Assembly: GCA_965112155.1 (NCBI GenBank)
Contig: OZ218103.1
DNA length: 64,000 nucleotides
Source: Podarcis liolepis
Lineage: Eukaryota
Strand: one strand, 5' to 3'
In this document: in pieces, positions 1-64,000 of the stretch
Layout: every line of letters starts with the position of its first letter
Position numbering within the stretch: the first letter of the stretch is position 1
Made by a program: the position numbers and the translations under genes
The notes under the pieces: generated by a model
Seen by the model: only the letters and a program-made list of their open reading frames with translations
Database searches by the model: none
What the model was told of the DNA's origin: nothing

Positions 1-614
1 CTTGAGTTTGGAGTGATCTTGACGCTGGAGTTGTTGCAGTGCTGGTTGAAGTACCCAGGGCCAGAATTATGTGTTGTGGGATCAGTTGTAGCTTAGTCTG
101 CTAATGTCGACAAAGTGCCAGCAGCAATATATCTGACCACATGCCCTCTTGACTCATGTCCCTCATGGCTTTTAAAATCTAGCACAGGGGGTCTGATTGG
201 TTGGATCCAGAGCATGGTTGTGTGAGGGGGTGTTCCCTGCTGCCTTGAAAGGGGCAGTGGCGCAGTCACTCTGCAAGAAACCAGCTCTGGATCCTTTAGA
301 CTGGAACAACTATCAACCAGTTACAAATACCCCTTTTGGGGGGGAAGGTGGTGAAGAAAGTTGTGGTTTCCGCTTGTGCTTGATCTAAAAGCTGCAGTTA
401 GTGCAGAATACCCTGAAATGATTGCTGACAAGACCTGCACTGGTTCCTGATATGCTAGTGGGTGAAGTTCAGAGTGTTGCTATTAGTATATAATGCCTTG
501 AACATCTTGGGACCAGTTTATTTGTTGGATCATCTTGCCTGATTTATGCCCACTTGACCACTTAGATTTGTGGAACTGGCATGGTTACATATGCTGCATA
601 ATACTTGTTCTATA

Positions 615-1193
615 TCTGTAAGAAATCAGTGCTTTAGCGTGGCAGCACCTCCACCTTGGACCTCCCTGCCGATTTGACTTCAGGCAGGCACCTTCACTGT
701 ACAGTGGTACCTCTGGTTGCGAACGGGATCCGTTCTGGAGCCCCATTTGCAACCTGAAAGGAACGCAACCTGCGTCTGCGCACACACGGGTCGCGATTTG
801 CCACTTCTGCACATGCGCATGATGTCATTTTGCACGTCTATGCATGCGCGAGTGGCGAAACCCGGAAGTAACCCTTTCCAGTACTTCTGGGTCACCGCAG
901 AACACAACCTGAAAAAACGCATCATGAAGCAAATATAAAAGGAGGTATGACTGTATTCTTTTCAGCCCCTGCTGAAAACATTTTTGTTTAGGCAAGCCTA
1001 TCCAGACATGCAGAATGTTAACATGTGTTTTAATCTGGTATTTAGCTTATTGTTTATTTTTATTCTCTGAATGTTCTGAATAGTTTTAAACTGTTTTGAA
1101 CTGATAATTTTATTGTTTTGTTCTTTTTGTAAACTGATTTGAGCGCTTATTACAATCAAATGATATAAAAATCTTGTGAAATAAATGAATAAA
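615..1193 (+). mobile_element. Degraded L2-type LINE 3' end, interrupted by a MITE at 702-953
   Basis: Resembles squamate L2 3' ends (gctttagcgtggcagcacct...aaaacatttttgtttaggcaagcc), then a T-rich UTR and an aataaatgaataaa tail. Boundaries approximate. Confidence 0.55.
702..953. mobile_element. Tc1/mariner (Tigger/pogo-like) MITE
   Basis: Imperfect TIRs cagtggtacctc / gaggtatgactg, TA target duplications at 700-701 and 954-955, no coding capacity. Confidence 0.85.
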
Positions 1194-2436
1194 ATTTAAC
1201 CTCCCAAACAAGAACTATCACTTTGCTCCATAGTGTCCTTCTTACAGTTTATAACAGAAGTTTTAATTCTATTTTTTAATTGCTGAAGTAAAAGAAGTTA
1301 ACAAGAAGAATACACATTTTGCTCTTTGGATGGTGGTGAGCTGACACAATTTGTACCATACCTTAAAGTATATTAGCAACAATCAAAACTTTAGACTAAC
1401 ATTTTGGATGGTGAGTTTAATTTTTTAACAATGCTTGCTTGATCAATTCAGTAGAGGATGGCAACATTTTGATCCCAGTGGACAGAAGAGATAAAATATG
1501 AGCAGCTCAGGTTGGTGTAATGTATGTGCAAACTTTGGAATGTTATTGCACTCTTAACCTAGGAAATGGAAGGAAAGTTTCAGGAATATATAGTGATCAA
1601 TGCATATTGCCAGTTGTGCAAATAGCCAATTATCAACAATGTAACTTTTCATCCATGTAATTCAAGATTCTGCCACCACTCTAATAATTTTACATAAGCC
1701 TAATTACTCCAGTGCACTTTTACCTATTTTTGATCTTCCAATTTGATTAGAGCTAACCCGAGTAAAAAATATATAAATCTCTAAACATCTGAGCTTCAAT
1801 AACAATTTCTTTCAAGATGAAAAAGGTGTCCTGAATTTGAAAGTATAAAGGTGAACATTGCATTACAATGCCTTTAGTCCCCAAACTTGCCAAAGTTACT
1901 AGGGCAACCACATCTCCCAGCCTGCCAATCTACTCCCCCCCCCCACACACCTACTCTTCAGCCATTCATGAATCCCCCTTTGCCATTTCCTTTGAGTTGC
2001 GCCAGCAGTGCACCACCACATATGCACACCATCCTCATATTGCTGCTTAGTCACCAATGCTTTTTGCTAACCTGGATATGGTCAGGCTGGAAGAAGATGC
2101 AAAGCACACTCCTGCCATCCATTCTTGACAAAAAATACTGTTGAAGCAATTGCCGTCACAGGAATCAGCATTAACAGAGACGACAACAGTAGCAGGAACA
2201 AACAGCTAGTGCATGTCCAAATGTCCTCATGCTCCACTTCCAAGAGTCAGACGAATACCCCACCCTGCATGTCCAATAGATGGGACAAGCTCTGGACTGC
2301 AGTTGGTACTCTTTGTTGATAAACAAGACCTGCTTACTTTCAGTAAGACATAGCAATTTAAAATAATAATAATAAACAACAGATATAGAACAATTTTACA
2401 TTTTAAATATTGAAGGCAGGATGCAAAGAATGATAT

Positions 2437-2532
2437 GAGAACATAGGAATTGTCTCCTAAATCAGATCTAATGGTCCATCAGGTTCAGCATCTTGTTTCC
2501 ACAATGGCCAATTAGATGCTTCTGGGAAGCCC
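2437..2532 (-). mobile_element. CR1-type 3' end fragment
   Basis: aacataggaa...ggtccatc...tggccaattagatgcttctgggaagccc reads as the reverse complement of a CR1-like 3' end with a TTCCTATG tail. Confidence 0.5.
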
Positions 2533-2707
2533 CCAACACTTTGTGGCCAGTTGCAATGGGCCAATTTTATTTTATTTTTTGCACCTTTGGGATTCTGCCC
2601 CCACCCCACAAGTTTGTTGTTCTGCACACAGTTTCTCCTGTATCTGTTGCTAACTCATTGTTCATGGATGGTGTCTACATAAGGATCCACACTTGTAGAG
2701 TATATGG

Positions 2708-2985
2708 CAGGGGTTGGCAACCTAAGGCCCATGGGCCACAAGCGGCCCATGTGGGTTGTTTAACCAGCCCATGAGCCGCCCCCGAACTGAGCTGCCCACT
2801 CAGCGAGTCCCCCACGCTGCGCTAAACCAGTGCAGCGCAGAGTGTGGGCTCGCTTCCACGGTGCCAGAAATCACGCCTGCACAGACGCAGACGCCGGAAA
2901 TCGCAGGCGCGCACACAATCCAGCCCACGGAGGGATCTCCGCTGGAGTGAACCGGCCCAGGCAAGGTAAACCTTGCCGACCCCTG
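2708..2985. mobile_element. hAT (Charlie-like) non-autonomous element
   Basis: TIRs caggggttggcaa / ttgccgacccctg; 8-bp TSD gtatatgg (2700-2707) / gtatatag (2986-2993). Confidence 0.88.
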
Positions 2986-3299
2986 GTATATAGAATAAAT
3001 ATGTTCAAGTTTTTATAACTAGGATTCAGCAGAACTCAATATTGAGTTCGTGGACTACGATATAGGACATTATGCATGATTGCTAAATCAACTTTCATCA
3101 TGACAAAATATTGAATAGTCTCCATTTCAGTGTCTGTTACATTAAAAATCCAAATTTTTAAATGGGGGGAAAGCAATGAAACATTCAGAAGTGCGTGAAT
3201 TCCTTCCTCTGCCCAACAGACTGCACTTCTACATTGTTCCTTCATAATGTGAACATAGGTGCAGATAATGCCTTCATTGCTATATCTAATAAGAACCTA

Positions 3300-3389
3300 A
3301 GGTAAAGGTAAAGGGACCCCTGACCATTAGGTCCAGTCATGACCGACTCTGGGGTTGTGGCGCTCATCTCACTTTATTGGCCAAGGGAG
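3300..3389 (-). mobile_element. Sauria SINE 3' fragment (5'-truncated)
   Basis: aggtaaaggtaaagggacccctgaccattaggtccagtc is the reverse of the (ACCTTT)n-tailed Sauria SINE end; TSD gaaccta at 3293-3299 and 3390-3396. Confidence 0.85.
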
Positions 3390-3884
3390 GAACCTATCAG
3401 ATACCAATTCAATCTATTTGTTCATGTAGCACAGTATTGACCACTAGAGGCCAGCATGGTGGGGTAGTGGTGCTTACCTGACCTCCTTGCACCTGCATCA
3501 CTGCTGCTTACTGGGTGGGATCAGCACATGGCAGGAAAAAAATGGTGTTCCTGCCAGTTTGTTCACCACTATTGCCTCACCCCTCTCCTTCTCGGCAAGC
3601 AGCAGCAACTCAGCAGCCAGAAGTTTGGGTGAGTGCCACTGCCTCACCATGCCATCCAATCCAGTATTGGTACGTATTGTCTCCCCTGCTGGCAAAATCT
3701 TAGAGCTGAGTAGGGCTAAAAGATCCAAGACCTAAGAGGAGGATCTAAGAATAATTTGCAAATGATCAGTGTTGTGTTTTACAATGCCACTGAAACAAGT
3801 TAGCCAACTAAACAGTATTTTCTGCATTGAGGTTTTCTCTCTATTCCAAAGCGAGAAAACCTCTATTTCTCTCTATTTCCCAGA

Positions 3885-4008
3885 TGTCATCTATTCCAAA
3901 CTCCTAATGCAGGGGTATTCCAGATGTTGTAGGACTCTTATACCAGGCCCAACTAGCATGGTCAATGGCCAACATTATCTGAAAGGCCACAGGTTCCTAA
4001 GCTCTGTC
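3885..4008. mobile_element. Degraded palindromic hAT MITE (same family as 42810-42947)
   Basis: caggggt...ccagatgttgtaggact...catctgaaaggccacaggttc-type ends; partly deleted, boundaries approximate. Confidence 0.5.
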
Positions 4009-4949
4009 CTAATGCAAGGCACAGCTACTCCATCCACTCATATGCTAGCCACAATCAAAACAGGATCACATGTCACAAGCATAGAACAAGTTTTCTGCAG
4101 AAGGCCACTTGCAAAGCAAATTTCTGTGAATAAGCCAAACCTCAGGTTGCAGGGGCAGACACAGAAGAAAAAGAAAAGACAAGATTTAACTTTGAACAAA
4201 ATTTCTTCTCAGAGTTGCCTGATTTTGCTGCAGAATTCTCACTGCTGGAGAGGAACAAGCTGCCATGCAATTTAAGAAAGCATTATATTTGCATTCTCTC
4301 CTAGATATGCATGCCTCAAGCCTTAAATATGCTGATCTGTGAGACTGTACACACAAACAAGACTTGTCCACAAAGGGAGAAACCTTCCTGATCTAAACAG
4401 GCCAAAATAGCATCACAGAAACTGAGCATAAGGCACATTGCAAGCAGTAATTTTAAAATAATTTCAGTGAAAAAATTGTTTTACACTAGCAGATGGTTGA
4501 GATCCTTTAGTGATCTGTCTTTACAGGTACTGTAGAGACAGGACATTTTGCAACTACTTTTCAGGTTGAATGGTGTAACGAATGAATGAAATGATCAAAG
4601 GATTTTGGAAAGAGAGAAGTTACTCCAAGGGCTGCACGATAGTGTATCCATTGGTTTCAGTGGTGCTTCTTCCCAAACACTTGCGCTTAAAATTTAAGCA
4701 TTCAGACACAGTTTCCTCAAGCACACACCATGTTAATTAATGGAAGCAAGTCCATTAATTGCAAGGAAACTTACTTCCAAATAATGGGTAAAACTGATCG
4801 CTTACTTCCACCGGATGGGATCCTGAGTCTAGGCTCTAGGGTCTATGGAGCAGTCTTGTGCAAGAGAGGATTTCTGACCCCTTAAGTGGCAAGCCTACGC
4901 CTCCTTACCTGGGAGCAATTCCCAGCGAACTCAAAGGGGGCCACTTCCG

Positions 4950-5560
4950 AGTAAATGCACCTAGGATGGAACAGTGCACGCACTATTCAGCTAAGGGAAC
5001 TGGTGGCAGAATATTACATTTCGGGAGAGACCCGTCCTGCGCCGTGCAGCAAATCTGCAGTCGCCCAGTTAACACCCCCCCGCGTGCCTCCTGCTCCTTC
5101 CCCCCCCCCTCCATTCATCGCGGCGTCCGCCTGCAGAAAGGGCTCGCACTGCGCAGAGAGAGAGAGAGAGCTCCCCTCCTTTTCTCCTTCCTTCCTGCTG
5201 CCGCTGCGGTGTTTGGAAGGAGGCCTAGTCTGCTGGCAGCGCTTTCCCGGCCGGAGCGCGCGCTGAAAGGAATTCCTGAGGCCGCGATTGGCCCAGCGCT
5301 GGCCTCCGTGAGAACGGACCTCCTCCCCGTGTGTGTGGTTCCTATGCAAATTGCAGCGATTGCGGAAATCAGCGGGCTGGGAAGCGGGGGAGGGGAAGTC
5401 TGTCGAATCGATTGCAACTTCTGCAAAGTCTAACACAATCCAACGCACACAAGGCAAAGCCAGGGAGAGAGAGGGAGAATCTGAGAACCCAGCCAACCCG
5501 GCTTGGATCGCTTTCAAAAACAGAGAGGCTAGAGAGAGTCCATCACAAATCGTTTTGATT
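4950..5560. promoter_or_regulatory. CpG island, distal upstream of NFIA
   Basis: High GC and dense CpG against an AT-rich, CpG-depleted background; gattgg (CCAAT) near 5287 and octamer ATGCAAAT at 5344-5351. Confidence 0.7.
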
Positions 5561-7134
5561 CGGAAGGTGTCATTTATTTATTTATATTTTAAAAAGCTTA
5601 CCCAGCAGCTTGGTAATTAACTACCTTTTTTAAAAAAATCTTCCTGATTTTCAGTTGTTACAAGTTTAGTTTATTTATTTTTTATGGAAAAGAGCAACGT
5701 GTGAGAACTAATGATGAAGCCCATTGACTCGACCTTTTAAAGTTTCTCACGTACTCTTTATTTACATTGCAATGGTACGTGGACGCGTCTTCTTCAGCCT
5801 TTTATTTCCATGCTTTCAAAAACGGAAAAGAGAATGTGGTTGACGTGAGGTTTTAATGGCTATTGTATTGCAGATGTTTGCTTTGTAACCTGTTTTAATT
5901 GCTACAAAGTAAGGTTTAACGGACTGCGTTTGCCTGTGTGCGCACTATATACCAGATAAGAGGCAGAGTGGGTGGGTTTTGTTGCGTGCACTAGACTTTC
6001 CTCCCCCCCCCGCCCCCCAGCGATCTGAGAAAACCGCTGAGCTTGCTCGGTGTACCACCCCCCCCAAAAAATGTACGTGCTTAGGTCTGTAAAAAGACGT
6101 CTGGGATCGGCAGCCAGCCCAACACAAAAGGAAGCGTCTAGACTAGGGATGTAATTGACAAGCCCATTCTCTAATCAATGTAGCAAATGTCTATGATGGA
6201 CTAGAGCGCCATCCAATAAGAGAACAGGCTGGATGTTGTAATGTTCGAAATATCCAAAGTGGAAGGAGGTGGGAAAGAGCGAGTGGCGTTCGTCCCTCCC
6301 TCTTCTCTAAAGTTCTCTCTGCTCGGCGCACCGAGGGATAGTTGGGAGCTGTCAAACCAGCGCAGAGCTATATAATACATTTGGATTTTGCTGAGAGATC
6401 TCTAATAACAAAAACAAGTTTTCTCTCAGTGAAAGTGCATGCCGCGATCAGTTCTGCTTAACATTACATTCACCTTTGTGCTTTGTGATTGAAACCCTTG
6501 AGCATTTCTGCAGCAACCTTGTCCCAAATTTAAACTCTGCTGTCGATATTTCTTATGCAGGAGAGGAGATGACACCAGTGAGCCCCCCTTTTCTGACTGC
6601 ACTGTTGTTTTTGTTTGTTTGCTATTTTATTCTGGTGTGTTCCGATCCATTGTTGGTTCCAACCATTGTTACTTGTGATTGGGGGCATCCTAAGATATGA
6701 AAGTGCTTTGGAGGAATCGAGAGTGCCCCCCCCCCTTAACATGATTACAGGTCCCACTCATTGCACGGGGTTTTACTCCCAAGTAGGCATGATTAGGGCG
6801 GAAGACTTCAAAGTGCTTTGGAGGACCCTGCCCTGTTGAATTCTTCTTCATGATCTCTGCTGCAAACTATGCTTCTATGCTTGACCGTTGGATGAGTCCC
6901 TCGAACGTGTGTATGCATTACCTATTGGGTAGGCACGTCTGGAGTTTGTGTCCCCCCCCCTTCATTTACTGGGACCAGTCAAAGATAAACACTTTGAACT
7001 CTCGTTGTTGTTCTGAGCTGCAGTTTTAGGCACTCACTTGACTCCCGTTTAAATCAGTGGGACTGAGAAGTGCTGAACTCTGAATCTCACCCAGCGAGTG
7101 AAATTTGCTTATGTGAGGAGGGATTGTAAGATCC

Positions 7135-7166
<32 letters not shown>

Positions 7167-7299
7167 GAGAGGTAGGTGGCATGATATATATTCCCTCTCT
7201 TCTCTTTCCTCCTTCCTGCACTGAACTCCAGAGAATTGGGAAAGGTAGAACTTGCTGGTTGGGAGCCAGGCTGGCTGTCTTTCTCTGGACCGGAGCTCT

Positions 7300-8800
7300 C
7301 AGTAGAAACCAAGTCCAACATAACCAACCACACACTTGCGCTCGAAATAGCCTCTGGCAGCCCTTTCCGGTGTAAAACCCTCGCCTGCAGCCATGCAGGA
7401 GGTCCTTGAGTCCTCGAGCTGGCCAGGGCCAGGGCTTTCCGAAACGCTTCGGGAACTTCACCGCAGACTCCTTAAGCCCGCTCTTCTAAAGCGGAAGTTT
7501 GGACGTCTTCTTCGCGCCGGGCAATGGACGCCAACGGGCCCCCCAGTTTTTCAGGGGTCAGGGCGCTCGAGTAGGCAGATCTCGCTTTAAGAGCCAAGGC
7601 AGCGAAATCCCCACTAGAAAAGTAGCTGCGAGGAAACTACCCCGCTCTGACTTTTTTTTTGGGGGGGGAGACTATCCCCAATTGCTTTAAAGTAAAGAAC
7701 ACTGCAATTGGGGGAGGGGAATGGCATGGGAAGTATCGACTAGTCGTGACTTCACTTGTCATTTGCCGGTGGTCGAGCGGCCCTCCGAAGCGACTCTGCT
7801 CCGGAGCAAGCTCCCGCTTTCGACCGGCGGAACTAACCCCGAGGAAGTGGTTTTAAAGATCTCTCTTGCCTAAAAAGTTTTTAAATCATAATAATGCGAT
7901 TTCCCGTTAAGTCTCTCCTTGATATATATTCAAGATGGTCCGTATAAGTGAACCCTCCGCGACGTAATTTATATATCTAAGAGGATTTCACCGAGGCTGG
8001 CGAGGTAAAAGTTTCTGCAAATAAAACATGGCAAATGCAATGCCGGGCAGCGTGCCAGGTAGAATATGGATAGGAGGAGGGCTCACGGCAGAAAGTCTCT
8101 TCACAGAGAGACATATACCATTTCACGGTAGCAGCAGCAGCCTATAGCACTTTTCGAAGTTCCCCTTTTAAAGAGACAATGTTGGCTTCAGCCAGATCTT
8201 CGTCTGCAATGTTTTTAATGAAGCGGGATCCTCTAAGTGTATTTGACCGCCTCTCTCCCCCGCCTCCCCCGCTTCTTGTTATATCTCTTTTTATACCCTC
8301 GGGACGACGGACTTCCCCTCCTCCCCTCTGTGGGGGAATCTTCCTGAGGAAACCTTTTCGGGGGCTTCAAGCGAGGTTTGCGCCTCTTTTGAGGAGGGAA
8401 GCTTAAAGTTTATGTTATGTTAGTGCCTTCCCCAGCTACACACTCGTGTGTGTGTTTATGGGGGATCCAGAGGGCGCGCGCGGATGTGAGAGCATTTTTG
8501 TGTAGGCTTCTCGGGAGGGGGTGGGGAAGGCGAGGAGGGAGCGGATGTGCAAAGGCTCAGTGCCTGAACTTGGATGCAACGTCTGCCTAGAGGGCGCAAA
8601 CAATCATCCCACGTCCAAAAGTCTTACGAAGGGCGCCAAAAGTTACTTAAGATAATATTCCTAACCACAAAGAGCTGGAAATCGTACGGCAAAGCCGTCT
8701 GCCAGCAACGGCAGCGGAGCCAAGGGCCCGATCCTGCCTCGCTGACAAATTAGCCTTCCCCTGTCTGCTTTGTGGATTAAGGGAAATCATAAAACATCTC
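7300..8800. promoter_or_regulatory. CpG island, probable alternative NFIA promoter
   Basis: Dense CpG, ETS-like gcggaagt/gaggaagt motifs, candidate first-exon splice donors at 7938 and 8059. Confidence 0.65.
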
Positions 8801-11163
8801 CCTAAGCATTCGTAGGGATGCATATGTGCGTGCGTGTATGTATGTATATGGGATGAATACACACACACAGAGGGGATTAATGTTTCATGGCACGTGAGAC
8901 TGGGAAAAGGTGAAAAACATTAGTATATGTGTAAAATGCTTGTGTTCTCTGTTGCTAAAACATATCCTACAGACATTTGGGTCTTATAAAGTACTATTCC
9001 CAGCTAACGTGTCTGCCTAGTCATGCCACCGTTCACACTATTCGCACAACTATGCTGAAAAGTCAGGCTGGGCTACAAGTCTGTGGCTAAAGCAGTGGTG
9101 CATTTATTTCCCTGTTCACATTCCGCTGTCAGTTTCAGGACAAACACCCCTTTCTCAGTGTTTGTAGCAGCATCTCTGTACATTTCGAACAACTTGTGCA
9201 TGGTGGCAAATGCGGTGACTGGTTGGCCTAGCCCGGTTAAGAGTAGGCACATGCAGGACTCTCTGGTGACTGCTATGTGCTGAATTGGTTGTGGGAGTAG
9301 GCAGTATGTATGCAATATGTAGGGAGCACAAAGGAGGTCAATGTATTGGACCACCAGCTACTCTTGGGAGAGAGGGGCAGATGAGTAAATAAAGGAAAGA
9401 CATAGCATGCTAGGGAACAAATTGAAAGTCGTAAATCATAAGTGAGGTGTTTTTTAAAAAAAACATTAGTCACTTCTTTTTCCTCAGTGTTTTAGCTTTT
9501 TGTAAGACTGTCAGCCAGAAAGTTCTGTCAAGGAAACTTGGAAAGCTGAGAGATCCCAGAAAATGTTTAGTTGGGTGTGTTTCCATGTCATTATATCACT
9601 GACAGGTATTGGGCCATTCTTTTTATTCTTTTTTCAAAGGTATGAATGAAAACTGAAGGTAATTTTGCACTTAGCTTAGACATCTGCAATCCACAAATGA
9701 TAATTTTAGTGAAGCACTCAACTTGGGAAAAGGAAGGGCCTCCAGGAGATAAACGTGATATAGCGACTAAGGCCTCCTCCCTTAATAGCCTTGGGCAATG
9801 TATTTTCCTCTAAAAGTCCTTGCAGTATTTTAATACATTCTTAAATTCGAAACACCTAGATCTCTGGTCCACATCAGAAGTCAGGCATGCTGAATGTGGT
9901 ATGTCTTGTGGTATTCTCTTCCTTTTTACGTGGTTTTTTTTTTTAAAGTTATGAATGGTTGTGGATATGCAAGTGTCTGAAAGCTGCAGCATTTGGGGAA
10001 ATGAAAGGAAGACTAGAGAGGATGCCACTTAGGAGACTGAAGAAAGACTAGAGAGAAAATGTAAGACTCAATAAAAGAAAAGTTGTCTGACTGGAAACTT
10101 TCCAAACCCCCAAAACCAAACCTTTCTTGTGCCAAAACAATGCATTATAAGATAAATAAAGGACAGAAGGCTCAATTCAAAGTTGAGCAACTTTAAGTAG
10201 TAACTTTATTGCTTGAGGGTTGCAGTGCAGTTTTGAAGCTGTGCATTATTAGTAAAATAAGCATCCTTGGCTATAAAGTGCCCTGAGTTTTGTTTTTTAA
10301 CCGACATTCATATGCCAAGAGCTAGAAAGTTCTGAACAAATGTGTTTGGCTCTGCTCTCAGCTGGTGATCATGCTCTCATACAAAGCAGTCCATACAAAT
10401 ATATCCACAATTATTAGAAGCTGCACACTTAATGCCTTATTAGCCTTCATATTTAAACAAAACAATGAAGAAAGCCCCACCCATTAGAGCTTTACTTGGG
10501 GACACGATTTCTGGAAAAACAATTTGCAAAGTTTCAAATCCACAGTGCGCCGCGACTTGTCTGCCAGCCCTTAGAAAAATGCTCTGTATCTATATGCTTT
10601 CTATGGGTGCTGCTGCTACTGTAAGATTTCGGAAAGCCTCTTTCCGCATGAGACGAATGGCGAAAGTTTAGTCCAAAGTCCTTAAGACGATCTCCTTGAA
10701 GGTCTTGTGGATGGGGGTGGGGGTGGGGAGAGAAGTGGGGGTGGGGGAGAGCGAGAGCGTTCGGGGAGGGGGAGGGGAGCGCGAAAGCGGCAGAAATATG
10801 GAAAAGTAGTTTTGTTTGCTTAAGCACATCCTGCAGAGCCTCTCGCCGCTCGGGAGCCCTGCCTGCAAACGGCTCCTGCTGCCTGCGCTACCCAGTAATG
10901 CACTGAGAGCCTGGGATCGGGGATCGGGAGGGCTGGCCGAGCAGTAGCACCGCAGCCCCCCTCCCCCGGGCAAGGCAGCGAGCGAGCTGCTGCTGCTGGC
11001 GGAGCGGTGCAGAGCGGAGCAGCAGCAGGAGCAGGAGGCGCGCGGGCAGGTTCCCGGGGAAGCTGGAGGGAGCCGGGCGCTGTCGAGAGGCTGCCCGGGC
11101 TGCGAGCGCGGGGGGAAGTGCGCGCTATGCCTTTAACGCCCGGGCACAGGAGACATGTCTAGC

Positions 11164-11415
11164 GTGTAGGCTAGGGAAACTCTAGGCGGGGTTAAAGTTC
11201 AGCTCATGGAGCTGATCAGCGCTGCTGGCTGCAGTTGAGCAGAGTTGGAAATGTGAAAGCAAGAAGCAGGCTCGGCTCTTCCCCCCTCTTTCTTTTTCTC
11301 TCTCTCTCTTCTCTCTCTCTCCCTCCCTCCCTCTCTCCCTCCCTCCCTTTCTCTCTCTCTCTCTCTCTCCCTCTCACTCACACACCTCCAAGCCACAAAC
11401 CCCCCCGCAGCAACC
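11164..11415 (+). other. NFIA: NFIA 5'UTR of exon 1 (start approximate) with CT-rich tract and two uORFs
   Basis: gggaaactctaggcggggttaaagttcagctcatggagc...ggaaatgtgaa..caagaagcaggct resembles the mammalian NFIA 5'UTR as recalled; polypyrimidine tract ~11277-11375; contiguous with the start codon. Confidence 0.7.
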
Positions 11416-11442
11416 ATGTATTCTCCTCTCTGTCTTACCCAG
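11416..11442 (+). CDS. NFIA: Nuclear factor I A, coding exon 1 (MYSPLCLTQ)
   Basis: accATG TAT TCT CCT CTC TGT CTT ACC CAG|gtaaga, phase-0 donor. The peptide is NFIA-type (NFIB MMYSPICLTQ, NFIC MYSSPLCLTQ, NFIX MYSPYCLTQ). Confidence 0.97.
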
Positions 11443-11499
11443 GTAAGAAGCTTCTTCGGATTCATTGGGGGGGGGGGCGAGGAGGAGGGCAAGGGGCTT

Positions 11500-11542
11500 C
11501 TCTGTCTGTCTGTCTGTCTGTCTGTCCGCCCGTCTGTCTGTC
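11500..11542. repeat. (TCTG)n imperfect microsatellite
   Basis: Seen directly at the start of intron 1. Confidence 0.9.
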
Positions 11543-13597
11543 TTGGCCGGGGGTTCGGGGGAGCCTGGCGGCGGGAAGGGGCGCAGAGGGCGGGAGGGTG
11601 AAATCCCGCGGGCGGAAAGTAACTTTTCTTTCCCACTCGCTTGCATTCCTGCTCTTGCACGGCCATTTGTAGCGACACATGGCTAATGGCGCCTCGTTAT
11701 TAAGGGTTTAATTAATATTGGGGTGCGCAGACGTCTCTGCCGGAGGGAAGGGGGATCTGGCGGGAGGGGGTCGCGCCGAAATCCCGTGTGTGCGTGTTCG
11801 TGTGCGCGCGTTCGAGGACGATCTGCACGTGTTTCGCAGTCGTGCAACCCCATTACATGCTTGGTCATCTGAAATCAATACTCACTGTTTGTGCTTCCGA
11901 GGCGACGAATGCATGCAAATGGAGCAACACACGACACAGATACAGTTAGATGCTTTCTGTTTTGTTTTTAAAGTGTAGTGTTGAGTAGCTGCGTGCTGCA
12001 TGCATCTCTCTCCCCCCTCCCCACTGCTCGAGCTGCATTGCTTTACCTCCCCAAACTCCTCGCACACTTTTTGTTCAGCAGCCTCGATTTTGTGTGGCTG
12101 GTGCTTTTGCAGCGGCTCCCTCGGTTTGAGTCCCAGACGGAGACGTAGTGCCAGAGAGAGATGCATTGCACCTATGCCTAGGGCTCTGGCCCTTCCAGAC
12201 ATTGCGCGGGGTTTTTGCACGGCTAGCTGGATGTTTCAGGGAACCCCGGGCGTTTCTTAGCCGGAGCCCCGCGCTGCTGCTGCTCCGGTTCCTGCTGCAG
12301 CGCCTCCTGCAGCGCCTGCCCTCCCGCTCCTCTCGTGCACCAAACCCAGCTGGGGATCCTCGGCGGGCACTGCAGCCCTTGCATGTCCCTGCCCAGCGAT
12401 CCCAGCCCAGAGCTGCCTCCCCGGCTGCCTCCAGTGCGCCTTGTCACTTGCTCGGGTGTCACGTTCGCCTGGGGTTGTTTCCTTTGGGAAGTTGGGCTTG
12501 CAACGTCCTGCTTGCAGAAAGGGGAGGCGGGGAAGGCAGTTTCTTCTCGCATAAAGTTGCTCGACCCCTTTTGTTTGCAACGCAGCAGCTCTTAAGTTCT
12601 TCGTGGGCTGGCAATAATTTCGGACCTGATTCCCACCCTACCACCCCCACCTCGCACCTACCTCTCCAGATCCCCTTACGATTACACTGCTCTGAATCGG
12701 AAGGGTACTGTTCCTGACGCCTATGCAACACATGGGAAACTGCTCCCTGAGACTTCGGACAACTTTCCTTTCTAACCTCAAACACGATCCTACCCACCCC
12801 CGGATGGTGGCCCCCCCCCCGGCCAAAGAAAACTTTAGGGCAGCGCCAAATCTTTAGATAACAGTCACACACCCTATCTTCTTTCTCGGATTTATTTCCA
12901 CAATTTAGAAACATTGCCCCAAGATGTATTCATTTGTGTGTGTGTGTGCCTTCCCTTTCCCTTCTCTTTCTGCAACTCAGTAATCTTGGTTGGAAGTTTG
13001 TTGCCTCCCAGTCTTACACGGTGAAAGTTTCTAGAGGATTTAGATAAAGTTCTTTCATTACCATTTCAAGACGTCTTTCTGGCACAGAGTGCTGCTACCC
13101 ACCTTCAGTTAGCAGGATGTGATGATGATTTTGGGGTGAAACACTTGGGGACCCAAGCGTCCAATATTATTTCCTGCCTTTGTATGGGTTTTGAAGTGCA
13201 TGTGTGGGTTCCTTTTAAAAGAGGGCTTCACAGTGGATTTTGCAAGATGACCAAGTAAATGCTTAGATGTGGATAACACTCAGACACTGACAGAACCTCG
13301 CTACCTAACCTGTAATCCATGAACTTGCAACCAGAATTGCTATACAATGCAGCTTAACTATGTTAACAACCTCAAAGTCGATTATAGGCAGATGCCACAA
13401 ACATACACTCTGGAATGTGTTTGGAACTTCTGTACATCGTCTGAAGACTAGATCTAGTGAAAAGTTTTGTCTTACTTCATGGAGAACTCAGCCCAGTTAT
13501 CCCCCCTCCCTTGATTTATTTACAGAGGGTAGTACAGATCTCCCGCTCTCTAAAACACATGCATACACCTACCTCAAGCTGCCCACTCTCCCCTCAC

Positions 13598-13622
13598 CAC
13601 ACACACACACACACACACACAC
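13598..13622. repeat. (CA)n microsatellite
   Basis: Seen directly. Confidence 0.9.
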
Positions 13623-16600
13623 TCGTATGCATACTGTATCTGGGTATTCTGGTTTTTAGTAGGCCCAACCATACAGCATGCAGATTTCAGATAGTTCTAG
13701 CACATATAAAAAGGAAATCTTAACATAAGAGACATTCTGCTGCAAAGCGCTCTGCATTCTCATTGCACATTTGGAAATAGCGTCTAGGTATTCAAAGGCG
13801 TCTTTATACAACCCACCAAGAGTGTTTCGAATATAGAGCCAATCACATATAAACCATAAGTTATACTATTAGGAAAGGCTTAAGTAGTTGTATTAGCGTT
13901 TCAAAACCCTTGTCTCCTTTAAATTTGTCTAGTATGATTTAAAACATAAGCATAGAGCACATATACCCGGCTAATGGAGCTGGAAGACTAGGACAAAGTA
14001 CCTGTTAAAGGGTTATCTACTCCGTGGCCCCCTCCACACCACTATAGGTGATTTACCTACTTGCTGTTTATCTGACATTGTCCTGGCTTTACATTAACAG
14101 CTCATCATAGATGTGCAGGCAAATATACGTTGGCTTATGGTTTATAGAAGTATTGATGCTTTGAGAGTTTATAGAGCTGACTAACTTTCAAACGGAGCAG
14201 CGCAAATGTGTTTCCAAAGATTGCTAGAATGTTGCATGCTTTTATTTGTAGAGGGGCTTAGATTCTTTTTCCGGTCGCCTTTTCTCATTTACAGATATAC
14301 ACCAATTTTTTGTGTGTTCTGTGAGCCAAACTTTAGCTGTGCAGTTGTGGCAATGTGCTTGTTGAAGCGCAATACTTACGAGCCGCAGAAAGGATTTATA
14401 AACTCACTTTTGTTATCTCCCCTTACCCAGCCCAGGAAAATAATAATGGAAGATGCATATGCTCTTTTTAAAGCAATCTTCCTTGTTCAGAATGCAACTT
14501 ACTAAACTTTATGAGAAGTTTTGGTTCTAATCCTAACTTAGGACAAAGACCCCATCACCACTTTTTGTATTGACTACTTTTAATCTTTTAAAGTGATTAT
14601 GCACACATACCTGGACATTTCTTAAATTCACCAGGAAAACCTTGGTAATTGAAGAAACCGTATTGTAACATAAAATATAAAGCTGTAATTCATCTTGGTT
14701 GTTGAATATATATTATTGCTCCTTTTCTAATACCTTCACAGTGAGATTTTGGAGGCTGTCTTTTTAAAAAGGGTATATTTGTACATGAGGTAGAATTACT
14801 TTGAAAAAGCAGTAAACCTCCCATCTACAATCTTGACAAATCCTATTTGCTTAACAGTCCTTATATCAGCAATGATGGACCTCTTCACTGTATCATTATT
14901 TCAAGGCCATTTGGTGGTTTTTGAAGCTTTTACATAAATCTTTTAGCTATTTTTTACCTTTTTCAACCATGCGCTATTGACTCGGCTTTACAATAGAATA
15001 AAAGAAGTATAGTTGGGAAGGAGTTCAAGTTAGAGCCAGGAAAGACTGCGAGCATACAAGGTTAGTTAATAATATGTAGAAAACAGTTTTTAGGATAAAG
15101 CCAATATCTGAAGTGATCATTTATTTTGCAGTGAATTACTTTAGCAAATGTTTTATACAGCATAGAAAATAAAAGATTATAAAAGGCCCCATTTGTGATG
15201 CTGTTGACTATTCTGAACTGTGTCTCTGTCTGCGTGTGGAAAAGGCCTCGGTGTGTTGTATCCTGCGTGATAGTTTACTTTGCTCTTAGTGGTAGCCTCT
15301 ATTAGTGATACATTTGGTGTGTGTGGTTTTTTTAAAAAAGTTCATTTTTGAAAATGCAAATAAGCATTCTGCCTTTGATCTACTGCTGTTGGAACTGCTA
15401 TTATCCTAATATGTCTTTTGTACTTCTTTGAAATATAAAGCAGGGTTGTTTCAAGAGAGTGTCAGAAATCATCATTTTGTGAAATGTCTATTTAGTATAT
15501 TAGACCCAGCTAAACAGTCATGCAAATGCCTATCCCTTCCATTCCCAGCAATATGTTTTGGCCCCTTTATGTACTTTCTAAGAATCTTTTCTACTGAAAT
15601 ACGTAACAAATTGTCATTTGTCTGTTATATTTTATATTTTAGATATATACAGCAATTAACCATTTGCGGACCAGAGAGGCCCACAGTTTTTAGAATCATT
15701 TGGGTGCTTTTTCTTTCTTTCACACCTGTATTTAATTGAGTAAAAAAGAGACCTTGTAAAGCATTAAATAGAGATGCTTCTTTTTTTAAAAAAAAATGAA
15801 ATTATTTTGGTAACAGTTATAGTAACACATTTCATAAATTAAGGAATTACACGAAAAAATAAGTTGCCAACTTCTTTGCTGCATAAGTACCGGTATGTGT
15901 ACTTTTATGCATAGGAGAAAGTCCATGTTTATAAAAACATATGTTGACAATGATAACACCTCTTCCAAATGCATGCCAGTTTCAGTAGGAGAAATAATCA
16001 CATTTCGCAGCTGTGTGTTTACAGGATCAGATATTTTAATAGCATATGCTTTTCTATAGGTACTTCCATAACTAATTGCGTGCATATAAATAAAATACAT
16101 AATGATTATAATACATTTCCAATGACCTGTATGGCCTTTGCAGCATTTGCAGTGTGCACACCTTTATTTAAAAGTTTGATCCATGACCTCTCTTTCAATA
16201 TGTTCATTGACATGGGAGAAACGTTTAAATGTCTTTTTCTATTTTTATAAAAGGGCAAATTAAAGTAATATGTATAATGTCAGTGATTTATTATCCACAT
16301 TTTATTACACTGTACAAATCTAGGTGTTTTACTTAATAGCTTTCTGGATTTGTATACAAACTTTCTAGCTTCCAGGGTTCTTTTTATCATTTAAACAAAC
16401 TTAAGTAAAAGAGAATTGTACTCGCGATGTGTGATATACAGTTTTTGTTTTATATATAAAGATCGAATAAACCTTTCAGCATTCCACATTTTGAGGATTT
16501 TATTGCATAGGTTTAGAAAATGTGATAGCATTTTATGTTTCCTTACTATTAAAATAATCATATATTCGATTCTATTTACATAATCCTAATTTGAAATTCT

Positions 16601-17218
16601 GTTAGATTACAGGTCGATACTTTAAAATACATTTTAGGAAAAGTTTGTACTGTACATCAGGTTTGACATACCAGTGCTAATTGGCATCCAGATGTTTAGG
16701 TTTTGCCAAATCGGTGGGCATATGCTACAGTGGCCGCACCACTCACAGAAGGGTCACGGAAAGAGCAAAGAAATATATCCCTACTTTCAGTTGGGATTAA
16801 GATCACACAAAAACTTATTGCCAACCTCAGGTTACTGATTCTGGACTTGTCTATTGACTTAAAGGGAACTATTGTAAAGTCAGTGGTTTCAGGCTTATAC
16901 CCTTACATCCTGATCCGAAGTACATTTGCTTAGAAGTCCATCCCATGGATTTTAGGAGGACTTATTTCTGAGCGAATGTGATTAGGATTGGCATGCCAGG
17001 ATGTTTTCAGCACTTGTGTTTAAGCGGTTTTGCCTTATTATTTTTTTCTGAATGAGGCCTAGTGACTACAGAAAATTGCGTTATTGGATATGTTTATGAT
17101 TTTACCTGGTGTATCCACTACAATGATTGGGTCCTCCCTGTGTTCTGATGACTTAAAATTGCCTGCTTGTAAATTATGATGACTACTACTGAAACAAACA
17201 AAGCTTTTGCGATGCTAA

Positions 17219-17845
<627 letters not shown>

Positions 17846-20800
17846 TAATCTGTGCTTGCATCCACCATGCTGGTTGGCAGCATGGCTGTGATAGTGGTTG
17901 AAGTTTAACCAGTAGTGGAAAGGATATAGACATCCTGTGTTGTATTGCAAAGCTGTTAATAAAAGGGGATTGCAAAAACATGAGGATTTTTCTACATTGT
18001 AACCTAACATTCTGCCTTTTTGAAGCTTTTTCATAAGTACGGAACTGTAGTATGAAGATGGAGACTGTATGTACAAAATATTTCTAGGCCTGGTTAAAGA
18101 TTGGAAATGAGGGTGCTGTGTATTTCTGAGTGATTATTTTGCTCAACATGTTCAAAGTCCACTATTTTGTGAGTAAATCAGTAATAACTATAAAAAAACC
18201 TTACAAGCCCAATATGTAATACAGTATGGTTAAATATCCAAAATTTGGCCGCCTTAAGAAAAAACACTGAGCACGCAGTGATGACTCCTCACAGATACAC
18301 AAACTGTCGATTTTAATTGCCATTGGTAAGAAAACACCTGCCTAATGAAAGAGGGGGAAACAAAAAGTTCCTGGTAACCTCCGCCTGTGGGTAGATTATT
18401 ATTGCTTTTAAAGGATGGGTTGCTAGTTTAACACGTGAGATTCAGGAAAATGGATCATGCATTGTTTGCAACTGTACTTCTGGCTGTGACTATCATATAC
18501 CTGCCACTAGTAACAGATAAGTGCTGTTACTGATCAAGACAGTGTGCATTTTCCCGTAACCTTGTTTTAGTCAAATTCATAGTTTCTCAGTAATTAGGCC
18601 TAGCAGTTTCAAAGCAAGCCACTTGTCTCTCTGTGACTCAGACATTTCAATATTTCAGTTTGGATCAGATTGGAGAGGAAATTTAATAAGCTTAACAGTT
18701 TTAATTTGATCTAGCATTTTTAGGTGCTAGGTACATTGGTGGCTGTTGGATGGTCTTATGGAAAATGGTAATTGGTCTTTGTTGTGTGACATCTTGTCAT
18801 TTAGTAATGTTGTTGAAATCATTGGCATGTATGATTATGAAGAGGTTTTGTGCTTTTCTCCTAGAAATGATGGCTTGCTTTAAGTTTGCAGATATACGTG
18901 ATTCTGCATTGTGTACTTACGCTGAGTGACACGTCCAAAAATATTGGTGAATATGCGATGTGTTTCTGAAGTGCTGTGGTGTGGATGCTTTTTCATTTAT
19001 TTTTTAAAAGAATAAATACCAGTGTTCAATTTGTTAATTAAGAACTGCCTATGATAGACTGTAGACCCAACTTCATTGTAGGATTTTCTGTGAGACTTTA
19101 TGGAAACCTGATGAATCGGTTAAAGATTTAAAATATGGATGCTTTCATTAAAAATGTTTGGTGCTAACAGCATGTTGCAAACTATCTTCATACATCTGTT
19201 GACTCAGGACATGCATTGTAGATTGATTTTTAAAATAATCCATGGCAGTTAATTGAAAGTAGTTGTTATATTGATTACAAATACTCATAGTATAACCTTA
19301 ACAAAGTTACTGTTATATATTAATGCAATCAGGCATAATATAATCAATTGCTTCCATTATGGAATATATATCTGGCAATATTCTGTGGTACGGTTGTGTT
19401 GCTATGCTAACAATAGAGCCTAGTAAATCTGGTAATGATCACCTTTGTGAGCTTTGACTCTCTCTCTTTTTAAGGATGCCAATGGTATTTTCATATATAG
19501 GTAAACTGCTTTTGAGGGAGTATTCATGTTTGCAGATCCTTATAAAATGTGTTTTTTTACATCTTAACTTACTTTTTCCGCAGGTGTAATATATCACACT
19601 CTTTTTCAGTTCGTTTGTGTTGTAGAAAATATTTCAATGACGCTGTGTATTTGAGAACGTAGTAACAATTTGCATTACGATCGGACAACCTTCATTGGGG
19701 TAATGGTTGTAGTTTCTTTCTTTTTTGCACTGATGTATCCCAGACTCCTTTGTTAAACCTGAACGTTGGCCAAGTTAATAGTGATTGGCTCTTGCAGAGC
19801 TGCAGTAATGGCAACTTGTACTGTATGCGCAACAAGAGCATTTCGGAAGAAAATCTTAAAGGCCCTTTGTCTTCAGATCAACCTGATTTGCCTTAAAAGA
19901 TTTACTGACCTTATAGTTATGCTGCGATAGTTGCCAATAAAAATGTATAAACTAATAGGCAGGTTGATCAACGTATATACAGCTGAGCTGAGGAGCGTCT
20001 TCTATATCCCCAAAGGTCTGCAAACAGAAAATGTTTCTTTCTACTTAAAAGTTTTGAGAAGTTGCCAGTGTTGGCAAGAGGTTCAGACTCCAAAACGTGC
20101 TTTCAGATATTTGCCAAAACCATTGTGGCCTTTTCACTCAGAGTGCTATTATTTCGTGTACTGTTCCAAGATACTTTAATTCCTGATGATTTCTGCAGTA
20201 TGATGTCCCTTTCCTTCTTAAATATGTATTTATAACAATTGTGTAGAGGACTCTTTCCCTCCTTCTTCTTTGCCCCCTCCTTGTGCCAGGACATAGTCAT
20301 TTGCAAGAAAATCATGTGCTCAAATCTAAACAATGCTCCTGCTTGCGAAGTAAGTCTGAGCCACAAAAACAAATTATTCTCCTAAGGAAATCATGCAGAA
20401 ACAGGGATGTAAAATTTGACAATTATGTGAACTAGCTTGCAAAGATTGAAAGAAAACTGAATAAAAGAATTTATGAGCAAAGAGGTGGCTAAAGTACACT
20501 GAAATTAAAACCTTGGTTTCAATTCGGAGTTTTAGCTTTCTTTTTTAAGGCCATCAAAATACAGTAGTGCTACCTTTAACTTTGGATAGCTTTTCCCCTC
20601 TTAGTTCTCTAGCCCATGTATCAAATGGCAACTTGGAAACTGTTGTGACAAACAGTATTCTTTGTGGGAGTATAATACCAAAGTAAATTTATGACCAGCC
20701 CTTTACCAGATGATCTGTATCAGAATCTGCAATATACTTGGCACGTGGCAGGGTCACCATTTAAGTTGTTAGGGTCATAACCTTCGCCACCAGGCATTTG

Positions 20801-21064
20801 ACCTTTGAGATAAAGTTAACCTTTGTTCATTAGTAGGCACTCAAGCGAGAACTTCCTTGTTTTTTACTGCAGCAGAGCAACTTCAGCTAACATGATCACA
20901 TTGTAAAAGGGGATTCTAAGCTCAAGCACTGGGTTCTGTGAGAGGTTAAAGATTTCTCTTTGTTTTTTGAGGATATTTTAAATGGACAAAGCTAGCTTGT
21001 GTTTTGTCTGCCACATACAATAGCTGATGTTTTTGACCATTATCTGTTTTAGGCATGGTTTTAA

Positions 21065-21150
21065 CAGCATGAGCCTATGCATGTTTACTCAGAAGTAAGT
21101 CCCACAACCTTACTCTCTAGCAAGTACATGTATATTAAGGTTTGCAGCCT
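21065..21150. mobile_element. Short hairpin-type MITE, probably PIF/Harbinger-derived (related copies near 4875, 16895, 22094, 52240)
   Basis: Recurrent core tactcagaagtaagtc and end aggattgcagcc followed by TAA/TTA; superfamily is inferred. Confidence 0.5.
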
Positions 21151-24100
21151 AAACATAGCAAATGCTTTGATAACTCTGTGTGTGTGTGTGTTTAAAAATG
21201 CTGAATTAAAATCTAAAAATCTGACCAAGATATAGTAATTGAATTAGACCTTTTCCTATAGATTGTAATTCTATTAAGAACTGAAGCCAAAGTCATGACA
21301 AGGCTGATTTTGTTTTGGTAGCTGTGAAAATGTGTTTAGTTCTGGAGATAAGTGACAGTGTAATATAAAGAGCACCTTTTTTCATCTATAATAAACCAAT
21401 ATTGTATATTATTTTGGAGGGTGGTGATATTTACCCCATAGCTGGTAAAGAAGCACCATGTGAGTTAGTCGGTCATGAAGCATAGTGAGATACCTTTGCA
21501 AAATTTTGGGCACCTTTGTTTTAAATCTGAAAGGTACATTGTATACTTCTAGTACAATTGATCATTATTGCAATCATCCTGCAATACAGAACATTTGGTA
21601 TTTATCAATAATGTAAAAGCTGTTGTAATAATTCTGAACACTTCAAACAGAGCTGGCACAAGATTTTGTAACCCTTGATATCTTCCTGCAAAAAGTATAT
21701 ATATTCCATATAAAGTATTTCTGATCACACCACATTATTCCATATAACTGTGACAGTGCATACTTTATTCTAATTATGTATCCTTTTAAAAAAATGTTCT
21801 TTTAAAAAATTCAGTGTTTATTTCATTTAAATCAGAGGAAAATAAATGCCATTTAGGTATGATGTGCTTTCATTGGTTTGTGACTTCTGTTGTCATTCTT
21901 TCATATGACTGTACAGTTATGCATGATTTGCTGATTAACCAGATGGCCATAGTCACAGATTGAGAACCTGCTCCCTATTACTAAAAAGCATGTGTAAGAT
22001 CACAAAGGTTTTTAGTTAGAACGGTATCTGTTGGGTAAAACAAGACTCACTAAAAAGAATTTCATATTCTATTCTAAACCTAATCTACAGTTTTAGTGTA
22101 ATCCTGCGCATGTCTACTCAGAAAAAAGTGGGTTTAAGTTCAACAAGATTTACACCCAGATCAATGTGTGAAGTTGTAGCCTAGGTGTGCCGACTTCTCA
22201 GTATGTAACCCTGTTTCATAGAGAACTTAACTTACACTTCAGCATCAAGTGCATTTGATCCTCAATAATGGAACCTTGAATACGTAGCTCCCTTTACCAA
22301 GATTCACTGTGTCCCCAGTGGAACTCCTTTCTAGCATTACGCTTCATAAACATCACTTGCTTTGATGCAATATCTTAATTTAGATGTCTTCTGGGCGGTC
22401 AAAACTTTATGAAGCTCTGTTGAGCATGTGTAGCTCTGTTCTCTGCATAGCTGGAGAGAGTTCTCACATCTGACCTTGAGCACTCTTCATTATTGCAGAA
22501 AGTGCAGCAGCCCTTGGGTGGTATCTGCGTGACACTACACAGCAGCATCAGATCAGGGAGTATAGCAATGTATATCAGTGCATCAGATTAGGGTGATCAA
22601 GTACTCGTTGTGCTTGAGTGTGTGCTTAAGCCTCATTGATTTAATCAGGACTGCAGTACGCAATTTCTTCTGAGTTATTCTGGACTTGTATGCATGTTCC
22701 ACAGCATAAGAATATATTGTCCTCAGTACTTAAATGTATTTATTCCTTTTATAAAGCTAGCTCCTGTCTGCCTTAGTTAAACTTACACAAAACCAAGATG
22801 CTAAGTCCATGTAGTGTGTTGCTACTATTGCAAGATGCTCTTTTGCTGTCCCTTGTTCCCTTATTTGTGAGAAGTTCCAGCTTCTTATTTCTGCTCGTGG
22901 GAAAGGACATGCAGACCCAAGCCAGCCAGCGTAGCAGTTCATGAGAGAAGAGAGTTGCATTGGTGGTTTGATATGGGAGAATCTTCCCTCAAAAGAAATT
23001 TTAAGGGTATCTTGTCCCTTCAGAGATTGTTATCTGGCATCTTGAGAACTGGAAACAGCTGTAGGGACAAAACAATAGCAGAGTTGTCCAGTGTCTTAAC
23101 ACTTCAATCTCTCTTGATTATTATCATCCTCCCGCCTTCCAAGATCTTTGTGCTGCACTATGCAACTGAGGCGCTTGCATCCAACTCTTCTCCAGTCATA
23201 CTGCTGAAGCTCGAATTTCTGCTGGTGCAAATGATCTTTGGGAGTTACTGTTTTATAATTCACTGAAGCAAGGGATCCCTGTTTTTATAACCCCGCCATG
23301 GATTCCAGTGTTCCCTGTGTCCAGTTGCCAGATCCAGCCCTCGACTTTGATGTGACAGCCAACTATGTCTCCAACCATAACTGGTGAAGAACTTACATTG
23401 CACTCTCAGACCCATCTGAGAATAACTGCTTTGCAGTACAGTGTAGAAAGGGATCTCTATTCATTGGGACTTTCTGTTTCGGTCAGTGGAGGAGTAGTTT
23501 GTATTGCTGGCTGTAACAGACTGTGGTTGACAGAAGCAGGATTTAGATGGGGACAACTGCATTCCCCTGCTGCTGTAATTGAGATGGTAAGCATCCATGC
23601 TAATTTCAACCCTAACGGTAGTGGAACTTATGAGTGTTTGCTATATCATGAACTGCTGGCACGAGTTCAGTCATGTGGCTAAGCTTTCTCCAAAACAGAA
23701 ACAAATAAAGCAGAGCAGCATATAGCCTTTTAATGTTTCTTAGAATACTTCCAGGTGTTTTCAGGAAAGAAGTATCGCATGATTTAAATGCTGTTTCCTG
23801 TATCCTGAAATAGCAGATGTACCCAATCAGTAAGAAAAAAGAGCTCCTAGTATAAATGTAAAGAGAAGTATTTGAGTGGAGCCCATGGCATTTATAGCCA
23901 TGAGGCTAGCTCAATAGTATGAAAACTGCCCAGTATTGCTGGCCAGGCCTAACTTGTCTTAAGTTACTGTACTTTTTATATTTCCTTTCTTTTCCACCCA
24001 GTGATGAATAGCATTAATTTAAATCTATTTAAGGCAAGTGTGGGAGAAACCACAATCTTTGTTGTGGTCAGTGGTGTACACAGCAGGGCTGGATGTTTCA

Positions 24101-26084
24101 CTTGATTGAGGCCTGAAAGCTGACTGTAGAAGACCTAAAACATCATGTCAGCTTTTTCCAAGTATTGCAAAAGAAGCAGTGTAAATTCAAATATTCTGCA
24201 GTGTCAATAACCATTATTATGATGGCTACTTACTGTCCCTTCAGACCCCTCCAAATTTAAATGTAAGAGACAACAGCAGCAACAGCAACAAAAGCAACCC
24301 AAGTCAGTTTCTGTGAAAGCAGCCACCTTACAGTTTAAAAGAGCCCATAGTCAAACTAAATCAAATTAATGTAACCAGCCTATAATCTAAAGCAGTACTT
24401 GTGGAGATGTGCTCTCCTTCCTTCAAGGTCTAGGAGTGAAATGTTCACTATAGCACATCACAAATACCAACTGATTTTAGGGTTTTGGCCAAAGTTTAGG
24501 AGAATAGTCCTAAACTTTGCCTTGCCAATGAGTTATTTACTATCCTCAAGGGAATGTTGCTCAGACATGAACTATAACTGAGGCTCCACTGGATGATCAG
24601 AAATAGATTTGTGCATTGGCAAATCTTGATATTATATCTTGATATTATAAAGCTGTTTCAATAGCTCTGATACAGATTGAAAGGTAGTACTGTACAGATT
24701 TAGCAAAGTTTTCCCCAAAGCCTATTGTACCTCAGTGAAGAAGGATCAGGTCTGTGTTCCAGGTCCTGTTCAAGCAGATAGCATGCTATGCACGAGGTCT
24801 GCAATGCCTCTATTCATCCTGCCCCAAGCATTGCTATGCAGCAGTCAGCCATTGCTTCAGTTGCAGGGAAAACCTGGTGGTGCAAGGCAGGTTGCTGCTC
24901 TTCTGCTGTTCCTGGGACCTTTAAGTGTGGTCCTGTGAAGTGCTGTCAAGCATTGGGCCAGTATTAGGCTATACGGCTACCATCCTTACATCACCCTTTC
25001 TAGGATTAATAGTATCTTTCTGGCAGTGAGTGGATGATGTTCAATAGTGTCACAGTGGGGTTTGGTAGAGAGTGGTGCCAGAACCTCACTAACTGTTGTT
25101 GTTTACCAATTCTGATGTGAAAAATGACAAGGCCGTCTCAGGCTACGGAGATGAATGATGAGAAGGACATGAGCAATGCTTCTTACATTAACATTAACTG
25201 CATGTTATGTCTGCAAAATTGGTGAAAATTGTTTGAGTGGTTGTAGGTGGACAGTCTTTGGCTAAGGACATGAAGCATTTGCTGCTTAGAGTATATTTTT
25301 GGTAGGAAGCCTGGAAATGTATGTGGTGATTAGGAGAGTGGTATTTAGTCCCACATACTTAACTTTTTGTTTGTTTCTTTAAGGGCTGAGTAAGTGACAG
25401 GAGGTGCTTTATAGTAGTACAACCAACAAAAATTGGTTGTGCAAAACTGAGACAATATACTGTATTGTAGTGATTGACCAGTAGTTCCACACATTCAGGT
25501 GATCAAGGGATAACTCACACCGTGAGTGCAGTTATCTATTGTGCCAGTTCTTACTGAGTTGCCAGGGAAAGCTTGGCCAACTGCAGGGAAGAGCTGCAAT
25601 GGATAAGGAATTAAACATAGCCAGCAAATAGTCTAGACTTTTACCAGAACCACCTTCCTTTTTGCTATCAAATTATTAGTTAAATTGTATGAAACTTTAT
25701 GTAAAATAATTTGTCTATCATGTTTTGATGAACTATTTAATTGTATGGCTGGGATTAGAGTGGGGTAGTTAGTGTTGGTGGATCACAACTTCCATCATCA
25801 CTGACCATGGCTATGCTGGAGGGCACCATGTTAGCTACCCCTGAATTAAAAGGTGCCATCTCTTGTTCTTCCTAACTAATTGGACCCAGGTGGACAGTGA
25901 TTGCCATTCTTTTCATTTGATTGTTGTGAAGGTTCCACAGTTACCCATTTTCTCTTTTATCCTAAATTTGTATTGTAATGTTATCGCTTTATGGATAACA
26001 TCTGATTCTGCATTTCATTTCCCCTCTAATCCTGGGAGCAGTGTTCTTTTGCTTTTAACTGGAGGGCTGTTGTTGAAGTAGACA

Positions 26085-26895
26085 AGCATACTGAAGCAAA
26101 GTCCAGACAAGATGGAAGTGATTATGGTGGGTAGCCTGTGTGATCTGAAATAGGTGAGTCTTCCTGTTCTAATGGGATTTCGTTGTCACTAATAAAGAAG
26201 GTTATAGCCTAGGAGTACTCTTGTATCTGGCTTTCTTCCTAGAAGCACAGGTGGCAATCTTGGACAGAAATGCTTTTTATCAGTTTCATTTGATACTCCA
26301 GCTGTGCCAGTTCCTGTGGAAAGAGGACTGAGCAATAAACATCCATGTCTTTGGAAACTAGAGGATTGAGTATTGCAATATCTTCAGTGGCTGTCTTTGT
26401 CTGAGGTTCTTTTCTGGGATGCTCTCACCTTCTGAGAAGCACTGGCTGCTTACTCTTTGGGTCATGGTACTCCATCTGTGGAATGTCTTCCCCAAGGAGG
26501 CTTTCCTGGCACCTAGTATACTATCTTTTCACTGCAGGTGAAACACATTTTTGTTCAACAGGCTTTTTAGATCCTTCTAGACCTTTTGAGGCAATGTAAG
26601 TTTAATAGATCTCTCCTGAATTAGAGCGTGTTGGTTAGAGTGTGGTGCCGATTACACCAAGGACGCAGGTTTGATCTCCGTATGGGACAGCTGCATATTC
26701 CTGCATTGCAGGGGGTTGGACTAGATGATTCTGTGGGTCCCTTCCAATCCTACAATTCCATGATTCTATGATCTGGTATTCTTTGATTTTTAGTTCCCCC
26801 TCCACTATTTATTTTTAATCAAGAAATGGTGTTGCTTTTAGCTGTTAGTAAGCTGCTTTGAAGTCAACGGATTTAATAATGATAGACACTAATAA
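26085..26895 (+). mobile_element. Degraded L2 LINE 3' portion with a nested SINE
   Basis: Remnants such as ctgaagc...ccagacaagatggaagt, ctaggagtactcttg, ctgtggaatgtcttccc, ttgttcaacaggcttt; many indels; T-rich UTR resumes after the SINE. Confidence 0.65.
26618..26772 (+). mobile_element. tRNA(Ile)-derived SINE with CR1-like 3' tail
   Basis: Head ttggttagagtgtggtgccgattacaccaaggacgcaggtttgatctccgta resembles tRNA-Ile (A/B boxes); end gggggttggactagatgat...cccttccaa...attctatgat is CR1-type. Confidence 0.8.
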
Positions 26896-27282
26896 ATGCA
26901 GTAAGAAAATGTGCTCAACATGGGTCTGCCCATGAAGATTGGCATCTCATGTAGATTCATAATATAGTAGTTTGTTTCTCTATGTAATCTCATTGATGGG
27001 ATCTGTAATGCGATCTGCAACACAACATTGCTGTGTATCCTCATCTGCTAAGAGGAGTTCTCCTTTTCAGTGTTCCAGATGACCTGAAATCTTGTAGTCT
27101 TCATGTATCGGAATAGGTGGTGCTCTAGGTGTATGTGATAAAGGACCCCCCCCATCCCCCAAGATCTGCCAGGAAACTCTGCACTTGAGCATTTTCTTGC
27201 TTTCAAGGGGAGCATGGTTCTGGGCAGTGGGAACAGGAAATGTCATCCACTTTGCTTTCCTTCCTCCTGAAAGATCCTTGTA

Positions 27283-27612
27283 CAGTGGTATCTCAGGTTA
27301 CAGATGCTTCAGGTTACAGATGCTTTCTGTTTCTACATATACATACATTCCATAGGTATGCAAAGGTATAAATTACAGTGGTACTTCAGGTTACATACGC
27401 TTCATGTTACATACCCTTCAGGTTACAGACTCCGCTAACCCAGAAATAGTGCTTCAGGTTAAGAACTTTGCTTCAGGATGAGAGCAGAAATCAGGCTCCG
27501 GCGGCACAGCAGCGGCAGGATTGCTTCTAAAGTGGTGCTTCAGGTTAAGAACAGTTTCAGATTAAGGACGGACCTCCGGAACAAATTAAGTTCTTAACCC
27601 GAGGTACCACTG
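27283..27612 (+). mobile_element. Composite Tc1/mariner (Tigger-like) MITE with an internal second left end
   Basis: TA-cagtggtatctcagg at 27281, second TA-cagtggtacttcagg at 27374, right end gaggtaccactg-TA at 27612. Confidence 0.88.
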
Positions 27613-28087
27613 TATACTGCTGGGAGGAGAGAGTGGGTTTTTTTAACCTCATCACATATACTGTAATTTCCCTTCCAGAATGCACACAAGAAACTGTTAG
27701 GTGTTCAAAGAGTTCAATTCCCTTTCTCCCTATGCACCCCTATTTCTCTCTCGTTTTTGTTTTCAACTAGCACTCTAACATTCTGTCTCAGTTGCTGTCA
27801 GCCATAGGCTAGATTGATAGATCCACATAGCCTGACTTGTAATTCCTTTAGACCAGTCTTCCTCAGCCTAGTGTCATTCCCAGATGTGTTGGATTACCAT
27901 TCAGATCGTACAGTTATGAATTGTGGTCCAAAACATCTAGACGGCTTGTGACAGACTGCTTTAGACCACTCTCTGCCTTCAGCTCTCTGACCTGCGCACC
28001 ACACTCTCTGTAATCCTGGAAGCTCACAGGTCCCTATTAAGCTGTTTTGAGTTTTTTTAAGAAGTTGCTTTCTCTTAATTTACATTA

Positions 28088-28332
28088 CAGTAGTACCTCT
28101 GGTTACGTACTTAATTTGTTCTGGAGGTCCGTACTTAACCTGAAACTGTTCTTAACCTGAAGCACCACTTTAGCTATTGGGGCCTCTTGCTGCTGCCGCC
28201 GCGCCGCCAGAGCCTGATTTCTGTTCTCATCCTGAAGCAAAGTTCTTAACCTGAAGCACTATTTCTGGGTTAGCGGAGTCTGTAACCTGAAGTGTATGTA
28301 ACCTGAAGCGTATGTAACCTGAGGTACCACTG
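28088..28332 (-). mobile_element. Tc1/mariner (Tigger-like) MITE, inverted relative to the 27283 copy
   Basis: TIRs cagtagtacctc / gaggtaccactg, TA on both sides, internal taacctgaag repeats. Confidence 0.9.
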
Positions 28333-30498
28333 TAATATATATCTTTGCATACCTATGGAATGTCTGTATATGTAGAAACCGCTGCTTCATTTTTTGTTGT
28401 GTCAATTTTAGTCAAAATCAGTTGGTACCCAAACTCCTCATTATTGTCAGAGGGAAGGATTGGGATTGAATCCAAATAACTATGATTGGGTGTAGAAAAT
28501 GTTTTAGTGTCACTCTTTGAACTTTTGCCTAAGTTAAGATTTCTTATGTACAGTGTCACTGTGTGTCAGGGGTTTGATTACGATATGAGAAACACATTGA
28601 ATAAGAAGCAAAGAAGGTGAAGCGTAGACCATAAAAAGGTCTTGAGGTGAGCTTTCACATTGATAGGCAATATTAATTCTGTATTTACTATAGAATCTAT
28701 CGCTGTTTCATTGTGTTACCATCAATAATAAACCTTGCCTATATCCAAGGTCTCTTAAACCTCATTGAAGCCAACGACATTTAAGCAACCTACGTAAATC
28801 CAAGAAGGATTGCAGGCCAAGAGTGAAATCCATTGTGCTGTGGAATGTCTTAGGTTCCAGTATCCACTAACACAGACAATTTTCTTCAGTTCCCCCTTTT
28901 CTCTGTGGCTACCTGCACCTTTGAAAATCTCAAGACCAGTGTGGAAGGTAGCATAGGACAGGGCTTCAGGTAGAAATGGATAAAATTACTTCCCTTTATC
29001 TTACTGCTGTGTGTCTCAGCTGGATCAAACACCATTTTGCAAGTGCAACAACAGCATTGCATTCTCCCCCTATAGTTTTTATTATTACAGTTGCCCACTC
29101 TAGTTATTTGCACATTGTTCATGTGCACCAATGAAATTTTTCTGATGATTTAGCCCTACATAACCAGTCTTTAGAAGGCTCTTTGTAACATCAAACATTA
29201 TAAAAGTAAATGATTAATATGATAATCTAATAAAAATGGGTATTTTGAAATGCCATCATATAATTCTGATCCATAGTGCAAATAAAAGCTTGCATACAGC
29301 TGCGTTGTGTTTAAACTAAGGTCTGTAACTTCAACTTTTGATTTTAATTAAACCTGGAGGGTAAGCAAATGCTCTTCACATAGTTATGTTCAGCTAAAAG
29401 TAAAGTTGGCATGATGGACCCACCCCCCATTTTCTGCTTGCTATTACCAGTACTCCAAGATAAATCTTTTTAATTGCAGTTGTACATAACACATGAGGAA
29501 CTTTTCAAAAACCCTACCATTTTAGGCATTAATAGAGCTGAGGGGTCTGTATTTGCATCAAAGGTAAATACAAAACTCAATGAATATTAGTGATTTTGTA
29601 GGTGTTCTTAAAATTTTCATTCTGGGAATAATTGCCTGATACGTTTATGAAGTATATTAGTTCCTATTATAAAAGTGGCTTAATGAAGTCAAGGAATTAT
29701 TTCAAAGTAGTCATGTGTGTGTTTGGTGTTACCGTCTTCTAATTTTTCAGTAATAATCATCAAGAAGATGGGTTGAGTGAACTAGTGCCACTGACAATAA
29801 GCTGAAACGATATTTGGTTATATGTTCCTTTCCTTGGTAGTATCCTGGCCTGATCCAGGGGTTGGAGAATATGGATTGCATTCCTAGTTCTCCCATCACT
29901 TCTGGTACTATGGTCCTTCCTGCTCACTTTATCCACCATATGCTGTAATCTGGATGATCATAGAGTGTATTCATCCCTTATTGTGTGACTTTCTAAACAA
30001 ATAGAGCCTGCTGTGCAGTTCCCTAATGCACTGTGCTCAGGCATCATTCACCAAGTGAGTGCTGAGGTAGGCTGAAAAGGACCAGTCAGTACAATCCAGT
30101 GACAGGTTGCCTAATGGGTGCCAGATGGGGGCATTTAAAGTGCTGCATCATCAGATTTGCCCAATAGACTCCCTTTCCCCCATCCCCAAAGCCATTTGTT
30201 TCATGCAACTGATACCTTAGCTTTTCTGAATGAAAGCAAACCTAAAAGGCAACAGTTGAGATTTAAAAAAATATTTAATTTGTATCATTTTGGGTTGAAA
30301 AAAGTCACCTAGACTATTTAAAAGTATACATATATGTGTAATGTTTACTCTGAAAATAATCAGCATGTCTTACATGAATATTATGTGACCTGTAGTCCTT
30401 TAAAATATAATTGTGGTCATTTAATTATGGTTGGAGAGAGCAGATAGGAGGATATCCTGCAGAACACATTAGCTATTACTCCAATATGCATTGGAGCA

Positions 30499-31266
30499 TT
30501 GATTACTTTTTTAGATCATAATCTGGCCAGTTTCATTTTTAGAGCTAAAAACCTATTCAAAAAAGAAAGAATAGTTCTGTTAAGAATATTTGAAAATAGA
30601 GCACCTGCAACCTCTCTGATAGGGCCCAAGAGCATAGGAGTGGAAGTTCACAAAAGGGAAAAAACCAACCACCAAAACCATCGAAATAGAAAGCATAAGC
30701 TCCAGCAGGATCATCCCCACCAAACAGCACCAAATGAAAAAAAGGAAGCCTCACATCCAACTGGCGTCGGGCCTCCCACGTGGGATAGTGAGGACTCCGT
30801 TTGGGAGGAAGAACTCTCGCTGATAAAGCGATTCTGGTCACTGCATTCTCCAGCTCAAACTGAGATCCTGAAAAGATTTGATTTACTTCGAAGCAGACTA
30901 GAAAAAAAGGATGATCAAGGTGAGACAATGAAGGACCCTTATGTGCAGCCCATATCTCCCAAATGTCTGGTGGATAAGAAGACAGTGGGAGGCACCTTTA
31001 AATGTGTAGACGTGGAATTACAATCAGAGCCCCCTGTGATGTACAATAAAGTAAGACCAAAGCAAGGTGTGAAACCTCAAAGCTCCTGGCACAGCTATCT
31101 TAAATTGTCTCCGAATGAATTAGCTTCCCCCCCAACTCCAAAATCTAGCCCCAAATCACCAAGAAAAGAGGATCACTACACTCTCTCCAAGCAGCCAGCC
31201 TCGAAAAGAACCAACGGGTGTGTTTTTTTAGACACCAAAGAATTGCTGGACATGGTGGTGACATAG
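30499..31266 (+). CDS. LINE ORF1, C-terminal part (no native start codon)
   Basis: 255-codon open frame directly upstream of and overlapping ORF2. LITF...ASFIFRAKNLFKKERIVL resembles the end of a LINE ORF1 RRM/CTD region (inference), followed by basic and S/P-rich linkers. Confidence 0.65.
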   Translation: MITFLDHNLASFIFRAKNLFKKERIVLLRIFENRAPATSLIGPKSIGVEVHKREKTNHQNHRNRKHKLQQDHPHQTAPNEKKEASHPTGVGPPTWDSEDSVWEEELSLIKRFWSLHSPAQTEILKRFDLLRSRLEKKDDQGETMKDPYVQPISPKCLVDKKTVGGTFKCVDVELQSEPPVMYNKVRPKQGVKPQSSWHSYLKLSPNELASPPTPKSSPKSPRKEDHYTLSKQPASKRTNGCVFLDTKELLDMVVT

Positions 31267-34200
31267 ATCCAGCTCCCCGAAGGGCCCGGGGCCTAAAAGT
31301 GCTGTCTTGGAATATCGCGGGTTGGCACGCCAAGAAAAATAATCAACAATTTTTGTGCTACCTTAAGCAATTTGACATCATCTTCTTTCAGGAGACATGG
31401 CAGAATGACCCTATATTTCTTAATGGGTATAACTGCCACTACCTGCCTGCCTCTCCATCTCAAAGGGGCGGCAGATCTAGTGGTGGCCTAGCTTGCTTCA
31501 TTTCCACGGAGCTAGCGCACTCTCTAACAGCCCTACCCAGCTGCAATTCCTTAGCAACAGCCGCTCTACTTAGCTTCAAGAGAACTTTTCTCTTGCTGGT
31601 CAATGTCTATATTCCCCCAGGCCAAAAAAAACCCGTTGTTAAGGCTACATGGGCTGAGCTAGAGGCGTTCTTAGAGCCTCTCGAATCTACTTACCCGTCT
31701 GCCCTGACTATTGTGTGTGGAGACTTCAATGCTCGTATAGGAACAGATGACAACAGTCTATACACTCATTTCAACCAATTTATGGACCCTGAAGAACAGA
31801 CGGATATTGGCGCGACACGTCTGTCCAAAGATAGTAGAAGTAATTTTCCAGGTCTCTGCTTAGTGCAGGCTGCTAGACGGAGGGAACTGCTGATATTAAA
31901 CGGCAATATAGAGGGGGACCGCCCCGGGGAATATACCCATTTCTCCAAGGCTGGGGGAAGTGTTATAGATTATATCTTAATCTCAAGATTTGCTCACAGC
32001 TTTATAAGGAAGTTTCAAGTGGGCCATAATACTCTGAGTGATCACCTACCTCTAATTTTAGAGCTTGCAGGTGGGCCTTTTGACTATTCTATTGCCGAGC
32101 CACAATATATACCTTCTGTAAATTTGGATATACCTGCCCCCAAAAGACTCAAATGGTCCCCAATATTGAATGAAAACCTAACCCTCCTTCTTCAGTCAGT
32201 GGAGTTAAAGCTTATTCGCTCCGCTATTGTATCAGGAAATTCAGCAGCTGCGATTATGGAACGCTTTAAATTACTCTTGGAAAGATTGAAACCCCATTTA
32301 ACAACAGTGATACATAGCTCCGCTACAAAGAGGGCAAAGGACGGAGCTAGCTGGTTTGACCTGGAGTGCAGGCAAACAAGGAGACAAATGAGAACAGCCT
32401 ACCGGAGATACAGGAAATCAGGGACTGCCCTCCTACTTAATGCTTATATTTATCTGAGACGGTCGTACAAACAATTATTAAGGAGAAAGAAACTGGAAGC
32501 TGAAAGAGCCGCATGGCACAGGTTGGTTAAGGCATCGCACGAGAAAGATACTACTTGCTTTTGGCGAACCATATCTGGTCTACTGGACCAGGAGCGTACT
32601 AATTCCATCTGTACAGTGGAACCAATGGAGTGGTTGCGCCATTTTCAATCTTTGTTCTATGACCAGGAAGCCCAACATTACAAACTATGCATTCAACTGG
32701 AGGACCTACCTCATTGGCCAGCAGTAACTGCGAAGGAAGTTGAGAATTTAATCGCACAACTAAAGAACAACAAGGCCCCAGGGAATGATTACATCCCTGC
32801 CGAACTTCTGAAGTCCAACATTGGCTGGTGGGCCCCCCTGCTGGCGTCTTTATTTTCTTGGATCGACTCAACGGGTTTACTTCCAGATGGTTGGACTGAG
32901 GCAATAATTATCCCAATCTATAAAAAAGGACCCATGACAGATCCGGCGAGTTATAGACCAATCAGCCTTCTGCCTATACCCAGCAAACTATATGCCAAAC
33001 ATCTTTATACCAAGCTAACTAGCTGGCTGGAAACTGAAGCTATTCTAGCGGAAGAGCAAGCGGGTTTCAGGCAAGGCAGATCCACCATAGACCATTGCTT
33101 CACCCTAGCCTATTTAATTGACAAATATGCCAAAAAATCCCGTGGGGTGTTATATGCAGCATTTATCGATCTAAAGGCTGCTTTCGATTCAATTCCACGT
33201 GTAAGACTCTGGGACAAATTGAGCACCTCTAGCATAGACAAAAGACTATTATTTCTGATCAGCTGTTTATACAAAGACACGGTGCTGCATGTAAGAACTT
33301 CGTTAAATGGCCATCTTATAGGACCAGTTCCTGTCAGTAAGGGGGTCAAGCAAGGTTGCATCCTGGCCCCAGTTCTATTCAACATCTACATCAATGATAT
33401 GGTTAACTGTTTGTCATCTCCGGACTTCCACGCCCCCAAACTGGCTGACAAAGCAATATCAGTGCTTTTGTACGCTGACGATGCGATACTCCTATCCCGA
33501 ACAAGAATAGGTTTAAATAGGCTCATAGGTGAATTCTCAGCATACTGTAGAAGAGAGCAACTTGCAATAAACTATCAGAAAACCAAAATCATGGTTTTTG
33601 CAAGGAAACACAGACAGTACAGCTGGAGGATGGATAACCAGACAATTGAACAAGTCAAAGCCTTCAAATATCTGGGTATCGTTTTCCAGTCGACCGGGTC
33701 CTGGGATGTCCATCAAAAATATGCCAAAGAAAAAGCTGCTCAAAGCATCAAGATGCTGTCCCGCTTCTTCTACACGAAGGGGGGCAGATACATCCCAGCA
33801 GCCCTTGAAGTTTTCCAAGCAAAACCTCTGGCGCAGTTACTGTACGGGGCGCAAATCTGGACGGGGATCCATTGCTCCAGTCTTGAAACTGTCCAGTCCA
33901 AATTTCTAAGGCAGATACTCGGTGTCCCCTCCTGTGTTCCAAACGCAGCATTACGACTCGAGGCCTGCCTTCCATCTGTGGAAACTCGGACCTGGCAGAG
34001 AACATTTAATTATTGGCTTCGTCTTAATCTGAATCCTCCTGGTCTACTGCCGCTAGTAATGCAAGACCCTCACAAAAGCAAGTGGTTTAAAACTGTGCAT
34101 CAAAAACTCCTTACATGCGGTCTGCACTCACAGTCCCTACTATCAATGGGCCTCATTAAAGCAAAGAGTCTAATAGGCCAGCGCCTGAAAGACATTGAAC

Positions 34201-34628
34201 GACAAAACAACCTGACTATCTTAAAGAAACTGTGCCCATGGTATACCTACTTTCCCCCTTCTCATTTTGACTCTCCAGCCTCATATTTGTCTAAATTAAC
34301 CATCCCAAAATACAGACGTGCCTTTACATTGGCTAGATGGGATGTTCTTCCCTCTGCTGTACTCGAAGGTCGTTACCAAAAGACTCCATTTGAAAAACGA
34401 CTCTGCCCATGTGGAGATGGTAACACGGAAACAGTGTCCCACGTCCTTCTTTCTTGCCCCCTTTACAAAGACCTAAGGAATGAGATTATTACTCCACTCA
34501 TTCTCTCCAACCCCGGCCGTTCACCTGACATTACACTGTATTTTCTATTATCTGATACGGATAGTCAGATAACAGAGAAGGTCGCGAGGTACATCGAGAG
34601 AGCTGCGAAATTGAGGGCCACCATCTGA
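31218..34628 (+). CDS. LINE ORF2: APE endonuclease + reverse transcriptase + C-terminal CCHC motif
   Basis: APE motifs LSWNIAG, FQETW, GDFNAR, SVIDY, SDHLP; RT motifs KAPGND, YRPISLL, QAGFR, FIDLKAAFDS, GVKQGCILAP, YADD, YLG; C-terminal LEGRY..P.EKRLCPC...ETVSHVLLSCPLY is typical of RTE-X. No stops. Frame open from 31149; first in-frame ATG only at 31782. Confidence 0.97.
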   Translation: MCFFRHQRIAGHGGDIDPAPRRARGLKVLSWNIAGWHAKKNNQQFLCYLKQFDIIFFQETWQNDPIFLNGYNCHYLPASPSQRGGRSSGGLACFISTELAHSLTALPSCNSLATAALLSFKRTFLLLVNVYIPPGQKKPVVKATWAELEAFLEPLESTYPSALTIVCGDFNARIGTDDNSLYTHFNQFMDPEEQTDIGATRLSKDSRSNFPGLCLVQAARRRELLILNGNIEGDRPGEYTHFSKAGGSVIDYILISRFAHSFIRKFQVGHNTLSDHLPLILELAGGPFDYSIAEPQYIPSVNLDIPAPKRLKWSPILNENLTLLLQSVELKLIRSAIVSGNSAAAIMERFKLLLERLKPHLTTVIHSSATKRAKDGASWFDLECRQTRRQMRTAYRRYRKSGTALLLNAYIYLRRSYKQLLRRKKLEAERAAWHRLVKASHEKDTTCFWRTISGLLDQERTNSICTVEPMEWLRHFQSLFYDQEAQHYKLCIQLEDLPHWPAVTAKEVENLIAQLKNNKAPGNDYIPAELLKSNIGWWAPLLASLFSWIDSTGLLPDGWTEAIIIPIYKKGPMTDPASYRPISLLPIPSKLYAKHLYTKLTSWLETEAILAEEQAGFRQGRSTIDHCFTLAYLIDKYAKKSRGVLYAAFIDLKAAFDSIPRVRLWDKLSTSSIDKRLLFLISCLYKDTVLHVRTSLNGHLIGPVPVSKGVKQGCILAPVLFNIYINDMVNCLSSPDFHAPKLADKAISVLLYADDAILLSRTRIGLNRLIGEFSAYCRREQLAINYQKTKIMVFARKHRQYSWRMDNQTIEQVKAFKYLGIVFQSTGSWDVHQKYAKEKAAQSIKMLSRFFYTKGGRYIPAALEVFQAKPLAQLLYGAQIWTGIHCSSLETVQSKFLRQILGVPSCVPNAALRLEACLPSVETRTWQRTFNYWLRLNLNPPGLLPLVMQDPHKSKWFKTVHQKLLTCGLHSQSLLSMGLIKAKSLIGQRLKDIERQNNLTILKKLCPWYTYFPPSHFDSPASYLSKLTIPKYRRAFTLARWDVLPSAVLEGRYQKTPFEKRLCPCGDGNTETVSHVLLSCPLYKDLRNEIITPLILSNPGRSPDITLYFLLSDTDSQITEKVARYIERAAKLRATI

Positions 34629-37600
34629 GTGACAGACCTGTTCACCCGACGGACCTCCTTTTGCCTGTTCTTTTCTTCCTTTTATCCCTATTCTCACTTT
34701 TAACTCTTGTACAGCTGTGGCCTGTTGGCTTTGCTAATAAAGTTTTGATTTGATTTGCTAATCTTGTTAACTTTGCTTTCCAGTTCTTAATTTTATTTTA
34801 TATTCTGTATGTATGTTTGTATATAAAATATTTGGAGAATGATGTCAGAGGTCTGCTATGAAATTTGAAGTGAGGGCAATGATGGTTTGTGAGCTATAGC
34901 AGCAAGTGAGGGATCAATGTGTTCAGAGGGGCAGGGACTCAGGAGAGGGAAGGCTACAAATGTAACAGTTTTAATTATTTGCATATATGTAATGTACAAA
35001 AGAGAAGGGGGAGGGGTTGCCAGGCTTTATCAAACTGGTCAAAATGCAGCCCACATATTCTTTTTAAAAGAATATATTTCTGCATACACTCACAATAAAT
35101 TGTAGAAAGATCACTAGGAGTCAGATCTTGAAAGACTGGATTGTCTTGATTAAAGAACAAGTCTTTAAAGATGTTGCATACCCCTACTGGGTGGAAAACA
35201 ATATACCTTAAAATGGGAAGAAAATTGTTACTCCCAAGTGCTTTCATGGTCACATAGCTATGATGACTGAGTTTATGCACGAATGGGTAGCACTTGATTA
35301 TTGCAGAATCAAGTGATGACTTGCATGCGTGAACAATATGATACAATAAATATTTATTGCTTGTAGCCATAGGCCATTGCATGCAATACACATAAAAAGC
35401 AAATGTCTACAACACAGACATAAAATATGAGTAATTACGTTACCCACTTCTCATTTAACATGCAGACATGTGTGAACAAGCCAACATAGTTCCGCTCTCA
35501 TGTAGCATAGGAACCACGGTAGCATAGTACATTCCTGTGCTGCTGGGGTTACTTGAGAAGCCGTGGGCCATGAGGAAGGAGCACACACTTTCTCCTTCTG
35601 ACACTAGAACTGTTCCAGTTTCAGATTGAGGGAGGGAACAGTCCACACTTTTAGGGGTGAGCCAACAAGTGGTGTGTTATGGAAGGATTTACATGCATAC
35701 ATACATTTGCTGAACCTATTCTAGAGGCATATTTGCCCAGGATTTTCAAGTTTGGTTTTGTGCCTTAGTACAGTATTTCTCAACATTTCCAGGACCCAAC
35801 TAAGTTTCTAAGTCCATAGTCGTACCAACACTGTGACCCACCTTAGATCAGGTTGATACCTAATAATGCGTCGTCTCAACTCACCACTTGAAGATTCAGT
35901 GGTTTATGGCTTGTGTGTGTGTGTGTTCAGATGACCTCATATACAAATTATGGGAGCCGTGTTCTTTTTTCGGAAGACATACCATTAAATGGGCTCCATA
36001 TTCCTAAACTGAACTGGAATCACTCTTACTGATCGTTATACTATGTAATTTTTCTGTCTCCCACAAGCATTGCTTATTTTTTCTCATTCACTCACTCCAT
36101 TGTTTGGGTACTGTGCCATCCAGCCTTATCAAAATATTTTTCATTTTGGCATGTTAGAAAAGTGACAGCTGGGTCAGAGATGCAGACATGAATAGACATA
36201 AGGAAGGGCCAGGATCTGTGTGGTGAATAAACGCCTCTCCCAGGATCTGCTCCCTTTTGTTTCCTAATCTTCAGCATAAAACTGCCATAACCATGTGCTC
36301 TGTCTGTGACCAGCCCCTTCCCCCAACCCTAGCAAAGACTGAAGTCTCTTCTTCTAAATAACCTTTTACGTTGCTGGACCTGCACCCTAAGAGTTCCATG
36401 CATTAGTCTGCCTTGGATCTCAGTGCTGCTATTTCCCAGTGTCTAGTTACAGATCTGTCTGTAATACTTATCTGTTCCTTTATTGTCTGTGTTGCTTAGC
36501 TCCCCTTAATCTCTGTCAGAATGCAAAAAATCTGTGTGTCCGGTTTCAGTGTCGCTCACAGTACTTTTAATAACTTTGTGTTCCCTTTGATTTCAGTTAT
36601 CAGAAACTGCACGGCTGGGTTTTCCTGTATCATGCTCAGTGGCAGGCTCATAATGGATTGTTCCTCCAAAGAGATGATGCAGTAGCTGAATTTGCCTAGG
36701 TCTTCCAAGCCTCTTCTCCCTGAATATCCTTTTTCATTTGTTTTTGTTTTGTTATTGGCCCTGCAACTTCAGAAGATGCATTTTGTTCACTTGCTAATGG
36801 TTTGGACACACTGGCTCCTTGGTAGTTACAAATCTTGGTAGTTACAAAATTAACTATATACCAAATCTGCAAGTTATACAAAGATTATTTGATTGCTTGA
36901 TCGACTGTGAAAGCAAACCCCCACACAGTATAAGCAGAATAAGAGCTTATGTAGATCTTGTTGCTGATAGAAGGTTAGATACTCTATTCTAATTAAAATA
37001 AATTCCAGCAGCATAATATAGAACAGAATAAGGGATGTTGGTGGTCTGTAGGAAAAGAGCCGTAGATATAAGTAGATATGTGACCTGAGTATGTTTTCCT
37101 TCATGGCTGTATGATTCTCATGCCTAGAACACTTTTATTCTCAAAATATTAACAGATTTTGTCTTCAATATTTAACAAAACCTTTCTCTGAATTATACCC
37201 TTTTATTTTTAAAGCCAAATCTGGAGTTTTGAGGAATCTGAAAGACAACACCTGATTCTCTGCTGGAAGCTTGTAGCAGTACAATAAGCCATTGTGTCTC
37301 AGGATAACAGTGGCCTATTGGTTTAGACTGAGGTCTCAAGAGTCCATGGAATCTCCAGTTTGAATCAAGCTGGCAGTTTCCCTCCTTTTAAACATATTAT
37401 GCACGTGCCTCATCCCTGATTGGCATGACCACACAAAAAGGCCATTTGTAGTTGTTTGCACATGCACATCTAGAACTAGTACTGTGGCATTTTTTTCAAG
37501 TGTCAACATTGGGCCTGCTACACTGGGCCCAAGTTCAGATACATTTGCTGCACAGCGTCCTGCACTCTGGGGGAGCAGTCGATGGAGCACAGCTGCTGAT

Positions 37601-38991
37601 GGGCTACATTCCAGATGTTTGCAGTCTCCTGCGTGATTTACTTACACTACAGTTTGCCTAATGATGTTGAATTCTCGGGAATGACAGTTACTGTGGTCTC
37701 CATTTGTACTCTGGGGCTGTTGTGCATGATCATATGAACTTTAAAGGAGATTATTCCAGAATGCAACACTTGTGGATTATGGTTTATATCTCTAGATATA
37801 GCCAGTAGGGAACCTTTTTGAACCTGAGAGCCATTTAATTTAATGAAGAGAGGTTGCATGCTAGTAGTGGATTGAGCAGAGGCGCAAAGTGAATGACACA
37901 ACATATAAGACTTTCGTACAGAGGCCTACATTCCAGCCATGAAAAAACTAATAGGTTTCTACACCCCCACCCCCCCACCTTTCCATCTGCTGCTGCATTA
38001 TCACACTCCAGCCAGGCAAAACCACCTGAGAAGGGTGCAGAGCAGGGCTGGTGTCGGTGTGGCCTGGGGAGAGGGGATATAGTCTAAGGATAATGCTAAG
38101 GGCTCATGGGGCATATTTGCCTCCTGGACCTGAGGTCCTCAACCTGATGTATAACACTTAGTAGAAAGAATCAACTTGATTTCAACTGTGTATGAAGTTT
38201 GTTGGTCTTGGTTAGTAAGCTGCAGTTGTCAACCATATTAATGCACTTGACCATATTCCTCAGGATTCAATTTTTTTAAGTCACCCCCTCACCCACATTC
38301 ACATTGTGTATCTGCTAGTAAATTAATTGGTTCCAGGAATGTTAGCATGGTTGCGTGTGTGAGGTCACATAGAACATATATGTCTAAGTATTGTAACAAT
38401 AGAAATCAATATTTTGTAACTGTGCTGCTCAGCTCTGAAGATAGGTACCTCTGAGGCCATAATTTCACTTTGCAGTGAATATTCTGTGAGAAATGAAAGT
38501 AATCTGAATCTTAGTTATCTGACAGAACTGCTTCCTCAAGGGCACCATACGTCATCTCAGTTCAACATAGCTCTTTTAAGCCTCATTCCATTGTAAAAAC
38601 ATATAATCATGTTTTAATAGAAATCTTACTGTACTAAGTTGGACCAAAAGTCCCTTTTACCCTGTAGTGGCTGCATTTTCTGGCAGCTGCTTTTCATGAT
38701 CACTCAGGCAAATACATTTCCCAGCTCAGCTACTGTTTCTTTTACCAGGATACTAGAAATTGAGCTCATGGCAACTATTGAACACATTCAGGTCTATGAA
38801 TATCATTTGGTGCTTTAATAGAATACCTTAAAGAGATTTGTTTGGCAGGTATTGTTTTGTATTAATGTTTTACAAATGCATAGCAGAATATCAGCCCTGC
38901 TTCTCCACAATGGGAGAAGCAGTGACCATGGAGGGATTGTATTCTGTGGCCTTGGCAGTGTGTGTGTGATCAAATGATTCCTATTCTGGAG

Positions 38992-39175
38992 CAGAGCTTT
39001 CCAAACTGTGCGTTGTGACACGTTAGTGTGTCACACGAATGCTTCCTGTGCTCCACCTGGGGATGGAAAGGGGTTAGTTGAACCTCCGGTTTGCTAGTAA
39101 AACTGAATTACTGTGTCACAAAACAATGCATGTCTAAAAAGTGTGTCACCAACATGAAAAGTTTGGAAAGCTCTG
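38992..39175. mobile_element. hAT MITE
   Basis: Perfect 16-bp TIR cagagctttccaaact / agtttggaaagctctg; 8-bp TSD ttctggag / ttctagag. Confidence 0.92.
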
Positions 39176-40367
39176 TTCTAGAGCCTCAGCACATTTTAGG
39201 CTTCCCAAGGGACACTGATACTGCCTTTCAACCATGGACCATGGCTTGGGTGCTTCAACAATAGGGACTATTACCAGTCTCCTACAAGACCGTACTTCTC
39301 CTTTCCCCTCCCTGTACCTGGCTGCAGAGCTGAAATAGGTTGTTTTGGTCCCCTACTTCTTTTATCCATTCCTGGTGATGGACATGAGCATGTGGTCTGG
39401 GCCTTTAGCCAGATATGCATTACAGCATTTTTAAAAAAACAACAACCCATGTGATACCAAAAGTGTTGACTTTAGTTTTGCTTTAGTGACTTTTGTTCAA
39501 GTTCCCAGCTTTGTGGAATTGCATTCTTAACACCTTCTGTCCAGAAGGCTAGCATCTAAGATGTCTGGTGCTCTTGGAAAGATCAGTACTGCAGTGTTGT
39601 TGTTTTTAAAGCTTTTTGCTGTGATAACCTGTTTGTTGGGATGGTATCTTTTCATATTTGTGAAGAAGACAAAGGAAGTACAGTGCGAAGCACTGAACAG
39701 TTTTTAAAAACAGTTGGAAAGCATATAAAAGGTTCTGTGTGTGTGAAAAACAGGACAGCTGTGATGGTCTATTGGGAAAGTATGTACAGATGGTGGTAGG
39801 GAGGAGAATGATGACGGCATGGCTGATAAATGAAATACCAAAGAGAGAGAGAGAATATGCATTATGTTTGTGATCTTTGTAAACAATATATTTTTGGGGT
39901 AGATCAGTAGAATTTTTGGTCTGCCAACCATTTAGCCAGGAAGTAAAACTGTCTGCACATTTTTTTCAGGTCTGGTTTTGTTTACAAGATGAAGATAGTG
40001 TTTAATAAATTGTATGCCTTGTAATTATTAGAGGAGAAAAGTAAACATATGGTTTTCTTCACATTTAGAATGTCATGAGATTGTCATAATGGTGTCCATA
40101 GTCCTCCAAATAAAATTGGCCGTGAATTAGTCACAGTAACATGTGGGATTTTTGTGAAACAGATTTGTTTGTTTTGTATTGCAAATAATGGAAAAGATGA
40201 ATTAAATTTGTATTTGGCTAATAGTGATACTAGAATTTTGAAAAAGAAAGGATTTTTAAAATAATGAAATCTCTAAAATATTTTTTTATTATTTAAAATA
40301 TTTCTCTCCCATCTTTCTAGAAATGTACACATGACGATTATATATGAAAATTACATGCATGTGAAAT

Positions 40368-40389
40368 GTGTGTGTGTGTGTGTGTGTGT
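40368..40389. repeat. (TG)n microsatellite
   Basis: Seen directly. Confidence 0.9.
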
Positions 40390-41137
40390 ATGTGCTACAA
40401 TATAAACTATTGTTTGTACCTCATTCAAAATACCACCTCTGGGACTGAGTCAGGATAAAAGGAACGTTGGCTAATGAAGAAAGAGAGAGAAAGTTGCATG
40501 GGTTCCAATGCTTTACATATATTTTTAAAAGGACATCTGATATTCTGAATCAAAATTCCTTACCCTACCCAGATGCTGTGAAGACTGTATCTACAAGATG
40601 GCCATGTGCTCAATATTGTCCTGCCCATTCATGAAGATCTTTAAACTTTTCTCTCCCTTAGTTGTAAGTCACTGGCAGGGGTCTATTGTATATTGTGTAG
40701 AATAATTGCAGACATCTCAGAAAACAATAGTAAGTACCACTAGACTTTTCTCAGAAATGGCATAAAGTTTCTGTCCTAATGCCCTTTTGTTGACCTTGCC
40801 TGACTCCACAGTTTCAATTATCAGTTGTCTACATGTGTATTGACAAAGTTCAAAAATGGGTTATATATTGCTAATTAAGATGTTGATTGTCACACAGTCA
40901 TTCTCCTGATCAGCCAATCAATGCATATATTTGTATATTGCTTTTCCATATGAAAAATTCACTCATGGCAATTCACAGCAAAAGTAAAACCCTATGCTAC
41001 CTCCAAGGGTTGGGGAAAACCCCAGGACAGTATTCTTTGCTTGTGAGTTATGGACTCAAGATCAGGCCTGGATGGTTTCTTGCTTATATATTTTTATCCC
41101 TTCTAATAATTATTTTGCTTTGCTAGCTTTTGAAACA

Positions 41138-41198
41138 GAAGGTTGAACTAGATGTCCCACATGGTCCCTTCTAACTCTACAATTCTACGGTTCTAAGT
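41138..41198 (+). mobile_element. CR1-type 3' tail fragment
   Basis: ggttgaactagatg...ggtcccttctaactctacaattctacggttcta matches the 3' end of the 26618 element. Confidence 0.65.
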
Positions 41199-41235
41199 CT
41201 TGTGCATTGCAAGCCTTTGAACGTCTGCTTAGAAA

Positions 41236-41367
41236 AGGGATAGCCAATATGTGCTGTCCATATGTTTTGGCCTACAGCTCCCATCAGCCTCTGCCAGCAT
41301 GCCAATGAGCAGGAACAATGGGAACTGTAGCCCATAAATCTGAAGGCACCACCTTGGCCACCCGTCT
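41236..41367. mobile_element. Degraded palindromic hAT MITE
   Basis: ctacagctcccatc...atgggaactgtag inverted core shared with the 42810 copy. Confidence 0.65.
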
Positions 41368-42202
41368 TAGAAGTAATCACCCATTGATTTCCATGATCAG
41401 TTGTGTATAGGATTTAAGCCTCCATTTTTGTTAGCAAATGCATAGTTAGTCCTATTTTATAATAGCATATTTTCAGCTAGGCAGGAAAAACAGAATTTTC
41501 CCCGTAGTCAAAAACAAAATCACTGCAGACGGCCTTTCTTCAGTTCTCCTTTTCAGTCCATTACTTGGTGCCTCTGTGCACAGTTGCAGATATGATCAGC
41601 AGATGAAAGCATTTTCCTTAATAATAAATAGGCTCTAGTTACGCTGCACCTTTCTACAAACAAACATTCTGTCCTACCGCATTATGAGATCCAGTGATGT
41701 CATCTTATTTGTCTTCTGTTTCCTCTCTGTATTTTGCCTCAGAGCGAGTTGCTCTACAATAGCATATTTCCAGCCCCCTGCCTTACACCTGGAGATTGAT
41801 TGCTTTTGTTTTAGATTGGAACGCATCCAGAATTGCATAGCCTTGCCTGCCAACATGGCAGTTCAATATACTAATGCATCAGCTTTAATGTTTTGACTTT
41901 CTGATCTCTGGTACTTTGAGTTCAAGCCAGAGATATGTGCAAGTTCAGAGCAAGATGCTGAGTTTCAGTTATGGAGGGTCTAATTTCCCCGCTAACTTTA
42001 TGGTTCATATGCAAAAAAGTGCACATAGGATAAAAAATATTTTCTTAGCCCATGAAAGTTGGGTTTTAAAATGTCAGTCTGGTAGGTAGGCTAAACGGGA
42101 TGAATGATGTAGCTGTTCCACACATCACGGTTTTACTATTCAGTCTGCATCAGTCAGCCAGTCCTACTTGTGCAAATGGAAAATGAAATAAGTTCTTAAC
42201 AG

Positions 42203-42331
42203 CAGGGATGGGGAAACTGTGGTGTTCCAGATCTTGTTAGACTTTATCTTGCATTAGCTTCAGCCAACAGTCAGGAATGATGGGAATTATAGTTTAGCAA
42301 AATCTGGAGGGCCACTGGATACCCACGTCTT
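42203..42331. mobile_element. Palindromic hAT MITE (degraded)
   Basis: cagggatggggaa...ccagat...gatgggaattatagt...atctggagggccac. Confidence 0.7.
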
Positions 42332-42454
42332 AAAGAATAACCTGTCCACTGGAGTGTCTTATGAACCTTCATTTATTACAATTTGCCTTTGTCCAGAAGC
42401 ATAAATTAACACACAAATGTTTATAAGTTTTCCAAAACTCTTGTCACGATAAAC

Positions 42455-42592
42455 CAAGGATGGGGGAATCTGTAGCCCTCCAGATGTTGGACTACAGTTT
42501 CCAGCATCCCTGACCATTGGCCATGCTGCTGCTGCCTGAGGTTGTTGGGAGTTCAAGTCTAGCATTTGTAGGGCCACAGGTTGCCCATTCTT
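42455..42592. mobile_element. Palindromic hAT MITE
   Basis: caaggatgggggaatctgtagccctccagatgttggactacagtttcccagc-type left arm and gggccacaggttgcccat right arm. Confidence 0.75.
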
Positions 42593-42809
42593 CTAATGAA
42601 CGTAGGTGCAGTCCACGTAAGTTCCCTGAAGACAACTATGAAACAATGGGATTGCATGTTTAGATAATACTTCTGTCTGTTTATAAAGTCCTCATTATTC
42701 TTATATGCAGTTAAGGTGAAGTGCAACTGTTATCTTTTTATGCAGCTGAAAAGCATCTATCCTTTTGCATTTTTTTAGAACAGTTAAAGTGAGGGAACAT
42801 CCAATAATA

Positions 42810-42947
42810 CAGGCATGGCCAAACTTGGCCCTCCAGCTGTTTTGGGACTACAACTCCCATCATCCCTAGCTAACAGGACCAGTGGTCAGGGATGATGGGA
42901 ATTGTAGTCCCAGAACAGCTGGGGGGGGGCAAGTTTGGCCATGCCTT
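42810..42947. mobile_element. Palindromic hAT MITE, well preserved
   Basis: Near-perfect hairpin aggcatggccaaacttg...caagtttggccatgcct; 8-bp TSD caataata / caataaga. Confidence 0.92.
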
Positions 42948-43697
42948 CAATAAGAGGAACGTGCATGGCAACTGCTGAAAAACTGTTTATTATTCCAGCA
43001 CAACAGTTTTCTAAAAGTAAGCTGCAGTTAGAAAGAGGGGTAGAATAAAACAACCAATAAAATAGTGAGAAAGAATAATTACTCCCTACAAATTTGTTCC
43101 AAATATCTGTTACAAAATATTACCAAGGTTGTGTAGAAGATGCATTGTGATTCTTTAAACTCCAGCAGGTCTTAGATCATTTATTTTTATTACAGAACAG
43201 CCCCATCAATTAATTTTAACTTCAGCAAAGAAAATATTCCAGTATTTTTTGTAATTTATTTTGTACTGAATAAACTTTAACATTGTTTGGTAGACACAAA
43301 ACTCTTTGGGACATATAATGGTTTATTCAAACAATATTTTGTTACTAGTCCATATTAGTTTGTGGCTGATAGCCAAAGTTCTAAAATGCTTCTAGCTAAG
43401 GTCTGGCCTATGATACAGTAGAAAGTGATTCAGCTACAAACTGAAGGTGAGAGTTGCTGTTGAATGTTCCCCATATAAACAGTTTTCTGCAGTTAGAAAA
43501 CTAGCATAGTTGGGAGTGCACTGTGATAGAACCCTGCTCCTTTACATACTAATTTGTTGCAGGGAGTTTCACACAAAAGGAAGCATTAAAAATGGTCTAT
43601 CTTCTTCAGGTAAAATGATACTATCATGTCATCTGCTGCATGTGAAAACCACATCTCAAATTATCATACACTGATGCGTAAGAGATAGATTAGATTT

Positions 43698-43782
43698 AGT
43701 GGAAGACAGGAGTGCCTGGCGTGCTCTGGTCCATGGGGTCAGAAAGAGTCGGACACGACTAAACGACTAAACAACAACAACA
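43698..43782 (+). mobile_element. BovB (RTE) 3' terminal fragment
   Basis: gacaggagtgcctggcgtgctctggtccatggggtc..aagagtcggacacgactaaacgactaaac(aac)n is the characteristic BovB 3' end. Confidence 0.88.
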
Positions 43783-43935
43783 TGCAGGTTTAATTTGTCT
43801 CACTGTACTAACTAAGTTTATGTCTTGACCTTCAAAATATTTCTGAACAAGGGAAGATATCTAGTCCTTTGTAGGTGGGAATATGCCTATTAATATTTAG
43901 CTGTGTAGCAGAAATGTTTGTATAGAAAACAATTA

Positions 43936-44144
43936 CAGTGGTACCTCGGGTTACAGACGCTTCAGGTTACAGACTCTGCTAACCCAGAAATAGAACTTTG
44001 GGTTAAGAACTTTGCTTTAGGATGAGAACAGAAATTGTGCTCCAGTGGCACGGAGGCAGCAGGAGGCCTCATTAGCTAAAGTGGTGCTTCAGGTTAAGAA
44101 CGGACCTCTGGAACAAATTAAGTACTTAACCTGAGGTACCACTG
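43936..44144 (+). mobile_element. Tc1/mariner (Tigger-like) MITE
   Basis: TA-cagtggtacctc...gaggtaccactg-TA; same family as the 27283 and 28088 copies. Confidence 0.92.
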
Positions 44145-44654
44145 TAAAGCCTAAGGACTGCTTACGTTCCTTAGCATAGTTGCTGTCAGTTGTTGATTCC
44201 CAGAAACATGCCATACCATGTGTGACTAGCTACTGATGAGTGTATTTTGCATTGTATTGGTTCTCTGACTAGAGAGTAATGTTCACTCTGGATCTACCCC
44301 AGAAATGAGTCGCTGAGGAGGCTAGTTATGGTGGCAGCTGGGATGTTCTGCAAAATTATCAAGTGCAGTTTTCTCTTATAAAGGATCTAGTAGAACTTGT
44401 CAACATAATTACAAGGTCATCATCCATGGAACTGTGAAACTGGTTCATAAGCTTAATGGGTTATAGCCTCACACTCCAACGCCACAGTTATAGAGAGTTT
44501 CAAAATAAGCTTCTGAGATGTTAGAATCAGTTGTTAAAGGTCAAAAATGTCATTTTACAATACATTTGTGAGTCTAGCAGCTCTTGGTATCCTGGCCAGG
44601 ATTTCTCCGATGAATAAGCCACCTTTCTGAAAAATGGGATCCTTCTGGATTAGA

Positions 44655-45080
44655 TGGACCTAGCCTATTGGATCAGTCCAGAGACCCATCTAGTATTCTG
44701 TTTTCACACTGGCTAACCACATGCCTATGGGAACCCTTTTCCCACTAGTGATCTTCAGCATCTGGTGTTCAGAGAGATATCTCTCTTCTAAAGTTGAAGG
44801 TAGTATCCAGCCATGATGATTAGTAGTCATTGACTGCCTTATTATCAATGAAGTTGTCTAAACCCCTTTGAAAGCTGGTGGCCATAGATGTATCTGGTGT
44901 TAGTGAACTCCACTTTCATTTTGTCTGCCCTCAATTTTCCAGCACTCATATTCATTTAATGTCCCCAGGTTTTTGTATTAGGGGGGAGGAAAAGCTGCTC
45001 TCTATTTTTTCATGCTGTTCGTAATTTTATACAGTTTCATCTTCTCACTGTTTTTTCTAAATTAAAAAGGACTCAACTGT
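44655..45080 (-). mobile_element. Old CR1-type 3' fragment
   Basis: Degenerate ggatcagtccagagacccatctag...ttgtctaaacccctttgaaagc...ttttctaaattaaaaag; boundaries approximate. Confidence 0.55.
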
Positions 45081-46440
45081 ACCTTTGTTCATCCTGTGAA
45101 AGAGTGGAAGTGGTTAGTCTTTTAAAAAAGAAAAAGAAAGTGGGGTGTAAAATACCAGAATAGTGATTACCATGTGTATAATTTGTGGTGTTGTAATCTG
45201 AAGGTAACTTTGAATATATGGTCTCTGCAATGTGTGTTCTGCTGCAGAAATAATATCATTGACTGTTGATGGAGGTCTTGCCTTCCAAGGAGCTTAATGG
45301 GAGAGTGGAATGAGGTGGTTTTGGCATGCTACTTATTTGGATAATCAGAAGTTTTATACAAACCAGAAGTGCTGCTTGCATAGTGTACATAGGCTGACAT
45401 ACTGGGAAATGCCTTGTGAATTCAGATAGTGTAAGCATTTTGGGCAATCACATTTTTGACGACAGATGCATTTCTGCAGTTGAATAGCTGGTACAAGGAA
45501 AAACATGGTGTGGACATTATACGGCTGTTCTCTCTAAACCACAAATTTTTCACCATCTAGTCCACCAAAGATAAAGGCAAGCAATGGTTTTAGACCAAAG
45601 GAATGTTAGTGTTAGCTTAAACATTGGGAGGAGCTTCCTGATCACTTTAACTATTGAATAGGCTGCTAAACAAGGCATTTTGTGGAAGTCTTTCATTTGA
45701 ACCTCATTTGAGGCTGAAGAGAAGAAGAGAAAAGATATTTGGCATTGCAGTCTCAGAGGAAGAGATATCTTGCAAGAATTGGACAAGTTGGACTGCTCCC
45801 TTGAGGCCTTTTCTGCCCTGCCAATGGAGAATTGCTTCACAATTACCTTATGATGAAATCAGTTATGGAGGGCTGGACTGTTTTATCTGTAAATGTTAAG
45901 GAAGCCTGAAAAAGTGGGCTTGTTCATCTCATAATGTCAAGGGAGCTAATTCCTTGTCAGATCCAGTCATACACACCATCTCACAGGTGCAGCCAGAACG
46001 GTTGTTTGATTGTACCTATGTAAAAGTGAGTATAATTTAACTTTTGATTAACTACTTTCATACACCAGTGCACACACATAACATACATATAGCATTTTTG
46101 AGAGAACTATATGAAGACTATTAATGTTCACTTCCTCTTCAGGAATGAATCATGGAATTATATATCAAGTATTGATCCACAAAAAGGATTTTCATTTTAT
46201 TCATATTTTAAAAGTGCTTCTAATTGAGGCAGTGTGGTAATTGAATCTCAACTTTTTTAGAGCCTAAACTTTTTAGATTCTAACCACAGTTAGCAATCAA
46301 AGTGTTTTCTAAAATTATTTTGTTATGTGATACAATAAATCCCACAAAAGGAAGTTGAAACAATATGTCTTAATATATATGTTACTCTTAAATATTCTTA
46401 CAGTGGAATGCAGTTTAAGGACATTCTTTAGCTGAACAAA

Positions 46441-46461
46441 GAGAGAGAGAGAGAGAGAGAG
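46441..46461. repeat. (GA)n microsatellite
   Basis: Seen directly. Confidence 0.9.
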
Positions 46462-49400
46462 GAAGATTTCATTACATTCAGCACAGTATGAGATTAAGTC
46501 AAAGTAGTTTTGCTAATTAAATTCAATTGCCATCCATTAGACCAATGGAATGAGATGAATCTACTATACAGCTGACACAGCACAGGTATGCAATTTGGCT
46601 AAATGGCTATTTCTAAACGACAGCACACACATTTCTCTGCTTGTTCCCTTTTTAAAGAGTTTGAATTTCTGCACGCACTCTGCCCCTGTTTCTAAAAAAG
46701 AAGAAAAAGGAGCCTGCTGAAGGGCAAAGATATCAGTTTAAATAATCAGTCTCAAAGGACTATATGATAGCAGCGAATCAGCTTGAAAGGGTGTACAAAT
46801 TTAAGCTTACAAGGTTTGGAGTCAGTGAAAGGGAGACATAGGATTTCTGGTCCCATTGGCTGTTTCTTTTTTATCATTGATTGATATATGTTTTATTTAT
46901 TAAAGGGGTCTTAATCAGCCCATAAACTTGCTGGGACCAGGTTGTTTCTGCTGCATTTGCCAACCCAGTATTATTAGCTGACTGTTTGCATAATACTGAG
47001 AGAAATGATTTCAAATTCAGATAGTAGGCTGATGTTCTTGGCTTAACTTGATGTTTAAGGACATGCTATATTCCAGGATGAAGAGTTTCTTACTCTGTTG
47101 AAATGACAGGAATACCATTCAGGCATTGGCCAAGATAAAATTTTGACAGCCAGCAAGCCTATAATGTTTCCGAGTGCGCAGATTTACACGTCCTGCCAAG
47201 ATGAAAATTGGCTAAAACCAAAAAGGATATTGGGGATTGACACTTTAGGAAGAAATAACAGAGTAGTACTTTGCATTGGTTTAAGAAATGTGATCCCTTG
47301 AACTGTTTTACTTCCTGGAATCCTATGAGCTAATGTGTAGTAATCAATCCGATTCCATTGTGAATGCTAACTGCCTGCAACATAGCACAGCGGAAGAAAA
47401 GTCAACACAGTACTTGCACGAAACAGCTACGTTGAAGCTGGATGCTGTGAAGTCCAAATGTGCATGCTTGGCCCCATCTCCTTGGAACGTTTGCGGGATG
47501 GAGGACTCAACCATTGCATCTACAAAATATGAATGCAGTTGAGAGTTATATTGGATTTTCATGTTACCTATTTTTTAGAACACAGCAAAGACTTCAGGGC
47601 AAAACTAGCACAATATAGCTGGTGGTGGGGAAGGCCCTAATGAAAGGCATTAATTGAAGGGTGCCATTATTTTATAGCAGTTTTTCTTCAGTCCTTTCCC
47701 TTGACATAATTGTTGTGCTGATATTTGTTGTTGTTCAGTCAGGAATCTTTTGCATTGGTTATTTGCGGCTCACAGCTTGTGTGTAAACCAAACCACAAGC
47801 CCAGACTCAGGAGGTACAGCAAACCAAGGCTTGTGGGTTTGTTGCTCCTGGCATGGAGCAACCTGGAGCAAGGAGGACTTTTCTACGTCAGCACATTGCT
47901 CATTCATTTTAAATCATTGACAAACATTAACTATATACTTTAACTTGAAGTGAGAACCAGGCCTTTGCTGCTCACTGTTTTCCCCGACCCCTCTTCTCTT
48001 TCTGAACACTGATACAGGTTCAGATGAAAACAAGGAACAATATTATATGTACATGAAATGCAACAGCAGAATACAGGGGCTGCAATTCTTTATGGCCCTC
48101 AGATTTTGCATGCCATTAAGTACTGACACTATGATTAATTTATCTTAAAGGGTTACTTTTTGTCAAACAGTGGTGGTGATGGTGGTTGTTAACCCATATT
48201 CACTAGTGGTTAAGAGTGTGTACATCATTTATCAAAACTTTCTGCAGCTTCTTTCATCTCATTAGCATCTCAATCTCTATTCAGTAGTTGATGTCCGTTA
48301 CAGCAAGAGTGCTCAGTTCTTGTTTTCAATAAGCTGGTTGTAAAATGTCAGACTGTCACTTGCAATATAAAAAGCAAAAATGATGGTATTTGAAAAAAAT
48401 GTTACACCTCATAAAAACAAATTGTAAAGACATGAAAGTGATCTTGGTATGTTTTACTTTTCAGGACAGTTTAGCACAGCTGCTTTAAATACCAGTTGTC
48501 TGGATTCCCACACTTCCCTACCAATGGAGAGGTTTACACAAGCATAATTTAAGTTACAATTACCCTAATTAACATCTTATTTGCATAAATACTTGAAAGC
48601 AGAGCAACAAAGAAATGCCTTAGAAGCTGAACCCCAGTGGAGAAATGTGTTTTCACTGTGTTTTGGAAAATATAGGCCATTATGTTTAAAGTTTCAGGCA
48701 TAATAAAATAAACTGAAGTTCTATGGTTAATATTTTTATTACAATTTGGCCATGCCCCTTTTTACTTACTAGCTGTTAAATTTGGGAGGGAATCTTGCAG
48801 GAATAAAACTGTCACACATTTTTTAAAACTATTATTCAGAGATGACAGAAGCCTTCTCGTTGATCAAAAATAGCATTAATGTTCTTTTCTTTTTTTGTAT
48901 GAGCAAAAATACTGTGGGTGCCAGTATAGTTCCAATCATATTAAGTGGTTGGACCATGAGAATCATGTTTGAAATCTTTTCTTTCAAAAAATATTCATAG
49001 GAACTGAAGCTCAGTATTTAAAATGATAGTACAATGGAGTTATTTTCTCTTTTCTCAACTCTCAAAGTGAGATGTTTATAGCACTGTAGGCTGGGGCCCA
49101 CTTTTGATTCTGAAAGTTTTTTCAGACTTCCTGAGGTCATTGCAAATACTGAATCCCACCTATCATATATCGTTACTCAGTAAAGGCTTTTCCAAAAGCA
49201 AAGGATCACAGGATCTGAATTGCAGAAATGAAACAGTTTGCTGCTTCTGGGGCCAAAAACTTTAATTTTAAGTGTGTGTTTAGATTTATAAAACTTGAAG
49301 AATACAATTGGAAGTAGGTGCAGATGAAAAAGATTAATTTTGAACTTCAGTGGAACCTCCGTCTTGTACATTTATATTTTGTGATTATTTCTTGAGTTAG

Positions 49401-49612
49401 CTGATGGTACTTCTGATTTTTCTTATTTTATATTGCTGATGTATGTTATATTATTACTAGGTTTCCATTTAGGTACATCTTATTGTAATTGTTATGGCCT
49501 TTGACTAGCATGAATTTTGTGATCTTTTCTCCTGAGATACCTAACTTAAGAGCAGCAGCTCAATTATAGAAACCATACTTTGACTGCTAATACAACCTGA
49601 TCACAGGCTTTT

Positions 49613-49795
49613 GGGGGAAATGCTTAGTGGTTGAGTATCTCATTTGCATGCAGAAGGTCCTAGACTCAATGCCTTCAATTTCTAGGTAGGGCTGGGAATA
49701 TCTTCTGTCTGAGACTCTGGGGAGCCAGTGCCAGTCTGAGTAAACAATACTGAGGTGGATTGACCAAGCCACTATGCCAGATTCCTATGTTCCTA
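49613..49795 (+). mobile_element. tRNA(Cys)-like SINE with TTCCTATG tail
   Basis: Head gggg...gcttagtggttgagtat...tgcatgcagaaggtcctag..tcaat; tail ttcctatgttccta. Confidence 0.7.
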
Positions 49796-50031
49796 AGAGT
49801 TTGGATTTGATATCCCGCTTTATCACTACCCTAAGGAGTCTCAAAGCGACTAACAATCTCCTTTCCCTTCCTCCCCCACAACATACACTCTGTGAGGTGG
49901 GTGGGGCTGAGAGACTTCAGAGAAGTGTGACTAGCCCAAGGTCACCCAGCAGCTGCATGTGGAAGAGCGGGGAATCGAACCCTGTTCGCCAGAGTACGAG
50001 TCCACTGCTCTTAACCACTACGCCACACTGG
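49796..50031 (-). mobile_element. Squam3-type tRNA-derived SINE, near full length
   Basis: Reverse strand reads ccagtgtggcgtagtggttaagagc...ggttcgattccccgctc...ctgggtgaccttgggctagtcac...gataaagcgggatatcaaatccaaactct. Confidence 0.88.
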
Positions 50032-50444
50032 GAGAGAAACAAACCTCTAGTTTGTAATGAATATACTGCCCAGGATAAAGTTAGAGTTTGATCAAAGGCT
50101 CCTGAAATCAGTAAAAGTGTTCCCTGCAGATTCTCACTTACTTCTTAAATCAGGGCATCTTATACTTTTATCAAAATAATACCTTCCCCAAAGGAAGAAG
50201 GAAAACTTGGTATGGGCCTCCCTGTACTTAGCGTAACAGGCAGCCTTATCCTGTTGAGATATAGGAACTCTTTAAGTAGTAGCTTCTGCTGCCACATCTA
50301 GTGCAGCATTCTGGCAGGCTGGCTAAGAGATTAGTACTCCATTGCAGTGACTCATAGGATTAAGGTGAAACAAAGGGTCAAGTCACACATGCAGACATCT
50401 GTCTGAATGGATGCTTGTGGCACAGCTCCTCATAGGCATTCCAT

Positions 50445-50785
50445 GTAATCATCTGAGGCCCTTCTTCAAGTGCCTCCTCCAATAGAGGTCCAGATTAGGG
50501 TAGTAATGTGAGAAAGGGCCTTTTCTGCAGTAGCTCCCCATTTGTGGAATGCTCTCCCTAGGGAAGTTTGCCGGGCGCCTTCATTACATATCTTTAGGCA
50601 CCAGGCGAAAACACTGCTCTGTAACCAGGCCTTTGGCTGATCAACATGGGTTTGTGGGAGGGAAGTTATTGGTTTGTTTTTGCTCTTTTTTATGATGTAT
50701 TTTGTCTTCTCATTTTGTATTTTTATGTTGTGAACCACCATGTGATCTTCGGATGAAGGGCGGTATACAAATTAAATAAATAAAA
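50445..50785 (+). mobile_element. L2 LINE 3' end
   Basis: agggccttttctgcagtagctccccatttgtggaatgctctccc...caggcctttggctga, T-rich UTR, gggcggtatacaaattaaataaataaa tail. Confidence 0.8.
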
Positions 50786-51380
50786 TTGATTGATTGTGTG
50801 AAGTGGCTTTCCATGCTGTTCAGGCATGACAAAGCCTCCAGGGTTGCAAGAAGGCCTGGTTACTTCACACATATAGCTTACTATACGGACCTGTGTCTAT
50901 GCAGATGTCTTATAACTAGCCACCAATTTTGGTGGCTGCATGTGTGAACTGAGCCAAAGCCAACCCCATTTACCCCCAAAACACAATGCAGTTGGTAGAA
51001 TTTAGTATTGGCCTCCCCACGATAGGATGAAGCAGGAAACATCCTAGGAAAGTGAAATTTTTGACTGACTATTTGGTAAAGTCATACAGTTCTTAATCCT
51101 GCAGAGTTAGGATGCAAAGCTGATTCTTTTAGCTTCTGGCCTGAACAAGATATACACAAAAGATTTGCTGAATGCAGAGTGGATAAAGGAGGTGTCTGTG
51201 CTTTGCCTAGCATCTGTTGGTACTTCCTTACAGAGACTTCCTTACTATTTGAGACTGCTGATTCTAAAGATGTTCTGGGATGAGATCTGACCATTTAAAA
51301 AATCTAATTAATATTAAGCTGCAGTTGCACCTTTTCCTTAAGGGTTATAAAATCAGTTCACTGAATGGATAGGGTAGCAG

Positions 51381-51384
<4 letters not shown>

Positions 51385-51428
<44 letters not shown>
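51385..51428. repeat. (CT)n microsatellite
   Basis: Seen directly. Confidence 0.95.
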
Positions 51429-51434
<6 letters not shown>

Positions 51435-53527
51435 GTTAATGAAGTATTGATCCTTTCCGTAACTGATTATAGTGTCTGTGCAACCACTGACCTGGTTAGA
51501 CTGCTTTTCAAAAAACTTCTTGCCATGTGAACTGGCCTGAATAACATCTAATCACATTTATTCCACTTCATTTCTGATTAATTCCATTCAAGGTACCATA
51601 TCAAGGTAATAAAAACGAATGGATTAAGAATTGGGGCTTAGTATATTAAAAATCAAAACATAATCACAGGGCTTTTTCAGTGTTTATGTCTAAAGGGAGG
51701 TATGTGTTTTTCATCCTATACAAGTACAAACCCTTTTTTGGAAGTTGATCTCTTTATGATGGCATTTACTTTTGATAAGCTGTCTGCTAGAGGTGTTTAT
51801 AGTTACAGACGGTTATGATATTGCTAAATGTTTTAAGTCCTGTATTATCTTGTTAGAACTTGTCATTATTTAACGCAATAAATTTTAGTCTACCTGAAGA
51901 AAATTGTGGTGCATTGAAATAATTTAATACCTACCCACTCATTGGTCCCAATTTAACATTATTAACTATTGGTTTTCATGTATTGTTCTAAGTAACAATT
52001 GCTTAGCGCAGTCTCTGCTTTTAACTCACAATTTAATCATACATTGTGTGAATTTAGTAAACCAAAGATTATAGTGAATTAATAATAGTGAACCAGCTGA
52101 CCAGAGCTGAACTGCAGTTCTATCGCTATAAAACTTAATTTAAAACATATAATTGGTGTTATATGTTATGTGTTTACAGGGTATTAGTTTTGATTTTTCT
52201 CTTGATTACACATCATTAGTCTGTAGTACCATTCATTAACAGCACGATTTGCATATGTCTACTCAGAAGTAAGTCTCATTCAGTTCAGTGGGTCTTATAG
52301 TTAATTGTGCATAGGATTGCAGACTTAGTGATGGTCGTTCATTTCAAACATGTAAGATCTGAAATTAAGGAATATTACCGGTAAGGTATATATAATGAAA
52401 TCAGACTAAATCCCAGTTTTCCATATCTATACTGTTTGTACATAGAACTACACTCCATTTAAAAGGGACAGAGTGTTTCCATTAAACTACAAATCCTTAA
52501 TAGAAGAAGTTTGATCCACACTATTTTCCTATCTTTTTGAAGCACTGGGTGGAAATACCTTATGCATTCTAACCACTGTTATTACTAATGGGAGGAGAGT
52601 ACATAAATGTCTGGTGCTTTTAAGTCCAAGAGCTTGTAGTGCCTAAATGTAATGTATGAGTCTGATGGTCATCAAAGCATCTGCTTCAGAAATGTTCCTT
52701 CTTTTGTTCAGATCTCAAACTTACAGCCTGTTAAATCCCCAATAAAAGAAAATAACTGTCCAGTTTTCATGTGTTAACTAAAACAAACAAGGACAGAAGA
52801 TTCTTTGAGCTGTTTCGGCTGGTATATTGATATGCAGGAACAGGATGCACAATCTCCCTGTGCTTCCTGTTCTTACACAACATTATCATGTCTCAAATAT
52901 GAACTTTGTTACTTTTATTACCAGGGACATGCAAAAACTGTGTGTATGTGAGGAGCTTGCACATCTTCCAGGTGGGGGGGATGAATATTGGGTGTGACAT
53001 TGTCACAGATGAACAGGAAGTATGGGAAATGTCTGCATCCTGTCCTGTACAACAAGGTATTAACCAAAGCAACTCACAGCCTGGGGATAAGCAGATCAAA
53101 GAGAAAACGAAGAAGACAAGGTATGCTGTATTGGTACTAGAATCGTATGTTATGATGTTACAGTAGTAGGAGATAGATAATTAAGAATAAAAAGGAGAGG
53201 CATTGTATAATGGTTCCAAACAACCTGGCTTCAGATTCTGCTTCGTCATATATTCAGCTCATAAACTTGTATATGTGCTAGAATGTAGGGAGTATATTGT
53301 CCATGATATCCAGGTTCCTGCCCTCTCCATATTTACATACACATTTTCCCTTTAAGCCATTAGAGAAGCTAAAAAGAGAGTAACCTAAACTGATTCTAAA
53401 CAGTATTCACACTTTCCAGGTTGGTGGCAGCAACCAATTTGGAGCACTTTTGACCTCACCATGCCCCATCTTGGTAAATGCCCCGCTGCGACTGCCAGGA
53501 GGGTGCTGCTGCTGCTGCTCCTACCCC

Positions 53528-53528
<1 letters not shown>

Positions 53529-53573
<45 letters not shown>
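53529..53573. repeat. (AC)n microsatellite
   Basis: Seen directly. Confidence 0.95.
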
Positions 53574-53575
<2 letters not shown>

Positions 53576-55622
53576 ATGGCTCAGCACCACCATGCTTGAC
53601 ACTGTTTTGACAAATGCAAAAGTGCCCACAGTTCCGCGTTACAGTTATGCAGCAACAAGCAAGGTGCTAAAGAAAGCTGCTGGAAGAAGCTGACAACAGG
53701 AAGCAACAACTAGGAGGTAATTCTTAACATAATCAAGTGCTTGTGGTCTTAAGTAAAGTTGATGTCCAGCTGAACTGAAAATAATCTGCATGAAATTAGA
53801 GAAATGTTTATTTCTCTATCACATTAGCATCCCAACATACTTTTACCACCTTCAGGACAGCTTGTATATGGTCTTATATACTGATCTTCAGAAGAACTCA
53901 GGAGGGTTATATTCATGGCAGATGTGGAATTTGAACACAATTCTCTCTGGTAATACCCTATCTATCTATTCTATTATACGGACATGCTTAAGAACTCAAA
54001 CTGTCCAAAATGCTTGCCTGTAGTATGTTATTTCTTTTATTCTGACCCAAATTTATGAAATTGCATGTGCAAATCAAGTCTTTATTATGGCTAGCATCCT
54101 TTCCTAAATGTCCAGACTAGGTTTTCTGGATGGCAGTGCAAAGCATCATTGCTCTTCCTCTAGGCTTGATAATTAAATATTGGTTAATAGATTTGGGTAT
54201 TGTTTATCAACAGAACACTACAAGGGAAGCACAGTAAAGTTAAGTGATGCTGTAAAGTGTTTGGGAGGGTGAAATTTCTGTTTGTCCCTCATTAGAAGCA
54301 GCTGTAAAGGAATACAACTTATAATCATTTTACTCAAATAAAATGGTACACTTTTTATTTTTATTTGGCATGAGTAGTCTGACATTTGCTAATTTAAGCA
54401 ATTAGCATACCTGAAAAAGCTACTTTTGATATTTAATTATTAGCAAGGTTTTTTTTTATGTAGGAAAAAAAGCAAAACCATTCATCCAAAATTATAGACA
54501 CGAAGTACCAAACTGCAATATCCTGACTCACAGTGCTTTATCAAAAGCATTGCCAGTTTTCTGCTTTAGACTTGATTGGGCATAAAAATATCCCTGCACA
54601 GGGACATTTTTATTACCTCATTTGGTTTTAGAGAACTTTGCTTGCAAGTGTTTATATTGGTGTATAATAACTGGAGTTGCAAATATCTCAAGAATGCAGA
54701 TTAGTTGTAAATATGACATACCTAGTATTCCCAGAAGTGATTCTCATCATCCACCTATGTAATGTCTCCCACCTCCCAATACTGTATTTGTTGGTTAACT
54801 CTCTAAACTGCAAAGCACCCATTTTTTGTAATATCCAGTAATCAGCTCTTATTTCTGCCTCTTGCGTCCCACAGTTCTCTTGATAGAAGTTTTGGCATGA
54901 CAGAGTGCAGAAGGCCTCCCCATATTTGGACATTATGACAAGTTCAGCCACTGGCTCCATTTTCTCCAATAAAATTTCTGGTTATTGCACTGCTGCTGTA
55001 GTTTCCAAAGCAGACTTGTTCAGCCAAGTTTCACGAGTTAGATGTATATCTGAAGATAGTCAAGCCTCTTTCAGACATTTCTGCAGAAGTGCAACAGTTG
55101 GACGCATGAGATACTTGCATGTGCAAGTAGCTGTGTTTGCTCTGTTGTTTTAAACTTGAAGTCTTTAGGGATTGGTGGTCATTGAGAGTATTTCCTTCCT
55201 TGAGGATTTTCAACTGCAGGCAGGGACTGAATGCTACCCCTTACAAAAATAATAATAATGCATATATGGAAGACTAGATTTATGGGAGCAGGATTCTAGT
55301 CTATTCCCCCCCCCCGCCGCCGCCGCCCCCGATACATAGGAAAATGTTTTTTTCAGGGGATCTGAGGTAGGGAGCAGGAGAGGTGACCATGGAGGGAGAT
55401 GTTCTGTAAGCATTTGCTTTGAATCGTCACAAAACCCACGGGCCTTTCTGGATGTTCACTTGGAGCATTCACAAAGACTGACCCCTTTTTCAGCAGTGAA
55501 TTATGCTGGATAGGTTATTTCCTGGTTTGGGCACTGCATATGGCATACATCCCTGGGAATGACAGATTTGACCAAATGCAGTGTGCAACTAAGTATTTGT
55601 GAGGAAGGGAGAAACGAAGTTA

Positions 55623-55864
55623 CAGTTATACCTCAGGTTACAGACACTTTAGATTACAGGCGCTTCATGTTACAGACTCCGCTAACCCAGAAATAGTACC
55701 TCAGGTTAAGAACTTTGCTTCCGGATGAGAACAGAAATCGTGCTCCAGCGGCACAGTGGCAGCGGGAGGCCCAATTAGCTAAAGTGGTACCTCAGGTTAA
55801 GAACAGTTTCAGGTTAAGAACGGACCTCCAGAACGAATTAAGTTCTTAACCCAAGGTACCAATG
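55623..55864 (+). mobile_element. Tc1/mariner (Tigger-like) MITE
   Basis: TA-cagttatacctcagg...aaggtaccaatg-TA; internal sequence matches the other copies. Confidence 0.88.
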
Positions 55865-58800
55865 TATATTGCTCTCTTCTGTCAGGGAAACAAAGTGTTA
55901 GTAGCGCTGCTTTGATTTCATTTCATCACCACACTATTTTAGTTGTTGTTTTTAAAGTACAGATAACATTGTGTTTGCATACACCATGTGTGTGTGGACT
56001 GTCTTGTTCTGAGAAGTATCATCATACAGAGTGCTGTCAAAGATGCCTCCCCATACACACGCACACCAAATTAGTAAGTGGGAACATTCTGTTCCATAGT
56101 TTAGTCTTTTGTCTTTGGTCAATTCATATACTTTCTCATTCTACTTCTAAATAGCCACATGTGCAAAGAGTACTCAAGTTACAGAAAAAAATGTCAACCA
56201 TATGTAACATGCAAGAAGATTAGTGGTAATAAAACTGAATTAATTGTGGTTTTGGCAGTCAAGACAACATAAGGGCCATATTTTAGAGTTTTAGGCAAAT
56301 CCACATGTATCTCAGAGTTCGCTATAGATCTGCAGTATGTGCGGTTACTTAAATGCACGTCCTGCTTGGTAGTCTGGCCTGTCATTCAAAATGGATGGCA
56401 GGAAACTAACATCTCGGAGGTGATCATAGTGCTATAGATTTTAATTCTAATGCCAGTCATACTGGTTGAGACATGTTCTGATAAATGAAAAATGAAATTT
56501 TCAAACATTCTTTACTGCCTGCTGTGTATCTTGGCAAATAATCATCATAAGGGTTTAGCATAAAAAAATTCCAAGGAGCACTCTGGCATAGGTTTTTAAA
56601 ATAAGTGTTTCATAATAGCATACTGTAAGTACAGACTTATGCCCTTAGACCCAAGAACTGGCTGTTTCCTGTACTTGCGCAGTGATAGGGAAAGTTTTGA
56701 CTTTAAAGGATGGTAGTGGTGAGCATTTTCTTTTCCATATATGATTATGGGAAATGTGCGTGCTCATAGCTTTTGGGATTATGCGTTATTCTCCTGTTTA
56801 CTTTTTTGAAAAGAAAATGTTATCCATTTTCTCTAAGGCAAATAAATTGTTTATAAATCTCTACATATAGATAGCCCAGCTGATAAACAGTTTCATAAAT
56901 AGAGAATGCTGTCTGCCCAAAGCCAGCATCAGATATGCAGTGTTAGTCAAACGAAGAAGATGAGAATGAGGAATAGAGAGAAAGAAAAGAAAGATATCTG
57001 TTGGTTTGCTATTAAAACTGAAGTTCCAGATTCTTGCTTGAACATGTCTGAGTTCAAATGAGGCAACTTTCAGTGCTTCACCAAGTGCTTAAATTTAGGT
57101 GACGGAAGCACTACTTTGCTAATTTGAGCGGAATGTTTAAAACAAAGTGTTACTGTTTAATCTGGGCACATGACGTGCGAATGAATGTTTGAATGAAATG
57201 ACATAATTGTTGGTTAGTCTGTATAATTTAGAGAGGGGGGCCTATCTCAGCACAAGTTTCAGTTCATAAGCATTGGGAAGAATTCTCATTTTGGAGAGAG
57301 AAATTATTTGCCTTCAAAAACAAGTAGTACAGCTTTCTTCTTTTCTCATATTTGTCAGCCTTTAAAAAATAAAGATATATCTCAGACTTGCTTATATCCA
57401 TGCCTTTCAGCTGAAGAGCATTTTTCTTAACCTCTTTCCTCACATTGCATATGATATTTAATCCATCATGTTAACTTTAAACAATAATACACAAGCTGTT
57501 GCTGGCAGTAGCATAAAGCTGATGGTCCATCTGGAAAGCAAAAACACTGATCAGGGAAATAAGAGAATTAAAACTGTTTAGGGGGTATATTTGCATGAAT
57601 TAAAAGAAAAAGAACCCAGAATGGAGAACATTGTATTTAATAGTTTTTTAACAGGCAGTTTATTAATTGTTTTGTGTTCTCGCTGAGAGGAATTCCTAAC
57701 ACAAAATACACTTATTTTCCAGCTAGCCATTATTCTTAGAAGGTTGGTTTTTTTAAAAAAAGTAAAGTAATAATGCTTAAAAACCACTGTCAAGAGAGTT
57801 ATTTTAGTTCACAGAATACATAGTCAAGGATTCTGTGCAAAATGTTACCTTTTGTATTCTTCTTCATGACTCATAGAGGAATAATAGAGACATGATCCAT
57901 CAACCAATTTGACTCTAAAGGTTAAGACAGGTAGTTACAGGGGGCTTTAAATACCAGCTGTAGGATAAGTCAAGTTTCATATTGAGTAGTTCTTTTTAAC
58001 CAATCAAGAGGCTTGACTTTAGAAAAAGCATCACAAGAGTACTGCCCTTTAAACAATGAAGGGGCTTTGCATCGCAACCCACAATGGTTCACATTCTGCC
58101 TATGCAGTAGACATCAGGAGAAAAAACAATTATGAGATTAAAATCTTTTGACATATTAATGTTGGGCACAATCCAGCAAAATTTAAGCTTCAAGTCCCAT
58201 GGATTTAATTTAGAATAATTGAAGAACATGTATAACTCTGGTATCAATGCGACCTAAAAAGTTTCATTTATGGTTGTTAGGACTGTTGCTGATCAAAAGT
58301 GAGTGTTCCCATTTTCAGGAATAAAATACATCTTCCATTCCTTACGTTGTTTTGCCAGTAGATTTCAGGTTTCTTGTCCAGTACATTTTATGAGAAATTT
58401 TGAGACAATTAGTTCATTTTGAGGGCATGAAGTGGCACTATAATATTTTGCTGATATTTTTTGCATCAACATGTATGGGGCATGTATTTGTGTAAACCAC
58501 CCCTTCCAAAAAAATACTACAGCTACAATTTTAAAATTTCTTCCGTTGTTAGGAAAGTTGTTAGTCTTTGATTTTATGAAGACATCAGAAAGCAAATAGG
58601 CAAATTATATAAATAAGGAGATTTTTAAAAAACTAATAATAATGAGAGTTGCTAAAAATCTCTGATGATTGTACTGAAATATATGCTTTTAGCTTTAAAT
58701 GACTATACATAGAGTGCTGCTGAGATAGTGGAAAATTTTACACCGAGGAATGGCAGTAACCCAAGTTACCTGTAGGATTTGGAGTCATATGGAAACACTT

Positions 58801-60084
58801 AAGGGGCAGTGGAAAACTTTTTGAAATGCACTGGAATGAGCTAGCAGCATTATTCAATAGAAAAAGGAATATGGATTGCACCAGTAAGAAATATTACACA
58901 CATACACACCCTTTGAGATATATACTTCAAGTCATATGCTGGTATTTATCCAGTTTTTCATTTATATTTTACAATCAGCCGTCCTATAGAAGTTACACAC
59001 TTTGAAAGGTATGACTTTTGTGCTTCCTAAGACTCTAGAAGAGTAGATAATAACAATATAATATAATATAATCCAAAATGTTTATGGTGCTAGATGCCAG
59101 AGCATCTGTCCTCTTCACAATAATTAAAACTGACTTATCCATAAACAATAAATAACAGGCTACCCACTCAGGCAGCCAGAAACTCACTGCCACATAAGCT
59201 CACTAGCTGCACCCATCTGCCAAATAAAATCCTCCTTGCTGCCTTCTATTGTCAAAAAAGGCCTGACTAAATAAGCATGCCCAGGACTGATACGGTCTGA
59301 TTCTTTTCCGTAGGTCATTCTTCAGAAGGGAACCTTGGCCAGCTCTTCCTTTTCTGAGGGTAGCCGTAAGTCCCTCTGCTTGACACCCATTTTGTGTGTC
59401 CCAAAGAACAACAAAAACTCCATTCTGTTTTATTAGGATAAACCAACAAGTACCTCTTTTTTCCTTATGTAATTTAATTAAATTATTTAATTAAGTTATT
59501 TATTACCAACTTTTTGGAACACAGGAGTGTAGGGGGGTGGGAGCTACCTCTTGAACCCTAGGGAAGAAGTGACTTAATGACTAGAAAATAAAAGAGAATT
59601 TGCTTGGGAAAACTGTGGAATTAAAGTTCCAGATGAAACATGCACCAGTGATGCATAACATTTTTGTTAATTGGGTCTTAACAGGTTTCCGACTCACGCT
59701 GCAATCATTTTAGAAATGGGTCACACTAGGCAGCGCCGGCAGGGTATCCCTGCAGCTTATAGAACATTTGCCTTGCAGTAAAACGGCATCTAAATTTGGG
59801 CTCATCTGATTGCGTAGTGAATATGCCTGACTTCAGGGGAGCTACACCAATTTGTACCCATTTGATGAGCTTGTTGCCTCTTTACAGCTGGAAAACCCAA
59901 TCCGCAGTGTAGTTGGCCTTACAAGCCCCATTAGTGTGTGTAGAATTGGCATCTGTACAGAGCTGCTGCTTAAAAAAAAGAGAATGTCTTAAGAACCTGT
60001 CTGCATACATCCAAACCATTTAGATAATAAGAATGGTTTGGATAATAAGACTTGATGAATGAGAGACCTGGGTCCATGACCTCA

Positions 60085-60134
60085 TATACATACATACATA
60101 CATACATACATACATACATACATACATACATACA
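60085..60134. repeat. (TACA)n microsatellite
   Basis: Seen directly. Confidence 0.95.
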
Positions 60135-63100
60135 TTTGCCCCTTCTGCAATCATTACAGGGTCCATGCTGCTAAGGGGAGAATGTGTGATGCCAATTTCA
60201 TGTATCAAAGTGAATTCAGGTATTCAAGTGGGCATCATCTCAGAATACATGTGGAGGATCAGTTTGCCCAGATAATGATTTCAATCTGTGATTACAAATA
60301 TATTAGAGACAACTGTCTTTCCATGTGCAGGGAAGCATTAGTTTGAAGGCTTTATAGAAAACCCACCAAAACACCTCTTAGGCAGTCAGAGATAGTAGAG
60401 TTCCACAGAGGACCATAGCACTTGCTTGCTCAAACAGTTGAATCGGCTGACTTGCTACAGCCAGTATGAAAATGTGCAAGACATGCCAATCCCACAGTAG
60501 GCATCTTATTTTATTATCCCAATCTTTCCCCACTGTGTGTTCTGAGTTTCTGGGGTAAACTCCAAATTTATACTCACAGGAGTTCAGAAGTTTCTGGCTT
60601 TTGCAATCCCTGCCTCTTTCTTACATTGTTTAAAATGTTGTATTAGTTACAACGGTTGATAAAAGTTTGTATGGTTAAGATGCCAATTCCACATCTCTTA
60701 TTATTTGAGTGAATGAAGGGCTCGGGTTCTATTACAAGCTTATGTTTGTCCCAGTTTACATATGCATCCTATATACTAGCCTATACTCTGCCATAGGAAT
60801 GACTGAGTAGCCATTTTTATCTATTAGACTTCGTTCTCCCCAAATGATGTGCCTGGGCTACATTGCTTAAGATTTCAGAGATGGGGTTTGTGTCATAAGA
60901 TTTACTGCCCTTCTGTACACACAAAAATCTGACGCTATGATTCTATTTTTCTATGTGCAGGGATGTTTTTTTGGTAGATGCAAGAAAGTAAGCCCCATTA
61001 CACACGTTTATCATTTCAGTTAACACCACACTCACTCAAATCCTGTTGATTTCACCTGAGTGGCATTGCTTCAGTACCCAGTAAATTGTCCACTGTTGAG
61101 AACAAGCATTTGGGAGAGAAACTTAAAAGAAACAACACTTGCCCTCATGGTGCTGTCTGTAGAGTGGTGGCAGCATCTCTGTATACCACCATTAAATCAG
61201 CTGTGGGGAGTTTTGTGATAGTCTAGCATTAGAATCAACTTGTCTGCTAGTGGGGCAACATGGCCATTTGGTAGCCAAAGCTAGTAAGGAATGCAGCTCA
61301 CATGTACTAGGGTGATGGAATTGACCTGTCACCAAAAGGACTTGTAGAGGGTATTACAAGATTTCCTTTAAGGTTAGTGGGAGATGGTAGAGAGAACCAA
61401 GCTGGGCAAACTAGTGGCATGGAGGAGCCGTTTAGTTGGAAAAGCAGGAAAAGGACTCCTAAAATTTTAATTTAATGAAAGATATGAAAGCATTACAAGG
61501 ACTAGAAAATATTCTCTGTGTTACTAGAGTGTAAGGCAGGGTTCTTGATGGGGCCCAGAGTGATTTGGGATGAAGCTTGGGGCCCCAGGAGATAATTGTG
61601 GCAAGACAGCCACCCTAAGCACAAAATTAGAAATTAAACAGCACCCCTCTATTCTGGTCCTATTTTCATTTCCGTGGTAATGTTTGGAAGTTAAATTAAG
61701 TTGTCATCTATTTTAGTCCAAGTTACAGTGTCCAACTGTTTTGATTCATTTAAGCAGTAACAATTCATATGAGTCAGAACCAAGTAGGATAGGGTAACAT
61801 TGTCTAGTCCCAGTGTGTGGGGAAACAGTAAAACCTTTCTGTTTAACCCAATGCCCAAACTATCCAGTCAAACAGTTGCATTGATGCAGAGGCATCTTGA
61901 AAATCTCTTTATCACCTTTTTAAAAGAAAGAGTGGCTCAAAAGATGGAGGTGTCATTCTCTTACTTTTGTCTGTTTGAGCCGGTCAGGCTGAAGACAAAG
62001 TCCTATTATAAATTAGATCTTAATCCTTCCCCCTAAAGTAAGATTAGAGCATTAATTGGTATATTAAAAATTCACCCAACTGTGGTAATTCCTCTGTTTT
62101 AAAAGCGAAGCAGCCTGTGTTTCACTAAATCCTACCCTTTTTCTTTCTCTCCAGAAGTATCTTCACTAAGCAAAATTATTCTAATGCTCCTAAAGTTACC
62201 ATGATGTTATCTTGCTAATTAGTGCTGTGGAAAAAAAGATCAATTAATGTTATAATTAAAAACAGTGTGTTTAGAACGGTTGTTTGTGGTGAATGAATGT
62301 GACAACTACTTTGTTCACTGATGATGGGTGGTGTTTCTCTAATAATCTATGCAGGCCTTTGCTGTTATTTACATAAAGGTCCTCAAGAGGCACCTTCATT
62401 TTCTGTCAAAGTGACATAATGTACATGTGCATGTATGTGTGCACATAAGGAAACAACTGTAGAAAATGTTTGTCTCAGTTGCTTGGAATTATGCTTAATT
62501 CAGTCAACAGTTGCTCAGCATTGTGTTTTGGTGCATTGTGATGAGAGGCAATGTATTCAGATCAGTTTTGAGGTTGAGACTTTCCAAAAAAAATCAAGTA
62601 GATATTGGACAATTCATACCCCTATTAAACCCCAGAAAGAAATGAAATTGCCCACACCTATGTCCTATTTGGCACAAATGAACTGAGATGCCTTAGGAAG
62701 GGGACACCTAAGGCAGATGGAGAACCCAGTTAGGCACTTGTTGCACATATGAGTAAGTTAGAACTAGTTGTGACCCTAGGACCCATGTTTCTATTAATGG
62801 GGGAAGAGGTTGGAAGGCTCTTTATGAACTCAACAAACCTCACTGATGACTCCCTCTAGTTTTAGCCAAATAATGAGCCCTGTAAACTTTTAAAAACAGT
62901 GGCCGAGAGGGCCAAAATAAAAGGTAAGGGAAGTGCCCAGGATGTTTGGTATTTCTGACACTTTCCATTCTTTCTCTGTGTATCTCTCTTGAACTGACTG
63001 GCAGTCATCACATGCAAGGCTGGAACAGCTAGCCAGTGGGTTGTACTGCCATTTTGAAGAACATGGCTGCCTTATATAGCAGTGGCCGAGTCTGCTTCTT

Positions 63101-63270
63101 AAGACGCCTCCGCAGTGCTAATAGGTATAGCCAATGGATAAAGAGAAAGATAATGGGGAGCAAGGTTAAATTTGAGTAACTAAGTCCTGCATATTTTTCA
63201 CAGCTGAACCTTGCACTGGGAACAAATTTTTATTTTGTACTAAGTGTGATTAAGCAGTATGCTAACTGTA

Positions 63271-63312
63271 TAAACAAACAAACAAACAAACAAACAAACA
63301 AACAAACAAACA
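63271..63312. repeat. (AAAC)n microsatellite
   Basis: Seen directly. Confidence 0.95.
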
Positions 63313-64000
63313 GGAGCTTCCCTGCAGATACTGCTGAGGAACCAAGTGATGCACGGTGTCCTTAATTAGTAAAAATGTTGTTTTTGCTCAGTTGCTGAGT
63401 GCATATTTGAAACAGCGTAATAGATCACCATTCACTGTTAAAAACTGCAAAGGAGACCTACACATTTGCAGAAGTTGGAATGAACATCCTAATGTCTGGG
63501 TCAACTTATTTTAAAGCATTTGACACTTTTAAGTGGAACATACCCTTGCCTTAGCAGGCTGTATACTGCAACTGCAGCATCCCCCGAAAGGCCAGTATTT
63601 TGGCTCTAAACTGAAAGGTACTTAGTCCAGAGTTGTCCTATTAATCTCGGTGCCATTTTTCTGAGGTAAGTTACTGCAAAATAGCAACCACTATTTTTAA
63701 CTCATTTATGCTGTCAAAATTCAGACTTTTAAATGTTGTATGGCTGTCGAACCTACTCCATTTATACAAGAGTGATGTTTATTGCAGTGCAGGAGGGTAG
63801 TATGTATTTTTGAAGTTCTGCTTGGCCTTTTTCAGGGATAGAGCAAGCTGTTCTTCATATATCGTATCCTGGGAAAGCTCTGTTACAGTTAAACGTGGAA
63901 CAGTATCTCCATAGGAGCTGTTGCCAAGCAGATACATGGTTTTGGAATGTTCCCAGCAAACTTCCACAGCTGATACTCTAGCGACGAGCTCGCCTTTCTT

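Follow-up and report, generated by a model that had tools for sequence, protein, structure and literature searches.

Among described non-LTR retrotransposons, TRE5-A and TRE3-A of Dictyostelium are elements for which a -1 frameshift is stated to be required for ORF2 (PMC5911963). Like the lizard LINE described here, these are APE-type elements with two ORFs, ORF2 carrying an APE endonuclease, a reverse transcriptase and a zinc finger. They are, however, amoebozoan elements that target tRNA genes, and the passages of the source that treat them give neither a slippery site nor a test (PMC5911963), whereas the lizard LINE has a conserved U UUU UUA heptamer, a vertebrate host and sister families whose junctions look to be of a readthrough type. 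U_UUU_UUA is the gag-pol shift site of HIV-1, in which an identical in-phase heptamer fuses a structural ORF to an enzyme ORF (PMC5009743), as is proposed here; the lizard element differs in being a non-LTR retrotransposon, in encoding no protease to cut the fusion and in showing no conserved structure 5-9 nt behind the heptamer. In Paramecium, frameshifting or reinitiation has been suggested for some of the non-LTR Groups 1-3 and readthrough of the ORF1 stop for another, so that junction strategies are mixed within one LINE clade, as they appear to be here; these ciliate elements differ in having a +1 offset, the mechanisms were suggested from consensus layout only, and the relevant passages name no slippery heptamer (PMC5405496). 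Mammalian L1 and silkworm SART1 share with the lizard element a bicistronic LINE RNA, and the start of L1 ORF2 can be AUG-independent, but L1 (with a 63-nt spacer) and SART1 (with a stop-start overlap) make a separate ORF2p, whereas the lizard LINE has an AUG-less -1 overlap together with a conserved slippery site (PMC5972666, PMC1965478, PMC5009743). Reinitiation is given as the route for both L1 and SART1 in one account (PMC5972666), and in another the L1 route is called an unknown type of initiation, with bypassing set aside (PMC5009743). How LINEs translate ORF2 is an open question. No description of -1 frameshifting in vertebrate LINEs was found in the open literature, and Repbase or Dfam entries and subscription papers may already note it.

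The window, a stretch of 64,000 nucleotides of Podarcis liolepis DNA, contains one copy of this element, with the following parts:

30494..34757, + strand: young APE-type LINE copy, 5'-truncated (full-length family about 6.1 kb)
30496..31266, + strand: ORF1 tail, the final 256 codons and stop (full-length ORF1 has 640 aa and belongs to no Pfam family)
31149..34628, + strand: ORF2 frame, -1 relative to ORF1, with APE endonuclease, reverse transcriptase and C-terminal CCHC motif; first ATG at 31782
31302..32045, + strand: APE endonuclease domain (Pfam PF03372, E 1.6e-12)
32922..33683, + strand: reverse transcriptase domain (Pfam PF00078, E 2e-35)
34736..34757, + strand: AATAAA and (TTTGA)n 3' tail, the tail being found on other copies too

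The element is an APE-type non-LTR retrotransposon (LINE). Its family has no LTRs and displays 5' truncations, (TTTGA)n tails and target-site duplications, the last seen as duplicated flanks at copies L112 and L120; none is evident at the window copy. Pfam Exo_endo_phos spans ORF2 residues 52-299, and the best solved-structure match of ORF2 is L1 ORF2p. The window copy begins at 30494, the point where identity to other copies starts, and compared with full-length copies it is missing the 5' UTR and 384 of the 640 family ORF1 codons, so that it serves simply as a record of the family's junction. The youngest family comprises 21 copies at ~99% identity; the ORF2 frame is open over 1159 codons in most young copies and diverges by codon position as 0.24/0.17/0.49, a purifying pattern. 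The 640-aa ORF1 has no Pfam family at E up to 1, and its Atlas matches all lie below 0.9. The initial annotation placed the element in RTE-X (RTEX), which is a candidate assignment. Some RTEX elements carry an esterase domain in ORF1. The same Pfam search (E up to 1) found no esterase domain in the lizard ORF1 and, this feature being variable among RTEX, the result neither files the element there nor excludes it. The nearest database relatives beyond lizards are 25-29% identical, with no clade name attached. One raw RNA run contained a single partial read on the element, which is evidence neither way on its expression.

The coordinates reported for the junction in the initial annotation all hold. 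ORF1 ends at TAG 31264-31266, and the ORF2 frame, open from 31149 to 34628 (1159 codons), overlaps it by 118 nt in the -1 frame. The first ORF2 ATG is codon 212 (31782), downstream of the SWN, QET and GDFNA motifs; a check for an in-frame ATG upstream of these APE motifs found none, upholding the AUG-less layout, and codon 212 is likewise the first in-frame ATG in 28 of 30 near copies (of the other two, one is truncated and has no ATG, and the second is fused). Within the overlap, T TTT TTA stands at 31224-31230 in the phase of ORF1. The features on which the argument turns are:

31220..31232, + strand: GTGTTTTTTTAGA, 13 nt; no longer stretch is invariant across subfamilies A-D
31224..31230, + strand: U UUU UUA heptamer in ORF1 phase, the predicted -1 shift site; T7 in 29 of 30 near copies
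31231..31292, + strand: ORF2-frame linker from heptamer to APE domain, likely dual-coding from its codon-position pattern; open at family level in five subfamily groups
31263..31266, + strand: ATA overlapping the ORF1 stop TAG, a near-cognate start in the ORF2 frame and candidate restart site for reinitiation
31293..31296, + strand: CTAA, the first Leu codon of LKVLSWN overlapped by an ORF1-frame TAA
30507..30513, + strand: second in-phase U UUU UUA, within ORF1; not kept in subfamilies C, D and E; internal control

The ORF1-frame TAA at 31293..31296 is the ORF1 stop in subfamilies C-F, and the first Leu of LKVLSWN lines up with Met1 in an exodeoxyribonuclease (PDB 5cfe). The junction translations contain no NPGP, as sought for a 2A/StopGo motif, D(V/I)ExNPGP, upstream of APE; and a search for an AUG at or near the ORF1 stop in the ORF2 frame, of the SART1 or calicivirus type, found none before codon 212, only near-cognate codons. 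As expected of a -1 signal, the overlap holds an X XXY YYZ heptamer that is in phase with ORF1, and at the family level the -1 frame is open from this heptamer into ORF2.

Since no AUG precedes the ORF2 endonuclease and an in-phase U UUU UUA sits in the overlap, it is probable that -1 ribosomal frameshifting yields a fusion of ORF1 with ORF2, an arrangement that is likely to have evolved from a readthrough junction. A small share of the ribosomes translating ORF1 would slip back one base at U UUU UUA, giving a fusion of ~1760 aa with the junction ...NGCVF-L/F-RHQR..., while most would finish ORF1 normally; the slip would be infrequent and would take place in the absence of any conserved structural stimulator. 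The lack of an AUG need not in itself mean recoding, because any sense codon can stand at the start of L1 ORF2 (PMC1965478).

A consensus with one extra T would have been a single fused ORF, but T8 was found in 1 of 30 near copies and T7 in the other 29. A homopolymer or assembly error at this site was ruled out by the same count and by contigs of seven public runs, in which no indel is listed over it. As anticipated for a functional site, the heptamer is kept in diverged subfamilies and tied to the -1 layout. The subfamilies compared are ~70% identical, and in a 1450-nt alignment GTGTTTTTTTAGA is the longest invariant run, the next longest being 8 nt when three representatives are compared and 7 nt when five are; identity is 0.58-0.63 upstream of the run and 0.50-0.66 in the linker. 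The ORF1 tail motif encoded here, NGS(I/V)F(L/V)D, is common to the -1 lineage and its in-frame sister families. The sisters spell it in non-slippery codons, ATC TTT CTG GAC (L107), ATC TTT GTG GAC (the L075 group) or ATC TTC ATG GAC (L149), and the -1 lineage as (G/A)TT TTT TTA GA. Where three subfamilies share an amino acid, the codon is identical in 0.24-0.29 of columns for V, 0.12-0.26 for F (against 0.45 for all two-fold codons) and 0.13-0.14 for L, and the product of the V, F and L shares is near 0.01; because the subfamilies share ancestry, the probabilities are not independent. Judged by this codon usage, the heptamer is conserved beyond amino-acid need.

An in-phase heptamer is weak evidence by itself, as each of three ORF1s has two to four other canonical in-phase heptamers and such sequences arise by chance in AT-rich ORF1. 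The junction heptamer stands above chance because it is conserved, and it stays put while the ORF1 stop varies in position (13, 15 or 23 codons from the Phe). Among older, decayed copies of C-F, 7 of 14 have the site intact and in phase (C 4/5, D 2/4, E 0/2, F 1/3), the heptamer-bearing F copy having been found by a pattern that itself required T7. Of seven T7-pattern matches, five proved to be chance matches outside LINEs, as did L134, and L133 alone was a LINE junction.

Taken family by family, A/B, C, D, E and F all have the -1 frame open over the 23 codons behind the heptamer; the chance of such openness under synonymous shuffling is 0.46, 0.30, 0.09, 0.27 and 0.07, respectively. Over the 23 codons just before it, the same frame has two to four stops in C, D and F. 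As counterpoints, in A this frame has no stop in the 25 codons upstream of the heptamer either, and the old copies L032 and L133 carry private stops in the ORF2 frame of the linker. Divergence by ORF1 codon position is 0.20/0.53/0.60 behind the site and 0.35/0.31/0.54 in ORF1-only sequence (30 codon pairs only), a pattern that fits dual coding.

The sister families offer a context for these observations. An in-frame UGA-C junction, reading on as CUA, CAA, CAG, CUG or CGG, is present in 11 of 14 interpretable sister families, and in 0 of 12 such families is ORF2 terminated by UGA-C. These contexts match those of viral readthrough (PMC13517186): the junctions carry UGA CUA, UGA CGG, UGA CUG, UGA CAG and UGA CAR YYA, as in viral types I and II (PMC13517186), a likeness that concerns the sister families, not the -1 family, and that for LINEs is a candidate by sequence. 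In one UGA-C family, two of three copies have an ATG in frame four codons upstream of SWN, and one in-frame family has a UGA-A junction and no ATG. Because the sister junctions look tuned for readthrough, they suggest that fusions are used in the clade, and the -1 lineage is nested among in-frame UGA-C families. With an AUG-less ORF2 and slippery site in one kind and an in-frame stop of leaky type in the other, the -1 family and its UGA-junction sisters are both likely to produce the enzyme in fused form, in the manner of retroviruses. On balance, and with somewhat less assurance than for frameshifting itself, we favour a switch of this LINE clade from UGA readthrough to HIV-type -1 frameshifting by the re-spelling of three ORF1 codons, the endonuclease-RT being a recoded fusion; an in-frame UGA junction would have gained a one-base frame offset, and the existing ORF1 (I/V)-F-L codons would have been turned into the slippery run.

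Signals for -1 frameshifting usually, if not universally, include a 3' stimulatory structure ~5-9 nt downstream. Two candidates lie behind the heptamer:

31233..31273, + strand: pseudoknot or hairpin put forward in the initial annotation; present as sequence, not conserved, unsupported as a stimulator
31275..31291, + strand: small hairpin, lying 44 nt behind the heptamer and paired in 85.7% of cells, with one-sided changes only

All three of the pairings originally proposed exist as sequence, but the two helices of the pseudoknot are not conserved (62.9% and 50.0% paired across subfamilies). Covariation did not rise above shuffles, 214 of 500 of which reached the score, and sequence downstream of the heptamer folded no better than shuffles (z -0.80 to +0.54), with z-scores near 0 in A, B, D and F; the idea of a pseudoknot or hairpin stimulator was not borne out. 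Ordinary folding, without pseudoknot awareness, and covariation across subfamilies thus found no conserved 3' structure at a 5-9 nt spacer. A long-range pairing with the 3' tail was also considered and, not being kept in C, was dropped: in A and B the best tail duplex has rank 10 among 345 windows and rank 3 among 346, but in C rank 83 among 351 and rank 56 among 349.

The main rival explanation, not weighed in the initial annotation, is AUG-independent termination-reinitiation of the L1/SART1 type. The U-rich run would then be a cis-element, not a shift site, and ribosomes would restart in the ORF2 frame at or just behind the ORF1 stop, on ATA at 31263 or on CTA, GTG or CTG at 31293-31304. 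There is precedent in L1, whose ORF2 works with any sense codon replacing AUG (PMC1965478, PMC5009743), and in the stop-start coupling of SART1 (PMC5972666). The junction itself has suggestive details: in C-F the stop of ORF1 falls across the Leu codon aligned with Met1 of a minimal APE (PDB 5cfe), and all five groups have NTG two codons ahead of Ser. In a consensus fold, UUUAG and CUAAA come together as a helix at the stop, but this fold is weak (-2.24 kcal/mol) and has no compensatory pair. Similarly, UGGGA occurs just 5' of the U run in C, D and E, which we take to resemble calicivirus TURBS motif 1, whereas the youngest family (21 copies) has CGGGU there and a stop 30 nt earlier. Reinitiation would leave unexplained why the in-phase slippery spelling is exclusive to the -1 lineage and why the ORF2 frame is open, with a dual-coding pattern, from the heptamer onward; the apparently readthrough-tuned sister junctions also point to fusions in the clade. 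We therefore regard it as unlikely, if worth keeping in view.

Other routes to ORF2 have far lower probability. Translation might begin in the third frame (M-G-V-F-F-stop), at an AUG or ACG concealed within the Asn-Gly codons of ORF1, and shift +1 at UUU UAG into ORF2, or there may be true one-base-shorter subfamilies with that AUG in frame. AATGG does occur upstream of the run in C, D, E and F, and both E copies (L031 and L106) are one base shorter, bringing the ATG into the ORF2 frame with ORF1 ending in TAG. Yet ACG is what stands there in the active A/B families, initiation would have to be internal or to reach 80 nt backward and a shift would be needed as well, and L031 and L106 lost different bases and carry many gaps. 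E-type contigs in runs X4 and X5, moreover, cover 31207-31256 with no gaps and with 8 and 7 other letters, 7 being what one expects of a sequence that retains the base absent from L031. Because of the different lost bases, the many gaps and the gapless contigs, the state of subfamily E is, from these letter counts, probably decay after insertion and not a true AUG-type junction, and we consider a hidden start very improbable. Framing of the RNA before translation, by polymerase slippage from T7 to T8 or by splicing or an internal promoter that makes a separate ORF2 mRNA, is just as improbable. Copy L029 does have T8 and a fused frame, but LINE proteins prefer the RNA that encoded them, so new copies would inherit the T8 or the splice, and T7 is present in 29 of 30 copies, with none spliced at the junction; a separate mRNA would also be without any usable AUG. 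Least probable of all, ORF2 may go unexpressed from its own RNA, with the elements moved by the enzyme of a sister family and the heptamer there by chance, as in-phase heptamers are elsewhere in ORF1; against this stand the purifying pattern of an ORF2 that is open in most young copies, and the conservation of the heptamer in excess of amino-acid need.

Frameshifting at the conserved heptamer is the reading that we prefer, and a single genome offers natural variants of the junction, from the -1 overlap through several UGA-C contexts to a UGA plus AUG. If the family does frameshift and its sisters read through, some vertebrate LINEs would use a retroviral solution, with a fused protein made at a set ratio. 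This would matter for the question of how ORF2p reaches its own RNA and for the annotation of such ORF2s, which would be without a true start codon, and among sister families of one genome it would parallel, in non-LTR elements, the divide between MLV and HIV in the making of Gag-Pol.

The element lies where the initial annotation had placed it, all of whose coordinates are correct:

30494 to about 34757, + strand, LINE copy, 5'-truncated

Full-length relatives measure about 6.1 kb with an ORF1 of 640 codons, of which 256 are left in the window copy, while its ORF2 frame has 1159 open codons, with APE (PF03372) and RT (PF00078) domains and a C-terminal CCHC motif. Its named database relatives, at 69% identity for ORF2 in Podarcis muralis and 47% for ORF1 in Zootoca vivipara, mark it as a lizard-type element. 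Full-length copies (L110, L112, L113, L120 and L121) begin at the 5' end with GGAGGATCCAAGATGGCG, similar to the L1 start with its YY1 site. A compact ORF1 domain (residues about 320-430 in L112) is common to all sister ORF1s, with no Pfam match and with Atlas hits all under 0.9. The motif QSKITSYF/QSKITDFF, which we take to be PCNA-binding-like, is found close to the beginning of ORF1 in some lineages (L112 N-terminus) and ~20 codons ahead of the junction stop in the ORF1 C-termini of L102, L151, L142 and L105. The 3' flanks of L116, L117 and L121 are near-identical, which suggests insertion into one same repeat, or duplication. An exon-like ORF at 17219-17848 (+ strand) presumably encodes a nuclear factor I DNA-binding domain, and the LINE, which runs in the same direction, may be intronic to that gene.

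A DNA search of the same genome returned 39 matches, 30 of them 94-100% identical. The seven-T run at the heptamer U UUU UUA (31224-31230) is present in 29 of these 30 near copies; the remaining one, the 5'-truncated L029, has eight T and a single open frame of 1427 codons spanning ORF1 and ORF2. The first ORF2-frame ATG is codon 212 in 28 of the 30, the exceptions being the fused L029 and L014, which is cut short without an ATG. Contigs from seven public runs, which drop rare variants, carried no insertion or deletion over the heptamer. The initial annotation had considered an eighth T in most copies, an in-frame AUG upstream and a homopolymer error; none was found, and an artefactual seven-T run is ruled out by the near copies together with the indel-free contigs.

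By itself the heptamer is no more than chance, because each of three intact ORF1s holds 2-4 further canonical in-phase heptamers, among them a second U UUU UUA at 30507-30513 that subfamilies C, D and E do not retain. Among A/B, C and D (subfamilies of the -1 lineage, A/B young and C-F older), GTGTTTTTTTAGA is the longest invariant run of a 1450-nt alignment, at 13 nt versus 8 or 7 for the next, where identity is 0.68-0.72 in APE and 0.50-0.52 in the linker, the ORF2-frame stretch from the heptamer to LKVLSWN (31231-31292). Subfamilies C, D and E were also recovered by a protein search whose query did not contain the site. The site is intact and in phase in 7 of 14 older, decayed copies, and the Zootoca ORF1 ends in ...NGSIFLDKK... 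(protein only). One of the seven intact copies, L133 of subfamily F (ATT TTT TTA GAC), was found by a pattern requiring the seven T and is not independent evidence. The invariant run bears out the conservation among relatives that the initial annotation had proposed to check.

Amino-acid conservation could account for part of this run, because the motif NG-x-(I/V)-F-x-D at the tail of ORF1 predates the -1 layout, being present in in-frame sisters (related families whose ORF1 and ORF2 share a frame, interrupted by a stop). These use non-slippery codons: L107 spells the identical peptide NGSIFLD as ATC TTT CTG GAC, five L075-group copies have ATC TTT GTG GAC, L149 has ATC TTC ATG GAC and L147 TAT TTT GAC. 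At columns where three -1 subfamilies have the same amino acid, the codon was also identical (two counts per residue) in 2/7 and 8/34 for V, 1/8 and 10/38 for F, and 5/38 and 17/122 for L. As codon sharing is rare elsewhere and in-frame sisters use non-slippery codons, the slippery spelling is under selection, and this is confined to the -1-offset lineage; the contrast with these sisters is the strongest new evidence.

From the heptamer onward, the ORF2 frame seems to be in use. No -1 stop interrupts the 23 codons from heptamer to LKVLSWN in A, B, C, D2 or either E copy, and L032 and L133 each have a single linker stop absent from their sister copies. Synonymous shuffling leaves the linker open with a chance of 0.07-0.46, depending on the family, and just 10-29% of ORF1 windows of 23 codons lack -1 stops, figures that are not independent since the lineages have common ancestry. 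The 23 codons upstream of the heptamer hold 2-4 such stops in C, D and F, and none in A. Divergence by ORF1 codon position is 0.20/0.53/0.60 behind the heptamer (30 codon pairs), position 2 resembling position 3, and 0.35/0.31/0.54 in ORF1-only sequence. The ORF1 stop follows the Phe codon at 13 (A/B), 15 (Zootoca) or 23 (C-F) codons.

The pseudoknot or hairpin proposed in the initial annotation as a downstream stimulator does not stand, and the analysis turned up no other conserved one. Of the three pairings listed there, the two that would form it were 62.9% and 50.0% paired across 8 aligned copies (7 of them distinct), and the distant hairpin at 31275-31291 alone was kept (85.7% paired, changes one-sided). 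Folds of 31231-31300 scored at the level of shuffles, and the consensus fold was weak and without covariation. Over longer windows, C and E folded more stably than their shuffled versions (z down to -4.7) but A, B, D and F did not, and pairing with the 3' tail was not conserved.

More distant families were represented by 58 loci chosen for variety, not at random (one of their two sources covered 100 of 416 matches). These gave 17 clusters, reduced to 14 families by merging L149 with L148/L150 and dropping L145 and L154, which have no upstream ORF; the L146/L147 cluster was read from L147 alone. In all 14 interpretable families ORF1 and ORF2 share one frame with UGA between them. The junction is UGA-C in 11 (CUA x3, CAA x4, CAG x2, CUG, CGG; two rest on single copies), UGA-(A/U)AU in two, whose in-frame ATG lies 18 or 30 codons ahead of the endonuclease motif SWN, and UGA-AGC without in-frame ATG in one (L157-L159). 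UGACUA, UGACGG, CAR YYA, UGACUG and UGACAG are readthrough contexts (PMC13517186), and ORF2 ends with UGA-C in 0 of 12 sister families. In one of the UGA-C families, too, an ATG is present, four codons ahead of SWN. Nine of the eleven have A at +9 (L070-L109, L142-L160). In L157-L159 an out-of-frame ATG overlaps the UGA of UGA AGC, a junction that neither model explains. Because 34 or 50 open codons lead from the in-frame UGA to an ATG in the L075 group, L149 and L150, either reinitiation or readthrough could operate there. In an APE+RT tree rooted on five 25-29% relatives (six loci with coverage under 0.3 left out; L107 a suspect long branch), the -1 lineage clusters together with two families, L072 and L075, at a UFBoot of 100, UGA-C junctions occupy four branches around it, and deep nodes have support of 67-82. 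Since UGA-C branches surround the -1 lineage, parsimony suggests an ancestor with an in-frame UGA junction.

The frameshift put forward in the initial annotation stands as the predicted mechanism, given the conserved heptamer, its -1-specific spelling and the open ORF2 frame. In this most likely reading, which we favour with reasonable confidence, ribosomes translating ORF1 would occasionally slip -1 at U UUU UUA, yielding an ORF1-ORF2 fusion of about 1760 aa (627 + 2 + 1132 codons) whose junction residue would be Leu or Phe, as in HIV (PMC5009743). A -1 frameshift is stated as needed in TRE5-A and TRE3-A (PMC5911963), HeT-A requires a frameshift within gag (PMC5009743), and +1 shifting, reinitiation or readthrough has been suggested for Paramecium LINE groups (PMC5405496). 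A literature search, with subscription journals and Repbase outside its scope, found no paper in which a vertebrate LINE bridges ORF1 and ORF2 by -1 frameshifting or by readthrough.

AUG-independent reinitiation for ORF2 after the ORF1 stop (31264-31266) is the main rival but seems unlikely. L1 accepts any sense codon at the ORF2 start (PMC1965478), the ORF1 stop in C-F overlaps a Leu aligning with Met1 of PDB 5cfe, and A/B carry an ATA that runs into the earlier TAG; yet reinitiation leaves unexplained the -1-specific slippery spelling, the ORF2 frame open from the heptamer and the UGA-C sister junctions. Both E copies are one base short, giving an in-frame ATG that might mark a true junction type, but because they lost different bases, and E-type contigs from two further runs align to the window gap-free, with 8 and 7 differences, in line with a full-length junction, we read E as decay. 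RNA-level repair of the frame is unlikely because copies inherit the seven-T run. By itself, U UUU UUA would probably give a low shift rate, and LINEs may need little ORF2p. Judged from sequence, the occasional slip remains our preferred account of a junction feature that is real and probably functional.
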